From: a virus
Lineage: Duplodnaviria > Caudoviricetes
Reading direction: 5' to 3' (one strand)
DNA: 64,000 nt
IMG/VR virus record: IMGVR_UViG_3300033075_001196
Coordinates: 32,001-96,000 of that record
Below are positions 1 through 64,000 of the stretch, piece after piece; the stretch's first letter is position 1, and each line of letters opens with the position of its first letter. The position numbers and the translations under genes were made by a program. Below the pieces are notes generated by a model. It saw nothing but the letters and a program-made list of their open reading frames with translations. It did no database searches and was not told where the DNA came from.

Positions 1-322
1 CAATTATATTATTTCTATACTTAGTATCTGCATCGAAATAGTATAAAATATTTTTAGTCTTATCATATCTGTGGCGACTTAGATAAGTCAGGTATGATTG
101 GCCCACTGTTGGTGCGTAATCTAATTGATCTAATTGATCTCCATAATAATATGTATTATTTTTATATATGCCTTGGATCATTTTATTTCCAACGCACAGT
201 GCAAATACTTCATCTGGAACTATTGTGGATCCTTCTCTTCTATCTAAAACTAACTTAGGATCTTCACCATATATTCCGACTAGATAATCATAATAGTCTT
301 TATACTTAGATATTATTTTCAT
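1..322 (-). CDS. Hypothetical protein, truncated by window start (MKNNISKYKDYYDYLVGIYGEDPKL...)
   Basis: ATG at 322 just after the stop of the 325..780 ORF; frame stays open to the window edge; absent from the ORF track. Confidence 0.6.
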   Translation of the reverse strand, partial: MKIISKYKDYYDYLVGIYGEDPKLVLDRREGSTIVPDEVFALCVGNKMIQGIYKNNTYYYGDQLDQLDYAPTVGQSYLTYLSRHRYDKTKNILYYFDADTKYRNNII

Positions 323-324
323 AA

Positions 325-780
325 CTAGAAATTATAAATATATTCTCCTTTATCATTAGCATGAATGGATTCCAAATGCGCAATGATGTGTCTGATCAAA
401 TATAGCCTGGGTTCAAGACAATCTTGTACACTTGGCACATCATTGTATATGGGATAAAAATAGAGCTTTCCCATTCCAGGTTGAACTAAAATCATTGGGA
501 CATGCCTATATACAATATTTTTTGATATTTTTAAAGTCTCTGGAGAATACATATCCTTCATTTGCTCTATTGCTAAACAGAGACCCTTCCGCAAGCTTGG
601 TAGGATAACAGCCTGTTTAGATTCAATTGCATGAGTATATATTTTCTTTAAATCTTTAAAGATTAATAACTGTTGTAGATATTGTTCTCGATCCATTATA
701 CTTGGATTATATTCTACAAATGTTGGGCTATCATCCTTCTGAGATGTTATAGAATTCCAGAGTTTTTTAAATATATTCAT
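325..780 (-). CDS. Hypothetical protein
   Basis: 151-aa ORF co-oriented with neighbours. Confidence 0.6.
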   Translation of the reverse strand: MNIFKKLWNSITSQKDDSPTFVEYNPSIMDREQYLQQLLIFKDLKKIYTHAIESKQAVILPSLRKGLCLAIEQMKDMYSPETLKISKNIVYRHVPMILVQPGMGKLYFYPIYNDVPSVQDCLEPRLYLIRHIIAHLESIHANDKGEYIYNF

Positions 781-804
781 AATCTTTTTTATATAATTAT
801 AAGC

Positions 805-1986
805 TTAATCATTTTCTTTTTTAGCTGCAAACAATGTTTCAAAACTCAATTGATCCAATTCTTCCAATCCCATTCCGTTATTTTGCTGCAATATTTCCAT
901 AAACTCGAATTCTTTGGTATGCCGAACTTCATCATATACTATACCATTTTCTTTAGAAAGGGTATAATATAATTTGACTTTTTCTTTACCTTTACGGTTT
1001 TTTTCAAAAATCATATATCTTTTACCTCTTTCTTTTGGATCCCACAACAATTGTAAGAATCCGGTTGTCATATGTTCCAATCTTTTTGATCCCACATATT
1101 GGCCGGATTTATTTTTTTGTTGAATGGCTAAGAAGGAGGTGTACAAATTTAATTTATTATGTCCTGAATTGTGTTTATTAAATAAATCTAACATATATCT
1201 TTCACCCTTTTTAAAAGAGTTTATGTCTAGATCTTCTTGAATCATTCCTTGGGTTTCATATAATGAATCAAGAACTACTACGTCCCAACCTTGGTCTAAC
1301 GTAGCTTGCAATGCTTGGTATGCTTTAATTTTTTGATTAGGATCTGTGACATACTCGCCTAAGAATAAGAAATCTATTTTTTCTAATCCTGGATAAAATT
1401 GAAGGAACTCTTGTACATCAATCCGAGACATTTCAGCTGATATATATAATACTCTTTTATTAACGTCAGCTTTAACAATTCCAACCAGAATATCCATTAA
1501 ATTGGATGATTTACCAATTCCCGGATCACCGGTTATCATTATATTGGTCGCCGGCAATATTCCCCCAACCCTGCTCCAGAATTTATCTAAATATTTATTT
1601 GTTTTAATTGGTGTAAATAGTCTTGGATCAAATTCCACATCTTCTAGCCGCACAGTTTCAATTACAATATCTTCAATTGGTACTTCCTCAATTGTTTCCT
1701 CATCAATTGTTGAATCTGCTGTGAATTTTCTTAATCCAATTTTCAAATCACCCTCTGCATTGTGTATTTTAATATGCAGTTTTTTGTTTTGAGCTACACT
1801 CCAAGCATGAGGTGTAATATTGGTGCTCAATTCACCAATTTGTAATACCGCCTTTCCATTATTATCAAATTTGAATTTCAATAATGATTCCACGGGATCT
1901 ATTTTTTTACCATTAGTTTGGAATTGGGAACAATCACCAATTTCTGAAAATGGGACATCTGGTCTTAAGTATATTGGTAATTCCAT
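805..1986 (-). CDS. RadA/Sms-like RecA-family ATPase with an unrelated N-terminal domain
   Basis: Walker A GDPGIGKS, LYISAE motif, Walker B VVVLDS, G.K.LEHM and KNR.G motifs typical of RadA/Sms. Confidence 0.8.
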   Translation of the reverse strand: MELPIYLRPDVPFSEIGDCSQFQTNGKKIDPVESLLKFKFDNNGKAVLQIGELSTNITPHAWSVAQNKKLHIKIHNAEGDLKIGLRKFTADSTIDEETIEEVPIEDIVIETVRLEDVEFDPRLFTPIKTNKYLDKFWSRVGGILPATNIMITGDPGIGKSSNLMDILVGIVKADVNKRVLYISAEMSRIDVQEFLQFYPGLEKIDFLFLGEYVTDPNQKIKAYQALQATLDQGWDVVVLDSLYETQGMIQEDLDINSFKKGERYMLDLFNKHNSGHNKLNLYTSFLAIQQKNKSGQYVGSKRLEHMTTGFLQLLWDPKERGKRYMIFEKNRKGKEKVKLYYTLSKENGIVYDEVRHTKEFEFMEILQQNNGMGLEELDQLSFETLFAAKKEND

Positions 1987-1988
1987 AA

Positions 1989-2270
1989 TTAAATCAAATT
2001 GTTTTTTGTTAAAAAATCAATTTCTTCCTGCTGTTCTGATTGGAATTCTTCTTCTATTGCAATTTGTGTGGCAACAACAATAACGTGTGATTCAGTTCCA
2101 TTTTTAATTCCCATCAATCTTAAGATTGATTCCAAACTAAATAAACAAGTAATGTGCATTTCTGCTAGATTGGTATTATAATATTGATCATGCCATTTAT
2201 CTATTATGGCTTGGTCATAATTGCCGTCTTTTAGAGCGGCTTCGATTTGGTTTAAAATTGATTTTAACAT
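1989..2270 (-). CDS. Hypothetical protein
   Basis: 93-aa ORF directly downstream of a promoter motif. Confidence 0.55.
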   Translation of the reverse strand: MLKSILNQIEAALKDGNYDQAIIDKWHDQYYNTNLAEMHITCLFSLESILRLMGIKNGTESHVIVVATQIAIEEEFQSEQQEEIDFLTKNNLI

Positions 2271-2293
2271 ATGCTTTATTTTTAATTACGCCA

Positions 2294-2325
2294 TAAAGAT
2301 AAATGTATATGTTCAAATAACCAAG
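2294..2325 (-). promoter_or_regulatory. Bacteroidota sigmaA-type promoter (CTTG-N20-TATCTTTA)
   Basis: Matches a motif repeated at least 8 times with a 20-21 nt spacer. Confidence 0.7.
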
Positions 2326-2460
2326 AAAATAATCGAATATTTTAGCAGATTCTATAATAGGTTGAGTATCAATGGATTATAACTACTTAAATATCAAGAG
2401 GCTATATTATAATCTTTCAACTATATATAACCCCTTGATCACCAAATATTTCAATGATTA

Positions 2461-4293
2461 TTACTTAAGTACGTTTGCTCTAACTAATTGATATCTATTA
2501 CTTCTATGCAATGATTCTAATGGAGTAAATACATCCATAATATCAATGTCTTTAAAGTTAGTTAAAAATTGCTCAATAGCAGCTGGATTTGGTGGTACCA
2601 TCATAAAATTCTCAATCCCACTAAATTGTTTAATATCTTGGGATGAATTATAAGCAACATCTATTGCTACAATAAATGGTTTAAATCCAAAATACTTTTG
2701 GCATCTTGCAAAGAAATCATTTAATGATGAACTAGCACTTCCCAAATTATTAAAATTTCCATCACTAATCAATGTCCATACTGGGAATTGTTGCAACATC
2801 TCTAACTTATTTGGATCACCACCAATCCATTGATTAATACTATCTGGAATAGAACTAACATTAGTACCATTTCCAGTCGAATGAGCATCCAAAAATGATT
2901 TAAACTCTTTAAGGTTATCCAAGAAATGTTTTTCTGGATTCATTAAAGGTTTTGCAACATCTTTGCTAGTAGCATTTATTATTGCATTTCTTGCATTAGA
3001 TTGTTTGGTAATTGAATTAAACATTCTACAAACATTACTAAATAAACCAACTATTGATCTACCAACATCATCTGGATTTTTCAATAAGCAAATTGAAGCA
3101 ATAAATGCTGCAAACTGTCTAGCACTGAATCCAAATCCACCATAACCAGAATTCATAGATCCTGAATCGTCAACAAATACTAATGTATTATATGGCAACT
3201 TTATTTTATCCAGGAATGGTTGTAATTTAACTTTATCTATAGTTCCATTAATTGTTTCTACAAACATATCTTTGAAATTAATGGCACCTGTAGTTACTTT
3301 AGCTTCCTTCTTAACTTTAACTAATGTCTCAACATCTGTTTCAGAAGCGGTTCCTTGTCTTACCTTTTCTTCTAGAACTCTTTGCTTAGATTGTGCTTCT
3401 ACTTTAGATGTTTCCCAAATTTGAAACCATTTTGCTAAATTAGTCCATTTCTCATTGATGTTTCCTTTGGCATCAAACAACCTTCTCTTAACTCGATATC
3501 TAGCTCCAGCTGGTAATTTATTCAGCCAATTGAGAAATTCTTGCTGATCAAATTCTTTAATTTTACCTGAAGAGAATAATACTGATTCAATATCACCAAT
3601 ATATTCTTTTCTCCAATTATAGTAATCAGTAAATATGGTGAATTTTTCTTTTTGATCATACTTCCAACCAATCTTGTCTGATAATGATTTAATCAATTCA
3701 GCCTTTAAATTGGCTTGAGTTTTGGTGACCGACAATAATTTTTTATGACCTGATCTCTTTGATGTTCTTGGGCGAGTTAGAAATTTAGCTAACAACATCT
3801 TATCAAATGGTGAATTGCCTTTAACAATTTTTGCTAAAAATCCAGAAATATCATCAATTTCAGATTGTTTATAAGCAACTATAGAACCTATTACCTTATC
3901 AGTTTTCCTTTGTGTTTGAACTCGATTTGCTAATAAAATATCAAATGAATTAAATTCATTGAATAATCTAGCATTCATGAATTTTACATACTGTTTGTAA
4001 TTGGTATTTTTAAGCCAATCTACAATTACTCTAAAGGCTGCTAAATTGCTTCCACCACCAGAATCAACTTTGTCTTTACCAAAAATGTTATGGGTTCTTC
4101 CTGTAATATCCCCGATAGAAAATAATAAAGAATAAAACATTTCCTTTTGTTCTAAAGTCTTGCATTCTTTAAGACATGAATCCAACACTCCTTTAGAAAC
4201 TACGCCTTTATTTCCTTCTTGAAACAACTTAAGGCAGTTAGCCATCCCATAAAATGGGTTACTATTTTTTTTATTTAATTCAATTTTCATCAT
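2461..4293 (-). CDS. TROVE/Ro60-like (DUF2828-type) helical protein with C-terminal vWA domain
   Basis: MIDAS VFVDDSGSM, G.GTN and LISDG.FN motifs; long helical N-terminal region; ATG at 4293 (MMKIELNKK) preferred over the upstream TTG at 4326. Confidence 0.75.
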   Translation of the reverse strand: MMKIELNKKNSNPFYGMANCLKLFQEGNKGVVSKGVLDSCLKECKTLEQKEMFYSLLFSIGDITGRTHNIFGKDKVDSGGGSNLAAFRVIVDWLKNTNYKQYVKFMNARLFNEFNSFDILLANRVQTQRKTDKVIGSIVAYKQSEIDDISGFLAKIVKGNSPFDKMLLAKFLTRPRTSKRSGHKKLLSVTKTQANLKAELIKSLSDKIGWKYDQKEKFTIFTDYYNWRKEYIGDIESVLFSSGKIKEFDQQEFLNWLNKLPAGARYRVKRRLFDAKGNINEKWTNLAKWFQIWETSKVEAQSKQRVLEEKVRQGTASETDVETLVKVKKEAKVTTGAINFKDMFVETINGTIDKVKLQPFLDKIKLPYNTLVFVDDSGSMNSGYGGFGFSARQFAAFIASICLLKNPDDVGRSIVGLFSNVCRMFNSITKQSNARNAIINATSKDVAKPLMNPEKHFLDNLKEFKSFLDAHSTGNGTNVSSIPDSINQWIGGDPNKLEMLQQFPVWTLISDGNFNNLGSASSSLNDFFARCQKYFGFKPFIVAIDVAYNSSQDIKQFSGIENFMMVPPNPAAIEQFLTNFKDIDIMDVFTPLESLHRSNRYQLVRANVLK

Positions 4294-4294
4294 A

Positions 4295-4350
4295 AAAATA
4301 CTTTTTTTAGTTGTTTGAAAAGACAATTTGTTTTAGTTTGTAAGTATCTT
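4295..4350 (-). promoter_or_regulatory. Leader copy of the array stem (AAGAUACUU/AAGUAUUUU, ACUUACAAA motif) abutting the vWA start codon
   Basis: Same motif as the array units but with no tRNA body; 3' arm ends 1 nt before the ATG at 4293. Confidence 0.6.
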
Positions 4351-4354
4351 AAAG

Positions 4355-4470
4355 TGCCGGAGAGGGGAATCGAACCACCTGTTACATAAATTCACATTTT
4401 ATTTGAAGTTTTATTTGTTTGTAACTATCTTTATGAGTAAGATAGTAAATACCAACATTTCAACTCCGGC
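4355..4470 (-). ncRNA. tRNA-like RNA (116 nt) with a ~45-nt insertion in the variable region
   Basis: Perfect acceptor GCCGGAG/CUCCGGC, T loop GUUCGAUUC, 7-bp anticodon-like stem CUAUCUU/AAGAUAG followed by UUACAAA; insertion closed by GUUACA/UGUAAC. Confidence 0.7.
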
Positions 4471-4484
4471 ATGTAATATAAAAT

Positions 4485-4598
4485 AAGTCACTTATTTTTT
4501 TGATCATTTATAAGATGATTGCCTAACCATTTGGCTAACTTCCTTTGTAGGAGGTATTGGATTCGAACCAATATTATTGTAGGTTTTGTAAGTGACTT
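4485..4598 (-). ncRNA. Y-RNA-like unit: terminal stem around a circularly permuted tRNA (anticodon UAU)
   Basis: AAGUCACUUA/UAAGUGACUU 10-bp stem; internal order is T arm, acceptor stem closed by an ACAA loop, D arm, anticodon arm AUCAU-CUUAUAA-AUGAU. Confidence 0.75.
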
Positions 4599-4615
4599 TT
4601 TGAGTCTTTAAAAAT

Positions 4616-4781
4616 GATCCGGGCAATTTTTTTCCAGAGCAGAATAAATAGAGCTATTGGTATTATCTCCTAATCCGTCATGTCAGTTGCGCTGACCGAG
4701 GTTCTGATGCACCAGGTTTCCCGTATTTTCATTTTATTTCGCAGAACTATCTGTTATCGGATACTGGTAGTGTTCCGGACT
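4616..4781 (-). ncRNA. Unidentified structured RNA (~165 nt) inside the array
   Basis: GC-rich relative to flanks; terminal UCCGG/CCGGA pairing, GUCAG-CGCAA-CUGAC hairpin, GUUCUG/CAGAAC helix; no ORF. Confidence 0.5.
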
Positions 4782-4854
4782 GCATACTTTAAAATTATTT
4801 TATTGATCATTTAATATCTTAGAATCTTTATTCAAAGATTGTGGTTTAAAAAAT

Positions 4855-4963
4855 GAGTTACTTGAGTTTTAAATTGCGGGAGTTGAACCCGCCTATCATT
4901 CTCCAAAAGTATGTGCCCCACCACGGGGCGAATTTTAACTGTTAGTTATTTTGTAAGTAACTC
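4855..4963 (-). ncRNA. Y-RNA-like unit: terminal stem around a tRNA-like body (anticodon UUG)
   Basis: GAGUUACUU/AAGUAACUC stem with ACUUACAAA motif; D arm GCCCC-GUGGU-GGGGC; T arm GCGGG-UUCAACU-CCCGC; no CCA. Confidence 0.72.
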
Positions 4964-4979
4964 TTTGAATTTTAAAATA

Positions 4980-5081
4980 AAGACACTTAGTTTCACAAGC
5001 TGGAATTGAACCAGCAACATTCTGCTTTGAAGGCGGACGATCTAACCAATTGATCTATTGTAATAATTTTGTAAGTGTCTT
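4980..5081 (-). ncRNA. Y-RNA-like unit: terminal stem around a tRNA-like body (anticodon UCA)
   Basis: AAGACACUUA/UAAGUGUCUU stem; D arm GAUC-AAUUGGUUA-GAUC; anticodon loop CUUCAAA; T arm GCUGG-UUCAAUU-CCAGC; no CCA. Confidence 0.75.
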
Positions 5082-5093
5082 ATATTATTTTAA

Positions 5094-5528
5094 CTATGCT
5101 TCCATAGTTGCAATTTCTGCTTCTAATTCTTTAATTTTCTCTTCAGGAGTTTTCTTTTCCTCCTTATATTGAGCTAAAATTAATTTTTTATCCTTTAAAA
5201 TTCTAGCATTTTCTTCCTTCACTTCTTTGAATTTTTTAAATCCAATTAGTAAATCCAATAGTTCAGCTTGATTTTTTAATCCAGCTAATTTGGATTGTTG
5301 ATACTCGGTCATTGACCATCTATCTAATTTAGATGTATTTTCAATTTCCTTTGAAGTAGAAATATACAATTTTTGTAAAGTATTTATTGAAGTTTCCTGC
5401 AACAACTGATGGGCATTTAATGTTGTTCCCATTGCTCCTGTTATAGTACCTCCTGAAAATAACATTGCAGTTAATAATGCATCTAATTGAGCTTTATGCT
5501 CTTTGGTAAAAGTAATTTGTTGTGCCAT
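5094..5528 (-). CDS. Hypothetical coiled-coil protein, first gene of the array transcript
   Basis: 144 aa, heptad-like C-terminus; sits between promoter 5550-5581 and the RNA array. Confidence 0.7.
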   Translation of the reverse strand: MAQQITFTKEHKAQLDALLTAMLFSGGTITGAMGTTLNAHQLLQETSINTLQKLYISTSKEIENTSKLDRWSMTEYQQSKLAGLKNQAELLDLLIGFKKFKEVKEENARILKDKKLILAQYKEEKKTPEEKIKELEAEIATMEA

Positions 5529-5549
5529 ATTTTATCTAATTTCTTAATA

Positions 5550-5581
5550 TAAAGGTAAAAAAAGATTTTCAATTAACCAAA
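5550..5581 (-). promoter_or_regulatory. Bacteroidota-type promoter (TTTG-N20-TACCTTTA)
   Basis: Repeated motif. Confidence 0.72.
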
Positions 5582-5582
5582 T

Positions 5583-5834
5583 TTATTTTTTAATTCTTTC
5601 TATTTTTAAAACTTGGGATGATGGGTATGTTGCAGTAACACAATCACAAATAGAATCTGTATATATCTTGAGCCAGTTTCCTTCTATGTAGTAATCATTC
5701 GCCTGTATAATTACACTATCAACAAGATAAACATCCCAATTATAAGGAGTAACTGGTTCATTATTTTTATTTGGTTTGTTACAACCGATTGTTAAAATTG
5801 CTAAGAAAAGTATACAAATTAATATTTTTTTCAT
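5583..5834 (-). CDS. Putative lipoprotein
   Basis: MKK plus hydrophobic stretch plus lipobox-like TIGC. Confidence 0.6.
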   Translation of the reverse strand: MKKILICILFLAILTIGCNKPNKNNEPVTPYNWDVYLVDSVIIQANDYYIEGNWLKIYTDSICDCVTATYPSSQVLKIERIKK

Positions 5835-5847
5835 TTTAATTATTTTT

Positions 5848-5939
5848 TGGTAGGGAGAAATGGATTCGAACCATTACAACAATCCGCCATCCTTGTCGAA
5901 GGGAACGCAGACCCGATATACCAATTCTCGTATCTCCCC
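5848..5939 (-). tRNA. Atypical tRNA-like gene with an elongated anticodon arm (possible Arg UCG)
   Basis: Acceptor GGGGAGA/UCUCCCU, encoded ACCA, T arm AAUGG-UUCGAAU-CCAUU; anticodon arm ~33 nt. Confidence 0.65.
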
Positions 5940-5944
5940 ATAAG

Positions 5945-5987
5945 TTTAAAAATGTGACCCGGAGTCAATATCCTTCGGCCGGGTCAC
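5945..5987 (-). terminator. Strong hairpin followed by a U-run; possible intrinsic terminator or processing site
   Basis: GTGACCCGG...CCGGGTCAC 9-bp inverted repeat followed by AUUUUU on the minus strand. Confidence 0.45.
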
Positions 5988-6005
5988 TTAATGTATTGTG
6001 TCTCT

Positions 6006-6170
6006 TTGAAAGGTTTAAGCTTATTATACAATTGATCAACCGATTAATCTTCCCCCCATTATGGTAAAATAATTTATGGATGGGGGGATGGGTTTCGAAC
6101 CCACTACTTATTGTTTTATTTGCCTTTCAATACACCGTGTACCAATAAAGATAAACCTAAAGCTCCTGAT
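6006..6170 (-). ncRNA. YrlA-like circularly permuted tRNA-mimic RNA
   Basis: Order is T arm (GUGGG-UUCGAAA-CCCAU), CCCCCCA-U-CCA, 18-nt linker, UGGGGGG, D arm (GAUU-AAUCGGUU-GAUC); flanks can pair (UUGAAAGG/CCUUUCAA); boundaries approximate. Confidence 0.68.
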
Positions 6171-6239
6171 CAACACTAACTTACGACAATTTGACTGTTA
6201 ATGTAAACATGATGCTAAGGCTATTATCAGTATCTTTTG

Positions 6240-7037
6240 TTACTTACCTTGATGTAAATAACTAAATATTTTTTCTGCTGTTAAAGTAGATTTAATTGAA
6301 TCCACTTCATTTGCAATCTTGAGAGCTTCAATAACTGCAGTCAACATTTTACTACGTCTGGCTAAAATATTCGCTCTTTCTAAGTGGGATGCTTCCCCTG
6401 AAAATCGTTGGAATGTATAATCTCCCAATTCAATTATAGTATCCTTTGTTGCCAATTGCGGTGTATACTTTGCAGCATCACCCAATTTACCAATGTTTGG
6501 ATCAGTAAGAATATATGATTCCTTTTGGGTCGATTTCTCAACACCAACTTGCATTGGAGATTCAAAAATATCTCTTGAAGCATACATGGCATTTGTAGTT
6601 TTATTCCATGTTTCTGAATCACTTCGTACTGGAATATTTTCATACATCTCCTTCAGTGATCCGTTTTCCAATAATCCCTTGAGGCGCAATAATTCCATTG
6701 AAGTTAATTCACCGAAATTAATACCATCAACAACCAATTTTGCCTTTGCAATACCAGATGAATTGGTTTTTTCTTGGGAGAATAGCGCGTCAATATATTC
6801 TGCAGCATTTTCGGCTAAATAATTGAGTTTTTCATTAACTGTGGTAACTACCAAAGTATTAGATCTCTTGCCAGGTACATCAATACTTCCAGGCTTTGGT
6901 TCATATGTGCGCTTTTCACCTTTGAAAGAGCCTTGCGCACCTTTAAAGAACTTGATATATTCTTCTAGACCTTTTTTAAATACTCCAGCCAAATGGTCAG
7001 TCTTGGCGAGCAATACATTTAATTTTAATCCCGACAT
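6240..7037 (-). CDS. Conserved-looking hypothetical protein upstream of the permuted RNA
   Basis: 265-aa ORF with helical termini. Confidence 0.75.
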   Translation of the reverse strand: MSGLKLNVLLAKTDHLAGVFKKGLEEYIKFFKGAQGSFKGEKRTYEPKPGSIDVPGKRSNTLVVTTVNEKLNYLAENAAEYIDALFSQEKTNSSGIAKAKLVVDGINFGELTSMELLRLKGLLENGSLKEMYENIPVRSDSETWNKTTNAMYASRDIFESPMQVGVEKSTQKESYILTDPNIGKLGDAAKYTPQLATKDTIIELGDYTFQRFSGEASHLERANILARRSKMLTAVIEALKIANEVDSIKSTLTAEKIFSYLHQGK

Positions 7038-7058
7038 AATTTGTAAAGTTTAGTATAA

Positions 7059-7211
7059 TTAATTAGTTAAAAATATTTTCAGAGTTTTACCATCATCCTG
7101 TAAATCTGCTTCCACCTTGACTCCATATCTGACAAGAATTCTACCGTTAGATTCTGGGTCGGTGTGAGTATGATCAATTACTTCAAATCGAGTTACTTTT
7201 TCTAAATTCAT
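7059..7211 (-). CDS. Small hypothetical protein (MNLEKVTRFEVIDH...)
   Basis: Internal ATG at 7211 removes the overlap with the upstream gene. Confidence 0.55.
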   Translation of the reverse strand: MNLEKVTRFEVIDHTHTDPESNGRILVRYGVKVEADLQDDGKTLKIFLTN

Positions 7212-7212
7212 T

Positions 7213-8304
7213 TTATTTTTTATTAAAATTCGGAACAGTTGGCATCCAATCATTTTCATCAAAATTGGAATTAAGAATTTGGCCTGCTAATTTTTGGGTG
7301 ATCTTTTTACTGGTAGAACTAACTACCGTATTATATGTGTGACTAGCTAAATCAGTTAGCATATTAATTGCAGCCCAAGCATTAACCGGAGTCGGGCAAT
7401 TTCTTAATTGTCCAGCGGTAGCTTTTTCTAAATCAATTCCTTTTTGTTCATACTTAATTTTCCATTCCTTATCATCACCAATATGACGAATGATTTTATC
7501 AACATCATCTCTCCAGATATTCAATGCGTGAGCTTTGATTTTGTTAAACTCATATACACTAAGCGCTGTTTGCATTGCATTAAGCACTTTATGTTCATAA
7601 TGATCAATAATTTTTTTATTTGGACTCATCAAGTCCCGATATAATGTATTATACCAGGCACTTGGATCACTTTCCCCATTTAATATTACTGGATGATTTC
7701 CAGGAACAATTGCTGTCATACCATTACGACAAACTAATCGTTCAATCAAATCGACGGCCGAAACATCTCCGACCATATCCCATGTGACTTGTTTTCCATA
7801 TGAAATTGTTTCACCTGGCATCTTTAGTGGTATTGAAACATTCCATTTAAGATTAAATGATACTTTAGTTCCACTGTCAGTTATTAAGGTTTGAGTCAAT
7901 TCAACCTTTTCTGTTTTGGTTAAATCCCTTAATAACTGCTCAATTGTGTCAGCTGAAACCGTCACTCCTTGTGCATCTATATTGTATGCAATTCTTACTA
8001 CTGATTGTAACTCTTTATCAATTACTAAAGAAATTTTCTGATTATTTCCTTTAGAAGCAATTGCTTTAGTCAATTCTTTAATTAATAGGAATCCCGCATT
8101 AGGATTCAAAGTTTCATTTAAATGTACCAACATTGCATTGGTAATGCCTGAAATTTTTAATAAATCTTTAAATGCTGTGGGTGTAATTGGAATCGACTTT
8201 CCAGCTACTTCAATCATTTCCTTGTTTCTTGGAACTACATCCTTTAAATTGACGGTATATGTTGATGTGTTTTGCCTCGCGGCTGCCATATCGTCTGTAA
8301 ACAT
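7213..8304 (-). CDS. DUF932/DUF945-like protein
   Basis: RLVCRNGM motif and NAWAAINMLT motif near the C-terminus. Confidence 0.65.
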   Translation of the reverse strand: MFTDDMAAARQNTSTYTVNLKDVVPRNKEMIEVAGKSIPITPTAFKDLLKISGITNAMLVHLNETLNPNAGFLLIKELTKAIASKGNNQKISLVIDKELQSVVRIAYNIDAQGVTVSADTIEQLLRDLTKTEKVELTQTLITDSGTKVSFNLKWNVSIPLKMPGETISYGKQVTWDMVGDVSAVDLIERLVCRNGMTAIVPGNHPVILNGESDPSAWYNTLYRDLMSPNKKIIDHYEHKVLNAMQTALSVYEFNKIKAHALNIWRDDVDKIIRHIGDDKEWKIKYEQKGIDLEKATAGQLRNCPTPVNAWAAINMLTDLASHTYNTVVSSTSKKITQKLAGQILNSNFDENDWMPTVPNFNKK

Positions 8305-8342
8305 TTGGTTGTTTTTTTGATTAATAATTTTTAACTACGCCA

Positions 8343-8374
8343 TAAAGATATGGTGAGATATTGAAATAACCAAG
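8343..8374 (-). promoter_or_regulatory. Bacteroidota-type promoter (CTTG-N20-TATCTTTA)
   Basis: Repeated motif; shares the downstream TGGCGTA.TTAA sequence with the 2294 promoter. Confidence 0.7.
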
Positions 8375-8427
8375 AATTATTTGATATTTTTTTTAGTATA
8401 ATATATAACTTATTGAGAATCAATATA

Positions 8428-8862
8428 TTATTTAATAAAACAGTCACATATCCTATGCCACATTTTTTTTGATCTATTATTATATATGTAGTCTCCACAG
8501 ATTTCTATAGAATTATTATCTAATTGGGATAAATTGGACTTAAAATCAATTCCAATTATATTATCAAATTGTACAATACTATATGTTCCAGAATTTAATA
8601 TTACATTATTATCCAAAATATAATATTTTCTATCATCATTTAACAATAAATCAATTGAAGTGGAATCAAATTCACCAGTCCTCCATTGACCCATTATTTT
8701 TTCTTCAATCTCTTTAGATGATGGGTGGAATCTTGTAATATATTCTGCCGAACATAATGATATATCATCAGGAACGGGAGTTAAAAATTCTAATTCATGC
8801 TTTATACATGATGTGATGTATAATAGTCCAATTATACTTGCGGCTAGTAGTAAATATTTCAT
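8428..8862 (-). CDS. Putative lipoprotein
   Basis: Hydrophobic N-terminus ending in ITSC. Confidence 0.55.
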   Translation of the reverse strand: MKYLLLAASIIGLLYITSCIKHELEFLTPVPDDISLCSAEYITRFHPSSKEIEEKIMGQWRTGEFDSTSIDLLLNDDRKYYILDNNVILNSGTYSIVQFDNIIGIDFKSNLSQLDNNSIEICGDYIYNNRSKKMWHRICDCFIK

Positions 8863-8901
8863 TAAACATTCCTTCTTTATTAATAAATATAAAAAAGAAA
8901 C

Positions 8902-9369
8902 TCACTCTCTAAAATACCAGTGCCCATCTCCCTTGAGATATAACTTATGTTTAATTTGATTCATCCATTTTTTATCCTTCCCAATTGTTGGGTTATGGAA
9001 ATAAACCACATCTTCAGGTAGTATACTTCCATATTTCAATAGATATTTTGCAGCTCTTATACTTTCCCTGCCTTTGACACTATTAATAACTTTAAAGTGT
9101 TTAGAATTAATTCCTTTAAATTGATTTTTTTTAAATATTACTCCACTCAAAGTGTTTGGAAAGGCCGAATTCTTAATTCGATTTAATATTACAGAACCAA
9201 CTCTTAATTTTTCTTCGTAGGTTTGACCTATAGATTCACTGTTTATCACCTTGACAAACAGAGTTAAAGTTTTAATATACTTTATATCCCTATAGACATG
9301 AACTAATGGCCTAGAGGGTGTAAACGAGCCAGGGAGTATAATTAATAATAATAACAAATATATTTTCAT
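8902..9369 (-). CDS. SleB/Hydrolase_2-family cell wall hydrolase
   Basis: Signal peptide, INSES catalytic Glu, V.SVILNR, FPNTL.GVI...QF, YFHNP, GHWYF. Confidence 0.85.
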   Translation of the reverse strand: MKIYLLLLLIILPGSFTPSRPLVHVYRDIKYIKTLTLFVKVINSESIGQTYEEKLRVGSVILNRIKNSAFPNTLSGVIFKKNQFKGINSKHFKVINSVKGRESIRAAKYLLKYGSILPEDVVYFHNPTIGKDKKWMNQIKHKLYLKGDGHWYFRE

Positions 9370-9857
9370 AATAGTTTTCCAAGTCTAATTATCTTATGAA
9401 CAAGATCAGCCAGAGATCCATTGTTATCAATAATTATATCAGCCAATGATTTATCAATATTAAATGAATCTGTAGGTTCTAATGGAAGGTGTTCTGATCT
9501 ATCTACCCAGATTATTAAATCAAATATTTCTTGTTTAAGACATTCAAGAATTTCTTCTCGTTCTCTCATTCCAACATAACAATCGGCTTTTAATAATATT
9601 TGTTTAGCTAGCTTAGCTCGATCTGGTTGATTATAATTTTTTATTAATTCATACCATTCAGATCGATGATTCATTCTGTCAATATAGCATTCTTGAAAGG
9701 TTTTGTAACCATATTTTTCTTTCAATTCATCATATATGAATATTTCAGCTGCTTGTTCCGACGAAGATTTAAATTGATATCCGTACTGTTCTAATAAAAT
9801 TTCAGCTACAGTATCTTTACCATGTCTAGCATGGCCTATGATTAATAGTTTTTTCAA
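9366..9857 (-). CDS. Deoxynucleoside monophosphate kinase-like P-loop protein
   Basis: GHARHGKDT P-loop; D.II.NNGSL C-terminal motif. Confidence 0.7.
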   Translation of the reverse strand: MKKLLIIGHARHGKDTVAEILLEQYGYQFKSSSEQAAEIFIYDELKEKYGYKTFQECYIDRMNHRSEWYELIKNYNQPDRAKLAKQILLKADCYVGMREREEILECLKQEIFDLIIWVDRSEHLPLEPTDSFNIDKSLADIIIDNNGSLADLVHKIIRLGKLL

Positions 9858-10066
9858 TCAGTGTGCGGTTTAATATAATGAATATTTGTGAATCCATTCT
9901 CTTTAGTTATTATGGAGTCTTCTTCTTTAATACTACCATCTATAGGTAGATTGCTTACACCAATTTTCCAATCAGCATTTCTTTCTGGATGTTCATTAAT
10001 AGGTTCAACAACCTTTTTTAATTTCCCATTCAGATCATAATGTAGAATTCTTCCTGTTTTACTCAT
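9854..10066 (-). CDS. Hypothetical protein
   Basis: Overlapping stop/start with neighbours. Confidence 0.5.
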   Translation of the reverse strand: MSKTGRILHYDLNGKLKKVVEPINEHPERNADWKIGVSNLPIDGSIKEEDSIITKENGFTNIHYIKPHTD

Positions 10067-10428
10067 TTTAATCGTTTTTTAGATGCAGACATCCGCTTGT
10101 TATAGGCATTAATTTGTTCTGCTGATAAACATTTTAGACTAATCGTTTCTACTTCATCAATCGGCCTTTCTAAAATTATTTTATCACCAACAGCTAATAT
10201 TGGTCTCCAACCGAGTTTAGCCTTATCATTTAAATGACCAGACAAATTATCGCATTTTACTACTTCATATATGATCTTTCCAAATTTTCTTTCTAATGAT
10301 TTGGAACGAGCAATTTGTTGTCTTTCTTTATATTGTTGTTTATTAAATCCATTGTGGTGCCAACGAATATGGTTGGATTTTAATTGCCATTTTGCAAAAC
10401 TTAAATCACATTCTTCACATAAATACAT
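10063..10428 (-). CDS. C2H2 zinc-finger protein, apparently chimeric
   Basis: CEEC...HIRWH finger followed by a DUF4177-like LN..AK.GWRPI...IILERP segment. Confidence 0.55.
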   Translation of the reverse strand: MYLCEECDLSFAKWQLKSNHIRWHHNGFNKQQYKERQQIARSKSLERKFGKIIYEVVKCDNLSGHLNDKAKLGWRPILAVGDKIILERPIDEVETISLKCLSAEQINAYNKRMSASKKRLK

Positions 10429-10504
10429 CTATGATCTTTATCATAAATATTTTTTATGTATCAATTTTATAATAGAAATGGTATTTTAAACCATTATTAT
10501 TTTC

Positions 10505-10954
10505 TGGTGGAGGTGTCGAGTTCTGCCGCTCGAGTCTTATAAAATTACATATACCATTTTATTTATAGGTTTAGTTGGTTATTCTAACAACATACCAACA
10601 AAAGAAAAGGGCCGTCTGGAACCTAAGTTCTAAACGCAGATCCACCACTGACCATTTGGTTCAGGCCGTCAGCGCCATCTCTAGTAATTTCACCCCCCCT
10701 GTATATACTAGTGTGGGTAGATGCTTTCGGTCAGCCGTAACTATTAAGGGAGCCACCTACAAATTTGCAACTTTCTGGTTCGAGGTTGTTGCCACCCAAC
10801 AGTTAAGCTGCTACTCTAAGAGCAACTGGAGCTTTTCTGAATGCAAATGTTCTTAACTTGCCTTTTATTGATCATAAATAATTTATTAAGCGGATATTTA
10901 CAGCCACTACCTAAATGATATACTTCACAGTATAATCGATTCTAATTCACCCCC
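10505..10954 (-). ncRNA. ssrA: tmRNA; tag (A)GKLRTFAFRKAPVALRVAA*
   Basis: 5' GGGGGUG pairs with 3' CACCUCC-ACCA including G3.U70; tag ORF 10803-10862 follows UAAAA and ends VAA-stop. Confidence 0.9.
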
Positions 10955-11065
10955 CGATATCAAAGAACATATAATTAAAACAATCCATAGAAGTTTGATA
11001 TTTACAATACCATTACACTAACTATATAGCCGGAGAACTTTACTACGACTTACTTGTTTTAATTT

Positions 11066-11141
11066 TGGCGGCCCATCCCGGTTACGATCCGAGTCCCCTT
11101 ACGCAGACAACGTAGGCTTCTTCCGATTAAATTAATAGGCC
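11066..11141 (-). tRNA. tRNA-Asp(GUC)
   Basis: Acceptor GGCCUAU/AUGGGCC, GCCA end, anticodon loop UUGUCUG, T loop AUCGUAA. Confidence 0.75.
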
Positions 11142-11147
11142 AATTAG

Positions 11148-11223
11148 AGGCGTAGGAGGGATTCGAACCCTCGTCGTTTAGGTTATGAGCCTAAGCTGGT
11201 TACCATCTCCAGTCCACCACGCT
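11148..11223 (-). tRNA. tRNA-Met(CAU), initiator-like
   Basis: UUAGG-CUCAUAA-CCUAA arm, GAGGG-UUCGAAU-CCCUC T arm, A1xC72 mismatch; CCA not encoded. Confidence 0.85.
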
Positions 11224-11317
11224 ATTTAAATAAATGGGCCTGAATTTTTAGAAATTCTTATATGATATTTGCATCCAAATATCCAAATTTAAAATTCACC
11301 TAGCCCATTTTATATCT

Positions 11318-11485
11318 TTAATCACAAGTTGTAGATCTAGAAACTGTAGACCTGAACAGCTGTGATTCTTCATTAAATAATATTTTACTGAATCTTGTTC
11401 CATATCCTGCAAATGGATATTTTTTCAAATATTCAGTTTGAAGGGTTATCAGTCCTTCTTTTGTTTTATGCGTTAAGGTTTCGTA
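11318..11485 (-). CDS. Small hypothetical protein; start uncertain
   Basis: ORF between tRNAs; the annotated TTG start overlaps the tRNA-Thr 3' end, so a downstream start is likely. Confidence 0.4.
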   Translation of the reverse strand, partial: YETLTHKTKEGLITLQTEYLKKYPFAGYGTRFSKILFNEESQLFRSTVSRSTTCD

Positions 11486-11502
11486 TATCATATATTTTAT
11501 TG

Positions 11503-11575
11503 AGGTCAATATCGGGTACGATCCGATATCCCTAGATTACAAAGCTAGAATTTTATCCATTTAAACTAATCAACC
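11503..11575 (-). tRNA. tRNA-Thr(UGU)
   Basis: Acceptor GGUUGAU/AUUGACC, loop UUUGUAA, T arm AUCGG-AUCGUAC-CCGAU. Confidence 0.7.
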
Positions 11576-11590
11576 ATCTAATTAACAACA

Positions 11591-11622
11591 TAAAGATATG
11601 ATCTATTTTACAACTAAACAAA
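11591..11622 (-). promoter_or_regulatory. Bacteroidota-type promoter for the tRNA/tmRNA cluster
   Basis: TTTG-N20-TATCTTTA, 16 nt upstream of tRNA-Thr. Confidence 0.7.
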
Positions 11623-11685
11623 TATTTCTTTAAATATTATTTATATATATGCACAAATTCTGATAAATCATTGAATTTCAATAAA

Positions 11686-12018
11686 TTATTCATATCTTGA
11701 TATCATATCAACTGCCTGCTGTTCGAAAGGATGATGGCCTGTCATTATATTAAATTGCGGATCTTGAATAATTCTTTTTTCTGTTATTGGGGTGATTTTA
11801 AAATCAATAAGAAGTTTATCAATCATAAAATCAATATGCCTCAATACAGACCCGCCATCTCTGCGTTGAATTGATGCTACAATTGTTTCAAACGAAACTA
11901 ATTTATTTTTATAATGATGTATATAATTTCTAATAAACTCTAAATCCTGTTGTATAAACTCAGCCGGAGGCCTTGAGCATTTACTGTTAAGCCATGTTAG
12001 TACGTCATTTCTATTCAT
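11686..12018 (-). CDS. Hypothetical protein
   Basis: 110-aa ORF in an operon-like arrangement. Confidence 0.55.
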   Translation of the reverse strand: MNRNDVLTWLNSKCSRPPAEFIQQDLEFIRNYIHHYKNKLVSFETIVASIQRRDGGSVLRHIDFMIDKLLIDFKITPITEKRIIQDPQFNIMTGHHPFEQQAVDMISRYE

Positions 12019-12021
12019 ATA

Positions 12022-12822
12022 TTAACCTCTTGGTGAATGATTTCTATATAATAATTCTGCTTTATCTGATTGTATAAGTTCTCCAGTTTCTAATATGTAT
12101 CCAGTTAATTTTCCTTTCCATCCAGCTCCTGTATCTACATTAACTATATTACATACTTGCAAATTTGGAAACATTTTAATGTAATCTTTTTGCGTTGCTG
12201 TATGGCCAATGAATACTTTATCAAATCCTCCAAATTTCATCTTTTCATCAATTACATTATATCCCTTATTCAACAAATATTGTAAATGAGTTGCTCTTTC
12301 AAACAACCTTCTATCCCAAATTAAACTTTCTGGATCCAATAAATGGGCAGTTTGTAGTTCTGGATACAGAGCAACATCCCAACCTCCATGAACAAATGCA
12401 ATATTATTTTCAATATAATACCACTTCAAACTATTGAAAAACTCTATATGAGCTTCATAATCTGGTTTTGGATCTATAGTAGAAACATATGATTTAAATG
12501 TATTTGCTCCACCTTGATCCCACATATGATCATATCTTCTACGAATGTATGATATGTCACCTTCCACGATTTCTTTAAGATGTGAATTTAATGCGGATCG
12601 TATCCATTGATCATGATTTCCAAATATATAAATGTTTTTTCCACCGCTTAACTTTTGATATTCTATTAAATCATTAATGACCTTTACAGAATCAGGATAT
12701 CCATCTACATAATCACCCATACAAATTAAACGATCATTTTTTGGATCATAATTAGATCTAGCTACTACTTGTTGTAATGCTTTGTGATTACCATGAATAT
12801 CCCCAATTACTATAGTTCTCAT
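12022..12822 (-). CDS. Metallophosphoesterase (Ser/Thr phosphatase-like)
   Basis: GDIHG, GDYVD, GNHD, FVHGG, GHT, DTG motifs. Confidence 0.9.
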   Translation of the reverse strand: MRTIVIGDIHGNHKALQQVVARSNYDPKNDRLICMGDYVDGYPDSVKVINDLIEYQKLSGGKNIYIFGNHDQWIRSALNSHLKEIVEGDISYIRRRYDHMWDQGGANTFKSYVSTIDPKPDYEAHIEFFNSLKWYYIENNIAFVHGGWDVALYPELQTAHLLDPESLIWDRRLFERATHLQYLLNKGYNVIDEKMKFGGFDKVFIGHTATQKDYIKMFPNLQVCNIVNVDTGAGWKGKLTGYILETGELIQSDKAELLYRNHSPRG

Positions 12823-13394
12823 TACTTGATAACTTTATCAACAATATTTAATTTTAATGCTTCCTTTGCTGTAATGAACCAATCAAATTTTCGTTTCTTA
12901 ATATCTTGCATTTTCTTTTTAGATATTTTAGTTCTAGTCAAAGTAATATTTTCTAATTCCTTTTGCAATCGTGTTGTTTCTTTGAGATCCTCTTTAAGTG
13001 TTTGGACTTGACCATAATGTACATTTGATACAGAATGGTATAATATAGTTGACAATTTATGGGCAAATCTTTTATGTCCTGAAATTAATAACATGAATCC
13101 ACAAGACATTGCACATCCAGTAACAATTGTATGTACTGGGGTTTTACTAGAATCTATAATGGATATTAATCCAAAAATTTGATATACATATCCACCGTAC
13201 GAATCAATGTAGATTTCTATTGGGCTTGGTACATAATTTAAATTATGTGCTTTATATATTTTCTTTAAGTGAGAATCATGTTCATTGATATCTAATATTT
13301 CTCTAGTTAATTGTGATATTGATTCTTGATCAACCTGTTTGGTGAACAATAACTTTCTAGGCAAAGGTACTGGAATTTGTTTTTCTAATGACAT
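12822..13394 (-). CDS. clpP: ClpP-like protease subunit
   Basis: IYIDSYGG, G.AMSCG (catalytic Ser), LYH (His), D.FITA.EAL...IVD. Confidence 0.85.
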   Translation of the reverse strand: MSLEKQIPVPLPRKLLFTKQVDQESISQLTREILDINEHDSHLKKIYKAHNLNYVPSPIEIYIDSYGGYVYQIFGLISIIDSSKTPVHTIVTGCAMSCGFMLLISGHKRFAHKLSTILYHSVSNVHYGQVQTLKEDLKETTRLQKELENITLTRTKISKKKMQDIKKRKFDWFITAKEALKLNIVDKVIK

Positions 13395-13598
13395 TTATAT
13401 AAATTTAATCTTTTAATAAAATTGGACCATTTTTATTTGGCGCTGAGGGTGAAAAATATCTTCTGAATGTTTCAAATGATATTGTAACTTCAACTTCATT
13501 GATTGAATCCTTAGTGTATGACCAAGTTGAATTTAATGGTTTAGATAATGCCATATTACTAGCACCTTCTGGAGTTGTATAAATTATTAATGAGCTCA

Positions 13599-13778
13599 TT
13601 ATTTTTTTACTTTAGATGTTTCAATTGAATGTATTTCTGCCCGTATGGAATTTATGGCTGTTGCTGTTAATTCTAATTCAGATTCTAGAACACCATGCCT
13701 ATATAGAGCCCTTCCCAATTTTTCATATAAAGCATCGATTGGGTCGTTAGAAATGTGTCCTTGTATTTCGTCTTTCAT
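13599..13778 (-). CDS. Small hypothetical protein (59 aa; not in ORF track)
   Basis: Fills the gap with overlapping stop/start junctions on both sides. Confidence 0.5.
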   Translation of the reverse strand: MKDEIQGHISNDPIDALYEKLGRALYRHGVLESELELTATAINSIRAEIHSIETSKVKK

Positions 13779-14051
13779 TTTATTCCAATTTGATTTGTTA
13801 AATCAATAATTTTTTGTATATTTATTTCACTATTAAATAATTCTTTTCTAATCTCCAACATCTTCTCAGTTCTATCTGATGGAATTTTTATACCATTTCG
13901 TTGACCCTTTTTAATTAGCTCTTCAATATGTTCAAATCTCAATCCAACACCTGGTGCGGTTTTTGATTGAAACCATAATGAATCAGCCAATCCTGTATAC
14001 ATTGATTTATCAATGATTGGATCATCCATCTTAATTAAGAATTCATATACT

Positions 14052-14600
14052 TCAATTAGATTCATTATAATATCCTTTACATTTTCTGTCTATTGTTTCT
14101 GCTTTTTCGAATACATCATCATACATCAAAAAATAATGATTGTAACAACACAACTCCAAATTTTCTCTGTTGTGATTTTTAAAATCCCCATCCTTCCAAA
14201 TCAATACCAATGGTACTGATCCGTCAGTTACTCTCCTTTCATTAAAGCCACAGTACTCACATTCCTCTAGCATCAACCCCTCCTTAAGTACTTTTCCTTT
14301 TAATTGGGCTGCGGGGAATTCTGGATGTTTACCAGACAAAACATCAACCATTGACACTTTATCAATTAACTTCCCCCTGGCTAAGGTTTTTGTGCCTTTA
14401 TGCCCTTGATTCGAATGTAATTCATATAGCGTTTTGCCAGTAGCACTGTCAACATGCATTTTAGCATACTTAGTATAAGTATTATAATCACACCCAACAA
14501 ACATTGCAGCAGATCGATTTGAATGGGTATGAGCCATTGCAAATCTTATATCTGATTCGGTTAGATTTAGAGCCTTTCTTAATATGTTATACTTAGCCAT
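14052..14600 (-). CDS. Degenerate HNH-like protein with N-terminal HTH-like region
   Basis: CEYCG...L....DGD..N...ENL.LCC.N; the catalytic His position appears replaced. Confidence 0.6.
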   Translation of the reverse strand: MAKYNILRKALNLTESDIRFAMAHTHSNRSAAMFVGCDYNTYTKYAKMHVDSATGKTLYELHSNQGHKGTKTLARGKLIDKVSMVDVLSGKHPEFPAAQLKGKVLKEGLMLEECEYCGFNERRVTDGSVPLVLIWKDGDFKNHNRENLELCCYNHYFLMYDDVFEKAETIDRKCKGYYNESN

Positions 14601-14943
14601 ATGAATTTAATCTTCCAAATGTTGCGCTAATTAATTTTTCAAATAAGCTGATGAACCATACTATACATGATCCATAAAATCCATCTAACATATATGAAAT
14701 ATCAATTGATTTAAAATGTGCATAATACCCAAATAAATTATATGATGGTGAAAACCAATAATGTGACAATATAAAACCAACCCAAGTACTAGTACAAATT
14801 GTACATGTAAATAATATGCCAAATGGCTGTGTTATCAAATACTTCAATAAAAATGTTCTGAATGGTTTAAATAACATTGAATCCACTATTATTTGAGTGA
14901 TTCCGTATACTGTTATTATCCAGAAAACTATTAGGTTATTCAT
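14593..14943 (-). CDS. Membrane protein (DUF1360-like)
   Basis: Hydrophobic helices with C..C.S.WVG motif. Confidence 0.55.
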   Translation of the reverse strand: MNNLIVFWIITVYGITQIIVDSMLFKPFRTFLLKYLITQPFGILFTCTICTSTWVGFILSHYWFSPSYNLFGYYAHFKSIDISYMLDGFYGSCIVWFISLFEKLISATFGRLNSYG

Positions 14944-15251
14944 TTAAATATATCTTCTGTTTTTTTAATAATTGTTACATCCAATTTATGTTCTATTAAT
15001 TTATCTAAAACTTTAAAGGAATTCTCCTTATCCCCAGTAAATATTTTAAACTTCTTGTTCATTCTTATAAGTTCCTCAGCTACTATAGTAGATTGGGTTT
15101 TAGTAAATCCTAATAATTTAATTGAACTTAAAATTAAAGACAATTCTTCAACTAACCAAATTTTTGGCCCTAAATTATTAATATATATTAAAAACCTAGA
15201 ATTCTTACAGTCATTACAATCATCATTTATTTTGGAATCTATGTAACCCAT
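14940..15251 (-). CDS. Hypothetical protein, possible ClpS-like fold
   Basis: Pattern L.G....Q...(A)......G..E......L....L.V.I loosely resembles the ClpS core. Confidence 0.35.
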   Translation of the reverse strand: MGYIDSKINDDCNDCKNSRFLIYINNLGPKIWLVEELSLILSSIKLLGFTKTQSTIVAEELIRMNKKFKIFTGDKENSFKVLDKLIEHKLDVTIIKKTEDIFK

Positions 15252-15439
15252 AAATTGCGTCTAAAATTTCTCTATTATTCAATATTGATTCTGTTTTAGA
15301 ATATATAACCGCTTTAATCGGTTGGAAGTTCTTCTTATTCATTATGCCTACTGTAATCAGATAGTTATCTGAATCATAATGACAAGTTCGAATTGAAATC
15401 ATATTATTCCTTTTAAAATAATTATAATTTCAACACCAA

Positions 15440-15751
15440 TTAAATCTGATTTTCTTCTGGATTATCGCTTGGAAGAGGTGTATTTGTTCTAGGCTGAGAT
15501 GTGGTTGCGCCTCTTCTACTATTAGCAAATGATGGTAAGGCGTCTACAAACTTTTCTGATCCGATAAATCCCATAGACCAAATAACAGCTTCAATCAATC
15601 CATTAAATACAAATTCGGCTATCGTTTTATTAAAAAATACATGCCCGATAATAACAACTATCAATAATAATACTAGTAAAAAAACTATAATTCGTTTTGT
15701 AGATATCTTTCCAGATGCCTCTGTTATTGCTTGTTTCATCAATTCCCTCAT
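15440..15751 (-). CDS. Two-TM membrane protein, holin-like
   Basis: GKISTKR followed by two hydrophobic helices and a polar tail. Confidence 0.5.
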   Translation of the reverse strand: MRELMKQAITEASGKISTKRIIVFLLVLLLIVVIIGHVFFNKTIAEFVFNGLIEAVIWSMGFIGSEKFVDALPSFANSRRGATTSQPRTNTPLPSDNPEENQI

Positions 15752-16260
15752 TCTCTAATAATATGTTTAGTTAAGCAAGAAACTGTAATATACTGTCCAT
15801 TTGTATATGTCTTATATTGCACTAATTCTTCATTAATGCTTTCAATCGGGCCACCAGTATTTTTATAAATACTATTTGGATCCATGTTTATAATATATTC
15901 TCCAACGTTTAAGGATTCATTTTTATCCGGATCAATTTCTATATCATCACCAGATTTGGATTTAGATTTATCTTCTCCTTTATCTTTAGATGGTTCCGCA
16001 GGAGGTGCCTCTTCAGGATTCAATTCCTGATTTAGCTGTTCCTTTGTAAATGTTATTCCATCAATTTTTATAGATTCAATTGCTGGGTAGTTGAAATATT
16101 GTGCCTTGCCATCAACATTATATCCAACACCCTTTCTAGGATTTTCAATATCAGACGCATCTGCAATTGTTAAAAATTCCTTATTAACAAATACTTCCAG
16201 GCCCTGATTTGATTCAAGGTATTGTTTTAAATATTCATTATCAAAATAATATGTTATCAT
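15748..16260 (-). CDS. Hypothetical protein with acidic linker
   Basis: 170-aa ORF. Confidence 0.55.
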   Translation of the reverse strand: MITYYFDNEYLKQYLESNQGLEVFVNKEFLTIADASDIENPRKGVGYNVDGKAQYFNYPAIESIKIDGITFTKEQLNQELNPEEAPPAEPSKDKGEDKSKSKSGDDIEIDPDKNESLNVGEYIINMDPNSIYKNTGGPIESINEELVQYKTYTNGQYITVSCLTKHIIRE

Positions 16261-16261
16261 A

Positions 16262-16852
16262 TTAATCTATTTTTTTAACAATACCAACATATCCTAATAT
16301 AACTGTATCATCATCCGTCAACGATGGCTCAGCTTCACTTGAATATTTAACTTTTTCACCATTAAGAACTACTTCATATGTATCTCTATATGGTGTATTA
16401 TGATCTACTGAAAATTTCCAATTTAAAAATGCAGTTTGTTTATCTACAATTGGGGCTAACCATCCATGTACTAACATTTCTGATTGACTAAGACCAAACA
16501 TTTTGGACAGTGTTTTATTTGCATATGTACATTTACCTTCCACATCACAAATGAAAATTCCTAGTCCTATGGCGTTCTCAATTATATTTAGTCTCATTTC
16601 ATCCACTAGAATATCCATTCCCTTTTGCTTGATAATTTCCTTTAACACACGACCAGCTTCTTTACCGAAATGTTTTTCAATATCTTTAATAACATGTACA
16701 CCCGAGTTGTTCAAATATATTTGTCCTAAAAAGAATGGGGCTGTTTTTGGCCATATCCATTTAAAAAATGTATATAATCCTCCTATAACTGCCACAACAT
16801 ATGCTATAATAGTGACAACATCCTTTAAAACTTGTAATTGCGCTGGTTCCAA
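16262..16852 (-). CDS. Membrane-anchored PAS-domain protein
   Basis: N-terminal TM; GIFICD.EG.CTYAN......FG....E...GW PAS signature; TTG start. Confidence 0.7.
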   Translation of the reverse strand: MEPAQLQVLKDVVTIIAYVVAVIGGLYTFFKWIWPKTAPFFLGQIYLNNSGVHVIKDIEKHFGKEAGRVLKEIIKQKGMDILVDEMRLNIIENAIGLGIFICDVEGKCTYANKTLSKMFGLSQSEMLVHGWLAPIVDKQTAFLNWKFSVDHNTPYRDTYEVVLNGEKVKYSSEAEPSLTDDDTVILGYVGIVKKID

Positions 16853-17313
16853 ACCTTACCCTTTTTAATTTATAAATAAATATAAACTATCAGTAAGTAA
16901 CAAGAGTATATTTGGAAATTTCAGTCAGAAACTTTTCTATTGTCCAACTTTTATTAGAAGAATCTTTAATGATTATTGTTTCTAATAATTTTTTTTTATC
17001 ATTTTTAACTAAGCGATTCAAAACATTCCAAGCATATCCTGCATGAAATGATTTTGATGACACTTCCCCTAAAATATTATGATCGGTAACAGTATCTCCG
17101 GATTGTCCTGGAGTAATTAAATAAAATGTCATTCAGTTGCTTTTATAAATTCTCCACAATCAGTGCATATAAATCCATTGGCACAAGAACCAGTTCTGAA
17201 TTCATAATATCCAATAAAAAATTCTTTATGTTGGCACGATTTTCTAATTTCTTCTAACCTTGCTTTTGAATCTGCTATTATTTTATATAGAGATTCACAT
17301 TCTTCTTTTATAC

Positions 17314-18744
17314 TCATCTTCTTAATCTTGATTGATATTCTTCATTATCAACATGAATTAGTGTATTAGTCATCTCTTCATTATTAGAAATTTGTACAAA
17401 TAATGATCCCAATTTAAATGTTCCTTCTGTAGATTTCTTATTCAATAAAGTATCTTGTACAATTTTAGGAAGTAATTGCAAATATTGATATTCATCATTT
17501 CCAAAATGGTTACCATCTATTGCAACTGTCACTGATGGAACCAATCCTTGATAATTAAATTTCATTCCTAAATCAAAATCAGTATACTTTGATTCCTTAT
17601 CACAATATTCTTTCAGTAATTTAGGATCTAAATCACATCTAATTAAATCAGCCCATGGTTCAATTAATTCTATTAATGATTTGGTACAATTTATTATATT
17701 ATATCTTGTATAATATTTAGGAGTAATAATTGGATCCATTAATGGTGTATGCTCAACGAAGCTGCCCCATTTTCTTATAAAGTTTCTTGCTGATCTAATA
17801 TTATGTGCCTCCCATTCTAAACTATTAGTTCCAGGTGTAGTTAATGTTGGATTGAATCTTGAACCTCGGCAGGTGATATGATATACACAACCAACCCACG
17901 TTTGTACAAATTTACATCCATTTAATTTGAAACGGTTAAATATATCCGAATCCTCTTTCGACTGTGGGCGATATAAAGGATCATGTCCACCAATTTTTTT
18001 AAAATCTTCAACAAAGAAAGCCCACGGTGCAAAAATACCATTTGTATATGGTGGGCTATATTTTGGTTTATATCCATCTCTATACCAGTTTAAAAATTCT
18101 TTCTCATTAAATTGATCAGGTTCCGTTCCCCAATCTGCTAGATACTTTTCTGGTCCATCTGGATGTAGTGGAGGTTCTATTCTTGTTAATGATACTATTG
18201 TTTTATAATTTGCAGTAACGGGTAATATCCATCCACTCCAACATAAATCAGTTGTACCATCTTCATTTGTTGTAATGTATGAACCAGAATGCTGTTGTAT
18301 TCTAATTTTAGTATTATTGATATTATCATTTATAAAGGTTTCAGTTATTTTATCCACTTTATATTTATAACTCTCTTCATAATTAATAGGATCTTCAACA
18401 CGCATAGATGTATACATCAACTTTTCAATCTCATCTAAAGCCCCAGGACATAAATACATATCTGCATGATATATAATTGCTATATCGGTATGCACTAACT
18501 CATTAATTATACGATCATACAAAATAGTATGCCCAACTCTATTGGGGCCTGGATTAGTTATGTATGAAAACTTTGGATCGATTTGAGCCAACCAATGAAA
18601 ATGTTCTGTTGCACCATCTGTACTAGCATCATCTGCTGCACATATAAATACTTCATGATCACCTTGATTTTTTCTGATTGAATTATATGCCCATTTAAAA
18701 TAGACTAAATTATTCCGACACGGAATTACGAAACTAAGCTTCAT
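17314..18744 (-). CDS. Glycosyltransferase family 2
   Basis: SFVIP.RN, DD.STDG, HAD, GGHD..Y.P...EDSD. Confidence 0.85.
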   Translation of the reverse strand: MKLSFVIPCRNNLVYFKWAYNSIRKNQGDHEVFICAADDASTDGATEHFHWLAQIDPKFSYITNPGPNRVGHTILYDRIINELVHTDIAIIYHADMYLCPGALDEIEKLMYTSMRVEDPINYEESYKYKVDKITETFINDNINNTKIRIQQHSGSYITTNEDGTTDLCWSGWILPVTANYKTIVSLTRIEPPLHPDGPEKYLADWGTEPDQFNEKEFLNWYRDGYKPKYSPPYTNGIFAPWAFFVEDFKKIGGHDPLYRPQSKEDSDIFNRFKLNGCKFVQTWVGCVYHITCRGSRFNPTLTTPGTNSLEWEAHNIRSARNFIRKWGSFVEHTPLMDPIITPKYYTRYNIINCTKSLIELIEPWADLIRCDLDPKLLKEYCDKESKYTDFDLGMKFNYQGLVPSVTVAIDGNHFGNDEYQYLQLLPKIVQDTLLNKKSTEGTFKLGSLFVQISNNEEMTNTLIHVDNEEYQSRLRR

Positions 18745-18908
18745 TAAAAATAAATATTTATTGTCCCTATTATAAAACCAATTGATAACATGGTACCAGA
18801 TTCTACAAATTCTCCAGTATCACAATTTGCTGCATCATAATTCATAAAATGAAATCCGATCAACAAATCATCGAAATTAAAAAACTCTACTTCAACACGC
18901 ATTTATTA

Positions 18909-19304
18909 TTATTTTATTCTTGCAATAATAAATTTACTGTCATTTGTTATTAATGTTGTGTCAGCTATAACGATATGCTGTCTAGGATCGTTAACAAAAT
19001 TTGCTGGATCAATTAATGCATCACTATATAATGCCGCGAACCAATACTTCTTACCTTTATACTTTCCTTTTTTAACAACTCCAGGAATTACTGTACCTTT
19101 TACTACTTTTAGAGTGTCTCCCCAAACTACGTTTTGTAGACTATCACATGGAGTAAGTGACATTTGAATTGGAATAGAAGTTCTGGCTAATAATTGATCA
19201 TTGGCTAAACTATCATCTTTCTGACAGAATGTTAGGAATATACTAACCAATGCAATTGTGCATATTGTTAATATAGTTGAATTTTTTTTATTTAATTGTA
19301 TCAT
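18909..19304 (-). CDS. Secreted or lipoprotein hypothetical
   Basis: N-terminal hydrophobic segment ending TFC. Confidence 0.5.
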   Translation of the reverse strand: MIQLNKKNSTILTICTIALVSIFLTFCQKDDSLANDQLLARTSIPIQMSLTPCDSLQNVVWGDTLKVVKGTVIPGVVKKGKYKGKKYWFAALYSDALIDPANFVNDPRQHIVIADTTLITNDSKFIIARIK

Positions 19305-19307
19305 AAT

Positions 19308-19616
19308 TTATTGTTCTATTTGTTGTTCTTTACTAGCTTCTGGTTTATATCTAAATTTACCTAAAATGTTTCTAATTGAATTCATCGTCATTCGAGCCAT
19401 TTCTGGATCCTTAGATTGCATTTTAGACAACCATCTATATAGATCCGATTTCATTGATTCTGGATTCATCCAATGCTGATCAATGTTAGACACTAAAGGA
19501 TCTTCATTTACAGGTTCTGTTGGTTCTTGTACTTGTTTTGGTTGAGGGGGTTGAACTTGTTGTGCTTGTTCTTCCTCTTCTTCTAACAATCTTTTGTATA
19601 TTTTTGAAAATTTCAT
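19308..19616 (-). CDS. Hypothetical acidic protein, possible internal virion protein
   Basis: MKFSKIYKRLLEEEE N-terminus; Q/P-rich linker. Confidence 0.5.
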   Translation of the reverse strand: MKFSKIYKRLLEEEEEQAQQVQPPQPKQVQEPTEPVNEDPLVSNIDQHWMNPESMKSDLYRWLSKMQSKDPEMARMTMNSIRNILGKFRYKPEASKEQQIEQ

Positions 19617-19650
19617 TAAAGCTCCAATTCCTTTTTATAATAAATATAAT

Positions 19651-19917
19651 TTAAATGAAATAATCATTAGGAATCTTTTGTATATCTTTTTTCTTTAATA
19701 CCTTTGCCTTCAAATTATACCGGCCATAAATATTAATTAATATCAATGCACTCGACAATGTAGCGTGGCTCCAATTTGATATCAAATAATCATACCAAAT
19801 CCAACCAATATCTCCAATGATCCATATATACAATGCTAAAACATATTGCTTTCTAGCATTTAATGCAAAGCCCACTAATATTGCAACTGTACATGCCCAG
19901 CCTAAAATTTGTATCAT
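19651..19917 (-). CDS. PnuC-like small membrane protein
   Basis: Three TMs with W..G...W motif and INIYG. Confidence 0.5.
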   Translation of the reverse strand: MIQILGWACTVAILVGFALNARKQYVLALYIWIIGDIGWIWYDYLISNWSHATLSSALILINIYGRYNLKAKVLKKKDIQKIPNDYFI

Positions 19918-20852
19918 AAATTATCTAATTGTTCTGTAAATATATTCTTCATTCTTGGTGCAAAGTGTCTACAATGGAAATATCTATCATATATTTCTTT
20001 AGATTGTTCTGATATATGATGATGTAAAGAATCATTTTTTAATATTGTTATTTTATTAACTGCTGATTCAATATCATCTACATCTACAGATAAATCTGGA
20101 AACAATATTCTCTGAGTATCTACTTTAATATTTCCAATGCATGGTATTCCTAAATAACCACAATTTAAACTAAAAGTGCCGGCAGCTACTGTGGGCATCA
20201 TATGTACTCCTATTTTAAAACTACTTAGATTATGAATCCAATCTCTCCAATTCATATAAGGTAAATGTTTTAAATCAGATATTTGTTCTTCCCCAGCAAC
20301 TTTTCTTCCCATCGATGGAGCATATATTGGTTGTTTATAATTTTTAGCTACAAGATATGAAACCATACCACCATACCAAGCACACATGTTTCCACCTATA
20401 ATAACACCTGACCGGTGGGTTGATGGTTTAATTTGCATTAAATTAAGACCATCTTCCACCATTACTGATGGCATTATGTATACTCTGTTTACTAGTCCTT
20501 TATAGTATTTTAAATCCGATTCATTGTGGCATAATATAAAATCAGCCTGTTTAATTAAACTGAGATATTGAATTTGATTTGGTAATGAATAATCTGCCCA
20601 ATAATTACATGGACCTTCCTGCATGATCGCAACTTTGTGGCATAGCTTCTTTATTTTTTCAAATGGAACATCTATCTTATTCTTCGGTACAATTATAATT
20701 CCAATATCATATTTAATGGATTCAGAAAATTCATACATATAATAATGATCTGCATCCAATAAATGGATCCATGCAAGATCAGTTCTCATGTTTGGGTTGT
20801 TTCTATCAACCTTTCCATAATATCTTCCTTCAGTAAAAAATGCTATTTTCAT
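19914..20852 (-). CDS. GT-B-type glycosyltransferase
   Basis: C-terminal AAGTFSLNC..LGIPCIG donor-binding-like segment; lies in the sugar island. Confidence 0.6.
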   Translation of the reverse strand: MKIAFFTEGRYYGKVDRNNPNMRTDLAWIHLLDADHYYMYEFSESIKYDIGIIIVPKNKIDVPFEKIKKLCHKVAIMQEGPCNYWADYSLPNQIQYLSLIKQADFILCHNESDLKYYKGLVNRVYIMPSVMVEDGLNLMQIKPSTHRSGVIIGGNMCAWYGGMVSYLVAKNYKQPIYAPSMGRKVAGEEQISDLKHLPYMNWRDWIHNLSSFKIGVHMMPTVAAGTFSLNCGYLGIPCIGNIKVDTQRILFPDLSVDVDDIESAVNKITILKNDSLHHHISEQSKEIYDRYFHCRHFAPRMKNIFTEQLDNL

Positions 20853-21370
20853 TTATTTTTAGTTATTGCAATGCCATCAATATTAATATCCTTAAATTCA
20901 ATTTCGCTTACTCTATATCCAGAAGGGAGATGATTTTTTGCAATTTGCCTATATATCATATTTTTTTGATCATCTCCTGTTAATTCCCCCAATTTAGAAA
21001 TAGAACCAACACAGTATATATTTTGATATGCTGATAATTTACTATCATTTTTTATTATAGTTTCAATTATTATATCAGTAACAGTCTTTAGTATTTTAAT
21101 CAAATATTTATAGTCTGATTTTCTATACTGAGTATCTTCGCCTGAAATAGAATATTGAATATTATATCCTATTATTTCTTTAGTATTAATCAAAACTGGA
21201 GGATATTTGATTGATCCTTCAAAATCTTCTATTTTTTCAAATGATACTAAAACTTTATCTAATTCAGATTCGAATTCAGTCGTCAATGAAACTACATTAA
21301 ATGGATATGATTCAATTTTAGTAAAATCAATTGTTTCTAATAATAGTTTACTTAATTTTTTTATTTTCAT
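20849..21370 (-). CDS. Hypothetical protein
   Basis: 173-aa ORF, MKIKKLSKLLLE N-terminus. Confidence 0.55.
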   Translation of the reverse strand: MKIKKLSKLLLETIDFTKIESYPFNVVSLTTEFESELDKVLVSFEKIEDFEGSIKYPPVLINTKEIIGYNIQYSISGEDTQYRKSDYKYLIKILKTVTDIIIETIIKNDSKLSAYQNIYCVGSISKLGELTGDDQKNMIYRQIAKNHLPSGYRVSEIEFKDINIDGIAITKNK

Positions 21371-21599
21371 ACTATCATTAATATTTTTTTATGCACAATT
21401 GCTGCCCATTCATATAATTCATTTTTGGCCAAAACTTCTCTGAATGCGATTAACTCTTCCTTGCAAGTTGCTAATGCTAAAAATTCATAGAATTCTTCAT
21501 CACAAGAAATTAATGCTCCAGGATCATCCAATAACATTTGGTATGAGTCTTCAAGATCCTCAATACTAAATCCTTCTTCAAAAAAATCATTATCAATCA

Positions 21600-21631
21600 T
21601 AAAGGTAAGTTATAGTTTTCAATTAACCAAA
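21600..21631 (-). promoter_or_regulatory. Bacteroidota-type promoter motif
   Basis: TTTG-N20-TACCTTTA. Confidence 0.6.
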
Positions 21632-21918
21632 TTTATTCAACCAAATGATCAACAAATTTTATCATTTGACCGTGGGTTTCGGATTTGTCAGTCCAATCGC
21701 GTATATTAATCATATTGTTCATTTCATATACTAAAACCTTTTTCCACATTTTTTCTATAAGTAAAGCATCTCCCTTAACTTCAACAACTATTCCTGTTTT
21801 TTCCTTTAACAATGCAGCCAATGCTTGAGTAAATACTAGAGCTGAATATAATCTTTCGTCCGTAGTGTCCACATCTTTGTCTGGTCTACAATAATTTTTA
21901 CCTAGTGTTTTGTTCATA

Positions 21919-22593
21919 TTACATATCTTTTATAAATGAATGTTCTAATTTGACACCATTAGATAATTGTCCAATTAAATTTCTACAATAATTAAAAAAG
22001 TTTTCATTCCATGCGTTATCATGTCTCCCATGAATATGAGATAATATAAATAAGTTTGCACCCATTCCAGGAAATTGGTTTGGAGGAAAATAGTCTGTTA
22101 CATTGATCGTTCTACAAGGCCATAACAAATTATTATTATGTGTTGGGTGAATTACTGCAATTTCAAATTCATTACCAATAATCCTTGCAGAATTTCTTGA
22201 AGTTAACCAACCTGGAGATTTCCAAATCTTTGGTGTAAGATCACATTGCCACCACTCTTGTTTGATTTGATAAACTAATTCTGATATTTGGCTTGGAGAA
22301 TTTTGTTCTGCAAATTCACATTCACCCCAAATATTTTGATCTGAGGTATTATGATAATATCCATGGGCTCCGAATTCAATGTATGGTAATGATTTTAATT
22401 CATTGATCCATTCTTTATTTTCAGATAATCTTGCACCACCATGATGGTTTGCTGGGACAAATAATGAAATCTTTACACCAAATTCATTATGTAATTGTGA
22501 CAAATATTTTTCTGTTGGTTCTCCCAAAATCCGCCATCCTTTTTTTGGATTGGCGTCATCGATAGAAATGTTTAGTTTATATAAATTTTCCAT
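21919..22593 (-). CDS. Polysaccharide deacetylase-like (CE4/DUF2334) protein
   Basis: ISIDD, HGYYH, K.PGW motifs. Confidence 0.75.
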   Translation of the reverse strand: MENLYKLNISIDDANPKKGWRILGEPTEKYLSQLHNEFGVKISLFVPANHHGGARLSENKEWINELKSLPYIEFGAHGYYHNTSDQNIWGECEFAEQNSPSQISELVYQIKQEWWQCDLTPKIWKSPGWLTSRNSARIIGNEFEIAVIHPTHNNNLLWPCRTINVTDYFPPNQFPGMGANLFILSHIHGRHDNAWNENFFNYCRNLIGQLSNGVKLEHSFIKDM

Positions 22594-22594
22594 A

Positions 22595-23203
22595 TTAATT
22601 AATCAATGATTTTGGTATTTCATCTTTTAAAATAGTTTTCTTGAATACTAAATTACCAGCAACATGAAATATTACAATTCCTTCTGGTTTCATAAATCCT
22701 GGAGATGCATAACTTCCATGAAGTTCTAATTGTTTCAAGACTTCATCAATTTTAACAGTATCAAACATTCCCCTATATATTTCTGGCACTACATGGCAAC
22801 AGGATGGCCTGGTATCGGTTCCAGAATCTCCCCATCTAGAAACATTAAATAAACTAAATCTCTTTTCTCCTTTTGGCAAATCATAACCACATTGAATTCC
22901 AGATCCCCACCATTCACCAAAATGGTGACCTTCACCTAAATTAAATAAATCATCTGAATGCGCTGCACACCAAGTGGCAAATCCATGATTATCATCTTTT
23001 GGAGTTATCCATTTAGTTCTGCTTCCTATTCTCATAGTATACCCATCCTTTCTCGCGATTATTTCAGGGGAATCAGCAACAGCCACTTCCTCTAAATCTA
23101 TATGCTGAATGAAGATAGATGCATTTGTACCATCTATTTTTTCAGTAATAATCATTTCCCTAGTTAATCTAGGCATCTTTGGAAATTCTCTAAATTTTAT
23201 CAT
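22595..23203 (-). CDS. RNA ligase (Rnl2-like nucleotidyltransferase)
   Basis: TEKIDGTN motif I, GSR, FGEW.G, F.LF, EGIVI, K.T motifs. Confidence 0.85.
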   Translation of the reverse strand: MIKFREFPKMPRLTREMIITEKIDGTNASIFIQHIDLEEVAVADSPEIIARKDGYTMRIGSRTKWITPKDDNHGFATWCAAHSDDLFNLGEGHHFGEWWGSGIQCGYDLPKGEKRFSLFNVSRWGDSGTDTRPSCCHVVPEIYRGMFDTVKIDEVLKQLELHGSYASPGFMKPEGIVIFHVAGNLVFKKTILKDEIPKSLIN

Positions 23204-24171
23204 ATGTATTTTATAATTGACCCGTCATTTTGATAATATGTTACTCCTTTTATAGTAGTTTCTCCAGTACCAATTCTGTGAGTTGCCACATAATGTTCTG
23301 AGTATCGTGCTATTGTATCATTAAATCCAGATTGATAAGATATGTTAAATTTTGCTTTAGATTTAATATACCATTGAGTTCTTAAATCACAGTTTTCTAT
23401 ATGTTTAAAATTTATAAAAGTTTCTGGGCTTATATTAAATATATCTGCCCAATAAGTTTCTTCAATGGGAAATGATGAATAATAAAATATTGGATAATCT
23501 TTATTGAATCCCTTTTCTTTAATTGTTTTAATTAAATTTTGAATGCTTTTATCATTCTTATCCCAACAATGATTTAAATGTTCTAATCTTGAAGCAAATA
23601 ATATACACCCAAATTCTCTTCCATTTGTATGTTGGTGAATTATAGTGTTGCCATGCAATTCTTCCTCGGGACTAAAATATATATTTGGTCTAGTGTCAAC
23701 TGAATTAATTTCTTCATCACTGAATCCAAAGTATCTCAAAATTTGCTCAACTAAAGGCTCATTTTCAAACCTTTGACATCTTTCATGATCGCAATAAACA
23801 CTACTAAATTGCCCAGGTTCTAATGGTTTAACATATGGATTATTTTTAAATACTAAACTAACACTTTCGGCTGGATCAGATCCTTCATATGTCCAATTTT
23901 TAGATTCAGGAAATGTTTTTCTAATCCAATTTGGAGTTGGAATATAACAATCCATATTAGGATATTTAACTTTCAATACCTCAGGCAGTGCAGATATTAT
24001 GCCCCAATCACCAATACTAAAACAACATCTTGTAAATGGAAAGTATTTACTACTTTGAAGCGCTTCCTGAATTGTTGGGCTAGCTAAATTTGGATATGAA
24101 ATTCCTAACTTGTCTACATATCCATGTGCTACTACACCATCGTTTTCTATTGTATACCGTACCATCGTCAT
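23200..24171 (-). CDS. Putative glycosyltransferase (GT9-like)
   Basis: SIGD, F.NNPY, RP.IYFS.EE, SYQSG motifs; context. Confidence 0.5.
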   Translation of the reverse strand: MTMVRYTIENDGVVAHGYVDKLGISYPNLASPTIQEALQSSKYFPFTRCCFSIGDWGIISALPEVLKVKYPNMDCYIPTPNWIRKTFPESKNWTYEGSDPAESVSLVFKNNPYVKPLEPGQFSSVYCDHERCQRFENEPLVEQILRYFGFSDEEINSVDTRPNIYFSPEEELHGNTIIHQHTNGREFGCILFASRLEHLNHCWDKNDKSIQNLIKTIKEKGFNKDYPIFYYSSFPIEETYWADIFNISPETFINFKHIENCDLRTQWYIKSKAKFNISYQSGFNDTIARYSEHYVATHRIGTGETTIKGVTYYQNDGSIIKYI

Positions 24172-24673
24172 TCAATTTTAATTTATAAAGTAATGAAGTT
24201 GCCTTAACAATATCTTTATACATTCTTCTAAAAATTATTTTTTTCTCAACTAGTTTAAATCCCAATTTCTCGTATATGTGAATCGCTCTAAAATTAGTAG
24301 ACAACACTTCTAACCATAGTTCTTTTCTTTTGGTAATAGTATATATAAATGGAAAGAACTCTTTGTAGGCCCTCTGAGAATAGCCCAGACCTTGAAATTT
24401 TGGTTCAATATCCATACCAATATATAATTTATCATCTACAATAGAAGTTCTGATATATCCAATTGGATATTTTGTGTGTAATCCAACTCCGATTCTGTGA
24501 TGTATATAAATTATATACCACTTCAATGAATCCTTATTTTTAAGATACCACTGCTCAACATCAGAATAAGAATATATTGTTGGGTCATGTAAATATTTTG
24601 CAGTAGCCCTTCTGACTTCGGCGATATAATTTAAATCATTATACTCTATTAATTTAAATGATATATCATTCAT
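24080..24673 (-). CDS. GNAT N-acetyltransferase
   Basis: FQGLGYS acetyl-CoA loop; LEVLSTN.RAIH.YEKLGF. Confidence 0.85.
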   Translation of the reverse strand: MNDISFKLIEYNDLNYIAEVRRATAKYLHDPTIYSYSDVEQWYLKNKDSLKWYIIYIHHRIGVGLHTKYPIGYIRTSIVDDKLYIGMDIEPKFQGLGYSQRAYKEFFPFIYTITKRKELWLEVLSTNFRAIHIYEKLGFKLVEKKIIFRRMYKDIVKATSLLYKLKLNDDGTVYNRKRWCSSTWICRQVRNFISKFS

Positions 24674-25418
24674 ACATTGCTTGTAATTTTGGATATATAA
24701 TATCAGTCAAATCTTCTGCATGTTGTTGAAAATATCTGAAATTTGAAATTAATTGATTTCTATCAACTAGGTGTTCAACTCCAAATAATTTAGCTTTGTC
24801 AGATTCTGGAATTCTATCTTGAATTTGTAATTTTCTTTTAATTATTGATTCATTGAATGGAGAATATCCATACCAACAAATTAAACAATCAGTAACATTC
24901 TTTTTAGTAAAATGTCTTCCTGTTGGATAGAATGGCATATTTAAATGTAATGATCTGGCTTTTCTAATTAGAAAGAATTCTTCTTCCCTATTTATATTAA
25001 TACCATTCATTCTTTGACCAACCAACGATTCTCCAGGAAATTCTAATTCTGTAAATTCATTATTTATTGAATCAATCATTGGATAGACAGGAATTAGGTA
25101 TTGATCCCAATCATAAGTTTCAATCATTTTTTTAACATTACCTACTAAAAATTCTGTAATAGTTAATGCAATTTTATATCCCTCGGTTGCCCATTCAATT
25201 CTAATTACTTCTTCATCACAGTTCTTGGCATTAAATTCTTTATTAATGCTAGTAATGATATTTTCCTTTGGATAGTGTTTTAATATAATTTCATTTGATC
25301 TATCTGTTGAATGATGATCAATGAATATTATGTTATCAAATATTCGTTTATGATGTTCTATCCAATAAGGCAATAAATATTCCTCATTATAGTAATGACA
25401 GATGCAAGTTAATTTCAT
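24666..25418 (-). CDS. GT2-like glycosyltransferase
   Basis: YNEEYLLP.W..HH, ID..STD. Confidence 0.75.
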   Translation of the reverse strand: MKLTCICHYYNEEYLLPYWIEHHKRIFDNIIFIDHHSTDRSNEIILKHYPKENIITSINKEFNAKNCDEEVIRIEWATEGYKIALTITEFLVGNVKKMIETYDWDQYLIPVYPMIDSINNEFTELEFPGESLVGQRMNGININREEEFFLIRKARSLHLNMPFYPTGRHFTKKNVTDCLICWYGYSPFNESIIKRKLQIQDRIPESDKAKLFGVEHLVDRNQLISNFRYFQQHAEDLTDIIYPKLQAMYE

Positions 25419-25419
25419 T

Positions 25420-26646
25420 TTAGTTTCTTACCTCTACTTTTGGAAAATATTTAATATAAAGATCCCTTGCGTCAACACTTCTAACTTGCATAATTCTTTT
25501 TTTAATTTCATCATAAAAATTCCAAGCTAGAGGTATTATAATAACTGGATCATTATTTTCTTGTTTCAATTTATCAATTCCATATATTGGAATATTTCCT
25601 CCTGGAGTATATAAACCTTGTTTTAATTCATTATCATCTATTATATAATCCAATTTTAATCCGAAATAATTTAAAGCAGTCATACCCTTTGCTGCAGCAC
25701 CATATCCAATAAATCTTCTATTTCCATACATTTGTGTTACGCCAATTAAATCACCTTTAATTTTAAAAACATTGTTGGCATACTTATGATATGTATTAAA
25801 ATCATATAATCCAGAGGCTGCTTCCAATTTTAATAAATTATCAACCCGATACCAATTGTCTTGTTTCTTTTTAATAACAAATATATAGGAATTACCATGA
25901 ATTGGAGTTTTAATAACATCAACTAAACATAATGTTTCAGTTCTACCAATTAATGTGTTCATTGAATTGATATTAAAGAATGAAATATGTTCATGATATA
26001 TTGTATCGAACTCATTATTCTTTATCATATCAGCCTGAGATACTTGTATATATAATGTACCATCACAGTGAAGATATTGTTCACATTTCTTTAAGAATTC
26101 TAAAGGATTTGAATTATGAGCAAATACATTTTGTGCTATAATACAATCAAAATGCCAAAAGTATCTTGATCCATTTGGTTTAGTAAATTTAAAATCTTTA
26201 TTAAAATATTGACTTTCAATATAATGTCGTTTAAGAGCAGCAACGGAGGCCAAATTTTTTGATGGCTCAATTCCTACAATTGTTCTAACTTTATTCTTTG
26301 CAAATTCATCCAATTGGCTTCCATCATTACATCCAATATCTAAAACAGTTTCAATACCTGGATTTTCAGTCAATACATAATTCGCAAACCATTTGAAATA
26401 TTGTTTTAAAGTATCAGTTGTTCCACTAACATACTTATAATCTGTAAACATTAGTTCAGGATTAACTGCAATGGATAATTGGCAATGGAAACAATTCTGG
26501 CATACATTTAATTGTAATGGATACTTTGGTAGTTCCTTTGTATTGTCATGAAAATTATTAGCTAAAGGTTGATCTCCTAGATTAATAACCTCCTTCAGAT
26601 CTTCTGATCCACAACATAAACAATTTTTTAATTCTACGAAGGCCAT
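25420..26646 (-). CDS. NDP-sugar C-methyltransferase (TcaB9/NovU-like)
   Basis: CLCCG Zn site, LG.QPLAN, DIGCNDG, NVFAH, FDTIYHEH, HGNS, YGAAAKG, AWNF. Confidence 0.9.
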   Translation of the reverse strand: MAFVELKNCLCCGSEDLKEVINLGDQPLANNFHDNTKELPKYPLQLNVCQNCFHCQLSIAVNPELMFTDYKYVSGTTDTLKQYFKWFANYVLTENPGIETVLDIGCNDGSQLDEFAKNKVRTIVGIEPSKNLASVAALKRHYIESQYFNKDFKFTKPNGSRYFWHFDCIIAQNVFAHNSNPLEFLKKCEQYLHCDGTLYIQVSQADMIKNNEFDTIYHEHISFFNINSMNTLIGRTETLCLVDVIKTPIHGNSYIFVIKKKQDNWYRVDNLLKLEAASGLYDFNTYHKYANNVFKIKGDLIGVTQMYGNRRFIGYGAAAKGMTALNYFGLKLDYIIDDNELKQGLYTPGGNIPIYGIDKLKQENNDPVIIIPLAWNFYDEIKKRIMQVRSVDARDLYIKYFPKVEVRN

Positions 26647-27596
26647 ATAGAGTTTTTTAATTCAGATTTTAATATATCATTACATAAATCACGCCATAAA
26701 AGATGATCTTCACTAAATGATTGAGATGTTGGATGAACAAACTTAGTAAGAAACTTCATATGATTAATTTTAAAATCATATGGAATGTTTTTTGATTTAT
26801 CAAAATCAGTAGGATTGTGTATAATTACGTCTTTAACATTAATATTCAGTGAAATTAATGTATATGCTACATTTTTTGCTATATTCAATACAGTATCATT
26901 AGTTGAAGCAACATTATATATTCCACCCAAATTTGGATTATCATTATATAATATGCATTTAATTCCAACTATTAAATCTTGCATTGCAAGAATTGGTCTA
27001 TGTACATTTGGATTAGTTACATGAATGTTTCCTGACTTAACGGCCGATTTAACCATTGAATTGGCCATTAAGTCCCACCGCATATTTGGAGAATATCCAT
27101 TTACTGTACCAAATCTGAGCCCATATATTTCAAAACAATTCATGTATCTTGACGCAATAAGATCTCCCATCTGCTTAGTAGCATCATAATTATTAATAGG
27201 GTTTCCTAATAAATCGGATTCATTTGAATATGTTGATTCATTATATTGACGTGCAGAATACACTGATGAACTACTAGCATAAATTAATTTAATTCCACTA
27301 GAGTCAATTTTGTGCAATAACCTTTGGAATTTAGCTACATTTTGATTATAACTTTCATTAAAATCTGCACAAGATGAGACTGAAGAATTTCCTGCCAATA
27401 ATATTATAGTATCAGCCCATTTCAATTGAGTTATTAACAAATCATCATAATCTGATACTATAGTTTTTATATTAGTTTTTGAAGATGGTGGATATCTATC
27501 ACACCCCATAACTTCAAATTCAGAACTTAATGCTTCAGCCAAAGCTGATCCAATATAACCATTAGATCCTATAATTAAAACTTTTTCACTTTTCAT
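26634..27596 (-). CDS. NAD-dependent epimerase/dehydratase
   Basis: GSNGYIG, ASSSSVY, YDATK, LRFGTV.G. Confidence 0.88.
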   Translation of the reverse strand: MKSEKVLIIGSNGYIGSALAEALSSEFEVMGCDRYPPSSKTNIKTIVSDYDDLLITQLKWADTIILLAGNSSVSSCADFNESYNQNVAKFQRLLHKIDSSGIKLIYASSSSVYSARQYNESTYSNESDLLGNPINNYDATKQMGDLIASRYMNCFEIYGLRFGTVNGYSPNMRWDLMANSMVKSAVKSGNIHVTNPNVHRPILAMQDLIVGIKCILYNDNPNLGGIYNVASTNDTVLNIAKNVAYTLISLNINVKDVIIHNPTDFDKSKNIPYDFKINHMKFLTKFVHPTSQSFSEDHLLWRDLCNDILKSELKNSIWPS

Positions 27597-27600
27597 AATA

Positions 27601-27632
27601 TAAAGATATAATTAAATATTCAATTAACCAAA
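27601..27632 (-). promoter_or_regulatory. Bacteroidota-type promoter motif
   Basis: TTTG-N20-TATCTTTA. Confidence 0.65.
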
Positions 27633-27829
27633 TTATTCTTCTAAATCGATTTTCTTATTTTTTTGTCTATTATACTTACTAATACAATATGAACAACGAC
27701 AATTTTCTTCTACCTGATGATTTTTTAATTTTCCAATCATTGGCTCATCCATCCAATCTGTAGATTTGAGAGCCTTGAGTCTTTGTTTTTGTTTTTTCTT
27801 TGCAAGTTCGTTTCGCTCACCCTTGTCCA

Positions 27830-29032
27830 TTACCAGCCACTTTTAATTGTGTTAGAAATATATTCTACTTGTTCTGGTGTAACCCACCATCCAACTGGAA
27901 TGCAGATCATATCTTTAGTTACCATTTCCAAATTTGGCAAATTATCAGAATGAATATTATATTGTTTTAATCCTGAATGTAAATCATTTCTTTCATGAAC
28001 CCTTGACGTGATTATTCCCGCATCATGCATTTTTTTCATAAATCCAGCTCTATTACCAACCCTCATTGTATATAACCAATATGATGATTTTCTATCAGGT
28101 GCATTTTCTAATAAAGTGACGCCTGCAGTATTTTTTAATGATTTATTATAAAATTCAGCATTGAGTTGATGTTTACTAACTATAGTTTTCATGTTCTTTA
28201 AATTTTCAATTCCAATTGATGCATTGACATCATTCATATGAAATTTAAATCCAATTTCTGGAATATCTTGTTCACATCTAAAATCAGTCCGAGGCGTATC
28301 TCTATCAATACCATACCATCTAATCAATTTAGCGGCTTTAGTAAATTCAACAAATGGACTACCTATGAATCCACCATCTACTGTTGTAAGATGCTTTATT
28401 GCTTGTGTACTAAATGTAGATAAATTTCCAGTAAATCCAACATTGTAATCTTTATATGTTGATCCAAATGCATGAGCACAATCCTCAACAATTAAAATTT
28501 TATGTCCAAAATGTTTTTCTGCCTTATTAACTATTGATGACAGTTTATCCATATCAACTGGATATCCACCCCAATGTACAATTGTTATAATTCTAGTATG
28601 TTCATTTATTAATCGTTCAACTGATTCCAACGATATATTCATTGTCATCGGATCAATATCCGCCCATATTAATTTTAAATTATTATGTAGAATTGGCCAA
28701 TTTGTAGCAGTGCACGTCAATGGAGTAGAAATTACTTCACTTTTATGATCTAATCCACCCCATTTAAAATCTGTTGATGCATATTCATAATATGTTGTCA
28801 ATTTTCTATCCTTTTTCAACATATGATATATCAAATGTTCAGCTGACGTTGCAGAATTACATGTAATAGTATCATATATACAAAACGGTTTTGAAAAGTA
28901 ACTATTTAAATCCTTTTCAAATTGTTTTACTTTTGGTCCTTCACCAATATAACCACTGTTTAGAACGTCAAAAGCGGCAGCTGCTGCAGCTGAAGACATA
29001 TATACTTTAAATAATGGAATTTCATTTTTCAT
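27830..29032 (-). CDS. DegT/DnrJ/EryC1/StrS sugar aminotransferase
   Basis: NSATSA, VHWGG, EDCAHAFG, S.QAIKHLTTVDGG (PLP lysine). Confidence 0.92.
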   Translation of the reverse strand: MKNEIPLFKVYMSSAAAAAAFDVLNSGYIGEGPKVKQFEKDLNSYFSKPFCIYDTITCNSATSAEHLIYHMLKKDRKLTTYYEYASTDFKWGGLDHKSEVISTPLTCTATNWPILHNNLKLIWADIDPMTMNISLESVERLINEHTRIITIVHWGGYPVDMDKLSSIVNKAEKHFGHKILIVEDCAHAFGSTYKDYNVGFTGNLSTFSTQAIKHLTTVDGGFIGSPFVEFTKAAKLIRWYGIDRDTPRTDFRCEQDIPEIGFKFHMNDVNASIGIENLKNMKTIVSKHQLNAEFYNKSLKNTAGVTLLENAPDRKSSYWLYTMRVGNRAGFMKKMHDAGIITSRVHERNDLHSGLKQYNIHSDNLPNLEMVTKDMICIPVGWWVTPEQVEYISNTIKSGW

Positions 29033-29727
29033 TTTGAAATATTTAAATAAAAATTATTTTGTTTAATTTGCTTTGCAAATGTCTTTTGATGTATTAAGCT
29101 GAATTTTCTATTAGATGTAACATCTTTAATATCTGCTGTTCCAATTACAGTAGCCCGTTTATAACCTGTTATTTTTTCATGGACATGTCCAGTCCATTTA
29201 ATTCTTTTTAAATTTTTAAAAATCCTCAGTTGTAAATCAGGCCAATTTATAATTGGTTCACCTTCATATTGATTGGAATGATCTACATTCCATCCAATTG
29301 ATTGGGCATATGATAACTCTAAATTAGAAACTGTATTGACTCTTGGTAACCAAAAGGCTTCAATATCTGGATTTTCTTGTATTATATCATGAATTAATAA
29401 CAAATATGTTCCTAAATTTTCATCAGCATCAATCTGGAAAATATATTCCTTCGTACATTCTAATTTTAAATTGTTTTTAAAAGATGCAAAATCCCCATTA
29501 AGTGGAAACATAATGTGAGATATAAATGGATATTCATGTTGTAATTCTTCTATTAATTCTCTAACTTTTAAAGTAGAATTCGTTTCATCAACCTGAATAA
29601 CTATTTCATCATGTTGTTTGACAAATGGAATCAATTGTTTTATCAATGATTTTAATTCATCATGTTCATCACACACCGTAATTGCAAATGATATGGATGG
29701 TATTTTATTTTTGATCATCTTCTTCAA
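29029..29727 (-). CDS. Glycosyltransferase family 2
   Basis: DFA.FKN, QIDADE, WPD.Q.R, W...VHE. Confidence 0.85.
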   Translation of the reverse strand: MKKMIKNKIPSISFAITVCDEHDELKSLIKQLIPFVKQHDEIVIQVDETNSTLKVRELIEELQHEYPFISHIMFPLNGDFASFKNNLKLECTKEYIFQIDADENLGTYLLLIHDIIQENPDIEAFWLPRVNTVSNLELSYAQSIGWNVDHSNQYEGEPIINWPDLQLRIFKNLKRIKWTGHVHEKITGYKRATVIGTADIKDVTSNRKFSLIHQKTFAKQIKQNNFYLNISK

Positions 29728-30205
29728 CTAAACTATTGTATAAATCAAATGCCTCTTCAAATTGTATTTTATCAAAAACTTTAATGGGAACATTATTTAC
29801 TTTAAATAGACCCATTTCTTCTTTTCCATTTACTACGATTGGCAGATTAACCACAAAATGCGTGTTAATATCTTCTTTATCTTTCAATTTTTCTACTTTT
29901 GATACACCCCATTTGAATCCTTGAATTTGATCAGCAATTGGAAATAGTACCCCGGAATGTTTAAACGCCAAGATTGGATACCATATATTACCAGTAACAG
30001 TATCAATGAATTTAAATGGTAATATGTATGCAGGCAATTGATTTTCCAATTCCTGAATGGCTTCTGGTGAATTAATTGTCCACACATCTTTCATGTTTTG
30101 GTAACCTGTACCTAAATCCATTCTATATGAGTCCTCAACTAGAACGGTTAATTCTCCAGTTATTGGAGAAAACTCATCGAATGAATCCTTTACTTCTTCT
30201 CTCAT
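29705..30205 (-). CDS. Hypothetical protein
   Basis: 166-aa ORF. Confidence 0.55.
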   Translation of the reverse strand: MREEVKDSFDEFSPITGELTVLVEDSYRMDLGTGYQNMKDVWTINSPEAIQELENQLPAYILPFKFIDTVTGNIWYPILAFKHSGVLFPIADQIQGFKWGVSKVEKLKDKEDINTHFVVNLPIVVNGKEEMGLFKVNNVPIKVFDKIQFEEAFDLYNSLVEEDDQK

Positions 30206-31509
30206 TGTTCTTTAAATTCTGGTATTTTGAATGTTGTTAATTCTGGGCTAGAAATTAATTTAGTTTCTTTAAATTGATCTAAATTATTAAAAATATCCTC
30301 TATTTTATTTTTCATCATTTCTAATGAAAATTTATTTTTTGTTATATTAATATGTTTTTTGGAAGTATCCAAAAATTTCGCATACAATTTATGACATGAA
30401 TCTAAAATTTGTGAAGCGTATGTATAGTTTACTGTGAACCAACCACTTTCAGCCATTATCCAATTATTAACTGCTGATGGTGCTACCTGAGTTATTTGTC
30501 CTGGTAATAAATAACAAGCTTCTTGATTAAGAAAATCCAATTGACCTGACCATCCTGACGCAATGACTGGTTTGCCAGTTGCAGTAAATTCTAATAATGG
30601 CCTACCAAATCCTTCCCCCTTAGTAAAGGATACCATTGCTTTAATTTTTTCATGATTGTATAATGAATTCATTTCATTGTCTGATAATTCTCCGTGAATT
30701 ACATAAACATTTGGTAATGACCCCTCATGCCCCTGATCTTTAATCAATTCACCAATTGTTTGTATTTTATTTTGTAGAGATAACAATTCCAAATTGCTAA
30801 AATTTGCATGAGATGTTTTTAAAACTAATGCAGGTCTGTTTTGGGGTGCCTTTCTTTTAAATGTATTATAGAATGTATGTATTAGCATACCTATATCCTT
30901 TCTATCAGCACCCAAATCTCCTTGTAACCAATGCCCAACAAACAAAAATGCATAGTCCTCGGTAACTGTTTTCATTAATGAATTTACTGTAGAATCATTG
31001 CAAGTTATCTTTTTAAATATGTTGGTATCAATACCTTCAAACAACACCTCACAAGGAGCTGTTAATTTTAATACTTCGATAACTACATCAGATCCTTCAT
31101 TTTTCTTTTCAAATATAGTTGATTCGAATACCCGCTTTGAATGTTCTGACGATGTTAGCACTAAATGCATTCGATTACAACCTTCTATCCATTCAGGTTT
31201 GCATAATGTTGTTTCTATTCCTGCAGTTAATCCAATATTATAATCTCCAACCGCTTGAAATTCATTTGGTATTGTACATTGGATCCAAATCTCTGGTTTA
31301 TATGTTAATTGAGGAATTATCCTTTCATGAATGGCTCTGTGTTTAGGATCAGTCAACACTAATGCTGTTTGGGGAGTATCTCCCCATGGTGTCGCTATGA
31401 TATCAACATCATAACCCAAATCTATTAATGATGAAACAAAATCTCTAGACCTTGCACCGTAACCGCTTAAAGTTCTTACTGGTGCGGCGATTGTAACTTT
31501 TTTATTCAT
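30202..31509 (-). CDS. Glycosyltransferase family 4
   Basis: SGYG..SR, RKD, GEGFGRPLLE..ATGKPVI. Confidence 0.88.
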   Translation of the reverse strand: MNKKVTIAAPVRTLSGYGARSRDFVSSLIDLGYDVDIIATPWGDTPQTALVLTDPKHRAIHERIIPQLTYKPEIWIQCTIPNEFQAVGDYNIGLTAGIETTLCKPEWIEGCNRMHLVLTSSEHSKRVFESTIFEKKNEGSDVVIEVLKLTAPCEVLFEGIDTNIFKKITCNDSTVNSLMKTVTEDYAFLFVGHWLQGDLGADRKDIGMLIHTFYNTFKRKAPQNRPALVLKTSHANFSNLELLSLQNKIQTIGELIKDQGHEGSLPNVYVIHGELSDNEMNSLYNHEKIKAMVSFTKGEGFGRPLLEFTATGKPVIASGWSGQLDFLNQEACYLLPGQITQVAPSAVNNWIMAESGWFTVNYTYASQILDSCHKLYAKFLDTSKKHINITKNKFSLEMMKNKIEDIFNNLDQFKETKLISSPELTTFKIPEFKEQ

Positions 31510-31512
31510 ATA

Positions 31513-33012
31513 TTATACTATTCCAATTTTTGTAACTTTTTTCTTAGGTTGCACTTTAATGATTTCTACCTTTGGTTTAGGTGTAAAAGTGTCTAGACAT
31601 ATATTGATTGCATCTGCCATTTTTGAGCTCATTATTTTACTTTCCATTCCCGCAGTTGTAATTAACCATTCTCTGCCTATTGAACCTGCTAATTTCCTTT
31701 CTTCTTTCGTTTTATTATACCAATATGATATTCCAGCAGCAACATCTTCAAGTTTGGCCCTATCGTCAAAAATATAAGGTGTTTCCAATGATCCTTGTAA
31801 TGATCTGTTTGATGGGATTATTGGATATGCCCAAGGACCATGATTTTTTAATATACCTGTATGGTTGGTAGTTAAATCTTCGGTTGGAAAGAATTCAGTG
31901 CCATCATCATTTTTATATCCTAATTGATCTTGCAATCCTCCAGTAACATTACTAATAATTGGTGTGCCTGCCATTAATGATTCAGCGGATGATAATCCAA
32001 ATCCTTCATTACTTGCAATGTTGAGCGTAACATCAGCATTATTATAATAAAAATTTAATACTTTTGAAGGAATTCTTTCAATACTAAAAATAACTTGATA
32101 ATCAGGACATATATTGTCTTTAACTGAGATTAAATCAGTTCCATTAGGATCTCTTGGATGAGTGTGAAGAAATAATACACATTTAGCTGCTTGTTCCTTA
32201 GGCAGTGTATCACAGAATAATTTATAAGCTAAAATTACATCTCCTGGTTGTTTTCTTCTAATATTTCTGTTATTCCAAAATACTATAAAATCAACATCTC
32301 CGTGTTTTTTAGCAAATACATCTTTAAAATCTAAATATTCTCTCCAATCAGGATCTGTTTCTGTTAATGGCCTGTATTTATTGGAATCTATTCCGTGTGG
32401 AATATATGTTATCAAACTGGTATTATTTTTTTTCTTTACTACCTCAGCAGATTCCATTAGATCTATAGAATTATATCCACCATGTTCTAATACCTTTTTA
32501 TGTATTATATGAGTCTGCTTATTAATTGCCATTAATAGATCACAAGAACTATATGCTGCCAAATTCCAATGTGGATATGGAAGATCATCCCATATACTGT
32601 AATACATTATAGGAATTTTATATGTAGATCTAATTTCATACTCCATTGCATACAACCAAGTCCAATATCTCGGATCTGTAAAATGCAATATTGCGTGAAC
32701 TGTTTCATTGTTTAAAATGTGTCTAAGTATTCCTGCATCTCCATATCCTGAATATGGGTATAATTTAACCGATACATTTTCATATCCAGTTTCATCTTCA
32801 ACAATTTTAGAAATATCTAAAATCTTTCCTTTGTCTGGATGATCAACTGTTGACGCTATTTGTATCCAATTAAATTGATTGGCGGTATTGAATACAAATT
32901 CTCTGGCCATAGTACCAATACCTGATGGTGCATTGATATCATCTGCCAGTAATAATATTGTAGGCCTCTTTAAGGCTTCATCCGATATCGGAATTAATTT
33001 TGGTAAATTCAT
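31513..33012 (-). CDS. Glycosyltransferase family 4
   Basis: SGIG, PHG.D, RN.RRK, EGFGLSSAESLMAGTPII. Confidence 0.88.
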   Translation of the reverse strand: MNLPKLIPISDEALKRPTILLLADDINAPSGIGTMAREFVFNTANQFNWIQIASTVDHPDKGKILDISKIVEDETGYENVSVKLYPYSGYGDAGILRHILNNETVHAILHFTDPRYWTWLYAMEYEIRSTYKIPIMYYSIWDDLPYPHWNLAAYSSCDLLMAINKQTHIIHKKVLEHGGYNSIDLMESAEVVKKKNNTSLITYIPHGIDSNKYRPLTETDPDWREYLDFKDVFAKKHGDVDFIVFWNNRNIRRKQPGDVILAYKLFCDTLPKEQAAKCVLFLHTHPRDPNGTDLISVKDNICPDYQVIFSIERIPSKVLNFYYNNADVTLNIASNEGFGLSSAESLMAGTPIISNVTGGLQDQLGYKNDDGTEFFPTEDLTTNHTGILKNHGPWAYPIIPSNRSLQGSLETPYIFDDRAKLEDVAAGISYWYNKTKEERKLAGSIGREWLITTAGMESKIMSSKMADAINICLDTFTPKPKVEIIKVQPKKKVTKIGIV

Positions 33013-33045
33013 AAAACTTATTTAATATAAATATATTTTTAACTG

Positions 33046-33744
33046 TTATTTTATCATGTATTCACGATAGTTATTTAAATTATTCATCATTAATTCTAGT
33101 TGATTTACTGTGAATCCAGTTGTAAAACAATTATAATTCATGATATTAGTACAAATTGTCTCAGTGTCTAATAATCCTTGTTTTATTTGATCTGATTGTG
33201 ACAATTCAAATGGATGCATTAATCCAAATAAATGTCCTATTTCATGTGCTAAAACTTGTCCGTTATTATAATCAAACATCGTTTTAAAATTTATAAATAC
33301 ATTATCATATTTCGGAGACATTTGTTCAAAATCTTTACCCTTTTCAACTATAGTAAATCCTTGTAATGACACTTCTCCAATATCTTCAGATTTGATAATA
33401 AAAACATTTAAATATCCTTTTTCAGACCAATTATCAATAATATATTTTACTTGAGACTCATCGCCATATAAATAATTTCTAAAAATTCCATATAAATCTT
33501 TAGTATAATAATGTATTCTAAATCCCTCGACCATTTGAAATTTTACAAGTTGTCTGAATTCAAAATTTAAACCATTATTTGCAATCTTAACTGCATTATA
33601 ATCATATTTTAAATATGATGGTTCATATGCTGTTGAATCATATATAAAATGATATAATACTGGAATAACTGGCTTTGATACTGATTGAGCTGATATATTA
33701 GTCATCACAATCAATTGAATGCATATGAATTTTAAAATATTCAT
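33046..33744 (-). CDS. Secreted zinc metalloprotease (M43/metzincin-like)
   Basis: HEIGHLFGLMH and Met-turn NIMNY; signal peptide. Confidence 0.85.
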   Translation of the reverse strand: MNILKFICIQLIVMTNISAQSVSKPVIPVLYHFIYDSTAYEPSYLKYDYNAVKIANNGLNFEFRQLVKFQMVEGFRIHYYTKDLYGIFRNYLYGDESQVKYIIDNWSEKGYLNVFIIKSEDIGEVSLQGFTIVEKGKDFEQMSPKYDNVFINFKTMFDYNNGQVLAHEIGHLFGLMHPFELSQSDQIKQGLLDTETICTNIMNYNCFTTGFTVNQLELMMNNLNNYREYMIK

Positions 33745-33754
33745 TGAATACCTC

Positions 33755-34162
33755 CTAATTTAATATTAATAGTTTTTTATTGCTCTTTTCAGCCAACTTT
33801 TTGGCATATGATAATTCAAAGGTTAATGTGTTTCCCTTTTCAATAAATATAATTAGATAATCGCATTCATAAATTAAATGTTTGTACCTATCTGATAGAT
33901 GACTCATATGGTATTTTTTTCCATAATATTGCTCATCCATAGCGGAATACATTTTATATCCTGTATAGCTTGGGTTGAATTCTTTATAACTCATATTCAA
34001 TTCTAATGCCATTTTTTTGGCTATATGTTCAACCCCAGTAGAATTACCACCAGATAATATTGTTACATATGGGCCAAATTGCCTTTTAATTAATTGAAAT
34101 ATCTTTATAATTTCAGATTGATTATGATATGTTTCAGTCCCAATTATTCCTATATTATTCAT
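33755..34162 (-). CDS. SLOG/YspA-like protein
   Basis: IGIIG, SGG...GVE..A motifs. Confidence 0.6.
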   Translation of the reverse strand: MNNIGIIGTETYHNQSEIIKIFQLIKRQFGPYVTILSGGNSTGVEHIAKKMALELNMSYKEFNPSYTGYKMYSAMDEQYYGKKYHMSHLSDRYKHLIYECDYLIIFIEKGNTLTFELSYAKKLAEKSNKKLLILN

Positions 34163-35114
34163 TACATATTCTATTTGATCTTGGACATAAATCTTCTCTG
34201 GTGTCGTATTTACAAAATAGACAATTTTTAAAATTCTTTCCAGCTATAGCTGGATATGTTTTATCTGTTTTATATGTGCCGTCATAATTAAAACATTGTT
34301 CGACAAATTTACGTAAGTTTTTTGAAACTCTATTCAAAGAAACCTTTCCATTTGACGGAGAAAATTCCTGTATTCTTTTTTGTACCCATAAACTATCCGG
34401 ATCTATTTTTCTTTTTACAATAAAGTACTTAACATCTATCTTGCTAATATCAACATTTAACAATTTAGCAAAATGTCCTTTATAAATTAAAACTTGATCC
34501 GTGGTGGTCTCATCTTTCTTTTTATAATCATTCCAACCCTTTGTAGAAGTTTTAATATCTATTATGATATACTTTAAAAGATCTTCATCATAGAATATTA
34601 AATCTATAAATCCTGTTAATTTAATGGTCGGATAATCTTCATGTACCTGCGCCATTACTGGAAATTCGATTGCTATTAATTTTACCTTTCTAGTAGTAAA
34701 ATATGATCCTCTCTTTTTTCGAAGATAATCTAATATTGCACAACCATCATTATAAAATGATGCCAATTCAGCTGGTGTTGAGAAATGTTTGCCAAACTTT
34801 TCCTTCCTTTCAGCATATTCCTTTGTCATGGCCGCCAGCAACATTTTATGTAAATCCATTTCATTTGCTTTCCGAACTGATTCAGTATAAATCATTTTTA
34901 ACCAATCTTGTATTACTGAATGTATGGCCTGCCCAAATACCAGATGTATAGATTCATCTGATTCTTTGACTTTCTGAATATAATTTATCTCCCAGGATTT
35001 AGGACAAGTAAAATATTTACTATATTGCGAGAAAGAAATCACCCGATCACCTGGTTGTTTTTCTTCAACCAACTTAGCCAATGCTTTGGTACTTATGTAT
35101 GTATCTTGCGACAT
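34155..35114 (-). CDS. PD-(D/E)XK RecB/Cas4-like exonuclease
   Basis: SFSQ...Y..CP, FG.AIH, G.IDL, IDIKT, Q...Y, C.FC.Y...C. Confidence 0.85.
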   Translation of the reverse strand: MSQDTYISTKALAKLVEEKQPGDRVISFSQYSKYFTCPKSWEINYIQKVKESDESIHLVFGQAIHSVIQDWLKMIYTESVRKANEMDLHKMLLAAMTKEYAERKEKFGKHFSTPAELASFYNDGCAILDYLRKKRGSYFTTRKVKLIAIEFPVMAQVHEDYPTIKLTGFIDLIFYDEDLLKYIIIDIKTSTKGWNDYKKKDETTTDQVLIYKGHFAKLLNVDISKIDVKYFIVKRKIDPDSLWVQKRIQEFSPSNGKVSLNRVSKNLRKFVEQCFNYDGTYKTDKTYPAIAGKNFKNCLFCKYDTREDLCPRSNRICNE

Positions 35115-35116
35115 TT

Positions 35117-35641
35117 TTATTTTTTAATGTGATTCCAAACCGCCACACATTTTCTTATTTGATTATGGCAATCATCCAATGCCTTGTGTGCAACACCACC
35201 ATGTTTCCAACCTTTAATTAGATCAGGAGCCAATGCATATAATGTTCTACAACATCTTTCCTTTCTAAAATTCCATGGAATATCAATAGTAGGATTACAT
35301 AAGGTATATGCAGCTGATAATATTTCCAAATCAAATCTTGGAGAATTAGCCCAAATAAATTCATTATTGTAAAAATTATTAAACTCATACATTGCTTCAT
35401 TAATACTGCAGCAGTCGGATTTTAATGAATTCCTTGATTCTTTTGATTGGCTCATCCACCACATTATTGTATCTGCTTGGACTGTCAATCCTGCTTTTAG
35501 ACAACTTTGCAAAGATATATTTCGATAAAATTCTTCACCAGTTTCTCCTGTATCTATATTAAACCTAACTGCCGCGAGACTTACTATAGCACAACCAGAT
35601 TTATTTCCCATTGTTTCAATGTCAACCATTAGATGGTCCAT
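35117..35641 (-). CDS. DEDDh 3'-5' exonuclease (DUF5051-like)
   Basis: DIET, WANSP.FD, H.ALDD. Confidence 0.85.
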   Translation of the reverse strand: MDHLMVDIETMGNKSGCAIVSLAAVRFNIDTGETGEEFYRNISLQSCLKAGLTVQADTIMWWMSQSKESRNSLKSDCCSINEAMYEFNNFYNNEFIWANSPRFDLEILSAAYTLCNPTIDIPWNFRKERCCRTLYALAPDLIKGWKHGGVAHKALDDCHNQIRKCVAVWNHIKK

Positions 35642-35642
35642 T

Positions 35643-36083
35643 CTATTTCAATTTAAATTGTTTTTTAATATCAGAATCCGAATATCCATGATCTTTAAGA
35701 TATGATATCAAGTCTTCTTGTTTGATAAATTGTAAATTAGAAACTGTTTCAGATTCGTTCCAACAAAACCTTTCACATAAAAATTTAATAAGATTTGGTG
35801 ATATTTTATCTTCAGATTCTTTATCAACTTTAGTATATTTTGTAAAAAATTTAACCTTAGGAAATAAATCTTTAAATAATTTATATACCTCTCTATTTTG
35901 GAGTATGCCTACAGTATACTGTTGCAAATAATTAATTACTCCAATATAATCTGGAGACATTGATATCCACCTATTCATCATAAATGGACTAAATTTTTTC
36001 TTGTCCGTTTCTGAATAATCATCCCATGATGGTTTATTAAAAAATACATCGTTGATATTATCAAATATACTCCGTTCTGCCAT
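35643..36083 (-). CDS. Clamp loader small subunit (T4 gp62-like)
   Basis: F.PFMMNR..SM motif; close to the large subunit. Confidence 0.65.
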   Translation of the reverse strand: MAERSIFDNINDVFFNKPSWDDYSETDKKKFSPFMMNRWISMSPDYIGVINYLQQYTVGILQNREVYKLFKDLFPKVKFFTKYTKVDKESEDKISPNLIKFLCERFCWNESETVSNLQFIKQEDLISYLKDHGYSDSDIKKQFKLK

Positions 36084-36091
36084 AAATTATT

Positions 36092-36358
36092 TTATGGATT
36101 TACTATTAAATTTGATTTAGGTGGATTTGGTTTCGTCTCCTCCACTTCTAATTGTTTTACTGGTGTTCCGCAATCATCACATCTCCACATTGGAATTGGT
36201 ATCATTGCATCAGCAGGCGTTCCTGAAAATATTTTAGAAACTGTTCTCATTGTGAATACCTGTTTAAAGAAGGTTCCACCACATTCGCATATGTGTGGTT
36301 TTGAATTATTCATTATCTGCCGCAGATATTCGGCTTCTGTCATTTGTCCTGGATTCAT
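36092..36358 (-). CDS. Zinc-ribbon protein
   Basis: CECG and CDDCG. Confidence 0.6.
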   Translation of the reverse strand: MNPGQMTEAEYLRQIMNNSKPHICECGGTFFKQVFTMRTVSKIFSGTPADAMIPIPMWRCDDCGTPVKQLEVEETKPNPPKSNLIVNP

Positions 36359-36573
36359 AAAATATATTTTTAGTTAACACGTATAGTTTCAATTCTACTT
36401 TCCCCTGATCTGATGGGAATTATCACTCCTTCTGCATTCTTAAATTTATTCAATAATGGTTTAAATGTTTTTTTCATAACACCATCAATATATTTATCTA
36501 TTTTGGTAGGTTTGAGATCACCAATATTACAATAAAACACAATAATTGAATCTTTCTTTTCTGTTTTCATTTT

Positions 36574-37314
36574 TTATGATTTAAGTTCCGTTAAAATTTC
36601 GATAAACATAGCCATTACACCAATTTCTTTATCTACAATTTGATTATCAAACTGCATTGTTTTTGCTATAGCTAATATAGTAGCTGCCTGATGTCCATTT
36701 TTTGCAAATTCGTCTAAATTATCATATAAAAATCTATACAATTCTTCAAATGATTTGACTCTGGATTCAGCAATTATTTTTCTAATATTTTTAAATGCGT
36801 CAGGTGGGTTTTTAAAAGTTTTCAATTCTTCTAAAATATCATCCATATAATTGGCAGCGGCTGCTATTTGGGCGTCTAATTTTAATGTTCCTGATTTGCT
36901 TAAACTTTGTAAATTATTTATTATCCTTCTCATGTCTGGATAACTTCTATTAATTACTGATGCAACATCCTTTTTTTCATATTTTATACCTTCCAAATCC
37001 AAAATCTCTATACATCTCTTTGCGACTTCACCTTTATTTGGGGGAAGTATATGAAATGGAACACACCGAGATTGAATTGGTTCTATTATTTTTTCAACAT
37101 AGTTGCAAGTTAAAATGAATCTTGCTCCTTTAGAAAAGGTTTCCATTAAATTTCTCAAGGCAGCTTGGGAATTACTAGTCATGAAATCACAATTATGAGT
37201 CAAAATTCCAGAGCCTATAAAAAAATTATGATTTTTTTGCACTGATATATCATATACTTGATTGGTATCACCTGTTTTCGTGATTGATATTATTTTTATT
37301 TTTTTTAATTCCAT
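36574..37314 (-). CDS. Clamp loader large subunit, C-terminal half, fused to split intein C-fragment
   Basis: VYDISV..NHNFF....LTHN|CD followed by QAALR, FILTCN, IQSRC (RFC/gp44). Confidence 0.92.
   Translation of the reverse strand: MELKKIKIISITKTGDTNQVYDISVQKNHNFFIGSGILTHNCDFMTSNSQAALRNLMETFSKGARFILTCNYVEKIIEPIQSRCVPFHILPPNKGEVAKRCIEILDLEGIKYEKKDVASVINRSYPDMRRIINNLQSLSKSGTLKLDAQIAAAANYMDDILEELKTFKNPPDAFKNIRKIIAESRVKSFEELYRFLYDNLDEFAKNGHQAATILAIAKTMQFDNQIVDKEIGVMAMFIEILTELKS
37192..37314 (-). mobile_element. Split intein C-fragment (41 aa)
   Basis: Blocks F and G ending His-Asn before the +1 Cys. Confidence 0.9.
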
Positions 37315-38539
37315 TATATACTTTTTGTAATTGCATTATATTTTCTCCTTCAAAATCAATATTATTTATATAAGATAATATATTATCTTCATTTATCCAA
37401 ATAAATTTAATTATATTTTTTAAACAATATTCAATTACTTGTTGCATTTTATTATCTTGGGCTGCCCATGTGCTTTTTGGTTTTACTTCGTATATAATAT
37501 TTTTAGATTTATCATAAAAATCAACAATATATGAATGGGATTTCAATTCTGAATCGATCCATGGAATTCTTATTGTTTCAAATTCTAAATGTTTATTACT
37601 ATTCCAGAATACTGCTTCCCAACTACTTCTGAATTTTTTAATAGATCCATCATCTAATATTATGCGGGCAGACCAATGGGTTCTAGTATTTGTGATATAT
37701 GGTGTAAATTCTCCAATGGCAATTTTGTGTTTCATAATCTCTGAATTTTTATGAGCTCTCTTTTTAAGATTATCTTTGCCTCTGTCTGTTTGATTAAATA
37801 ATTTCATTTTAATAGAATTGATAGCCCCAACTCTCTTTAATATGGTCTGGCCAGCTTCTGTTTGATTTGATATTTTTCTAGTGGCAGAGGCCTTTTTGCA
37901 TTTGATATTATAATCATAATATTTTATCCAAACACGATTTTTCTCGCATTCATCACAACAATTATTATAACTACCATGAAACTGTCTATTATATTGTTCT
38001 ATAAATTCAACACCACAATACTTGCATTTGGGTATTGGTATTTTCCATACTTGTGTCCCAATATATTGTAATATATTTGAAACTAAATTATGATTAAAGT
38101 GAATATCTAAGTGACTAGACAATCCAGAAAGCGTTTTAAATTTTTTACCACAATATGGACATTGATTTTGTTGATTATACAAAATATTTTGATAATCTTG
38201 TATTGGTTTATTTACTTTAAATTTTCTACATTTTCCAGAGGTGCAATAAGTTTTTTTAGTTTTGCTTTTGAATGGAGTATTGCAATTTAAACATATACAA
38301 TCTATTAGTTTATTTTGATTTTTTATTATTTTTAATCTTCCTATTTCTCGATTAGCACATATATTACATCGTTTAACATATCCTCGAACATAACTAATAA
38401 AACTTGATGGTTTGCCACAATCTACACAAAATTCTTCATTTAGTTGTTTTATAAAAGTATCATAATATTCTCTTATGGATATTTTATGTTTTCTTAAATG
38501 ATTTTTATTTAATTTCTCCCCACAAATATTACAATTCAT
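37268..38539 (-). CDS. Free-standing homing-type endonuclease (Zn-finger repeats plus TnsA-like PD-(D/E)XK)
   Basis: Multiple CxxC; FRSSWE, Y.VDFY, EVKP. Confidence 0.75.
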   Translation of the reverse strand: MNCNICGEKLNKNHLRKHKISIREYYDTFIKQLNEEFCVDCGKPSSFISYVRGYVKRCNICANREIGRLKIIKNQNKLIDCICLNCNTPFKSKTKKTYCTSGKCRKFKVNKPIQDYQNILYNQQNQCPYCGKKFKTLSGLSSHLDIHFNHNLVSNILQYIGTQVWKIPIPKCKYCGVEFIEQYNRQFHGSYNNCCDECEKNRVWIKYYDYNIKCKKASATRKISNQTEAGQTILKRVGAINSIKMKLFNQTDRGKDNLKKRAHKNSEIMKHKIAIGEFTPYITNTRTHWSARIILDDGSIKKFRSSWEAVFWNSNKHLEFETIRIPWIDSELKSHSYIVDFYDKSKNIIYEVKPKSTWAAQDNKMQQVIEYCLKNIIKFIWINEDNILSYINNIDFEGENIMQLQKVYNGIKKNKNNINHENR

Positions 38540-38613
38540 ACTAATTTAGATTTATATTTACAACATATTTCGTATATAAATATACCCTTAACTAGTTAAA
38601 AACTCAATTTATA

Positions 38614-39243
38614 TTAAACAGGAGATAAAATATGATTATATTTATGTAAATCAATAGTTTTTACTATTATAACTTCATTTTTATCATTATAAACAAACCA
38701 TTTGTGTTCAGAAGTGCATCTAACCAGTTCTTCATTTTCTAACTGTATTTCCCATATTTCTTTAACACCCTTATTAAAAAACTTAAATGGCTGCCATTCT
38801 ATTTTGTTTGTTTTGATATTATATGATTTAACCAAATCATTAGATTCATCCAATTCTTCAATTGGTATTGCAATTTCAATTCCTGCTCTTAATATGTAAA
38901 CTAATGTGCCTTTTTCTAAACATTCATCTAAGATTGTAATCTTCCATTTCTTAAATCCAACAGTACTAACAAAATTAGTAACCTTTGTCCTAATAGTATC
39001 AACATTATTTTCTGATGATGCATTAATATATAGAAAATCACAATCTAAATGATTTGCTATTAGTTTAGCTGCGGTCGTCTTTCCCGTTCCTGGTTTAGCT
39101 CCGAATAATAATAAATGTGGTATTTCACCCTCATTTAAATAATTCTGCAGCCTTTCTTTGAAATCCTCATTACCCACATATTCAGATAATTTGGATGGGC
39201 GGTATTTTTCAACCCATAAATTGTTTATAATCTTATTGGACAT
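38614..39243 (-). CDS. Clamp loader large subunit, N-terminal half, fused to split intein N-fragment
   Basis: LWVEKYRP, G.PGTGKT, NAS, ILDE|CLEKGT...CTSEHKW; ATG at 39243 preferred. Confidence 0.92.
   Translation of the reverse strand: MSNKIINNLWVEKYRPSKLSEYVGNEDFKERLQNYLNEGEIPHLLLFGAKPGTGKTTAAKLIANHLDCDFLYINASSENNVDTIRTKVTNFVSTVGFKKWKITILDECLEKGTLVYILRAGIEIAIPIEELDESNDLVKSYNIKTNKIEWQPFKFFNKGVKEIWEIQLENEELVRCTSEHKWFVYNDKNEVIIVKTIDLHKYNHILSPV
38617..38922 (-). mobile_element. Split intein N-fragment (102 aa)
   Basis: Block A CL..GT.V and block B T..H, followed by a stop. Confidence 0.9.
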
Positions 39244-39820
39244 CCTTAACAATAACTTTACCTAAATTTTTAAATAATGGATTATCTAAATCCACCGGTT
39301 CCATATGTGATATATCAATATCATTGAATTTTGATATAAGTGATTGCATTATTTGTCCAATTTCATCTTTCTGATTGTCATATAAGAAGGGGGACTCACC
39401 TTGATTACCTCGTGTTATGGTATCATATAAAATTTCCAATTCAGTTTGAACTTCTGCAATTGTCAACACTTCAATTGGTACATAATACACTGGATAAGAT
39501 ATTGATTCCTGTGATGACGCCAATCCAGGATTGATTAATCTATCGGTAATTTTAATTGATTGGTGGTTTCTTTCAAATTTTATTTCAATATCAATCTTAT
39601 CTTCAAATACACATTTGAATCTATTAAGAATATATTCGTTTTTAAATCCATATGAAACTCCTGGTTCAAGTGTGTATGAATTGCCTGGCTTAATTTCGCC
39701 TAATCCATATAAACTAATGGGTTGATGTTGTGCTTGCCATTTAAGATTTTTGTTCTTGGTGTGTAATATTAAATCCTGCAGGAAAGTAACTGTAGTTTGA
39801 ATTAATGTAATATCTCTCAT
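39233..39820 (-). CDS. Hypothetical protein
   Basis: 195-aa ORF. Confidence 0.55.
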   Translation of the reverse strand: MRDITLIQTTVTFLQDLILHTKNKNLKWQAQHQPISLYGLGEIKPGNSYTLEPGVSYGFKNEYILNRFKCVFEDKIDIEIKFERNHQSIKITDRLINPGLASSQESISYPVYYVPIEVLTIAEVQTELEILYDTITRGNQGESPFLYDNQKDEIGQIMQSLISKFNDIDISHMEPVDLDNPLFKNLGKVIVKDVQ

Positions 39821-40881
39821 TTTATTAAATTTATTGTATTTAAAAGAATTTTTAATTGATTAGAATCATAATACTTATCATGTACCTTTTTACATAATAT
39901 AGGTATTTGTTCTGAATAATCCAAATAATTTTCCATATATCCTTTAATTTTATCATGCATAAAATGTCTAGCTTTGATATAATTTAAAAAAGGTGGAATT
40001 AAAATCTTTCTTGGGAATGTGTAATCGTTTCCAAAAAATAACTTATTTACCTTCGTATCAGGTATCAATGGAATACAACCAAACATCAACGCCTCCCAAA
40101 TTGGAAATGGATTAGCTTCCTTTGCACTATGAGATATTACTATTTTTGCTTTTGATAATAATCTGTAATGCTCTATTATAGAATAATTTTTCTCGTAACA
40201 TAATACAAAATCATATTCTGGATATATTTTTCTTAAATTTGTAAACAATCTAATATCATGATCACTATTTGGTCTAGTAATACATACTATTAAATCAGTC
40301 TTTTCAATTTCTTGTTTTTTAGAAAATTCATATAAAGATGAAAATGGATTAGGACATAGTATTGTTTCTCCCCCTTTACTGGCGGCCAGGAACCTATTAT
40401 AATGTTCTAATTGGTGTTCATTATTGACTAAATTATAATCATAACAAGCACTTAAAAACTTTTCAAATTTAAGAGACCAATCATAATACCCTTTATACTT
40501 GCCGTAATACATATTCGATTTAAAATTTAAATATGTATAATATATCCCATCATCCCAGAATCCAATGAACCTCCACTCTAATCCTTTAAGAGTCTTGTAC
40601 TCATTCAATGCCAATACTAATGGGTGCCTGGCATTAGGAAATATGAATATTGCATTATATGGTATATGCTTATTTTGAATTAATTGTCCAGCATTGTTAT
40701 ATAATGATGCAACTGATAGGAAATTATTAAGATATCCATACTTCCAATTTGGATTGGGATGGCCTTTAATTATTTCAACATCATATCCCCAAGATTTAAT
40801 TTCCTGCGGAACAAAATCAGTCCACTGTGAGGTGTATCTGACTCCAGTCACATCATTATCAACAATGAAAACTTTTTTCAT
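39817..40881 (-). CDS. GT-B glycosyltransferase-like protein
   Basis: C-terminal L.KAKIV.S....E......WEAL..GC.P..PD; N-terminal RYT.QW. Confidence 0.65.
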   Translation of the reverse strand: MKKVFIVDNDVTGVRYTSQWTDFVPQEIKSWGYDVEIIKGHPNPNWKYGYLNNFLSVASLYNNAGQLIQNKHIPYNAIFIFPNARHPLVLALNEYKTLKGLEWRFIGFWDDGIYYTYLNFKSNMYYGKYKGYYDWSLKFEKFLSACYDYNLVNNEHQLEHYNRFLAASKGGETILCPNPFSSLYEFSKKQEIEKTDLIVCITRPNSDHDIRLFTNLRKIYPEYDFVLCYEKNYSIIEHYRLLSKAKIVISHSAKEANPFPIWEALMFGCIPLIPDTKVNKLFFGNDYTFPRKILIPPFLNYIKARHFMHDKIKGYMENYLDYSEQIPILCKKVHDKYYDSNQLKILLNTINLIK

Positions 40882-41132
40882 TAAGCTGGCCTTCTACCAC
40901 TTGTTACTGACGGTTCGATAATTTTAATAATCTTTGTAGCCGTAACTGAATGAATTGCCCAATCTCCCGGATACCCCTCATATTCAGCATAGATTTGTTT
41001 TTCTACATCAGTTACATTTACAGCATTGACTAAAAATTGTTCTACCATCTTTTTAATTTTACCACTTCTTTCATCCTCTATTTTCTTTTCGACCTTCACG
41101 AGGAAATAGGTCATTTCTGCTAAATCTGCCAT
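40881..41132 (-). CDS. DUF4494-like protein
   Basis: F.VKV......GK.KK..E.FLV.A...T..E pattern recalled from Bacteroidota DUF4494. Confidence 0.6.
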   Translation of the reverse strand: MADLAEMTYFLVKVEKKIEDERSGKIKKMVEQFLVNAVNVTDVEKQIYAEYEGYPGDWAIHSVTATKIIKIIEPSVTSGRRPA

Positions 41133-41582
41133 TTTTAATTGTTTTTATTTTCTATGACTGTAATATTTTTTATTAAATGATTTATTTTGGATTGAAATTT
41201 ATTACATTCCTTTTTGGTATTCGCATATAACGTGAAGGATGTGCGTTGATAATCAAATGGAAGAAACCAATAATCTTCTCCTAATGGTTGGTTTAATTCT
41301 ACAATAATTGTATACTTAAATTTTAATACTTTTTTCATTCGGGAATATTAATACTGTTAATATATTCTACATGAGATGTTTGTTCAATTCTGGTTGGTGT
41401 TAGTCCTGATAGTGAAAATCCATGTGATTCAAACTTAAATAGTTTTTTAAGATCATCAAATGACATATCTCGAATGATTCGTTCCGCATTTCTTCGGCAT
41501 GCAAACTCTTCAATTGATATTCCATAATAATCTTCCAGGCCTGAAATTTTATCTGATTCAATTCTTATTTGAGATCTGTATT

Positions 41583-42143
41583 TCATATAGAATAAGTTGC
41601 ACTAGTTTTCGGAGTTTCCTTGAATTCAACTGAGGTTACATTTGTTATATTTTTTAATTTATTCGCAATTATATCAAAAAACCATTTAGAGAGGTTTTCA
41701 GAAGTTGGAATAAAATTTACAAATATCAATCCTTGATATATTTCTTGTTTAAATAATTCTAATTTAGAATATAATTCAGGTTTAACAATCCAATAATCTT
41801 CTGCAAATTGTAATAAATATTCATTTCTATTTTCAGCATTCATTCCTTCTAAAATCGGATAAAAATAAGAACAAACTTCTGGATCATTGATATCCAAAAT
41901 ACATTTGTGATCAATAGTGTTGTCAATAAACTGTTTAAAAAATGATAGATTTTTAAAATCTATAATCATTCCTTGTTCATTTAATCCAGTGTCTTCCAAT
42001 TCAATATTTATAACTCCATTATGACCATGTCTGAACCTGCAAGAGCAAACATTATCAATACTTAATCCAGGAATTAGAATTTGGCTGTGAACCCTATGCG
42101 AATAGGAAAATTCAAAACTTTTAGCAATAGTCCATTTGCTCAT
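41583..42143 (-). CDS. queD: 6-carboxytetrahydropterin synthase
   Basis: F.YSHR, C...HGH, GMIIDF, DH, PTSEN, ET. Confidence 0.9.
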   Translation of the reverse strand: MSKWTIAKSFEFSYSHRVHSQILIPGLSIDNVCSCRFRHGHNGVINIELEDTGLNEQGMIIDFKNLSFFKQFIDNTIDHKCILDINDPEVCSYFYPILEGMNAENRNEYLLQFAEDYWIVKPELYSKLELFKQEIYQGLIFVNFIPTSENLSKWFFDIIANKLKNITNVTSVEFKETPKTSATYSI

Positions 42144-43038
42144 ATTTTAAAATTTGTTTATATTTATAACTATTATAATCTAATTTAATTGATTCGAAAT
42201 AATTTGGAAAAACCATACTATTTAAATATAATATATTTTTAAGAAATTTGATAGTTCTGATTGTTTTATCCAAATCTTGAATACTTCCTACTAGAACATT
42301 ACAATTACAACATTCATATATCTCCGAATCCAAATATATATTGTTGTTATAAGTTAATATCAGGATAGGATTGATTGTACTTTGTCTCAAAACTTTCATC
42401 TTTTCAATGAATGTCTTCTTCCATTCAGGACTAGCAAATCCAGAAATTTCAACAATTATATTATCGTATATAACAAAATCTACTATTTTTCTTTTACCAT
42501 CAATTAAATTGACTATAACTTCATTAATATATGGTATATTATTTTTAATACAATATTCTGAAAATGATACTTCTAATTTTGATCTAAATCTTTGTCCGAT
42601 ACTATTTAAACATTTCAAAGTACTAAAATTTTTAGATCTTAAACACGTGAAATTTGGATTTTCTAAGTCCTTTTTAAATCCACAACCAGGAGTTTTAGTT
42701 CCATATATTTCTATATATGTTTTACCCCGATTATTATGGTTTACCCAATATGGATTTTTATCTATCATCATTCTAGATCGCATGAACTTTTTTTCACAAC
42801 CACAAGGACATTGTGTTAATATTTTTTCATTACATGTGTAACAGGTTTTAGATTTATATTCTTTAGCAAAATATTGATTATTACAATGTTCACATACTTT
42901 ATTATAAGATCTATTTATATCTTTTCTTAAATGTATTGGTGTAGATATTTTTTTACACTTAAGGCATTTTTTATGTGTTGGGCAATTAATAATAAACAAA
43001 TCATTGCAAATTATACAATGTTTCTCCTGTTTAATCAT
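42121..43038 (-). CDS. Free-standing homing-type endonuclease
   Basis: CxxC repeats, CPCGC, GKTY.EIYG, FRSKLE, VDF, VEI.G. Confidence 0.7.
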   Translation of the reverse strand: MIKQEKHCIICNDLFIINCPTHKKCLKCKKISTPIHLRKDINRSYNKVCEHCNNQYFAKEYKSKTCYTCNEKILTQCPCGCEKKFMRSRMMIDKNPYWVNHNNRGKTYIEIYGTKTPGCGFKKDLENPNFTCLRSKNFSTLKCLNSIGQRFRSKLEVSFSEYCIKNNIPYINEVIVNLIDGKRKIVDFVIYDNIIVEISGFASPEWKKTFIEKMKVLRQSTINPILILTYNNNIYLDSEIYECCNCNVLVGSIQDLDKTIRTIKFLKNILYLNSMVFPNYFESIKLDYNSYKYKQILKYEQMDYC

Positions 43039-43391
43039 TATAATTATGAAAAATTTATTTGATTATAAAATCTTGGATAATCTTCAGCTACAGTCAATCC
43101 CTCCAATGGAATTTTTTTGAGTCCAGTACATTTGGCTACTGTCTCTCCTTGATATATGTCCATTACGTCTTCAATTACTGCACAATTTGCTTCTTGTCCT
43201 GATTCAGATAAGAATATATAAAATTCTCCATCTTTATTAGTGACTACATCTCCTCTTTTCATTTCTTATAAGTTTAAATTTAAATAAAATATAATGAATA
43301 TATGATCCTATTATAGTTGACCCAAATATTAATGTAAAGATATTTGGATGTCCTTCTCCACACAATCCCAATGAATGTTTAATTATTTCTA

Positions 43392-43922
43392 TCATTCCTT
43401 TATTTTTTCCACTTCGAAAATATAATTTAAATTTCTTGATGTGTCTTCTAAATCGTCCATCCCATATCCAGCTATCCACTCATTATTTATTTCAAATCCA
43501 TTAATATAATGAATAGATGGATCCAATGCTGGGCTATCCTTTCTCTTGATTAATGTAATTACAGTTATAGATTTGGGAGAGTATTCCTTAAATTTATTGA
43601 TGATAAAATTAATCGTGTTTCCAGTATCCAATATATCATCGACTAATATAATATCCTTTCCTACTATAGGATATTTCGGGAATTTATGCACTCTCATTTG
43701 AGTTTGTCTCATTCCTTCATATGAAGACACTTTAATGAAATCACATTTAATTGGAGTACCAATACATTTAACTAAATCCGCATAAAATCTAAATGCCCCA
43801 TCTAACATACAAAATACCGTCGGAATTTGCATACTATTTTTGTTAATATGATCAGATAGTTTAACCCCCAGTTGGGTTGTCATATTACTAATTTCTTGTG
43901 CTGATAGTAAGATCTTCTTCAT
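43392..43922 (-). CDS. hpt: Hypoxanthine/guanine phosphoribosyltransferase
   Basis: SSY, ILVDDILDTGNT PRPP loop, GYGMD, RNL. Confidence 0.9.
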   Translation of the reverse strand: MKKILLSAQEISNMTTQLGVKLSDHINKNSMQIPTVFCMLDGAFRFYADLVKCIGTPIKCDFIKVSSYEGMRQTQMRVHKFPKYPIVGKDIILVDDILDTGNTINFIINKFKEYSPKSITVITLIKRKDSPALDPSIHYINGFEINNEWIAGYGMDDLEDTSRNLNYIFEVEKIKE

Positions 43923-44098
43923 ATCCTTTTTCTATTAAAATGTTTCTAAATGCGGCTTCATAATATGTTGGAATATCAAATGATTCTCCTTGTTCATTTT
44001 TAAAAATTTCAATTGAAATTTTAGCTCTTTCAATAACTTCTGTAGTTAAGAAATATGAACTAGCTTCTTGTAAAATTTCTTCTATTCTATTTATCATA

Positions 44099-44797
44099 TT
44101 AAGATTCTGACATTACTAGATAATATTTTGAAGCAATATCTTCTGCTTGGAATTGGCATATTAATATGCCGGCAGCGGATACCATTATCTTTCCAGATGT
44201 ACAATCTTTATTTGCTGATAATATTTCCTTCAACATATCTGCATTAAATAATAAAATTCCATCAATTGAATATTCAACTTCAGTGGGAATTGTTATTCTA
44301 TCTGTATTATGTGTTGCATAATTAATTATGATATCTACTTTACCATCTGCATTTGTTTGGAATGCAAAATTAGTAGATTCTTCAATTGCTCCTTTAGCCT
44401 TTAAATACTTATCAATGAAAATTGAATTTATTGCAAATTCAAAATCAGGATCAGGAATTTCTTGTGTAGTTGGGGGATCTGGAATTATTTCAAGTTTAGC
44501 CAGCATAAATTTGGCACTGATAGACTCGTCCTTAAAATTTATAGACTCGTCTGTAGTTGTGATATCTACTTCATTTTGAAGTGCTCCCAACATTTTGACA
44601 ATGCCTTTGGTATTATAAATACCAAATTGGCCTTCTGGAAAATTTATTCCTTTTACTGCAACCATTCCCAAAGTTGATTTGTCCTCAGTTACAAAATTAG
44701 TAATTAGGCCACGATTCTTTGAATTCCATTTTACGGTATTACATAAGCCATTCAAAGAATATTTGCTTATGAAATTTAATAGTTTTGCTTTCTCCAT
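44099..44797 (-). CDS. Sliding clamp (T4 gp45-like)
   Basis: FGIY motif, size, C-terminal Y.LV; adjacent to PolB. Confidence 0.75.
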   Translation of the reverse strand: MEKAKLLNFISKYSLNGLCNTVKWNSKNRGLITNFVTEDKSTLGMVAVKGINFPEGQFGIYNTKGIVKMLGALQNEVDITTTDESINFKDESISAKFMLAKLEIIPDPPTTQEIPDPDFEFAINSIFIDKYLKAKGAIEESTNFAFQTNADGKVDIIINYATHNTDRITIPTEVEYSIDGILLFNADMLKEILSANKDCTSGKIMVSAAGILICQFQAEDIASKYYLVMSES

Positions 44798-47385
44798 TAT
44801 TTAAATTTAAAAAATTTGTTTGTATTTTCATTTGTTATAATTGCCCCCCAATTTAATGCATCCCAGAATGATTGCAATTTACTTTTTAATGTATTTTCAA
44901 ATAAATCATTCCTATCAATATATTCAGTAACAAAATTTAATATTTCTTTAGGATCATCATTTCCTGTTAGTGCCATGGTTTCGAATCCAAACTGGTTTTT
45001 ATTAACATAACACCAAAGAATTTTATCACCATCATTAATTTTAGGAATGTTTGTAATGTTAAACATATCTAATAACCTATTATAATTCATTGCCGCTTTA
45101 ACATGTACTGGAGTTCCTTTTATATGTTTGCCTTCAGTCTTCCACTTTTGGATATCTTTAACACCGGTTGGTAACATTATGTCATTAATATAAGTATTTT
45201 TTATAGTATAACCAAATTGTTGGACCTTTTTATTTAATAAAGTTTTATCTTTATCATGTAAGATATCAGTTAAGATCCCTTTCATAAATTCTCTAAATGC
45301 TTTTGGAAAGTTTGATCTAACTACATCTATTCCTTTAACATCTATTTTATCAACTGGATATCCTTCTTTATTAACCATCCATTGAGCATATCTCTTCTTT
45401 GAATCTAACCACAAAGCTCTTTTAGAAACATATTCTTGTTTAATATTCCACATATGCTCCTTAACATTATGAAATTTATCTGCATATGAATCGTATGATT
45501 TATTAATAAATGATTGCACTTCCGTTGCTACATCCAATGTATATTTAATAATTTCCTCATCTGTTAGTAAATCTATACTTCCATATCTATGTTCTATAAT
45601 AGGAACAGCTGAATAAAATAGACTATCTGTGTCAACATATATACATAATGAATCATGTGTTCCTAAAATTTGGGCATATTTTAAATTGGCAGCCTTCTCC
45701 GAAAAATTAATTACTGTTTGTCCAGTTAATGTAACTGCTTCTCCATTATCTTTGTCATGAAATCTAAATGTTTTCAATAATAAAACTCCATAAAAGGAAT
45801 TTAATAAAATTTTAGTAACTAATTGCTTTTTATCATATAATGCTGCTAGATTTTTATCTCCAGATTCAGTATATTCTCTTTTAAGTTTATTAAACTCCTT
45901 TCTTTCTGCAAACCATCTTTTCAATATTGATGGGATCAATCCAACTTTATCTAAACTATATAGTATACCGTTGCTTGATATTGATAAATTGTTTTTCTTT
46001 AAATATGTTCTCAATTCAATTGAGTGTGTAAACCTCAATTTATTTGTTTTAAATCCTTCCTCGGAAAACTTTCCAGCATTGGATTTTTCTTTAATCAATT
46101 CTACATTATATACTATATCTTTATTCGCCGCGAATTTTAGTGGATCATAATTTAGAACACGACCAAATTTAGTCTCAGGAGAAATATTGAGAGATATGAT
46201 ATTTGATGGGTACAGCGATGTTAAATCGATATCATACACCCATTTATATAATCCCGGTTTAGGATCTTTAACAAATGCCCCTTCTGCTTTTTCATCATCA
46301 TCTGATTCGTGTGGCTTTTGTGATGACGCAACTAAATTATTTCTCTTACAAAATGTTAATGATGCACCTTCAAGGTATTTAGATGGGAATATAAAATCTT
46401 CATATGCCACATGACCTTTATGACATATACCTCTAGCAATATCAATTAAATCTAATTTTTCATTTAATGACACTATCAATTCAACGTCAACAATATTATA
46501 TTCTGCAAACTTCTTAATATCTGTATTATATAATTTATCTAGATCACCATCATATTCAATTTTACCTCTTTTTAATTCTTCCTTTGCTATAGTATCTAGC
46601 TTATAATTGGGAGATTCTGAATATGTGAAATTTTTATATAATGACAAATAATCTAATATAGATACTCCAGCTATTACTACCTTTAATTGATTGAAGTCAC
46701 CTGCAGGTCTTGTTTTGCAAATTTTTATTGGACTTAATCCTTTGGCCCAATCCTTTCCTAAAACTTTACTAATTCTATTATAAAGGTATGGCATATCAAA
46801 AAATTCAACATTCCATCCAGTAATGACATCTGGCTTAATTAAATTATATTCTCTTAAAAAGACTTTTAATAAATCAAATTCAGATTTAAAAGTAAAATAT
46901 TTTGCCTTTACTGTTTTTGTTTCATCATTAGGCAATTTAATTATGACATCATCATCATATTCTGATGGTGGTCTGTTTTTATCTAATAATAAACAATAAT
47001 ATAAATTTTCTTTATATGAATAATAAGATATTGCAGTAATAGTATTACCTGCCTCTTCTGTAGTTGAATAAGATCCTTCTTTAGCTACCTCAATGTCTAA
47101 TGGCAAAATTACTAGTCCAGTTGATATGTCATCAGAATCTGGATATAAATCAATTAATGTTCTTGTTACTGCAGGAACATCATGCTCATAAATCATTCCT
47201 AGTTTTTCTGCGGTTTCTGGCCAATCAGTAACTTTCTTAACATTTTGGCCATCCATAGTTATATGATCACCTTTTAGATCTACTTGATATGCATATGGTT
47301 GATATTTGAATTTAGAATATCCTTCAATAGAATCCCACAAATGAATATCATTATTCCAAGAATCAAAATATATATTTTTATACAT
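44797..47385 (-). CDS. Family B DNA polymerase
   Basis: Exo DIE, GWN..FFD, YNIVD; Pol DLTSLYPS, K...NSFYG, YVDTDS, KKRY. Confidence 0.97.
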   Translation of the reverse strand: MYKNIYFDSWNNDIHLWDSIEGYSKFKYQPYAYQVDLKGDHITMDGQNVKKVTDWPETAEKLGMIYEHDVPAVTRTLIDLYPDSDDISTGLVILPLDIEVAKEGSYSTTEEAGNTITAISYYSYKENLYYCLLLDKNRPPSEYDDDVIIKLPNDETKTVKAKYFTFKSEFDLLKVFLREYNLIKPDVITGWNVEFFDMPYLYNRISKVLGKDWAKGLSPIKICKTRPAGDFNQLKVVIAGVSILDYLSLYKNFTYSESPNYKLDTIAKEELKRGKIEYDGDLDKLYNTDIKKFAEYNIVDVELIVSLNEKLDLIDIARGICHKGHVAYEDFIFPSKYLEGASLTFCKRNNLVASSQKPHESDDDEKAEGAFVKDPKPGLYKWVYDIDLTSLYPSNIISLNISPETKFGRVLNYDPLKFAANKDIVYNVELIKEKSNAGKFSEEGFKTNKLRFTHSIELRTYLKKNNLSISSNGILYSLDKVGLIPSILKRWFAERKEFNKLKREYTESGDKNLAALYDKKQLVTKILLNSFYGVLLLKTFRFHDKDNGEAVTLTGQTVINFSEKAANLKYAQILGTHDSLCIYVDTDSLFYSAVPIIEHRYGSIDLLTDEEIIKYTLDVATEVQSFINKSYDSYADKFHNVKEHMWNIKQEYVSKRALWLDSKKRYAQWMVNKEGYPVDKIDVKGIDVVRSNFPKAFREFMKGILTDILHDKDKTLLNKKVQQFGYTIKNTYINDIMLPTGVKDIQKWKTEGKHIKGTPVHVKAAMNYNRLLDMFNITNIPKINDGDKILWCYVNKNQFGFETMALTGNDDPKEILNFVTEYIDRNDLFENTLKSKLQSFWDALNWGAIITNENTNKFFKFK

Positions 47386-48076
47386 TATTTATTTTTATAC
47401 ATTTTAAACTATTCTGATGTCTTTTGATTACATTTTTATGGAATGGTTTACCACAATTCTCACAAGATATTTTAGGCCTTTCAAAATATTTCAATCTAAT
47501 CACATTATTAATTTCAGAATATTTTTCTTCCCATTTATCTCCGTATTTTTCTTGTAATGTTTGTTTCCAAGGTTTATATACTCTATTAATATTTTTTCTT
47601 TTAGGCAATGCTTTTCTTTTTTGCTTAAGTTCTTCTTTCATTCTATTTGCTTCTATTAATCCATATTTTAATATCCATCTTTTATAATATCCCATACCTT
47701 TATTGGGATTCAAATCACCAATACATTTATTTGATATTTTCTTTCCGATTTCTAAAATATTTGGATTTCTAGTCAATGTATCTCCACCGCAGCCGCCTTC
47801 AGTAATATTACATAAATTAGCCAATCCTATAGATAATATTAATTCCCGTTCCTTTTTAAATGATTCTTGTTCAGTTAAATCAAAATATGTAATTTCAGGT
47901 ATAAACCCATTTGATTTTTTGACAATTCTAGACCACCAAACATTTCTAGATTCATCACTGAAAGCTCTATTACCAGTACCCTTTCCTACATAAAAAATGG
48001 TATTATCAGTTTTTCGTTTATGGACATACACATAAAATATTCTTTGAATTTTTTTATCTTCTAATGTACTGGACAT
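47378..48076 (-). CDS. GIY-YIG (Seg-like) homing endonuclease
   Basis: YVY.H......FYVGKG...R, E...I, N...GG.GG. Confidence 0.85.
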   Translation of the reverse strand: MSSTLEDKKIQRIFYVYVHKRKTDNTIFYVGKGTGNRAFSDESRNVWWSRIVKKSNGFIPEITYFDLTEQESFKKERELILSIGLANLCNITEGGCGGDTLTRNPNILEIGKKISNKCIGDLNPNKGMGYYKRWILKYGLIEANRMKEELKQKRKALPKRKNINRVYKPWKQTLQEKYGDKWEEKYSEINNVIRLKYFERPKISCENCGKPFHKNVIKRHQNSLKCIKINNV

Positions 48077-48381
48077 TTTTATTTAGTTTAGATGGACTAG
48101 GAGGTGCATATGTAGCCTCTGAGCCAATATACGAAATCTCTTGGTGTCATACTATTTAAATTTTTTATTTAATTTAATGAATGTGGTGATGGAGCTGTAC
48201 CTAACGTCTTACACAATATATCATGCAATGAACTTGGAGTTAAATTTGTTATAACATCCCGACTTGAATCATTAAGTACAATACATATATATCCATATCC
48301 AGCTGGAATGATTTCCGGTAAGGTAGTTGATATCTTTTCTGTTACTTTACGGTTTATTTTACTCATTTTTCGTGTATTGAA

Positions 48382-49614
48382 TTATTTAAAAAATTCATGT
48401 TTAATAACAGTTTTACCAGTGTCCATAGTGGATAATTTTATAAAATGTGCCTTATATTTATCAAAAACTTTTTGTGGAGTTGTCCCATTTTCATATGCCT
48501 TAACCATTTCATCAACTGCTCTCAACAATAAAAATGTATCTGAGTTAGTTACTTGCTCTAAGAAATATGGGTGACCTTCAACATATGAATTTATTTTATG
48601 CATCACATCTTTAAAGAACATAAAATTATGTAATACTACTGCGGCATATCCTTCTATAGTCCAATCTCTTAAATCTTCATATGTATATCCCCCAATTAAT
48701 AAATCGTCAAACGGAATTAAGTTAGGTAATAATGATTCTGAACCTTGTAATGTACTATCAGTGTGTTTTGAAACTTCCTTATTATTTGTTGCACGTTCTT
48801 TAGGAATATGTAATGATCCAAATGATGCGTTCTTAAAATTAACGTCATGATAATATAAACCATATACCACAGACCTACTTGGTGTTGATGAATCCGTCAA
48901 TACTCTCATTTCGGATCCGACATCATTCAAAGATTTTTGAAGTTGGCTTAGTAAGAAAAAATCAATCACTTTAGAAGTTCCTAAAATATGAATATATTTT
49001 CTATTTTTATTGTTTTGCTCCTTTCCCTGCAATAATGGTAATATAGATGAAAAGAATCTATATATACTTATACCGGCACCTCCTACTCCCCAGCCATCAA
49101 AATCATATTGTTTAACATTATCATACCATTTTTGGTATGTTATTTCATCATTACCTTGAATGACATTCAATAATTGAGTTTGTCCCTTTCTATTTTTTAA
49201 AAAATATTCAAAATTAGTTTTGCTTAATTCCAAACATTCATTGAATTTGCCATCATAAACCATTTTTGGTGGAATATCTAAATTCATAGCGATATTAGAA
49301 TTATTTTCTAACCAGTCTAGGATTAAAGGTCTCAATTTATCTTCCCATTTTATGGCGCCTGATGCTATTTGGAATCCTCCAGAATCACCCATAGTTAATA
49401 TCCCAGGTTGTTTCAATCCCCATTCTTCTGAAATATTTGGTTTTTTATAAAAATGACCACCAGTCATCAAAAAATATGGATGTCTAAATAATTTAGGAAA
49501 ATCTTCAGCATAAAATTTTATATTCAAATCATTGCGTAATCGCTTATTTTTTGCCATTGCTGAGCCAACATTACCCACAGAAAATGATGGAAAATATATA
49601 AAATGTCTATTCAT
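48382..49614 (-). CDS. DpdA-like DNA deazaguanine transglycosylase (TGT fold)
   Basis: DSGGFQ, LD.PP, NVIQG, HILG, DSS, HN; in a que gene cluster. Confidence 0.8.
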   Translation of the reverse strand: MNRHFIYFPSFSVGNVGSAMAKNKRLRNDLNIKFYAEDFPKLFRHPYFLMTGGHFYKKPNISEEWGLKQPGILTMGDSGGFQIASGAIKWEDKLRPLILDWLENNSNIAMNLDIPPKMVYDGKFNECLELSKTNFEYFLKNRKGQTQLLNVIQGNDEITYQKWYDNVKQYDFDGWGVGGAGISIYRFFSSILPLLQGKEQNNKNRKYIHILGTSKVIDFFLLSQLQKSLNDVGSEMRVLTDSSTPSRSVVYGLYYHDVNFKNASFGSLHIPKERATNNKEVSKHTDSTLQGSESLLPNLIPFDDLLIGGYTYEDLRDWTIEGYAAVVLHNFMFFKDVMHKINSYVEGHPYFLEQVTNSDTFLLLRAVDEMVKAYENGTTPQKVFDKYKAHFIKLSTMDTGKTVIKHEFFK

Positions 49615-50137
49615 TATTATAATTAATTAAATTTATTATTTTGTTCGAAATATCCTCAATTGAAACCTTCGCTGCAGTCTTATCTTTATTGTAGCTAGTA
49701 TCGCACATTGGCAATGTTTCATATACAATATTTAAGTTAGGATATAATATTTTTAATCTATTTGTTGCATCTTCTAATGCAGCCTTATAAATAGAATATT
49801 TAACTTGATTAATATTATCAAATGATTGCCTTGCTTTATTTACTGACCCTAAAGTGATTATAGTTTTTGTAGGATCATCTCCAAAACATTCACATACTGT
49901 AAATAATGTTTCCAATTGTCCATAACCATCTGCATATGAATTATTTATACAACCAATAATATTAATATTAGGCGTAGATTTAATAAGGGATGAAATTTTA
50001 TTTAAATTAGCTCGATCGGTTAGGTCAAATTGGGATCTATTAATTTCAATAACATCAATATTTAATTCTTTACAAATCTTAGCTAAGCCAGCCCCAATAT
50101 CTCTAGAAGTACCAGTAATTATTAATTTTTTATTCAT
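49607..50137 (-). CDS. Short SDR-like oxidoreductase
   Basis: ITG.SR.IG, INN, Y...K. Confidence 0.7.
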   Translation of the reverse strand: MNKKLIITGTSRDIGAGLAKICKELNIDVIEINRSQFDLTDRANLNKISSLIKSTPNINIIGCINNSYADGYGQLETLFTVCECFGDDPTKTIITLGSVNKARQSFDNINQVKYSIYKAALEDATNRLKILYPNLNIVYETLPMCDTSYNKDKTAAKVSIEDISNKIINLINYNNE

Positions 50138-50939
50138 TAATTCTTAATTTTAATTCATCTAAATTACAATTATAATACTTTAATATAGCTGGAATTAATT
50201 CTCTCCTTCTAAATTCATCATAATGGCATTTTTCTCCGAGTTCACCTTTAATCATTTCATTAACCATCATTTTATTTTGTGGTACAGATAATGGAAATAT
50301 ATTATATACTTCTGAAAATCCTAATTGGTAAAATATTCCCCATCTTCTAAAACATACAACACACTGTCCACACTTACCGTTTTCACCACTTAAACAAGAT
50401 GATGTTTGAATTAATTGTTCTTTAGTTACATATTCATGCTTTAAAGCCCATTCAATGACTTCAAATTTCCCAAATCCCATATCAGCAAATGGGAATCGTA
50501 ATGTTATATCTTTTTGTAAAACATATTGCATTAAATTATTCCATTTATCAAGAAACTTATAATTTTTATCTGTGCTTTTTTCATGAATTTCTCCTTGTAA
50601 AGCTCCCATCCATATTTCATCTGGTTGTTCTTGGCATGCAACCATTGTTGCCAGCAGAGCATTTCTTCCTGGAATTATGATATCTCCAGATAAACTGCCC
50701 TCTTTACCAATCAATTTTGAATTATTATCTAACCAATCGATTTTTTTAACTTCAACATCTACTCCAGAATCTTTAATAGATTGTAATTCTTTATTCAAAT
50801 AAGGTTGGCCTATATCATAAAAAATACACTTACAATTATAATTATTCTTATAATGATGTTTATATAATTGCCATAATAAAAAACTATCTAACCCACCGCT
50901 ATAGCAAATTATTATATTTCTTTTAATATCTGTTGCCAT
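50130..50939 (-). CDS. queC: 7-cyano-7-deazaguanine synthase-like
   Basis: SGGLDS, PGRN, SC......CG.C..C.RR. Confidence 0.85.
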   Translation of the reverse strand: MATDIKRNIIICYSGGLDSFLLWQLYKHHYKNNYNCKCIFYDIGQPYLNKELQSIKDSGVDVEVKKIDWLDNNSKLIGKEGSLSGDIIIPGRNALLATMVACQEQPDEIWMGALQGEIHEKSTDKNYKFLDKWNNLMQYVLQKDITLRFPFADMGFGKFEVIEWALKHEYVTKEQLIQTSSCLSGENGKCGQCVVCFRRWGIFYQLGFSEVYNIFPLSVPQNKMMVNEMIKGELGEKCHYDEFRRRELIPAILKYYNCNLDELKLRINE

Positions 50940-51448
50940 GTATATGCCCTTTTAACTTTAAAATGCTCAAATAATTTATTGAATTCTGTGTGAAATATAT
51001 ATGTATTAATGCAACCTTGTTCAGAACAATATTTCACATTATGTATATTATCATCGACATATATATTTGGATTATAATAATCTATATATTGATCTTTATT
51101 TTCATGTAAATTTAATATTTCTATTTTAAAATTAATTCCAAAAAAATGTCTATCTAAATTAATTTTTCTTGATTGCAAAAATTCTGAACCGCAGGATGTA
51201 ATTAATATAATATCATATTTTTTAGATATTATTTCCAATGATTCCCTTGCATCTTTAATTGGATTTAGTGATTTAAAATCATCTGATGAGTTAAACTCAG
51301 CGTATATTCCTTCATAAAATAATTCTCCAATATGGTCAGATCTTAAACTTATTGATGGCCCAGTATAATTTTTATGTATTCTGGCCCAAGTATCAAATCC
51401 ACCTGTCCAATCTAGTAATACATCATCTACATCTATTAGCGCATACAT
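50912..51448 (-). CDS. HAD-family 5'-nucleotidase-like
   Basis: DVDDVL, ITS, K, VDD. Confidence 0.75.
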   Translation of the reverse strand: MYALIDVDDVLLDWTGGFDTWARIHKNYTGPSISLRSDHIGELFYEGIYAEFNSSDDFKSLNPIKDARESLEIISKKYDIILITSCGSEFLQSRKINLDRHFFGINFKIEILNLHENKDQYIDYYNPNIYVDDNIHNVKYCSEQGCINTYIFHTEFNKLFEHFKVKRAYTWQQILKEI

Positions 51449-52074
51449 TATAAAGATTTAATAAAATCATAAAACTCTTCTCTTGCTGCTGGGTCGTTTT
51501 TGAACGCCCCACTAACCTTTGCCGTCTTCATGGTGCTATTATGCTTAACACCTCTAACACAAGCGCATAGGTGATCACAACTAATTACAACTGCTATTCC
51601 GCCATTTCCTTCACATACCTCATTTAAGTAATCATGAATCTGCATGGTTAAATTTTCCTGCACCTGTGGTCTTCTAGAAAACCATTCCACTACTCTATTC
51701 AATTTTGATAATCCAATTACCTTTGAACCTGGAAGATATGCAACATGAGCCTTTCCAATAAATGATAAGTTATGATGGGAACATATTGATTTAACATCTA
51801 TATTTCCTTGGAAAACAATACCATCATAATTATTAATATTTTCAAATGCAGTTATTTTTGGAGGTGTTGTATAACATCCTGATATTAAATCGTTGACAAA
51901 TGATTTTGCAACTCTTTTCGGAGTTTCTTTAGAATTTGGATCTTCTCTCCAATTTATTTTTAATGCATCTAAAAAATCACCATATGCTAATGCTGCGTTT
52001 TCTATTACGCGATTTTTTTCTTCGGTATTTAAATGAATATTATCATTTGCATACTTAAGTATTTTGTCTACCAT
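51448..52074 (-). CDS. folE: GTP cyclohydrolase I
   Basis: TP.RVAK, CSHH, GLSKL.R, QVQE, H.C...RG. Confidence 0.95.
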   Translation of the reverse strand: MVDKILKYANDNIHLNTEEKNRVIENAALAYGDFLDALKINWREDPNSKETPKRVAKSFVNDLISGCYTTPPKITAFENINNYDGIVFQGNIDVKSICSHHNLSFIGKAHVAYLPGSKVIGLSKLNRVVEWFSRRPQVQENLTMQIHDYLNEVCEGNGGIAVVISCDHLCACVRGVKHNSTMKTAKVSGAFKNDPAAREEFYDFIKSL

Positions 52075-52144
52075 TAATCTTATTTAATTATTTATATATT
52101 ATATTAATAAATAATTTTCAATTAACCAAATTTAATTTATAATA

Positions 52145-52609
52145 TTATTTTCCAGTACTACCAAATCCTCCTTCACCTCTTGCAGTATCAGATAATTCAT
52201 CAACCTGTTCAAAGGATATTGGCATTATTTCTTCTAAATATATTTGTCCTATTCTATCACCAATAGAATATGGAAAGTTACGGTACATCAGTGCTCCTGT
52301 CACATAATTGACTTCATCAGGTAGAACTTTGAATACGTATTTATAACTACCCCGATAATCTGAATCTCCAATACCTGGTGAATTTTGTTGTATAAGATCA
52401 GTTTTTGTTATTGATGATCTGGGTTGTAACATTACTCGGAATCTATCTGAGAATTCTAATGAAAATCCCAGATCAACTTCAAACCAATCCCTTCTTATTC
52501 TTGTAATGTTTGCAGCATATACGTCCCAAGCTCCAGGATGCTCTGAGCCTTTGGTTGGTAATTTTGCATTAGGATGGATTAATTTAATTTTTACTTGTAC
52601 TGGATTCAT
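52145..52609 (-). CDS. dut: Trimeric dUTPase
   Basis: PRSS, GIGDSDYRG, GDRIGQ, RGEGGFGSTG. Confidence 0.92.
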   Translation of the reverse strand: MNPVQVKIKLIHPNAKLPTKGSEHPGAWDVYAANITRIRRDWFEVDLGFSLEFSDRFRVMLQPRSSITKTDLIQQNSPGIGDSDYRGSYKYVFKVLPDEVNYVTGALMYRNFPYSIGDRIGQIYLEEIMPISFEQVDELSDTARGEGGFGSTGK

Positions 52610-54312
52610 ATTAATTTATTTATATTCTCTCTAACTTTTGTTAATGTTGTTTGATTATAAAATGTACCATCTTTGTATATACATTTCAACATATTTTCAT
52701 CTGAAAATGCCTTCTCTTCAGATACTTCTGGTTCTGTTTTTATTTCTCCATTTTCATCTCTATATACAAATTGAAATCCCTTTAATGATTTTTTAGTACC
52801 ATCATCTGTTACTGGATCTTTGTAAATGTTAAATGATTTCATATGCGGATCTTTAAAACACCCATCATTCCAACAATCTTCTTCACATCCCGCTTCACAT
52901 TTGCCAATCTCACAAGGTTCAGAAGTTTCAATTTCAAACCAAGCACCTTTAATGGCCATTCCGATTGTGTCTCTAGTATTGTATTGATATGTATAACTAC
53001 CAATGCCTAATACTATATTGGTTGCAGCAAATCCTTTCGCAGCTAGTCTTTTATATATTTCTACTTGTCTAGCAGGTGTAATACTGTCACCATATATTGC
53101 TCCAATATGTGGATCTAATACCTTATATCCTTGTTTATTGATAGTTCCTCCAAAAATATCCCAAAGAAGTTCTATTACTCCTTTAAATTCAGATTTATTA
53201 AATTCTTTACTTCTATTTACCATATAAATATCATCTCTAGAATCATGTTGTATTCTATAGATTTTACCATGTTCTACACAAAATCTAAACCCTTCTTCAT
53301 AGGCAGGCCTTAAAATATTATTTCCAAAATCCCCAATATAATTACTTATATCAGGTAATTTTGATTTAGTACCACAAATAATATCGACTGGATCACCGCT
53401 ATCAGGTCTGATTACCAACTTACCATCCCTGGCCATAATAGCTTCTTTATTAGCTGGCAAATATTCAGTGATAAGCTTCCATAAATCAAATGTATCGCTT
53501 ACAATTGATAAGATTCCTTTATCAAATATTTTAAGCCAATCAGCGATCATTTGTTGTTCACCAACTGTAAATATTTTAGTTGTACTAACTGAATGTTCCG
53601 ATGCATTAACTGAGTTAATACATACTTGATCATCTGGTTCACCATAATAATATCTTGCAGCTGGAATAGTTACTAAAGTATCAGATCCTCTAAAACTAGT
53701 AGCATGAGACAACCCAACTGTTATTTGATCATGTGGGTTCAATCCTCTGGCGGAGAAATCGTGGCACATAAAATCAACTAACCATAAATTATCCGGGTCA
53801 GTTTTCGTCACCCATTCAATTGCATTTCTTTTATAAGCTAATGCTATAGTTGAAGAAACTGGCGCCTTCCATCTAACAGATGATAATATGGTTTCCAAAT
53901 ATAATGTTAACCAAGCAAATCCAGGTACTGTATTAATAAATACAAGGTGTGGAATATTTGCATTGGTTTCAATTCCTTCCTCTAGAGAACAGTATTGCAT
54001 TGGCAGATACTGCAAATCATGGAGTTGTGAGAAATGATTTCCGGAATATTCTAATCCTAAATATAAAGCCATATCTTTAACAAATATTAATGCTTCTTCT
54101 TTAGGTCGTTGAAAGAATGATTCTTCAAATAAATCATGTAACCATCTTATTGCAAATTGTTGCCCAAATGAAACAACCTTATCTGTAATTGGTAAATACT
54201 TTAAACTCCTAGGTATTTCAGTACCATATAGTCGGGTTGTTCCTGGAGCTAGCATCTTTTTATGGCCTATTTTATAGCCATCTGTGTAATATAACGCGTT
54301 TGGTTTAAACAT
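52606..54312 (-). CDS. Nampt-like protein (candidate Namat of NARP1)
   Basis: TDGYK..H, HDFSARG, ASEHS, VSDTFD, IRPDSGDP, YGDSIT, GIGS, KKS.KG. Confidence 0.88.
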   Translation of the reverse strand: MFKPNALYYTDGYKIGHKKMLAPGTTRLYGTEIPRSLKYLPITDKVVSFGQQFAIRWLHDLFEESFFQRPKEEALIFVKDMALYLGLEYSGNHFSQLHDLQYLPMQYCSLEEGIETNANIPHLVFINTVPGFAWLTLYLETILSSVRWKAPVSSTIALAYKRNAIEWVTKTDPDNLWLVDFMCHDFSARGLNPHDQITVGLSHATSFRGSDTLVTIPAARYYYGEPDDQVCINSVNASEHSVSTTKIFTVGEQQMIADWLKIFDKGILSIVSDTFDLWKLITEYLPANKEAIMARDGKLVIRPDSGDPVDIICGTKSKLPDISNYIGDFGNNILRPAYEEGFRFCVEHGKIYRIQHDSRDDIYMVNRSKEFNKSEFKGVIELLWDIFGGTINKQGYKVLDPHIGAIYGDSITPARQVEIYKRLAAKGFAATNIVLGIGSYTYQYNTRDTIGMAIKGAWFEIETSEPCEIGKCEAGCEEDCWNDGCFKDPHMKSFNIYKDPVTDDGTKKSLKGFQFVYRDENGEIKTEPEVSEEKAFSDENMLKCIYKDGTFYNQTTLTKVRENINKLI

Positions 54313-54316
54313 ATTT

Positions 54317-55189
54317 TTAAAATTCTATAATTACTGTTAAATTTTTTGGTTTCTCCGAAGTTTTTGTATTAATATAATCTAGACCTTTTGAGTTAGTTGT
54401 ATACACACGATCGAATAATTCAAATAATTCAGGATCGGGATTGGGAATTGTCATATGACTAAATGCACAATACAACTTTCCAACATTTCTGCTTTTAAGT
54501 AACTTAGCTAATCCTATAACACTTCGACCACCAATACAAATATCATCAATAATCAACACATCTTTTCCTTGTAAATCTTGTTCATTTAATATTTGTGTCA
54601 ATTTGCTTTCATTATTTTCATAGGTTCTGGATTTTGAGGCTGATATTAATTGGCCTTTCCATTTTAGTTTATCACAAATTTTAGTAATCCATTTATAAGC
54701 TCCTGCATCTGGAGCTAATATGATTAAGTTATCTTTAATTCTACTATCGTAATATGTGCCGTGTAATGTCACATCAAATGAGTCATTTAGTAAAACTGGA
54801 TATCTGTCTAAATCATTTTTTTTAATATCCCACAATACATTCAAAATAAATGAATAGTTATCGACAATTTCTACGTTATCAATTAATGATTCCACTACCT
54901 CTGCATTATGTGGGTGAAATATTTTGAAATGAGCCTTTAAAGAATTTAAATGTTTGCATATTAATTTCAATCCAGGTGATTGATTTGATTCAAATCGTTT
55001 ATCTGCTTGGCCATCTAGTAAGCATGGAATTATGATATTGGGTTTCTCACCATTATGATTTGCAGCGTCTACATATTGTGTTAGATGCCATAAATCTTCA
55101 TATGAATTGATTCTAAATTTCTGATAGAAATTATATGTTGGTTCCCATTCTACATATGCTGAACCGTCTGGATATTTGTGTATTTTCAT
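54317..55189 (-). CDS. Prs-like pyrophosphokinase (candidate Adps of NARP1)
   Basis: YPDG, Q.D.RF, HPH, APDAGA, IIDDIC.GG.S. Confidence 0.85.
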   Translation of the reverse strand: MKIHKYPDGSAYVEWEPTYNFYQKFRINSYEDLWHLTQYVDAANHNGEKPNIIIPCLLDGQADKRFESNQSPGLKLICKHLNSLKAHFKIFHPHNAEVVESLIDNVEIVDNYSFILNVLWDIKKNDLDRYPVLLNDSFDVTLHGTYYDSRIKDNLIILAPDAGAYKWITKICDKLKWKGQLISASKSRTYENNESKLTQILNEQDLQGKDVLIIDDICIGGRSVIGLAKLLKSRNVGKLYCAFSHMTIPNPDPELFELFDRVYTTNSKGLDYINTKTSEKPKNLTVIIEF

Positions 55190-56370
55190 TTTTTATTCAT
55201 GATTTTTTGTAAATTTATTTATTTTTTATATTTCTTTGAAAACATCACCTTGCATAAATCCATGAACATATGCCCGGCGTTCTGATTCTTCATCAACAAA
55301 AGGAAATAATGTCATGGCATTACCAATGGCCTGTTGGACTACAGGATCTGTATAATCATATTCAACAAGGCTGGGTATGGTATATTGTGGCTTCATCTTT
55401 TCTCTAATCTATATTTTTTAACCAATATTTCCAAATTTTCCAACGAAACATATATCCATAAAAACTTATCATATTTAAGGCCCAAAGTGCAAGATCCAAT
55501 TTCACCAATTGGTTCACTCCAGGGTTGTCCTTTATTATATTCAAATCTATTACAGACTGTATTATGAGTTTTTCTTGTTAGATAAGTATCAATCCATTCT
55601 TTAGGAGTTATTGTTGAATCTAAAGTTCTGGCATATCTATCATTTTTAACATCACATATTGATTTTATAGATAAGTTTAGAGCATCATTGTATAGGTTTT
55701 TTAACAATAATATATCCAAATGTTTTGTTGAATACCAACCATTCCAATTTTTCATATTACAATTATTGAATTTGGATTAGATATAGTACTAATATGGTCT
55801 GAATTTATTTCCTGAACTTTAATTTTACAAACCAGACTCCACCATTTTTTTGGATCCACTCCGGGTCTTACAACCTTCCAGCGAAAATCATCAATAGATA
55901 TTATTGTTCCTAGCGTGACATATCCACTCTTATTGAAAGCCACTCTAAGACCCGGTTCTAATAAAACTCCTGAATTGTCCCTAGGAATATTTTCTGGAGG
56001 AAATTCTTGGTGTATTGATGTGTTCATATAATTTACTTTTTATGAGTGTTCCATGTAGATTTAATCTTCTTTATATATCCATGTTGAGCAACCTTTTCAT
56101 CAGAATCATATTGATCATACAAAAATGGTTTTTGTTTTAAAACTGATCTTAATGATCTATGCACATCATTACCATTATTAAATAATTTTGATGATGGTGA
56201 TGCATCAATAAATGCACCATCTAATCTATTCCAATATATTAAAGATTGATAAGGATATTCATTTCCAAAAGATAATTTTATTTCAACAGTATCTCCTGGA
56301 TATAATCTATTACCAAAATCATCCTTACAAAGATAATATCTTTTTTTAAATTGTCTTATGTTCATACGAT

Positions 56371-56796
56371 TTAATATAAATTTGATTTTCTGATTATATC
56401 CCAAGTAGAAATGTTTGTGATATAAATAATTTTAGTTTCAATATCTGGCATTAAATACGTTGCCCGTATTTTAAATTTAAATTTAGCATTAAATTCTTGT
56501 TCGAATACAGACATCAATGCCACACCACGGGGAGTGTCTAAAATTTTAACATCTCCATAAATTCCATCTTCTTGAATATTAAGGTTGGTAATTATATGGG
56601 AAACATTCCTCAGATCTATTATTGAAATCATAGGTATTATATAATCGTCATCTAATAATTCACCTATCAATTGTCCTTTATTAGCTAATATATTACATTC
56701 ATCTATTAATGATTGAATATTAGATTTGTCAACACTAGGCCAAATAACATTTTTAAAATCTGTCAGTTTTATATTTTCAAGTTTCATCTGGTTCAA
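56371..56796 (-). CDS. Prohead protease (T4 gp21)-like protein, apparently catalytically dead
   Basis: GEL, IDL.NVSH.I..L, G...ILDTP.G; lacks the HP and SSRG motifs. Confidence 0.6.
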   Translation of the reverse strand: MNQMKLENIKLTDFKNVIWPSVDKSNIQSLIDECNILANKGQLIGELLDDDYIIPMISIIDLRNVSHIITNLNIQEDGIYGDVKILDTPRGVALMSVFEQEFNAKFKFKIRATYLMPDIETKIIYITNISTWDIIRKSNLY

Positions 56797-57207
56797 ATTT
56801 AGCCTTCAATCTTAAATACAATTCCTTTTGTTTTGATTCTTCCAACCTTTCTTTTTTATATATTTCTGACTGCCTTTCGGCATATTGGTCATCAGTTTCT
56901 ATTGTATATCTTCCAACTTGAATTATAAAATACCATACAAGTCTTGGTGGATCAAATGGATCATCATCCCACATTCTAGCTCCTTCTTCCTGAGTCCAAC
57001 CCATTTGTGATATTTCATCTGTTGGTAATAATTTACCTGATGACAATAAGGCTGATAATCCATTATTAAAAACTTCAATTGTTATACCTTCTTTATAATC
57101 ATAACCACCAAGCATTTTAATATTATGGAATGTAAATACTTTGATTTTATTTTTTGAGCTTTGATCATAACCAGTTGTCGATAGCTCAAAATCTATAACA
57201 TTTCGGC

Positions 57208-57669
57208 TCATACTTCAAATAATTCTGAATTTAGCATGACTCTGGCAAAATTAACATTACTATCAATTTTATTTTTATGATATCGGTGAAATCCTGGTCT
57301 TGCTCTTAACGGATGAATTAATCTATCAGCAATTCTTTCCCGAATAATATTAGAAGACTCTAGAGTAGGCTTCCAATCACCCTTTAATTCGCTTGGAAAC
57401 TCCCCTAGGTCAATTTTTGTGGAATGCCTTATATTTCTATTACCCAATTCTTTATTCACTGCCAGAAGGCGTCTATTTAAGTAATATAACTTATTCTTAA
57501 AGAAGTTTATATGACCTTTTCCAATATTAAATACTTCTGGGATTTCAGATTTAATTTGATATCCATTTTTTCTTAATCCTCCAGTAATCATTGTAATTTC
57601 TACAGATTCAGCAATCAAATGCTGATCGGATAGATATACTGGATTAATACCTATATTCACTCTTGCCAT
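57208..57669 (-). CDS. denV: Pyrimidine dimer DNA glycosylase (endonuclease V)
   Basis: M.RVN, L.DQHL.AE..E, G.GH..FF..KL.YL..R. Confidence 0.85.
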   Translation of the reverse strand: MARVNIGINPVYLSDQHLIAESVEITMITGGLRKNGYQIKSEIPEVFNIGKGHINFFKNKLYYLNRRLLAVNKELGNRNIRHSTKIDLGEFPSELKGDWKPTLESSNIIRERIADRLIHPLRARPGFHRYHKNKIDSNVNFARVMLNSELFEV

Positions 57670-57689
57670 TTTAAATTGATTTTAAACCA

Positions 57690-57722
57690 TAAAGATAATA
57701 TAAATTATTTAATATGACCAAA
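57690..57722 (-). promoter_or_regulatory. Bacteroidota-type promoter motif
   Basis: TTTG-N21-TATCTTTA. Confidence 0.6.
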
Positions 57723-57747
57723 TTTTTAAAAATTTATTCCATTTCAT

Positions 57748-58089
57748 CTAGCAGACTTTAAGGGTTATCAAATCCTTACATGCTTGTATTGTCTTACAAT
57801 CAGACAAACGATAATGAGTGCCTTGTATATGAGACCAACGATGCGTTAGATTCATATGTTGATTATCAATAGCGCAACAATAATAGAAGGGAGATTGTGA
57901 ATTTTGCCAAATCCTTCCGATGGAAATATCATTTTTATAAACCTCTATTGATTCAGAAGCTACACCATTAATTCTAAAATCTGGATTTACCTTGTGCTTA
58001 TATATTATTTCATCAGTTAAAAATCCATTAATTAATGGATACATTAATCCTGCAATTGCAATCGACGATACAAAATTCCTTCTATTCAT
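57748..58089 (-). CDS. Hypothetical protein with a twin-arginine-like N-terminus
   Basis: MNRRNFV plus hydrophobic stretch. Confidence 0.5.
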   Translation of the reverse strand: MNRRNFVSSIAIAGLMYPLINGFLTDEIIYKHKVNPDFRINGVASESIEVYKNDISIGRIWQNSQSPFYYCCAIDNQHMNLTHRWSHIQGTHYRLSDCKTIQACKDLITLKVC

Positions 58090-58094
58090 ATTAA

Positions 58095-58613
58095 TTATAA
58101 TTTAATTTTAAAACCTCGATCTCTTAAATATAATAATGCCTCAGCATTACCTTTGGCATCATCTACTGGATGATGGGTATGAGATGTCTTTCTATGTTTC
58201 TTCCATTTATAATGAGAATCATTCATAAACCCACAATATAAATCTCCTATTCTTCTACTTGACCAACCAAATGGATTCCTTCCATAAAACATATGAAAAT
58301 AATAATTAATAAATGCAAAATCATATGAATTATTATCTGAAATGAATATTGGTTGGCCTGGAATATTATGATTTATCCACTCAGCAAATTTATTCATTAT
58401 AATAGTAGGATCATCAAATTTTAAATGCTGGTCTCTTGTAATTCCAGATATATCTAATGAGTCTGGATCCCATTTATCTGAAATGGGTTTTACTTCACCA
58501 TAAAATGTCTTATCTAATTGATTATCAACGATTACAGCACCAAAACATACCATACTATATGGTCCGGGAATTGGCCCATCCGATTCAACATCTACAACTA
58601 TATATTTGGCCAT
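58095..58613 (-). CDS. DEDDh 3'-5' exonuclease (second DUF5051-like paralog)
   Basis: DVESDGP, YD, H..VDDA. Confidence 0.85.
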   Translation of the reverse strand: MAKYIVVDVESDGPIPGPYSMVCFGAVIVDNQLDKTFYGEVKPISDKWDPDSLDISGITRDQHLKFDDPTIIMNKFAEWINHNIPGQPIFISDNNSYDFAFINYYFHMFYGRNPFGWSSRRIGDLYCGFMNDSHYKWKKHRKTSHTHHPVDDAKGNAEALLYLRDRGFKIKL

Positions 58614-58651
58614 AACTTATTGATTATGAATGATTTTTAAATTTCATGTCA

Positions 58652-58683
58652 TAAAGGTATAAATTAAATTTCAATTGACCAAA
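58652..58683 (-). promoter_or_regulatory. Bacteroidota-type promoter motif
   Basis: TTTG-N20-TACCTTTA. Confidence 0.68.
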
Positions 58684-58691
58684 TTTAACAT

Positions 58692-58720
58692 AAAAAAAGG
58701 AGATATTTCTATCCCCCTTT
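58692..58720 (-). terminator. Intrinsic terminator
   Basis: GGGGGAUA-GAAA-UAUCUCCU hairpin plus U-tract after the histone-like gene. Confidence 0.75.
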
Positions 58721-58741
58721 CTTTGCATTCTCATAATATTA

Positions 58742-58933
58742 TTAGGCCTTTGCAGCTTTTCTAGCATTCTTTTCAGCCTGGACTTCAACGCGTACCTCCT
58801 GCGCTAATTTCTTAATACTTTGCATGGCAGCTCTTACTCTACCTCCTGCAGCATTATTGCCCTCGAAAAACTTTACTACATCACCTTCACAGTCGGTGAC
58901 TAACTGTTTGATTGCTTCAAAATTTGAATTCAT
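58742..58933 (-). CDS. Histone H1-like (Hc1-type) small basic protein, 63 aa
   Basis: KF..GN.AAG.R.R..MQ.IK..AQ.VR; ATG at 58933. Confidence 0.75.
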   Translation of the reverse strand: MNSNFEAIKQLVTDCEGDVVKFFEGNNAAGGRVRAAMQSIKKLAQEVRVEVQAEKNARKAAKA

Positions 58934-58991
58934 TTGAAATTGATTTAAAAATGTTAATAAATAATTTTTATATAATAAATATAGTTTTGGA

Positions 58992-59546
58992 TTAGATTTT
59001 TTGTAATAACGTAAATGAAAGCGGTTCGGCTCCTGATCCTCTTGACCATCTTCCTCTAAATAAATAGAACCAAGCCCCCTCACTTCCGTTTATTAAATCT
59101 TTTGCACACATATATGAGTGATATCCATATTCATTTTTATTTTGCAAATCTTCCAAAGTCTTTAAAGACGAAACTTTGTAATATTTTAAACATTCTTTGA
59201 CTGTTTTAAATGCAATTTTTCCATTCTTTTTAAACTGGTCTCCATATTTAGTAGAATCATCAGTTATTCCCAAAAATTCATATATACCTGCTCCTTGGTT
59301 GTGTTGGTTATATGATCCCATAAAAATATCGCCCGGTTTTAATTCAGTTGATTTTATAGATTTAATTGCTTTAAAATTTCCTTTTTTAGTGCGTATAATT
59401 TCCCCACCTTTAGCTGCATCAACCGCTGCGAGTGCACCCGGAGTTTTCATGAAACCAGAAGTCATGGAATCCAAATCTGGGGCTTCTTTAATTAATTTCC
59501 TAACGTACTCTTTTACTAATTTTCTTTGTTTGGTTGTTAGTTTCAT
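58992..59546 (-). CDS. Hypothetical protein, possible internal virion protein
   Basis: LVKEYVRKLIKE N-terminus. Confidence 0.55.
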   Translation of the reverse strand: MKLTTKQRKLVKEYVRKLIKEAPDLDSMTSGFMKTPGALAAVDAAKGGEIIRTKKGNFKAIKSIKSTELKPGDIFMGSYNQHNQGAGIYEFLGITDDSTKYGDQFKKNGKIAFKTVKECLKYYKVSSLKTLEDLQNKNEYGYHSYMCAKDLINGSEGAWFYLFRGRWSRGSGAEPLSFTLLQKI

Positions 59547-59599
59547 TTTATTCCTATTTTAATATAAATATAAACCAAAAAAATAATAAATATAGTTTT

Positions 59600-61456
59600 T
59601 TATTTAATTTCACAACCATCAGGTCCACAAGCTATTTCTCCACTAAGATCCGTATTGTCCTCCATCTCAAGTACTTTTGATAAATCTATATCATGCAATG
59701 ATTCAGATAATCTATTATATTCGTCTTCAGTAATATCTTCGAAAGGAGTCTGTTTATAAGATCCTCCGTCGTACGGCAGTACTGATATTCCATTGTAAAT
59801 TTCCCGATTCTCCCATAACCATTCACCTATTGCATACCATTCATGATCTTTAATATTTACTGTTACTGATACATTATGGTAATTACTTCCTGTTCTGTGG
59901 CCTGGTTTTATCCAATCAGTTTGAATACGTTTAACTCTATCTAATAACTGCAATGGTGACTCATACCTCAAGGAAGATCCAATTGGTGCTTTTTGTGGCA
60001 CACAAATAATTGCTGTATCATGTGGTCTAAAGAAATCATCTTCAAGTAATTGTGGGTGATTTTCTAATAAGTATTTATATATAGCTTCATTCTTATTGAC
60101 TCTCATTCTTCTTAAATAAAAATCATTAAACCAAGCATGAATTCCTGAGCTAGTTCCTAATACTATACTGGTAGTTCCTGAAGGTTTTATTGTATTGCAT
60201 CTTGCGGCTTTATTGATACCAATAATTGCTGCCACCCTTTCGTTTTCCTCTTTAACAATTTTCGCAGCTTCCTTAATATTATATTTAAAAATTTCATTTG
60301 ATGCAATTCCCGTCATTCCAATTCCAATTAAAGCTTCTCGTTCTGTATTCCTTTTCCAAATTGGCCTTAAATAATGAAAATCTGTATATGACGCTTGAAG
60401 AGTCCCAATAAATGCTGCTGCTCTAGATCTATTATTAAAATCTTCTTGAGATTCAATATCACTTGCATTAATTTCACAAAGATTACAAAATTGATTTCTG
60501 ATTAGGGAAATTTCTGCGCAAGGATTAGTCGCAATGTCCTTATCATTAGTAAAAAATATCCCTGGTTCACCTGCTCCTGACGCTTCAATCCTTTTCCATA
60601 AATCTAAAAAGAAATCTTTAGTAATTTTATGTCTCAATAAAACTACTGAATTATTAGCTCTTCCTCTTTGAGGATTATTCTCCCACCAATTTCCGGATTT
60701 AGCTGCCAGCATATCATCATCATCTGCATTAAATAATGATATTAATGCCGCTCTTCTTATTCCACCAGCTAATACTGCGTCTGCTTCATGGCATATTATA
60801 TCATGGCATTCAATTGGAGTTAATTGATCTCCATCTTTTTTAGCAGATAATATTCCTTCTATTTTTACCAAACATTCTTTCAATGGTTGAGCTCCAGGAG
60901 CCTTTCCACCTGAAGTAATTAATCTAGAGCCTTTAGGTCGAATATCTCTAAAATCAAATTGTATTGTACTTCCACCGCTGTAATATGATTTTATTAATAT
61001 TTTTATCGCATCTGCCCAACCTTCTATACTATCTGCAACTAGCCACCTTCGTGTTTTATCTTTGTTTGGTTTTCTAATATCTGGCAGTTGCTCTACTTGA
61101 TGTTTTTGGACTCCAAATCCAACTCCGCACCCACTTAATAAAAGGAACATAATTTCAGAAAAGGCTGCAATATTATCTATTGGAAGATATGCACAATTAA
61201 ATATTCTATTTGGGGTTATTTCAATTGGTTTTCCTGCAAATTGCAATGATCTCATTGAAGGCAATACCTTCTTATCATAGACAAATTTATATGCCTCATT
61301 AATTTCATTTGCTAAATGAGGAAATTTAAAAACATGCATTTCTTTATTTCGATCAACAATTTCTTCCCACGTTTCTCTTCTCTTTAATTTATCATTATAC
61401 TTAGCATACTTCATATGTATTGCTAAATCTGACATAATTTTGTGATTTAAATCCAT
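59600..61456 (-). CDS. nrdJ: Class II (B12-dependent) ribonucleotide reductase
   Basis: PSMR, NC, TNPCAEI, CNL, TIKPSGT, C-terminal C...GC. Confidence 0.9.
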   Translation of the reverse strand: MDLNHKIMSDLAIHMKYAKYNDKLKRRETWEEIVDRNKEMHVFKFPHLANEINEAYKFVYDKKVLPSMRSLQFAGKPIEITPNRIFNCAYLPIDNIAAFSEIMFLLLSGCGVGFGVQKHQVEQLPDIRKPNKDKTRRWLVADSIEGWADAIKILIKSYYSGGSTIQFDFRDIRPKGSRLITSGGKAPGAQPLKECLVKIEGILSAKKDGDQLTPIECHDIICHEADAVLAGGIRRAALISLFNADDDDMLAAKSGNWWENNPQRGRANNSVVLLRHKITKDFFLDLWKRIEASGAGEPGIFFTNDKDIATNPCAEISLIRNQFCNLCEINASDIESQEDFNNRSRAAAFIGTLQASYTDFHYLRPIWKRNTEREALIGIGMTGIASNEIFKYNIKEAAKIVKEENERVAAIIGINKAARCNTIKPSGTTSIVLGTSSGIHAWFNDFYLRRMRVNKNEAIYKYLLENHPQLLEDDFFRPHDTAIICVPQKAPIGSSLRYESPLQLLDRVKRIQTDWIKPGHRTGSNYHNVSVTVNIKDHEWYAIGEWLWENREIYNGISVLPYDGGSYKQTPFEDITEDEYNRLSESLHDIDLSKVLEMEDNTDLSGEIACGPDGCEIK

Positions 61457-62011
61457 TTATATTTCCTTTTTATTTTTTGTTATTATAATTTCTGTTGGAT
61501 ATTTTTCAACTACTTTAAAGTCCTTTGGTGTAAATTTTTCAATCAATCGTTTTGAAAAGTAATACCTTTGCGAGTCAACTGGTTTAAATATTAATTTATT
61601 GCAATATGACAAATGCTCTTCAAAGAATGGTATTATTTCATCTCTATATATTTTTGCTATTGTATTACTCCTTTTATCCCAATCCTGTGATGATGAATTT
61701 GATGGCAATTCTTGATATATTGGTTTATCATTTTCATCATACCACCAAGTTTTAAGTTCAAAATATGGATCTGCTACTGGTTGGTATGTAATTCTAACAT
61801 CATAAATATTTCCTACTACATCTGAATACCTAAACCATCCCTTTCCCACTTTTCTATATTCATATGAATTGTTTGGATTCAATAATTCAACAAGTGTAAT
61901 ATATGTCTCAAATAAATTTCTTTCGAGCACATTAAATTCCTTTCCTTCAAGTAGTTCTAATCTAATTATTTCTTTTTTTAGGAAATCAAAATATATTTCT
62001 GTTAGCTTCAT
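61457..62011 (-). CDS. Hypothetical protein
   Basis: 184-aa ORF. Confidence 0.6.
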   Translation of the reverse strand: MKLTEIYFDFLKKEIIRLELLEGKEFNVLERNLFETYITLVELLNPNNSYEYRKVGKGWFRYSDVVGNIYDVRITYQPVADPYFELKTWWYDENDKPIYQELPSNSSSQDWDKRSNTIAKIYRDEIIPFFEEHLSYCNKLIFKPVDSQRYYFSKRLIEKFTPKDFKVVEKYPTEIIITKNKKEI

Positions 62012-62013
62012 TT

Positions 62014-62853
62014 TTATACTCCTGTTAATTTATCATACGCACTGACGTGCAACCTTGTCAAGCCAATAAAACCATATTTCTTGGACATTTCTAAAACAAA
62101 ATGGGTTCGTTCGTGAAAGTTATCTCTACTTACTAATCCAGGCATACAACACACATTTTGTAGTGGTATGTTAAACGGTTTAATATATGTTTCAAACATT
62201 TCAAATATATCATCTTCATTTGTAATTACAAATTTAAATTGATAATTTGTGTGTTCCATAATTCTCTTAATTGATAATGGGACTATTCTTTGTTTTTCAG
62301 TCATTCCACTATTAGATAATTTTGGAGAACAATTAATTTGATCTAATATATTAAATAAATCGTCATGAATATAATTTCTACCATTAGTTTCTATTTCATG
62401 ATATACTTTGCATTTTTGACCGCCATTGTCATATAGTTGCCAAAACCTATCAAAATTTATAATTGATTCTTGATGTTGTCTAATTGTTGGCTCACCACCA
62501 GTCCATATTAAATGAATTAATCCATTTCTGATATTATCATATAACCCTTCTTCTTTCCATCCATTAATTAATTCTTCAAATTCAACATAATTTCCTCTTA
62601 ACCAAACAGGAGTAGTATCACAGCTCCAAGTTGCCTTTCCTTCCTTTTCTAAATCACCAATAAATGCATCATTTAAATCAGGATTAATCTCTCCCTTTTT
62701 AATTTTATTTATGTATTGAATACTAGAGCCACATTGAAGATCACAAGTAGTTAATCTAATAAAATAAGAAGGGACTCCACTCGATTTGCCCTCTCCCTGA
62801 ATACTGTAGAATTTTTCTGACAGAAGGAACTTATTTGGTAATATTTTTGTCAT
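62014..62853 (-). CDS. queE: 7-carboxy-7-deazaguanine synthase (radical SAM)
   Basis: FYSIQGEG, C...C(insert)CDT, TGGEP, ETNG, SPKL. Confidence 0.9.
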   Translation of the reverse strand: MTKILPNKFLLSEKFYSIQGEGKSSGVPSYFIRLTTCDLQCGSSIQYINKIKKGEINPDLNDAFIGDLEKEGKATWSCDTTPVWLRGNYVEFEELINGWKEEGLYDNIRNGLIHLIWTGGEPTIRQHQESIINFDRFWQLYDNGGQKCKVYHEIETNGRNYIHDDLFNILDQINCSPKLSNSGMTEKQRIVPLSIKRIMEHTNYQFKFVITNEDDIFEMFETYIKPFNIPLQNVCCMPGLVSRDNFHERTHFVLEMSKKYGFIGLTRLHVSAYDKLTGV

Positions 62854-63100
62854 AATTTTTTATTTAAGATCTACTGGAGTTAACGTTCCATCTTCTATGG
62901 ATTTTCTAATCCACCGCATGAAATAAATTGCTTTATCAGTAGCTAATAATGTAGCCGTACCAATATCGTGTAATGGAACTTGAAATAAATATTCATTTGT
63001 GGTGTCTGGTTCACCTATTACATAATAGAAAATACCTGCCCTGAATGAGTCGAAAGCCACAATATTGTTTTTTATAAGATTTGTTAAATTTACATCCATA

Positions 63101-63649
63101 TTATTTATATTTTTGAATTGTATAATCATATCTTGCACATAATGCATTCCAATCGGGCACCTCATATTGTTTGTAAATACCTATAATTTCACCTGTAATT
63201 TTACTAAAACTGATTTTTATCGCTTTTAATTTTTCATGAACACTTTTAGGTATTAATAAAAAATGAGTTTTATCTGTAAACGGGTTATACGAAATTACTC
63301 TCAAGAGTCCTATTTTATTCGCTATTTTAGTAACTACTGCACAATGTTGTGTTTGTACATTATACTTCCCAGTTCTTACTTTATTTTTAATTAACCATGT
63401 CTTATTTGTTTTACATTGTACAGTGGTTGTTTTAACATCACTTCCATCTTCAAGATCCATTCCATATCCTATACTATCCATTGGGATACCAGATGTTCTA
63501 CTTATTGCTAATTCTGCCACCTGTGTGCCATTAACGAGGTTGTCTGCGATTAATCGTTCAACTGTTATCCCTCCCTCTGGATAGGCTTTTTGTAAACAAA
63601 ATTGTATTAATCTGATATTATGATGTGTGTTTTTTGCTAAAGTGTGCAT
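63101..63649 (-). CDS. Hypothetical protein, possible PD-(D/E)XK nuclease fold
   Basis: E.A...D..D.SDVK motif. Confidence 0.45.
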   Translation of the reverse strand: MHTLAKNTHHNIRLIQFCLQKAYPEGGITVERLIADNLVNGTQVAELAISRTSGIPMDSIGYGMDLEDGSDVKTTTVQCKTNKTWLIKNKVRTGKYNVQTQHCAVVTKIANKIGLLRVISYNPFTDKTHFLLIPKSVHEKLKAIKISFSKITGEIIGIYKQYEVPDWNALCARYDYTIQKYK

Positions 63650-63651
63650 CT

Positions 63652-63954
63652 TTAATATTTAATAGTTACATCAGCGATTTCAACTCTTTCACCAAATATT
63701 GATTCTAGATTTTCTTTAAAAATTGTTTCTAGCCTGGAAACTATGTAATCAATTTCCATTTCATCTTCATGTGTATCAATATCGCCATAGGTATATGCCA
63801 TACACTTAAAATCAAAATTGGACAATTCATCATATATTTTAAAATTAGTATCCAATTTTTCTATGAAAATTGCACCATCAACCATACTTCTAATATATTC
63901 CTCAACAGAAGAATTATTAATTTGAAATGATTCTACATCATTTGGAATATACAA
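63652..63954 (-). CDS. Hypothetical acidic protein
   Basis: 100-aa ORF. Confidence 0.5.
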   Translation of the reverse strand: MYIPNDVESFQINNSSVEEYIRSMVDGAIFIEKLDTNFKIYDELSNFDFKCMAYTYGDIDTHEDEMEIDYIVSRLETIFKENLESIFGERVEIADVTIKY

Positions 63955-64000
63955 TATAGATATATGCCCAACAATAAAATTAACTGGTTTATTTCTAAGC

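What the first reader, a model, noticed from the sequence alone, without database searches (positions are those of the whole stretch)
2461..5528. TROVE/Ro60-like vWA gene transcribed behind an array of motif-capped tRNA-mimic RNAs: candidate new RNP system
Seen: the 800-nt ORF-free gap (4294-5093) holds five copies of a motif reading RAGNNA(C/G)UUACAAA on the minus strand (4337-4350, 4418-4431, 4585-4598, 4950-4963, 5068-5081). In four copies the 5' part pairs with a distal 3' arm whose sequence changes in compensation (GAUAC, GUCAC, GUUAC, GACAC), while UUACAAA stays invariant. In the fifth copy it forms the 3' strand of an anticodon-like stem. Units enclose different tRNA-derived bodies without a free CCA. 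Known: bacterial Ro60/TROVE-vWA proteins bind Y RNAs, which have a terminal stem plus a tRNA-like domain (YrlA). Inference: the DUF2828-type protein binds the stem/UUACAAA handle and displays interchangeable tRNA mimics. These could be decoys or sensors for host anticodon nucleases, or RNA-repair adaptors (an RNA ligase lies at 22595). One promoter (5550-5581) could drive the 144-aa gene, the array and the vWA gene.
Basis: partly seen in the sequence, partly recalled or inferred. Interest (0 to 1): 0.92.

Follow-up and report, generated by a model that had tools for sequence, protein, structure and literature searches.

The report
Phage Ro60-like protein with tRNA-mimic RNAs
An uncultured wastewater phage encodes a very distant relative of the ring-shaped RNA-binding protein Ro60 beside a row of small RNAs that all carry one short conserved "handle" attached to tRNA look-alikes; this looks like an undescribed branch of the known Ro60/Y-RNA particles, whose job in bacteria and phages is still unknown.

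Summary
The motif RAGNNASTTACAAA occurs five times on the minus strand at 4337-5081 and nowhere else in the window. Three copies pair perfectly (9-10 bp) with unit-specific distal arms. The bodies are tRNA-like: two in normal order, one circularly permuted, one with the handle as an internal hairpin.

The 610-aa protein matches neither the Pfam TROVE nor the DUF2828 model. Profile-profile comparison nevertheless joins it over its full length (99.9%, E 1.5e-31) to the DUF2828/DUF7788 family of Felix O1 ORF86. PHROGs groups that family with true phage Ro60 proteins. The whole-chain model ranks Ro60 structures first, but the N-terminal domain alone is only a generic helical repeat.

In 48 related phage loci the handle is at least 12-fold enriched and clusters beside the gene. 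It precedes the gene's start codon in 41 of 47 loci and appears in three circular permutations of one design, which argues against a promoter or terminator. Felix O1 has the same layout with a UACAGCAA handle.

Binding and function are untested. My verdict is a new variant of the Ro60/Y-RNA kind. This scan has already noted the Felix O1-type version on other DNA.

The parts
2461..4293 (-). Gene for a 610-aa Ro60-like protein (helical-repeat N domain of about 365 aa plus a C-terminal vWA domain with MIDAS motif DDSGSM). It is a divergent, enlarged member of the DUF2828/DUF7788 (phrog_850) superfamily.
   Evidence: Translation. phrog_850 E 2.1e-5. AF2 model pLDDT 88, pTM 0.84. The 12 best Foldseek hits are all Ro60. 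hhalign against the Felix O1 ORF86 family: 99.87%, E 1.5e-31, full length. More than 1150 homologues in metagenomes.
4295..4350 (-). Leader unit: handle copy AAGATACTTACAAA (4337-4350) with a weak 3' arm that ends 1 nt before the ATG at 4293. Candidate autoregulatory site.
   Evidence: weak fold. ACTTACAA lies within 130 nt upstream of the gene in 41 of 47 related loci, mostly 24-37 nt before the start. In one subgroup the 3' arm lies in codons 9-11.
4356..4470 (-). tRNA-like RNA with a perfect GC-rich 7-bp acceptor stem (GCCGGAG/CTCCGGC) and a T arm. The handle is an internal 8-bp hairpin (copy 4418-4431) followed by a 43-nt insert.
   Evidence: Rfam tRNA-Sec 29 bits, below GA 47; fold. It is one of 45 non-redundant RNAs of this design in related phages.
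4485..4598 (-). Circularly permuted tRNA-like unit (order: T arm, 3' acceptor strand, ACAA loop, 5' acceptor strand, D arm, anticodon arm UAU). It is closed by the 10-bp handle stem (handle 4585-4598), which sits at the variable-arm position.
   Evidence: MFE -25.2, z -3.9. It is one of 26 permuted units found in related loci. The order of modules is that of YrlA (PMC4201824).
4600..4815 (-). GC-richer structured stretch inside the array, nature unknown. Whether it belongs to the system is uncertain.
   Evidence: No Rfam match at E<=10 apart from noise, and no homologue in 48 loci by nhmmer/blastn. RNA-library contigs from two sludge studies cover only 4555-4755 and 4555-4815.
4855..4963 (-). 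Handle unit with a 9-bp leader-trailer stem around a tRNA-Gln(UUG)-like body (4868-4938) whose acceptor stem is made only of A-U pairs. A T-rich tail follows.
   Evidence: 39.9 bits; z -4.1.
4980..5081 (-). Handle unit with a 10-bp leader-trailer stem around a tRNA(UCA)-like body (4990-5064). A T-rich tail follows.
   Evidence: (56 bits).
5094..5528 (-). Gene for a 144-aa protein of unknown function with a C-terminal coiled-coil-like part. It is the conserved upstream partner of the Ro60-like gene.
   Evidence: A homologue lies on the same strand in 43 of 48 loci, just upstream of the Ro60-like gene in all but one. No Pfam, PHROG, PDB or Atlas assignment.
5550..5581 (-). It was not verified here.
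   Evidence: No sigma-70-type site is called here. A Bacteroidetes-type TTTG, 20 nt, TACCTTTA is visible in the sequence; this is inference only.

Best explanation
The 610-aa protein is a highly diverged Ro60-type RNA-binding protein of the DUF2828/DUF7788 branch, and the RNAs of the array are its Y-RNA-like partners.

Each RNA contains one helix whose conserved strand ends in ACUUA and runs on into single-stranded CAA(A/U). Helix plus overhang form the 'handle', and I infer that the protein docks on it, as Ro60 docks on the conserved stem of Y RNAs. The rest of each RNA is a tRNA-like module, attached to the handle in one of three circular permutations:
- termini in the handle and the tRNA in normal order;
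- termini in the handle and the tRNA back to front, as in YrlA;
- termini at a normal acceptor stem and the handle closed by a loop.

A handle on the protein's own mRNA leader probably lets surplus protein repress its own translation.

Most likely use (about 1 in 3): the particle presents tRNA look-alikes with many different anticodon loops during infection. These would act as decoys or as a repair/quality-control scaffold against tRNA-cleaving host defences, possibly together with the phage RNA ligase.

Shown here: the homology of the protein, the structure and covariation of the handle, the three topologies, and the co-occurrence with the gene. Inferred: binding, autoregulation and biological role.
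For: Protein:
- phrog_850 E 2.1e-5. phrog_850 holds both the TROVE Ro-like protein of mycobacteriophage Bxz1 (E 2.8e-140) and Felix O1 ORF86 (E 1.5e-183).
- hhalign against the ORF86 family: 99.87%, 437 columns, full length.
- The vWA domain aligns to that of true Ro60 (86.6%, E 4.5e-6).
- Ro60 entries fill Foldseek ranks 1-12. VIA gives Z up to 13.5 across both domains.

RNA:
- ACTTACAA occurs 238 times on the gene strand of the non-redundant loci, against 10-19 for decoy 8-mers of the same composition. Of these copies, 55% have a distal arm of 8 bp or more and 21% sit in a local hairpin, against 12% and 1% for the decoys.
- A unit's own arm fits in 40% of copies, against 4.7% when arms are swapped between units.
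- The three topologies are documented.
- Handle-bearing normal-order tRNAs have poor acceptor stems (1.1 G-C pairs, 33% fully paired) compared with 3.4 and 84% in 143 handle-less tRNAs of the same phages.
- One unit matches the Rfam YrlA model end to end at E 6.7e-7.

Association:
- The motif clusters beside the gene in 5 of 5 complete relatives.
- Of 16 IMG/VR contigs with real units, 14 encode the protein and the other 2 are fragments.
- Twelve DNA-polymerase relatives without the gene have the motif at background level.
- The leader carries the motif in 41 of 47 loci.

Independent parallel: Felix O1 ORF86 is followed by four stem+UACAGCAA RNAs, one with a permuted tRNA-like body.

Precedent: Rsr-YrlA and phage Ro60-Yrl particles (PMC4201824, PMC12135203).
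Against: - No binding, RNA-end or expression data exist for the handle units. The RNA-library contigs cover only neighbouring elements.
- The N-terminal domain alone gives only generic helical-repeat matches (Foldseek E>0.1; VIA Z<=6.2) and shows no profile similarity to the TROVE N region (0.2%). A closed Ro-type ring is therefore not shown.
- The handle differs from the GNCGAAN0-1G / CGAA motif of known bacterial Y RNAs.
- A natural variant (G007) has lost the gene but keeps at least one unit.
- Units 1 and 2 pass the tRNA gathering score and could simply be tRNA genes.
- About 23% of motif copies show neither an arm nor a hairpin.
Confidence: 0.58

Rival explanations
1. The handle is a cis-acting maturation or stability module. 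A leader-trailer (or internal) helix with a conserved junction would be recognised by a host or phage ribonuclease, or would simply protect RNA ends. It would be used for a special set of phage tRNAs and for the mRNA. The neighbouring Ro60-like protein would have another task, such as general RNA quality control, and would not read the motif.
For: - Units are packed 10-25 nt apart, and their 3' arms are followed by T-rich tails, as expected for punctuation of a polycistronic precursor.
- An RNA-library contig runs across the motif at 4585-4598 from upstream sequence.
- Variant G007 keeps a unit without the gene.
- The motif also precedes an mRNA.
Against: - The module keeps its sequence in three different topologies, including an internal hairpin in RNAs with their own perfect acceptor ends. 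There it marks no transcript end.
- It is confined to the neighbourhood of this one gene and is absent from the other tRNA blocks of the same phages.
- Felix O1 shows the same protein-RNA neighbourhood with a different handle sequence. That fits co-evolution with the protein better than dependence on a shared host RNase.
Confidence: 0.2
2. The handle helix is a splice-like signal, analogous to the archaeal/eukaryal bulge-helix-bulge motif. An endonuclease would cut at the helix junction and the phage RNA ligase would rejoin the ends. This would remove internal handle hairpins and circularise permuted precursors, and RNase P and a 3' nuclease would then open them into ordinary tRNAs. On this reading the array consists of interrupted and permuted but functional tRNA genes.
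For: - One helix motif occurs as an insertion, as a leader-trailer stem of permuted genes and around normal genes. This is the pattern known for BHB motifs in archaea and in the permuted tRNA genes of Cyanidioschyzon (my own knowledge; reviewed in PMC3400036).
- Many permuted units in relatives encode a full 7-bp acceptor stem plus NCCA followed by a short spacer.
- Some internal-handle RNAs are complete tRNAs with the insert in the D loop, for example L015 8363-8485.
- An RNA ligase gene lies at 22595-23203 (PF09414, E 2.3e-11).
Against: - No endonuclease candidate was found.
- No joined forms appear in the contigs laid (table 5), although the units themselves were not covered.
- Several permuted units have no anticodon arm at all (for example L043 8337 and 8593).
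- Normal-order units have acceptor stems too poor for a working tRNA.
- The helix has no two-bulge geometry.
Confidence: 0.1
3. The motif is a DNA signal, a phage-specific promoter paired with terminators. The apparent stems would then be incidental.
For: The motif lies upstream of most units and about 30 nt upstream of the gene. T-rich tracts follow the 3' arms.
Against: - The variable bases next to the motif covary with a partner 50-120 nt away (40% against 4.7% for swapped arms), so the conserved strand must be transcribed.
- In 51 copies the motif lies inside a tRNA-like RNA as the 3' strand of a hairpin.
- There is no room for a promoter between units.
- The motif is not used elsewhere in the genomes.
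Confidence: 0.03

Closest known systems
Bacterial and phage Ro60 (Rsr) with YrlA/YrlB Y RNAs (Chen et al. 2014, PMC4201824); Thermus phage phiLo Ro60 with Yrl1/Yrl2 (PMC12135203; PDB 9KOP, 9L5Y)
   Same: - A helical-repeat plus vWA/MIDAS protein is encoded next to small RNAs whose 5' and 3' ends form a stem with a conserved element on the 5' strand.
- At least one RNA has a back-to-front tRNA-like domain (T arm, acceptor-like stem, D arm).
- More than one partner RNA occurs per locus.
- An RNA ligase is encoded in the same genome.
   Different: - The protein is not detected by the TROVE model, and its N domain is not demonstrably a TROVE ring.
- The handle is ACUUA-CAA(A/U), not GNCGAAN0-1G/CGAA.
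- Arrays hold up to about 10-15 handle copies per phage.
- The bodies include whole tRNA-like molecules with intact anticodon loops, in three circular permutations.
- The handle also sits on the protein's own mRNA leader.
- A conserved 144-aa partner gene is present.
Felix O1 ORF86-type proteins (Pfam DUF2828 + DUF7788; phrog_850, annotated 'RNA-binding protein'), uncharacterised in the papers I could search
   Same: - Full-length homology (hhalign 99.87%).
- The gene sits at the edge of the tRNA cluster.
- It is followed by four RNAs with a stem plus conserved UACAGCAA, one of them with a permuted tRNA-like body.
   Different: - The window protein is 140 aa longer and is not recognised by either Pfam model.
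- The handle reads (C)UUACAA(A/U) with different stem bases.
- There are many more RNA units, in more varied topologies.
- The host type is different (Bacteroidota-like, no Shine-Dalgarno).
Circularly permuted and intron-interrupted tRNA genes processed at bulge-helix-bulge motifs (Cyanidioschyzon merolae, archaea)
   Same: The 3' half of a tRNA is encoded ahead of the 5' half, with complementary leader and trailer. One helix motif recurs at insertions and at leader-trailer junctions.
   Different: No BHB geometry, no splicing endonuclease and no evidence of circular intermediates. Several units lack an anticodon arm, so they cannot mature into tRNAs.

Membership tests
Ro60 / TROVE (Pfam PF05731) | Match to the TROVE profile | tested here: not met
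   No hit for the protein at E<=10, for any of 53 family members at E<=0.01, or in the six-frame genome search at E<=10, where the controls D. radiodurans and B. thetaiotaomicron both rang.
Ro60 / TROVE (Pfam PF05731) | C-terminal vWA domain with MIDAS motif, homologous to the Ro60 vWA domain | tested here: met
   DDSGSM is present, and D375, S377, S379, T477 and D511 are invariant. hhalign against the true TROVE alignment gives 86.6%, E 4.5e-6 over 179 columns. Weak PDB profile hits include 9L5Y, 9KOP, 1YVP and 2NVO.
Ro60 / TROVE (Pfam PF05731) | N-terminal HEAT-repeat ring (TROVE fold) | tested here: inconclusive
   For the whole chain, Ro60 fills Foldseek ranks 1-12 (E 8e-7 to 4e-4; TM 0.27-0.48), and VIA gives Z 11.2-13.5 with 277-409 residues aligned. 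The N domain alone gives only generic solenoids, with Z<=6.2 and Foldseek E>0.1. hhalign of the N regions gives 0.2%. Ring closure could not be inspected.
Ro60 / TROVE (Pfam PF05731) | Binds Y RNA through a conserved terminal stem | not testable with these tools
   Only genomic association and structure logic are available.
DUF2828 + DUF7788 family (Felix O1 ORF86; phrog_850) | Match to the Pfam DUF2828 / DUF7788 profiles | tested here: not met
   No DUF2828 hit at E<=10, and none in 53 family members. Felix O1 ORF86 itself scores 1e-28 and 3e-43.
DUF2828 + DUF7788 family (Felix O1 ORF86; phrog_850) | Full-length homology by profile-profile comparison and by the PHROG model | tested here: met
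   hhalign A1 against A6: 99.87%, E 1.5e-31, query 19-619 against template 30-475. phrog_850 E 2.1e-5. The A1 profile finds ORF86 in Felix O1 at E 7.6e-7.
YrlA (Rfam RF02553) | Score at or above the gathering cut-off (69 bits) | tested here: not met
   The best unit, L043 8607-8718, scores 45.3 bits (E 6.7e-7). No window unit is reported, and window 6002-6131, which carries no handle, scores 25.1 bits.
YrlA (Rfam RF02553) | Architecture: terminal stem, then T arm, acceptor-like stem-loop, D arm | tested here: met
   Seen in the window unit 4485-4598 and in 26 permuted units of relatives.
YrlA (Rfam RF02553) | 5' GNCGAAN0-1G motif (putative Ro60 site; PMC4201824) | tested here: not met
   The conserved 5' element is NNACUUA-CAA(A/U).
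tRNA (Rfam RF00005) | Gathering score and a sound 7-bp acceptor stem | tested here: inconclusive
   Units 1 and 2 score 56 and 39.9 bits (GA 29). As a class, however, handle-bearing tRNAs have 1.1 G-C pairs and only 33% have fully paired acceptor stems, against 3.4 and 84% in handle-less tRNAs.
Permuted tRNA genes processed through a circular intermediate | 3' half upstream of 5' half with complementary termini | tested here: met
   Relatives often encode NCCA plus a spacer between the halves.
Permuted tRNA genes processed through a circular intermediate | BHB motif, splicing endonuclease, circular RNA | not tested
   No joints appear in the contigs laid, but the units were not covered. No endonuclease was searched for systematically.

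The most novel reading that the evidence does not exclude
The handle defines a modular RNA family in which one protein-docking helix is grafted onto tRNA bodies in three circular permutations. The phage would use the resulting Ro60-like particles as a programmable panel of tRNA mimics: decoys, sensors or repair templates for anticodon-loop-targeting host defences. Alternatively, the handle is a bacterial-virus counterpart of the archaeal BHB signal, turning permuted and interrupted genes into working tRNAs. Either reading would give the long-enigmatic bacterial and phage Ro60/Y-RNA systems a concrete, testable role.
Probability: 0.15. Interest if true: 0.85.

Novelty: new variant of a known kind. 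Interest (0 to 1): 0.62.

Why it matters
Ro60 and its Y RNAs are conserved from bacteria to humans, and Ro60 is a major autoantigen, yet what the tRNA-like part of bacterial Y RNAs is for remains unknown. This phage clade offers an unusually explicit version of the system:
- a protein too diverged for the current family models;
- a short, sharply defined handle;
- up to a dozen partner RNAs per genome, whose cargo ranges from whole tRNA look-alikes with many anticodons to empty hairpins;
- a copy of the handle on the protein's own mRNA.

That gives direct handles for experiments: binding, autoregulation, and challenge with tRNA-cleaving defences. It also extends the Ro60-like/DUF2828 world to abundant phages of Bacteroidota-type hosts from wastewater and other environmental metagenomes. 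In addition, tRNA annotation in such phages overcalls tRNA genes, because a third of those near this gene have handles and defective acceptor stems.

Tried and rejected
- A literature search for the motif string gave only chance primer matches. Searches for permuted tRNA in phages and for YrlA with anticodon nucleases found no description of this array.
- tblastn of the protein against 50,697 GenBank phage records gave no match at 1e-5.
The closer relatives (73% identity) and the most distant family members could therefore not be examined in context.
- A first alignment (A1) was too diverse for the search for related loci.
- The IMG/VR pattern scan returned 26 stretches. Seven contigs (L053, L058, L059, L061, L064, L066, L067) were chance matches inside coding-like sequence. 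The three complete genomes among them that lack the gene are therefore not counter-examples.
- N-domain-only fold searches did not retrieve Ro60.
- The unknown 4600-4815 element has no Rfam family and no homologue in 48 loci. I considered a mini RNase P RNA because of AGUCCGG...CCCGGAU, but nothing supports it.
- The 144-aa partner has no family, structure or Atlas assignment.
- The sigma-70 scan finds fewer promoter-like sites than shuffles and none at 5550-5581.
- The RNA-library contigs do not cover the handle units themselves, so they say nothing about discrete unit RNAs.

Full report
**1. What is in the sequence**

All genes in this part of the window are read on the minus strand. Between the stop of a 144-aa ORF (5094) and the ATG of a 610-aa ORF (4293) no ORF of 50 aa or more lies on that strand. 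The motif RAGNNASTTACAAA occurs exactly five times there (4337, 4418, 4585, 4950, 5068) and nowhere else in the 64 kb. With one mismatch allowed there are 11 matches against 1.6 expected.

Three copies are the 5' strands of perfect 9-10 bp stems. Their partners lie 87-100 nt downstream and differ from unit to unit (GACAC/GUGUC, GUUAC/GUAAC, GUCAC/GUGAC). These stems appear in the minimum-free-energy folds, and T-rich tails follow them.

- Unit 4980-5081 encloses a tRNA-like body with anticodon UCA (Rfam tRNA, 56 bits).
- Unit 4855-4963 encloses a tRNA-Gln(UUG)-like body (39.9 bits) whose acceptor stem is made only of A-U pairs.
- Unit 4485-4598 encloses a back-to-front tRNA: T arm, 3' acceptor strand, a 4-nt loop, 5' acceptor strand, D arm and an intact anticodon arm (UAU). 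The handle stem therefore takes the place of a variable arm.
- In the RNA at 4356-4470 the motif is the 3' strand of an internal 8-bp hairpin. That RNA has its own perfect GC-rich acceptor stem and a T arm.
- The last copy (4337-4350) heads a weak stem that ends one base before the ATG.

**2. The protein**

Pfam finds nothing. The only library hit is phrog_850, 'RNA-binding protein', at E 2.1e-5. The family is large: more than 1150 sequences at 90% clustering and 154 representatives at 50%. Its contigs are 95-185 kb long.

An AlphaFold model built on 53 homologues is confident (pLDDT 88, pTM 0.84). It shows a helical N-terminal domain of about 365 residues and a C-terminal vWA domain with an invariant MIDAS motif.

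- Foldseek against the PDB puts twelve Ro60/Rsr/TROVE entries in ranks 1-12, including the Thermus phage phiLo protein. Their E-values run from 8e-7 to 4e-4 over about 600 alignment columns, ahead of generic vWA domains.
- VIA-align gives Z 11.2-13.5 with up to 409 residues aligned across both domains. vWA-only hits reach Z<=11.5 with 160-190 residues.
- The N domain modelled alone (pLDDT 79) retrieves only generic HEAT/ARM/MIF4G solenoids: Foldseek E>0.1 and VIA Z<=6.2.
- hhalign against an alignment of true TROVE proteins aligns only the vWA domain (86.6%, E 4.5e-6). The N regions score 0.2%.
- The TROVE and DUF2828 Pfam models find nothing in the whole phage genome.

The link to known proteins came through phrog_850. 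It contains both the TROVE-domain 'Ro-like RNA binding protein' of mycobacteriophage Bxz1 (E 2.8e-140) and ORF86 of Salmonella phage Felix O1 (E 1.5e-183). ORF86 is Pfam DUF2828 + DUF7788. A profile-profile comparison of the window family with 21 ORF86-type proteins gives 99.87% probability, E 1.5e-31, over 437 columns from end to end.

The protein is thus a diverged, enlarged member of the DUF2828/DUF7788 superfamily, which shares the Ro60 build. Whether its N domain forms a closed Ro-type ring remains open.

**3. The handle in relatives**

I fetched 48 loci from IMG/VR that encode a homologue at 39-56% identity.

- On the gene strand of the non-redundant loci, ACTTACAA occurs 238 times, against 10-19 for five decoy 8-mers of the same composition.
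- In five complete genomes the copies cluster within a few kb of the gene. In G001, for example, 13 of the 15 copies on the gene's strand lie within 7 kb.
- 55% of copies have a complementary arm of 8 bp or more 20-300 nt downstream, and 21% sit in a local hairpin. For the decoys the figures are 12% and 1%.
- The five variable bases next to ACUUA find their complement after a downstream AAGU in 40% of copies. When arms are swapped between units the figure is 4.7%. This is real, unit-specific pairing, so the conserved strand is transcribed.

The units fall into classes:
- (i) 37 units with a tRNA in normal order inside the leader-trailer stem.
- (ii) 26 units with a permuted tRNA-like body. Many have a full 7-bp acceptor stem and an encoded NCCA followed by a short spacer. 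Some have an anticodon arm and some do not.
- (iii) 45 RNAs of 100-136 nt with perfect GC-rich acceptor stems (mostly 5-6 G-C pairs). Their handle is an internal hairpin with a 3-5-nt loop at the anticodon-arm or D-loop position.
- (iv) About 50 short hairpins without a tRNA part.

Classes i-iii are circular permutations of one object, a tRNA-like body plus the handle helix.

Normal-order tRNAs with a handle (n=51) have on average 1.1 G-C pairs in the acceptor stem, and only 33% are fully paired. The 143 handle-less tRNAs of the same loci have 3.4 G-C pairs and 84% are fully paired. Some handle-bearing ones also have 8-nt anticodon loops. They look like mimics rather than working tRNAs.

One permuted unit matches the Rfam YrlA model from end to end at E 6.7e-7 but below the gathering score. 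The others are not detected.

**4. Link between handle and protein**

- ACTTACAA lies within 130 nt upstream of the gene in 41 of 47 loci, with a one-base variant in 3 more. It is usually 24-37 nt before the start.
- In one subgroup the matching 3' arm lies in codons 9-11, so the stem encloses the start codon. This is the usual design of an RNA-binding protein that represses its own mRNA (inference).
- A scan of IMG/VR for a complete AGATAC-type unit gave 23 contigs, of which 16 carry real tRNA-like units. Fourteen of those 16 encode the protein, and the other two are fragments.
- One of the two fragments, G007, is about 92-99% identical to a gene-bearing phage but has a 3-kb deletion that removes the gene. 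The gene is therefore dispensable, and a unit can outlive it for a time.
- Twelve phages related through their DNA polymerase lack the gene. They have the motif at background frequency and no dense cluster.
- In the window's own genome, four of the eight minus-strand copies lie in the array. The tRNAs at 11.0-11.6 kb carry no handle.

**5. An independent parallel**

Directly after ORF86, among the tRNA genes, Felix O1 has four copies of CAGAAGACC-NNN-TACAGCAA. One is followed by a T arm, a closed acceptor stem, a D arm and the complementary 3' arm.

Two distant branches of one protein superfamily therefore each sit beside RNAs of the same architecture. Their handles are related but distinct: UACAGCAA against UUACAA(A/U). 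That pattern is expected if the protein reads the handle. It is not expected for a host-specific nuclease or promoter signal.

**6. Other parts of the locus**

- The 144-aa gene is the conserved upstream partner in 43 of 48 loci, but it has no recognisable family.
- Upstream of it lies a second module: a DUF7873 gene (6240-7037; E 4e-36) next to a YrlA-like RNA (6002-6131; 25 bits, E 0.019) and a tRNA-like RNA with a 27-nt insert (5851-5939).
- The phage comes from wastewater, sludge and freshwater samples. Contigs from sludge and wastewater metatranscriptome libraries cover the GC-richer element at 4600-4815 (runs from two studies) and the YrlA-like element at about 5900-6200 (two runs), but not the handle units themselves. 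This is weak evidence that non-coding RNAs of the region are abundant.

**7. Interpretation**

The best-supported reading (about 0.58) is a Ro60-type ribonucleoprotein. The handle is the docking site, the tRNA-like bodies are exchangeable cargo, and the leader copy provides feedback.

What the particle does is inference. Three features point to it. The units carry many different, mostly intact anticodon loops. Their acceptor stems are poor in class i and perfect in class iii. An RNA ligase is encoded in the genome. I therefore favour a role in coping with tRNA-directed host defences, as a decoy or a repair/quality-control scaffold (about 1 in 3). Recruitment of host exoribonucleases, as in Rsr-Y RNA-PNPase, is the main alternative use.

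The rivals are a pure processing/stability module (0.2), a splice-like signal that matures permuted and interrupted tRNA genes (0.1) and a DNA promoter/terminator signal (0.03). The last is nearly excluded by the covariation and by the internal-hairpin class.

**8. Novelty**

Phage Ro60 with Y-RNA-like partners is published (PMC4201824, PMC12135203, PMC7824862). This scan has also noted the Felix O1-type version before, on other DNA.

New here, as far as I could search:
- the very diverged protein clade, invisible to Pfam;
- its own handle sequence;
- the large arrays;
- the three permutations of tRNA-plus-handle;
- the handle on the mRNA leader;
- the conserved 144-aa partner.

I class it as a new variant of a known kind.

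Noticed in passing
window 4600-4815 (-): A GC-richer stretch of about 200 nt lies between units 2 and 3. It has a possible long-range closing stem (UUUAAAGUAUGCAGUCCGG / CCCGGAUCAUUUUUAAAG). It has no Rfam family and no homologue in 48 related loci, yet it is the only part of 4250-5500 covered by contigs of two sludge metatranscriptome studies.
   Followed up: partly
window 5851-6131 (-) and 6240-7037 (-): A second protein-RNA module lies next door. A DUF7873 gene is followed by a YrlA-like RNA (6002-6131; T arm, 7-bp closed acceptor stem, D arm, terminal stem; no ACUUA handle), a GC hairpin (5950-5990) and a tRNA-like RNA with a 27-nt insert (5851-5939). RNA-library contigs cover 5899-6200.
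   Followed up: partly
L054 (G007) compared with L010: A phage 92-99% identical to a gene-bearing relative has a deletion of about 3 kb. It removes the Ro60-like gene and several units but keeps at least one handle unit. This is a natural knock-out variant.
   Followed up: partly
L007 7208, L012 5733, L025 6988 and 7784, L039 7302: Several handle-bearing tRNA-like genes have 8-nt anticodon loops; ARAGORN calls four-base anticodons uuug, uucu and uugg.
   Followed up: no
window 4990-5064 (-); L003 1749-1821; L029 4401-4475: Handle units with anticodon UCA (able to read the UGA stop codon) recur in distant relatives, although the genes in the window are open under the standard code.
   Followed up: no
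units in L003, L023, L028, L037, L048: The single-stranded UUACAA of the handle is exactly complementary to the anticodon loop CUUGUAA (anticodon UGU) carried by several permuted units. tRNA-Thr(UGU) genes also often sit just after the gene. This may be chance, or a loop-handle contact.
   Followed up: no
L005 5001-6869; L041 and L044: The Ro60-like gene of L005 has an in-frame TAA at codon 115 of the match. In L041 and L044 the match ends near residue 510. These may be decaying copies or recoded genes.
   Followed up: no
L005 3752-4150, L025 3292-3679, L038 3689-4199: ARAGORN calls tmRNA genes just upstream of the Ro60-like gene in three relatives. Rfam gives weak tmRNA hits on permuted units in L010. 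These are probably artefacts of permuted tRNA-like modules, but this was not checked.
   Followed up: no
window 12022-12822 (-), 22595-23203 (-): A calcineurin-like phosphoesterase and an Rnl2-type RNA ligase are encoded in the same window. Together they could form an RNA end-healing and end-sealing pair.
   Followed up: partly
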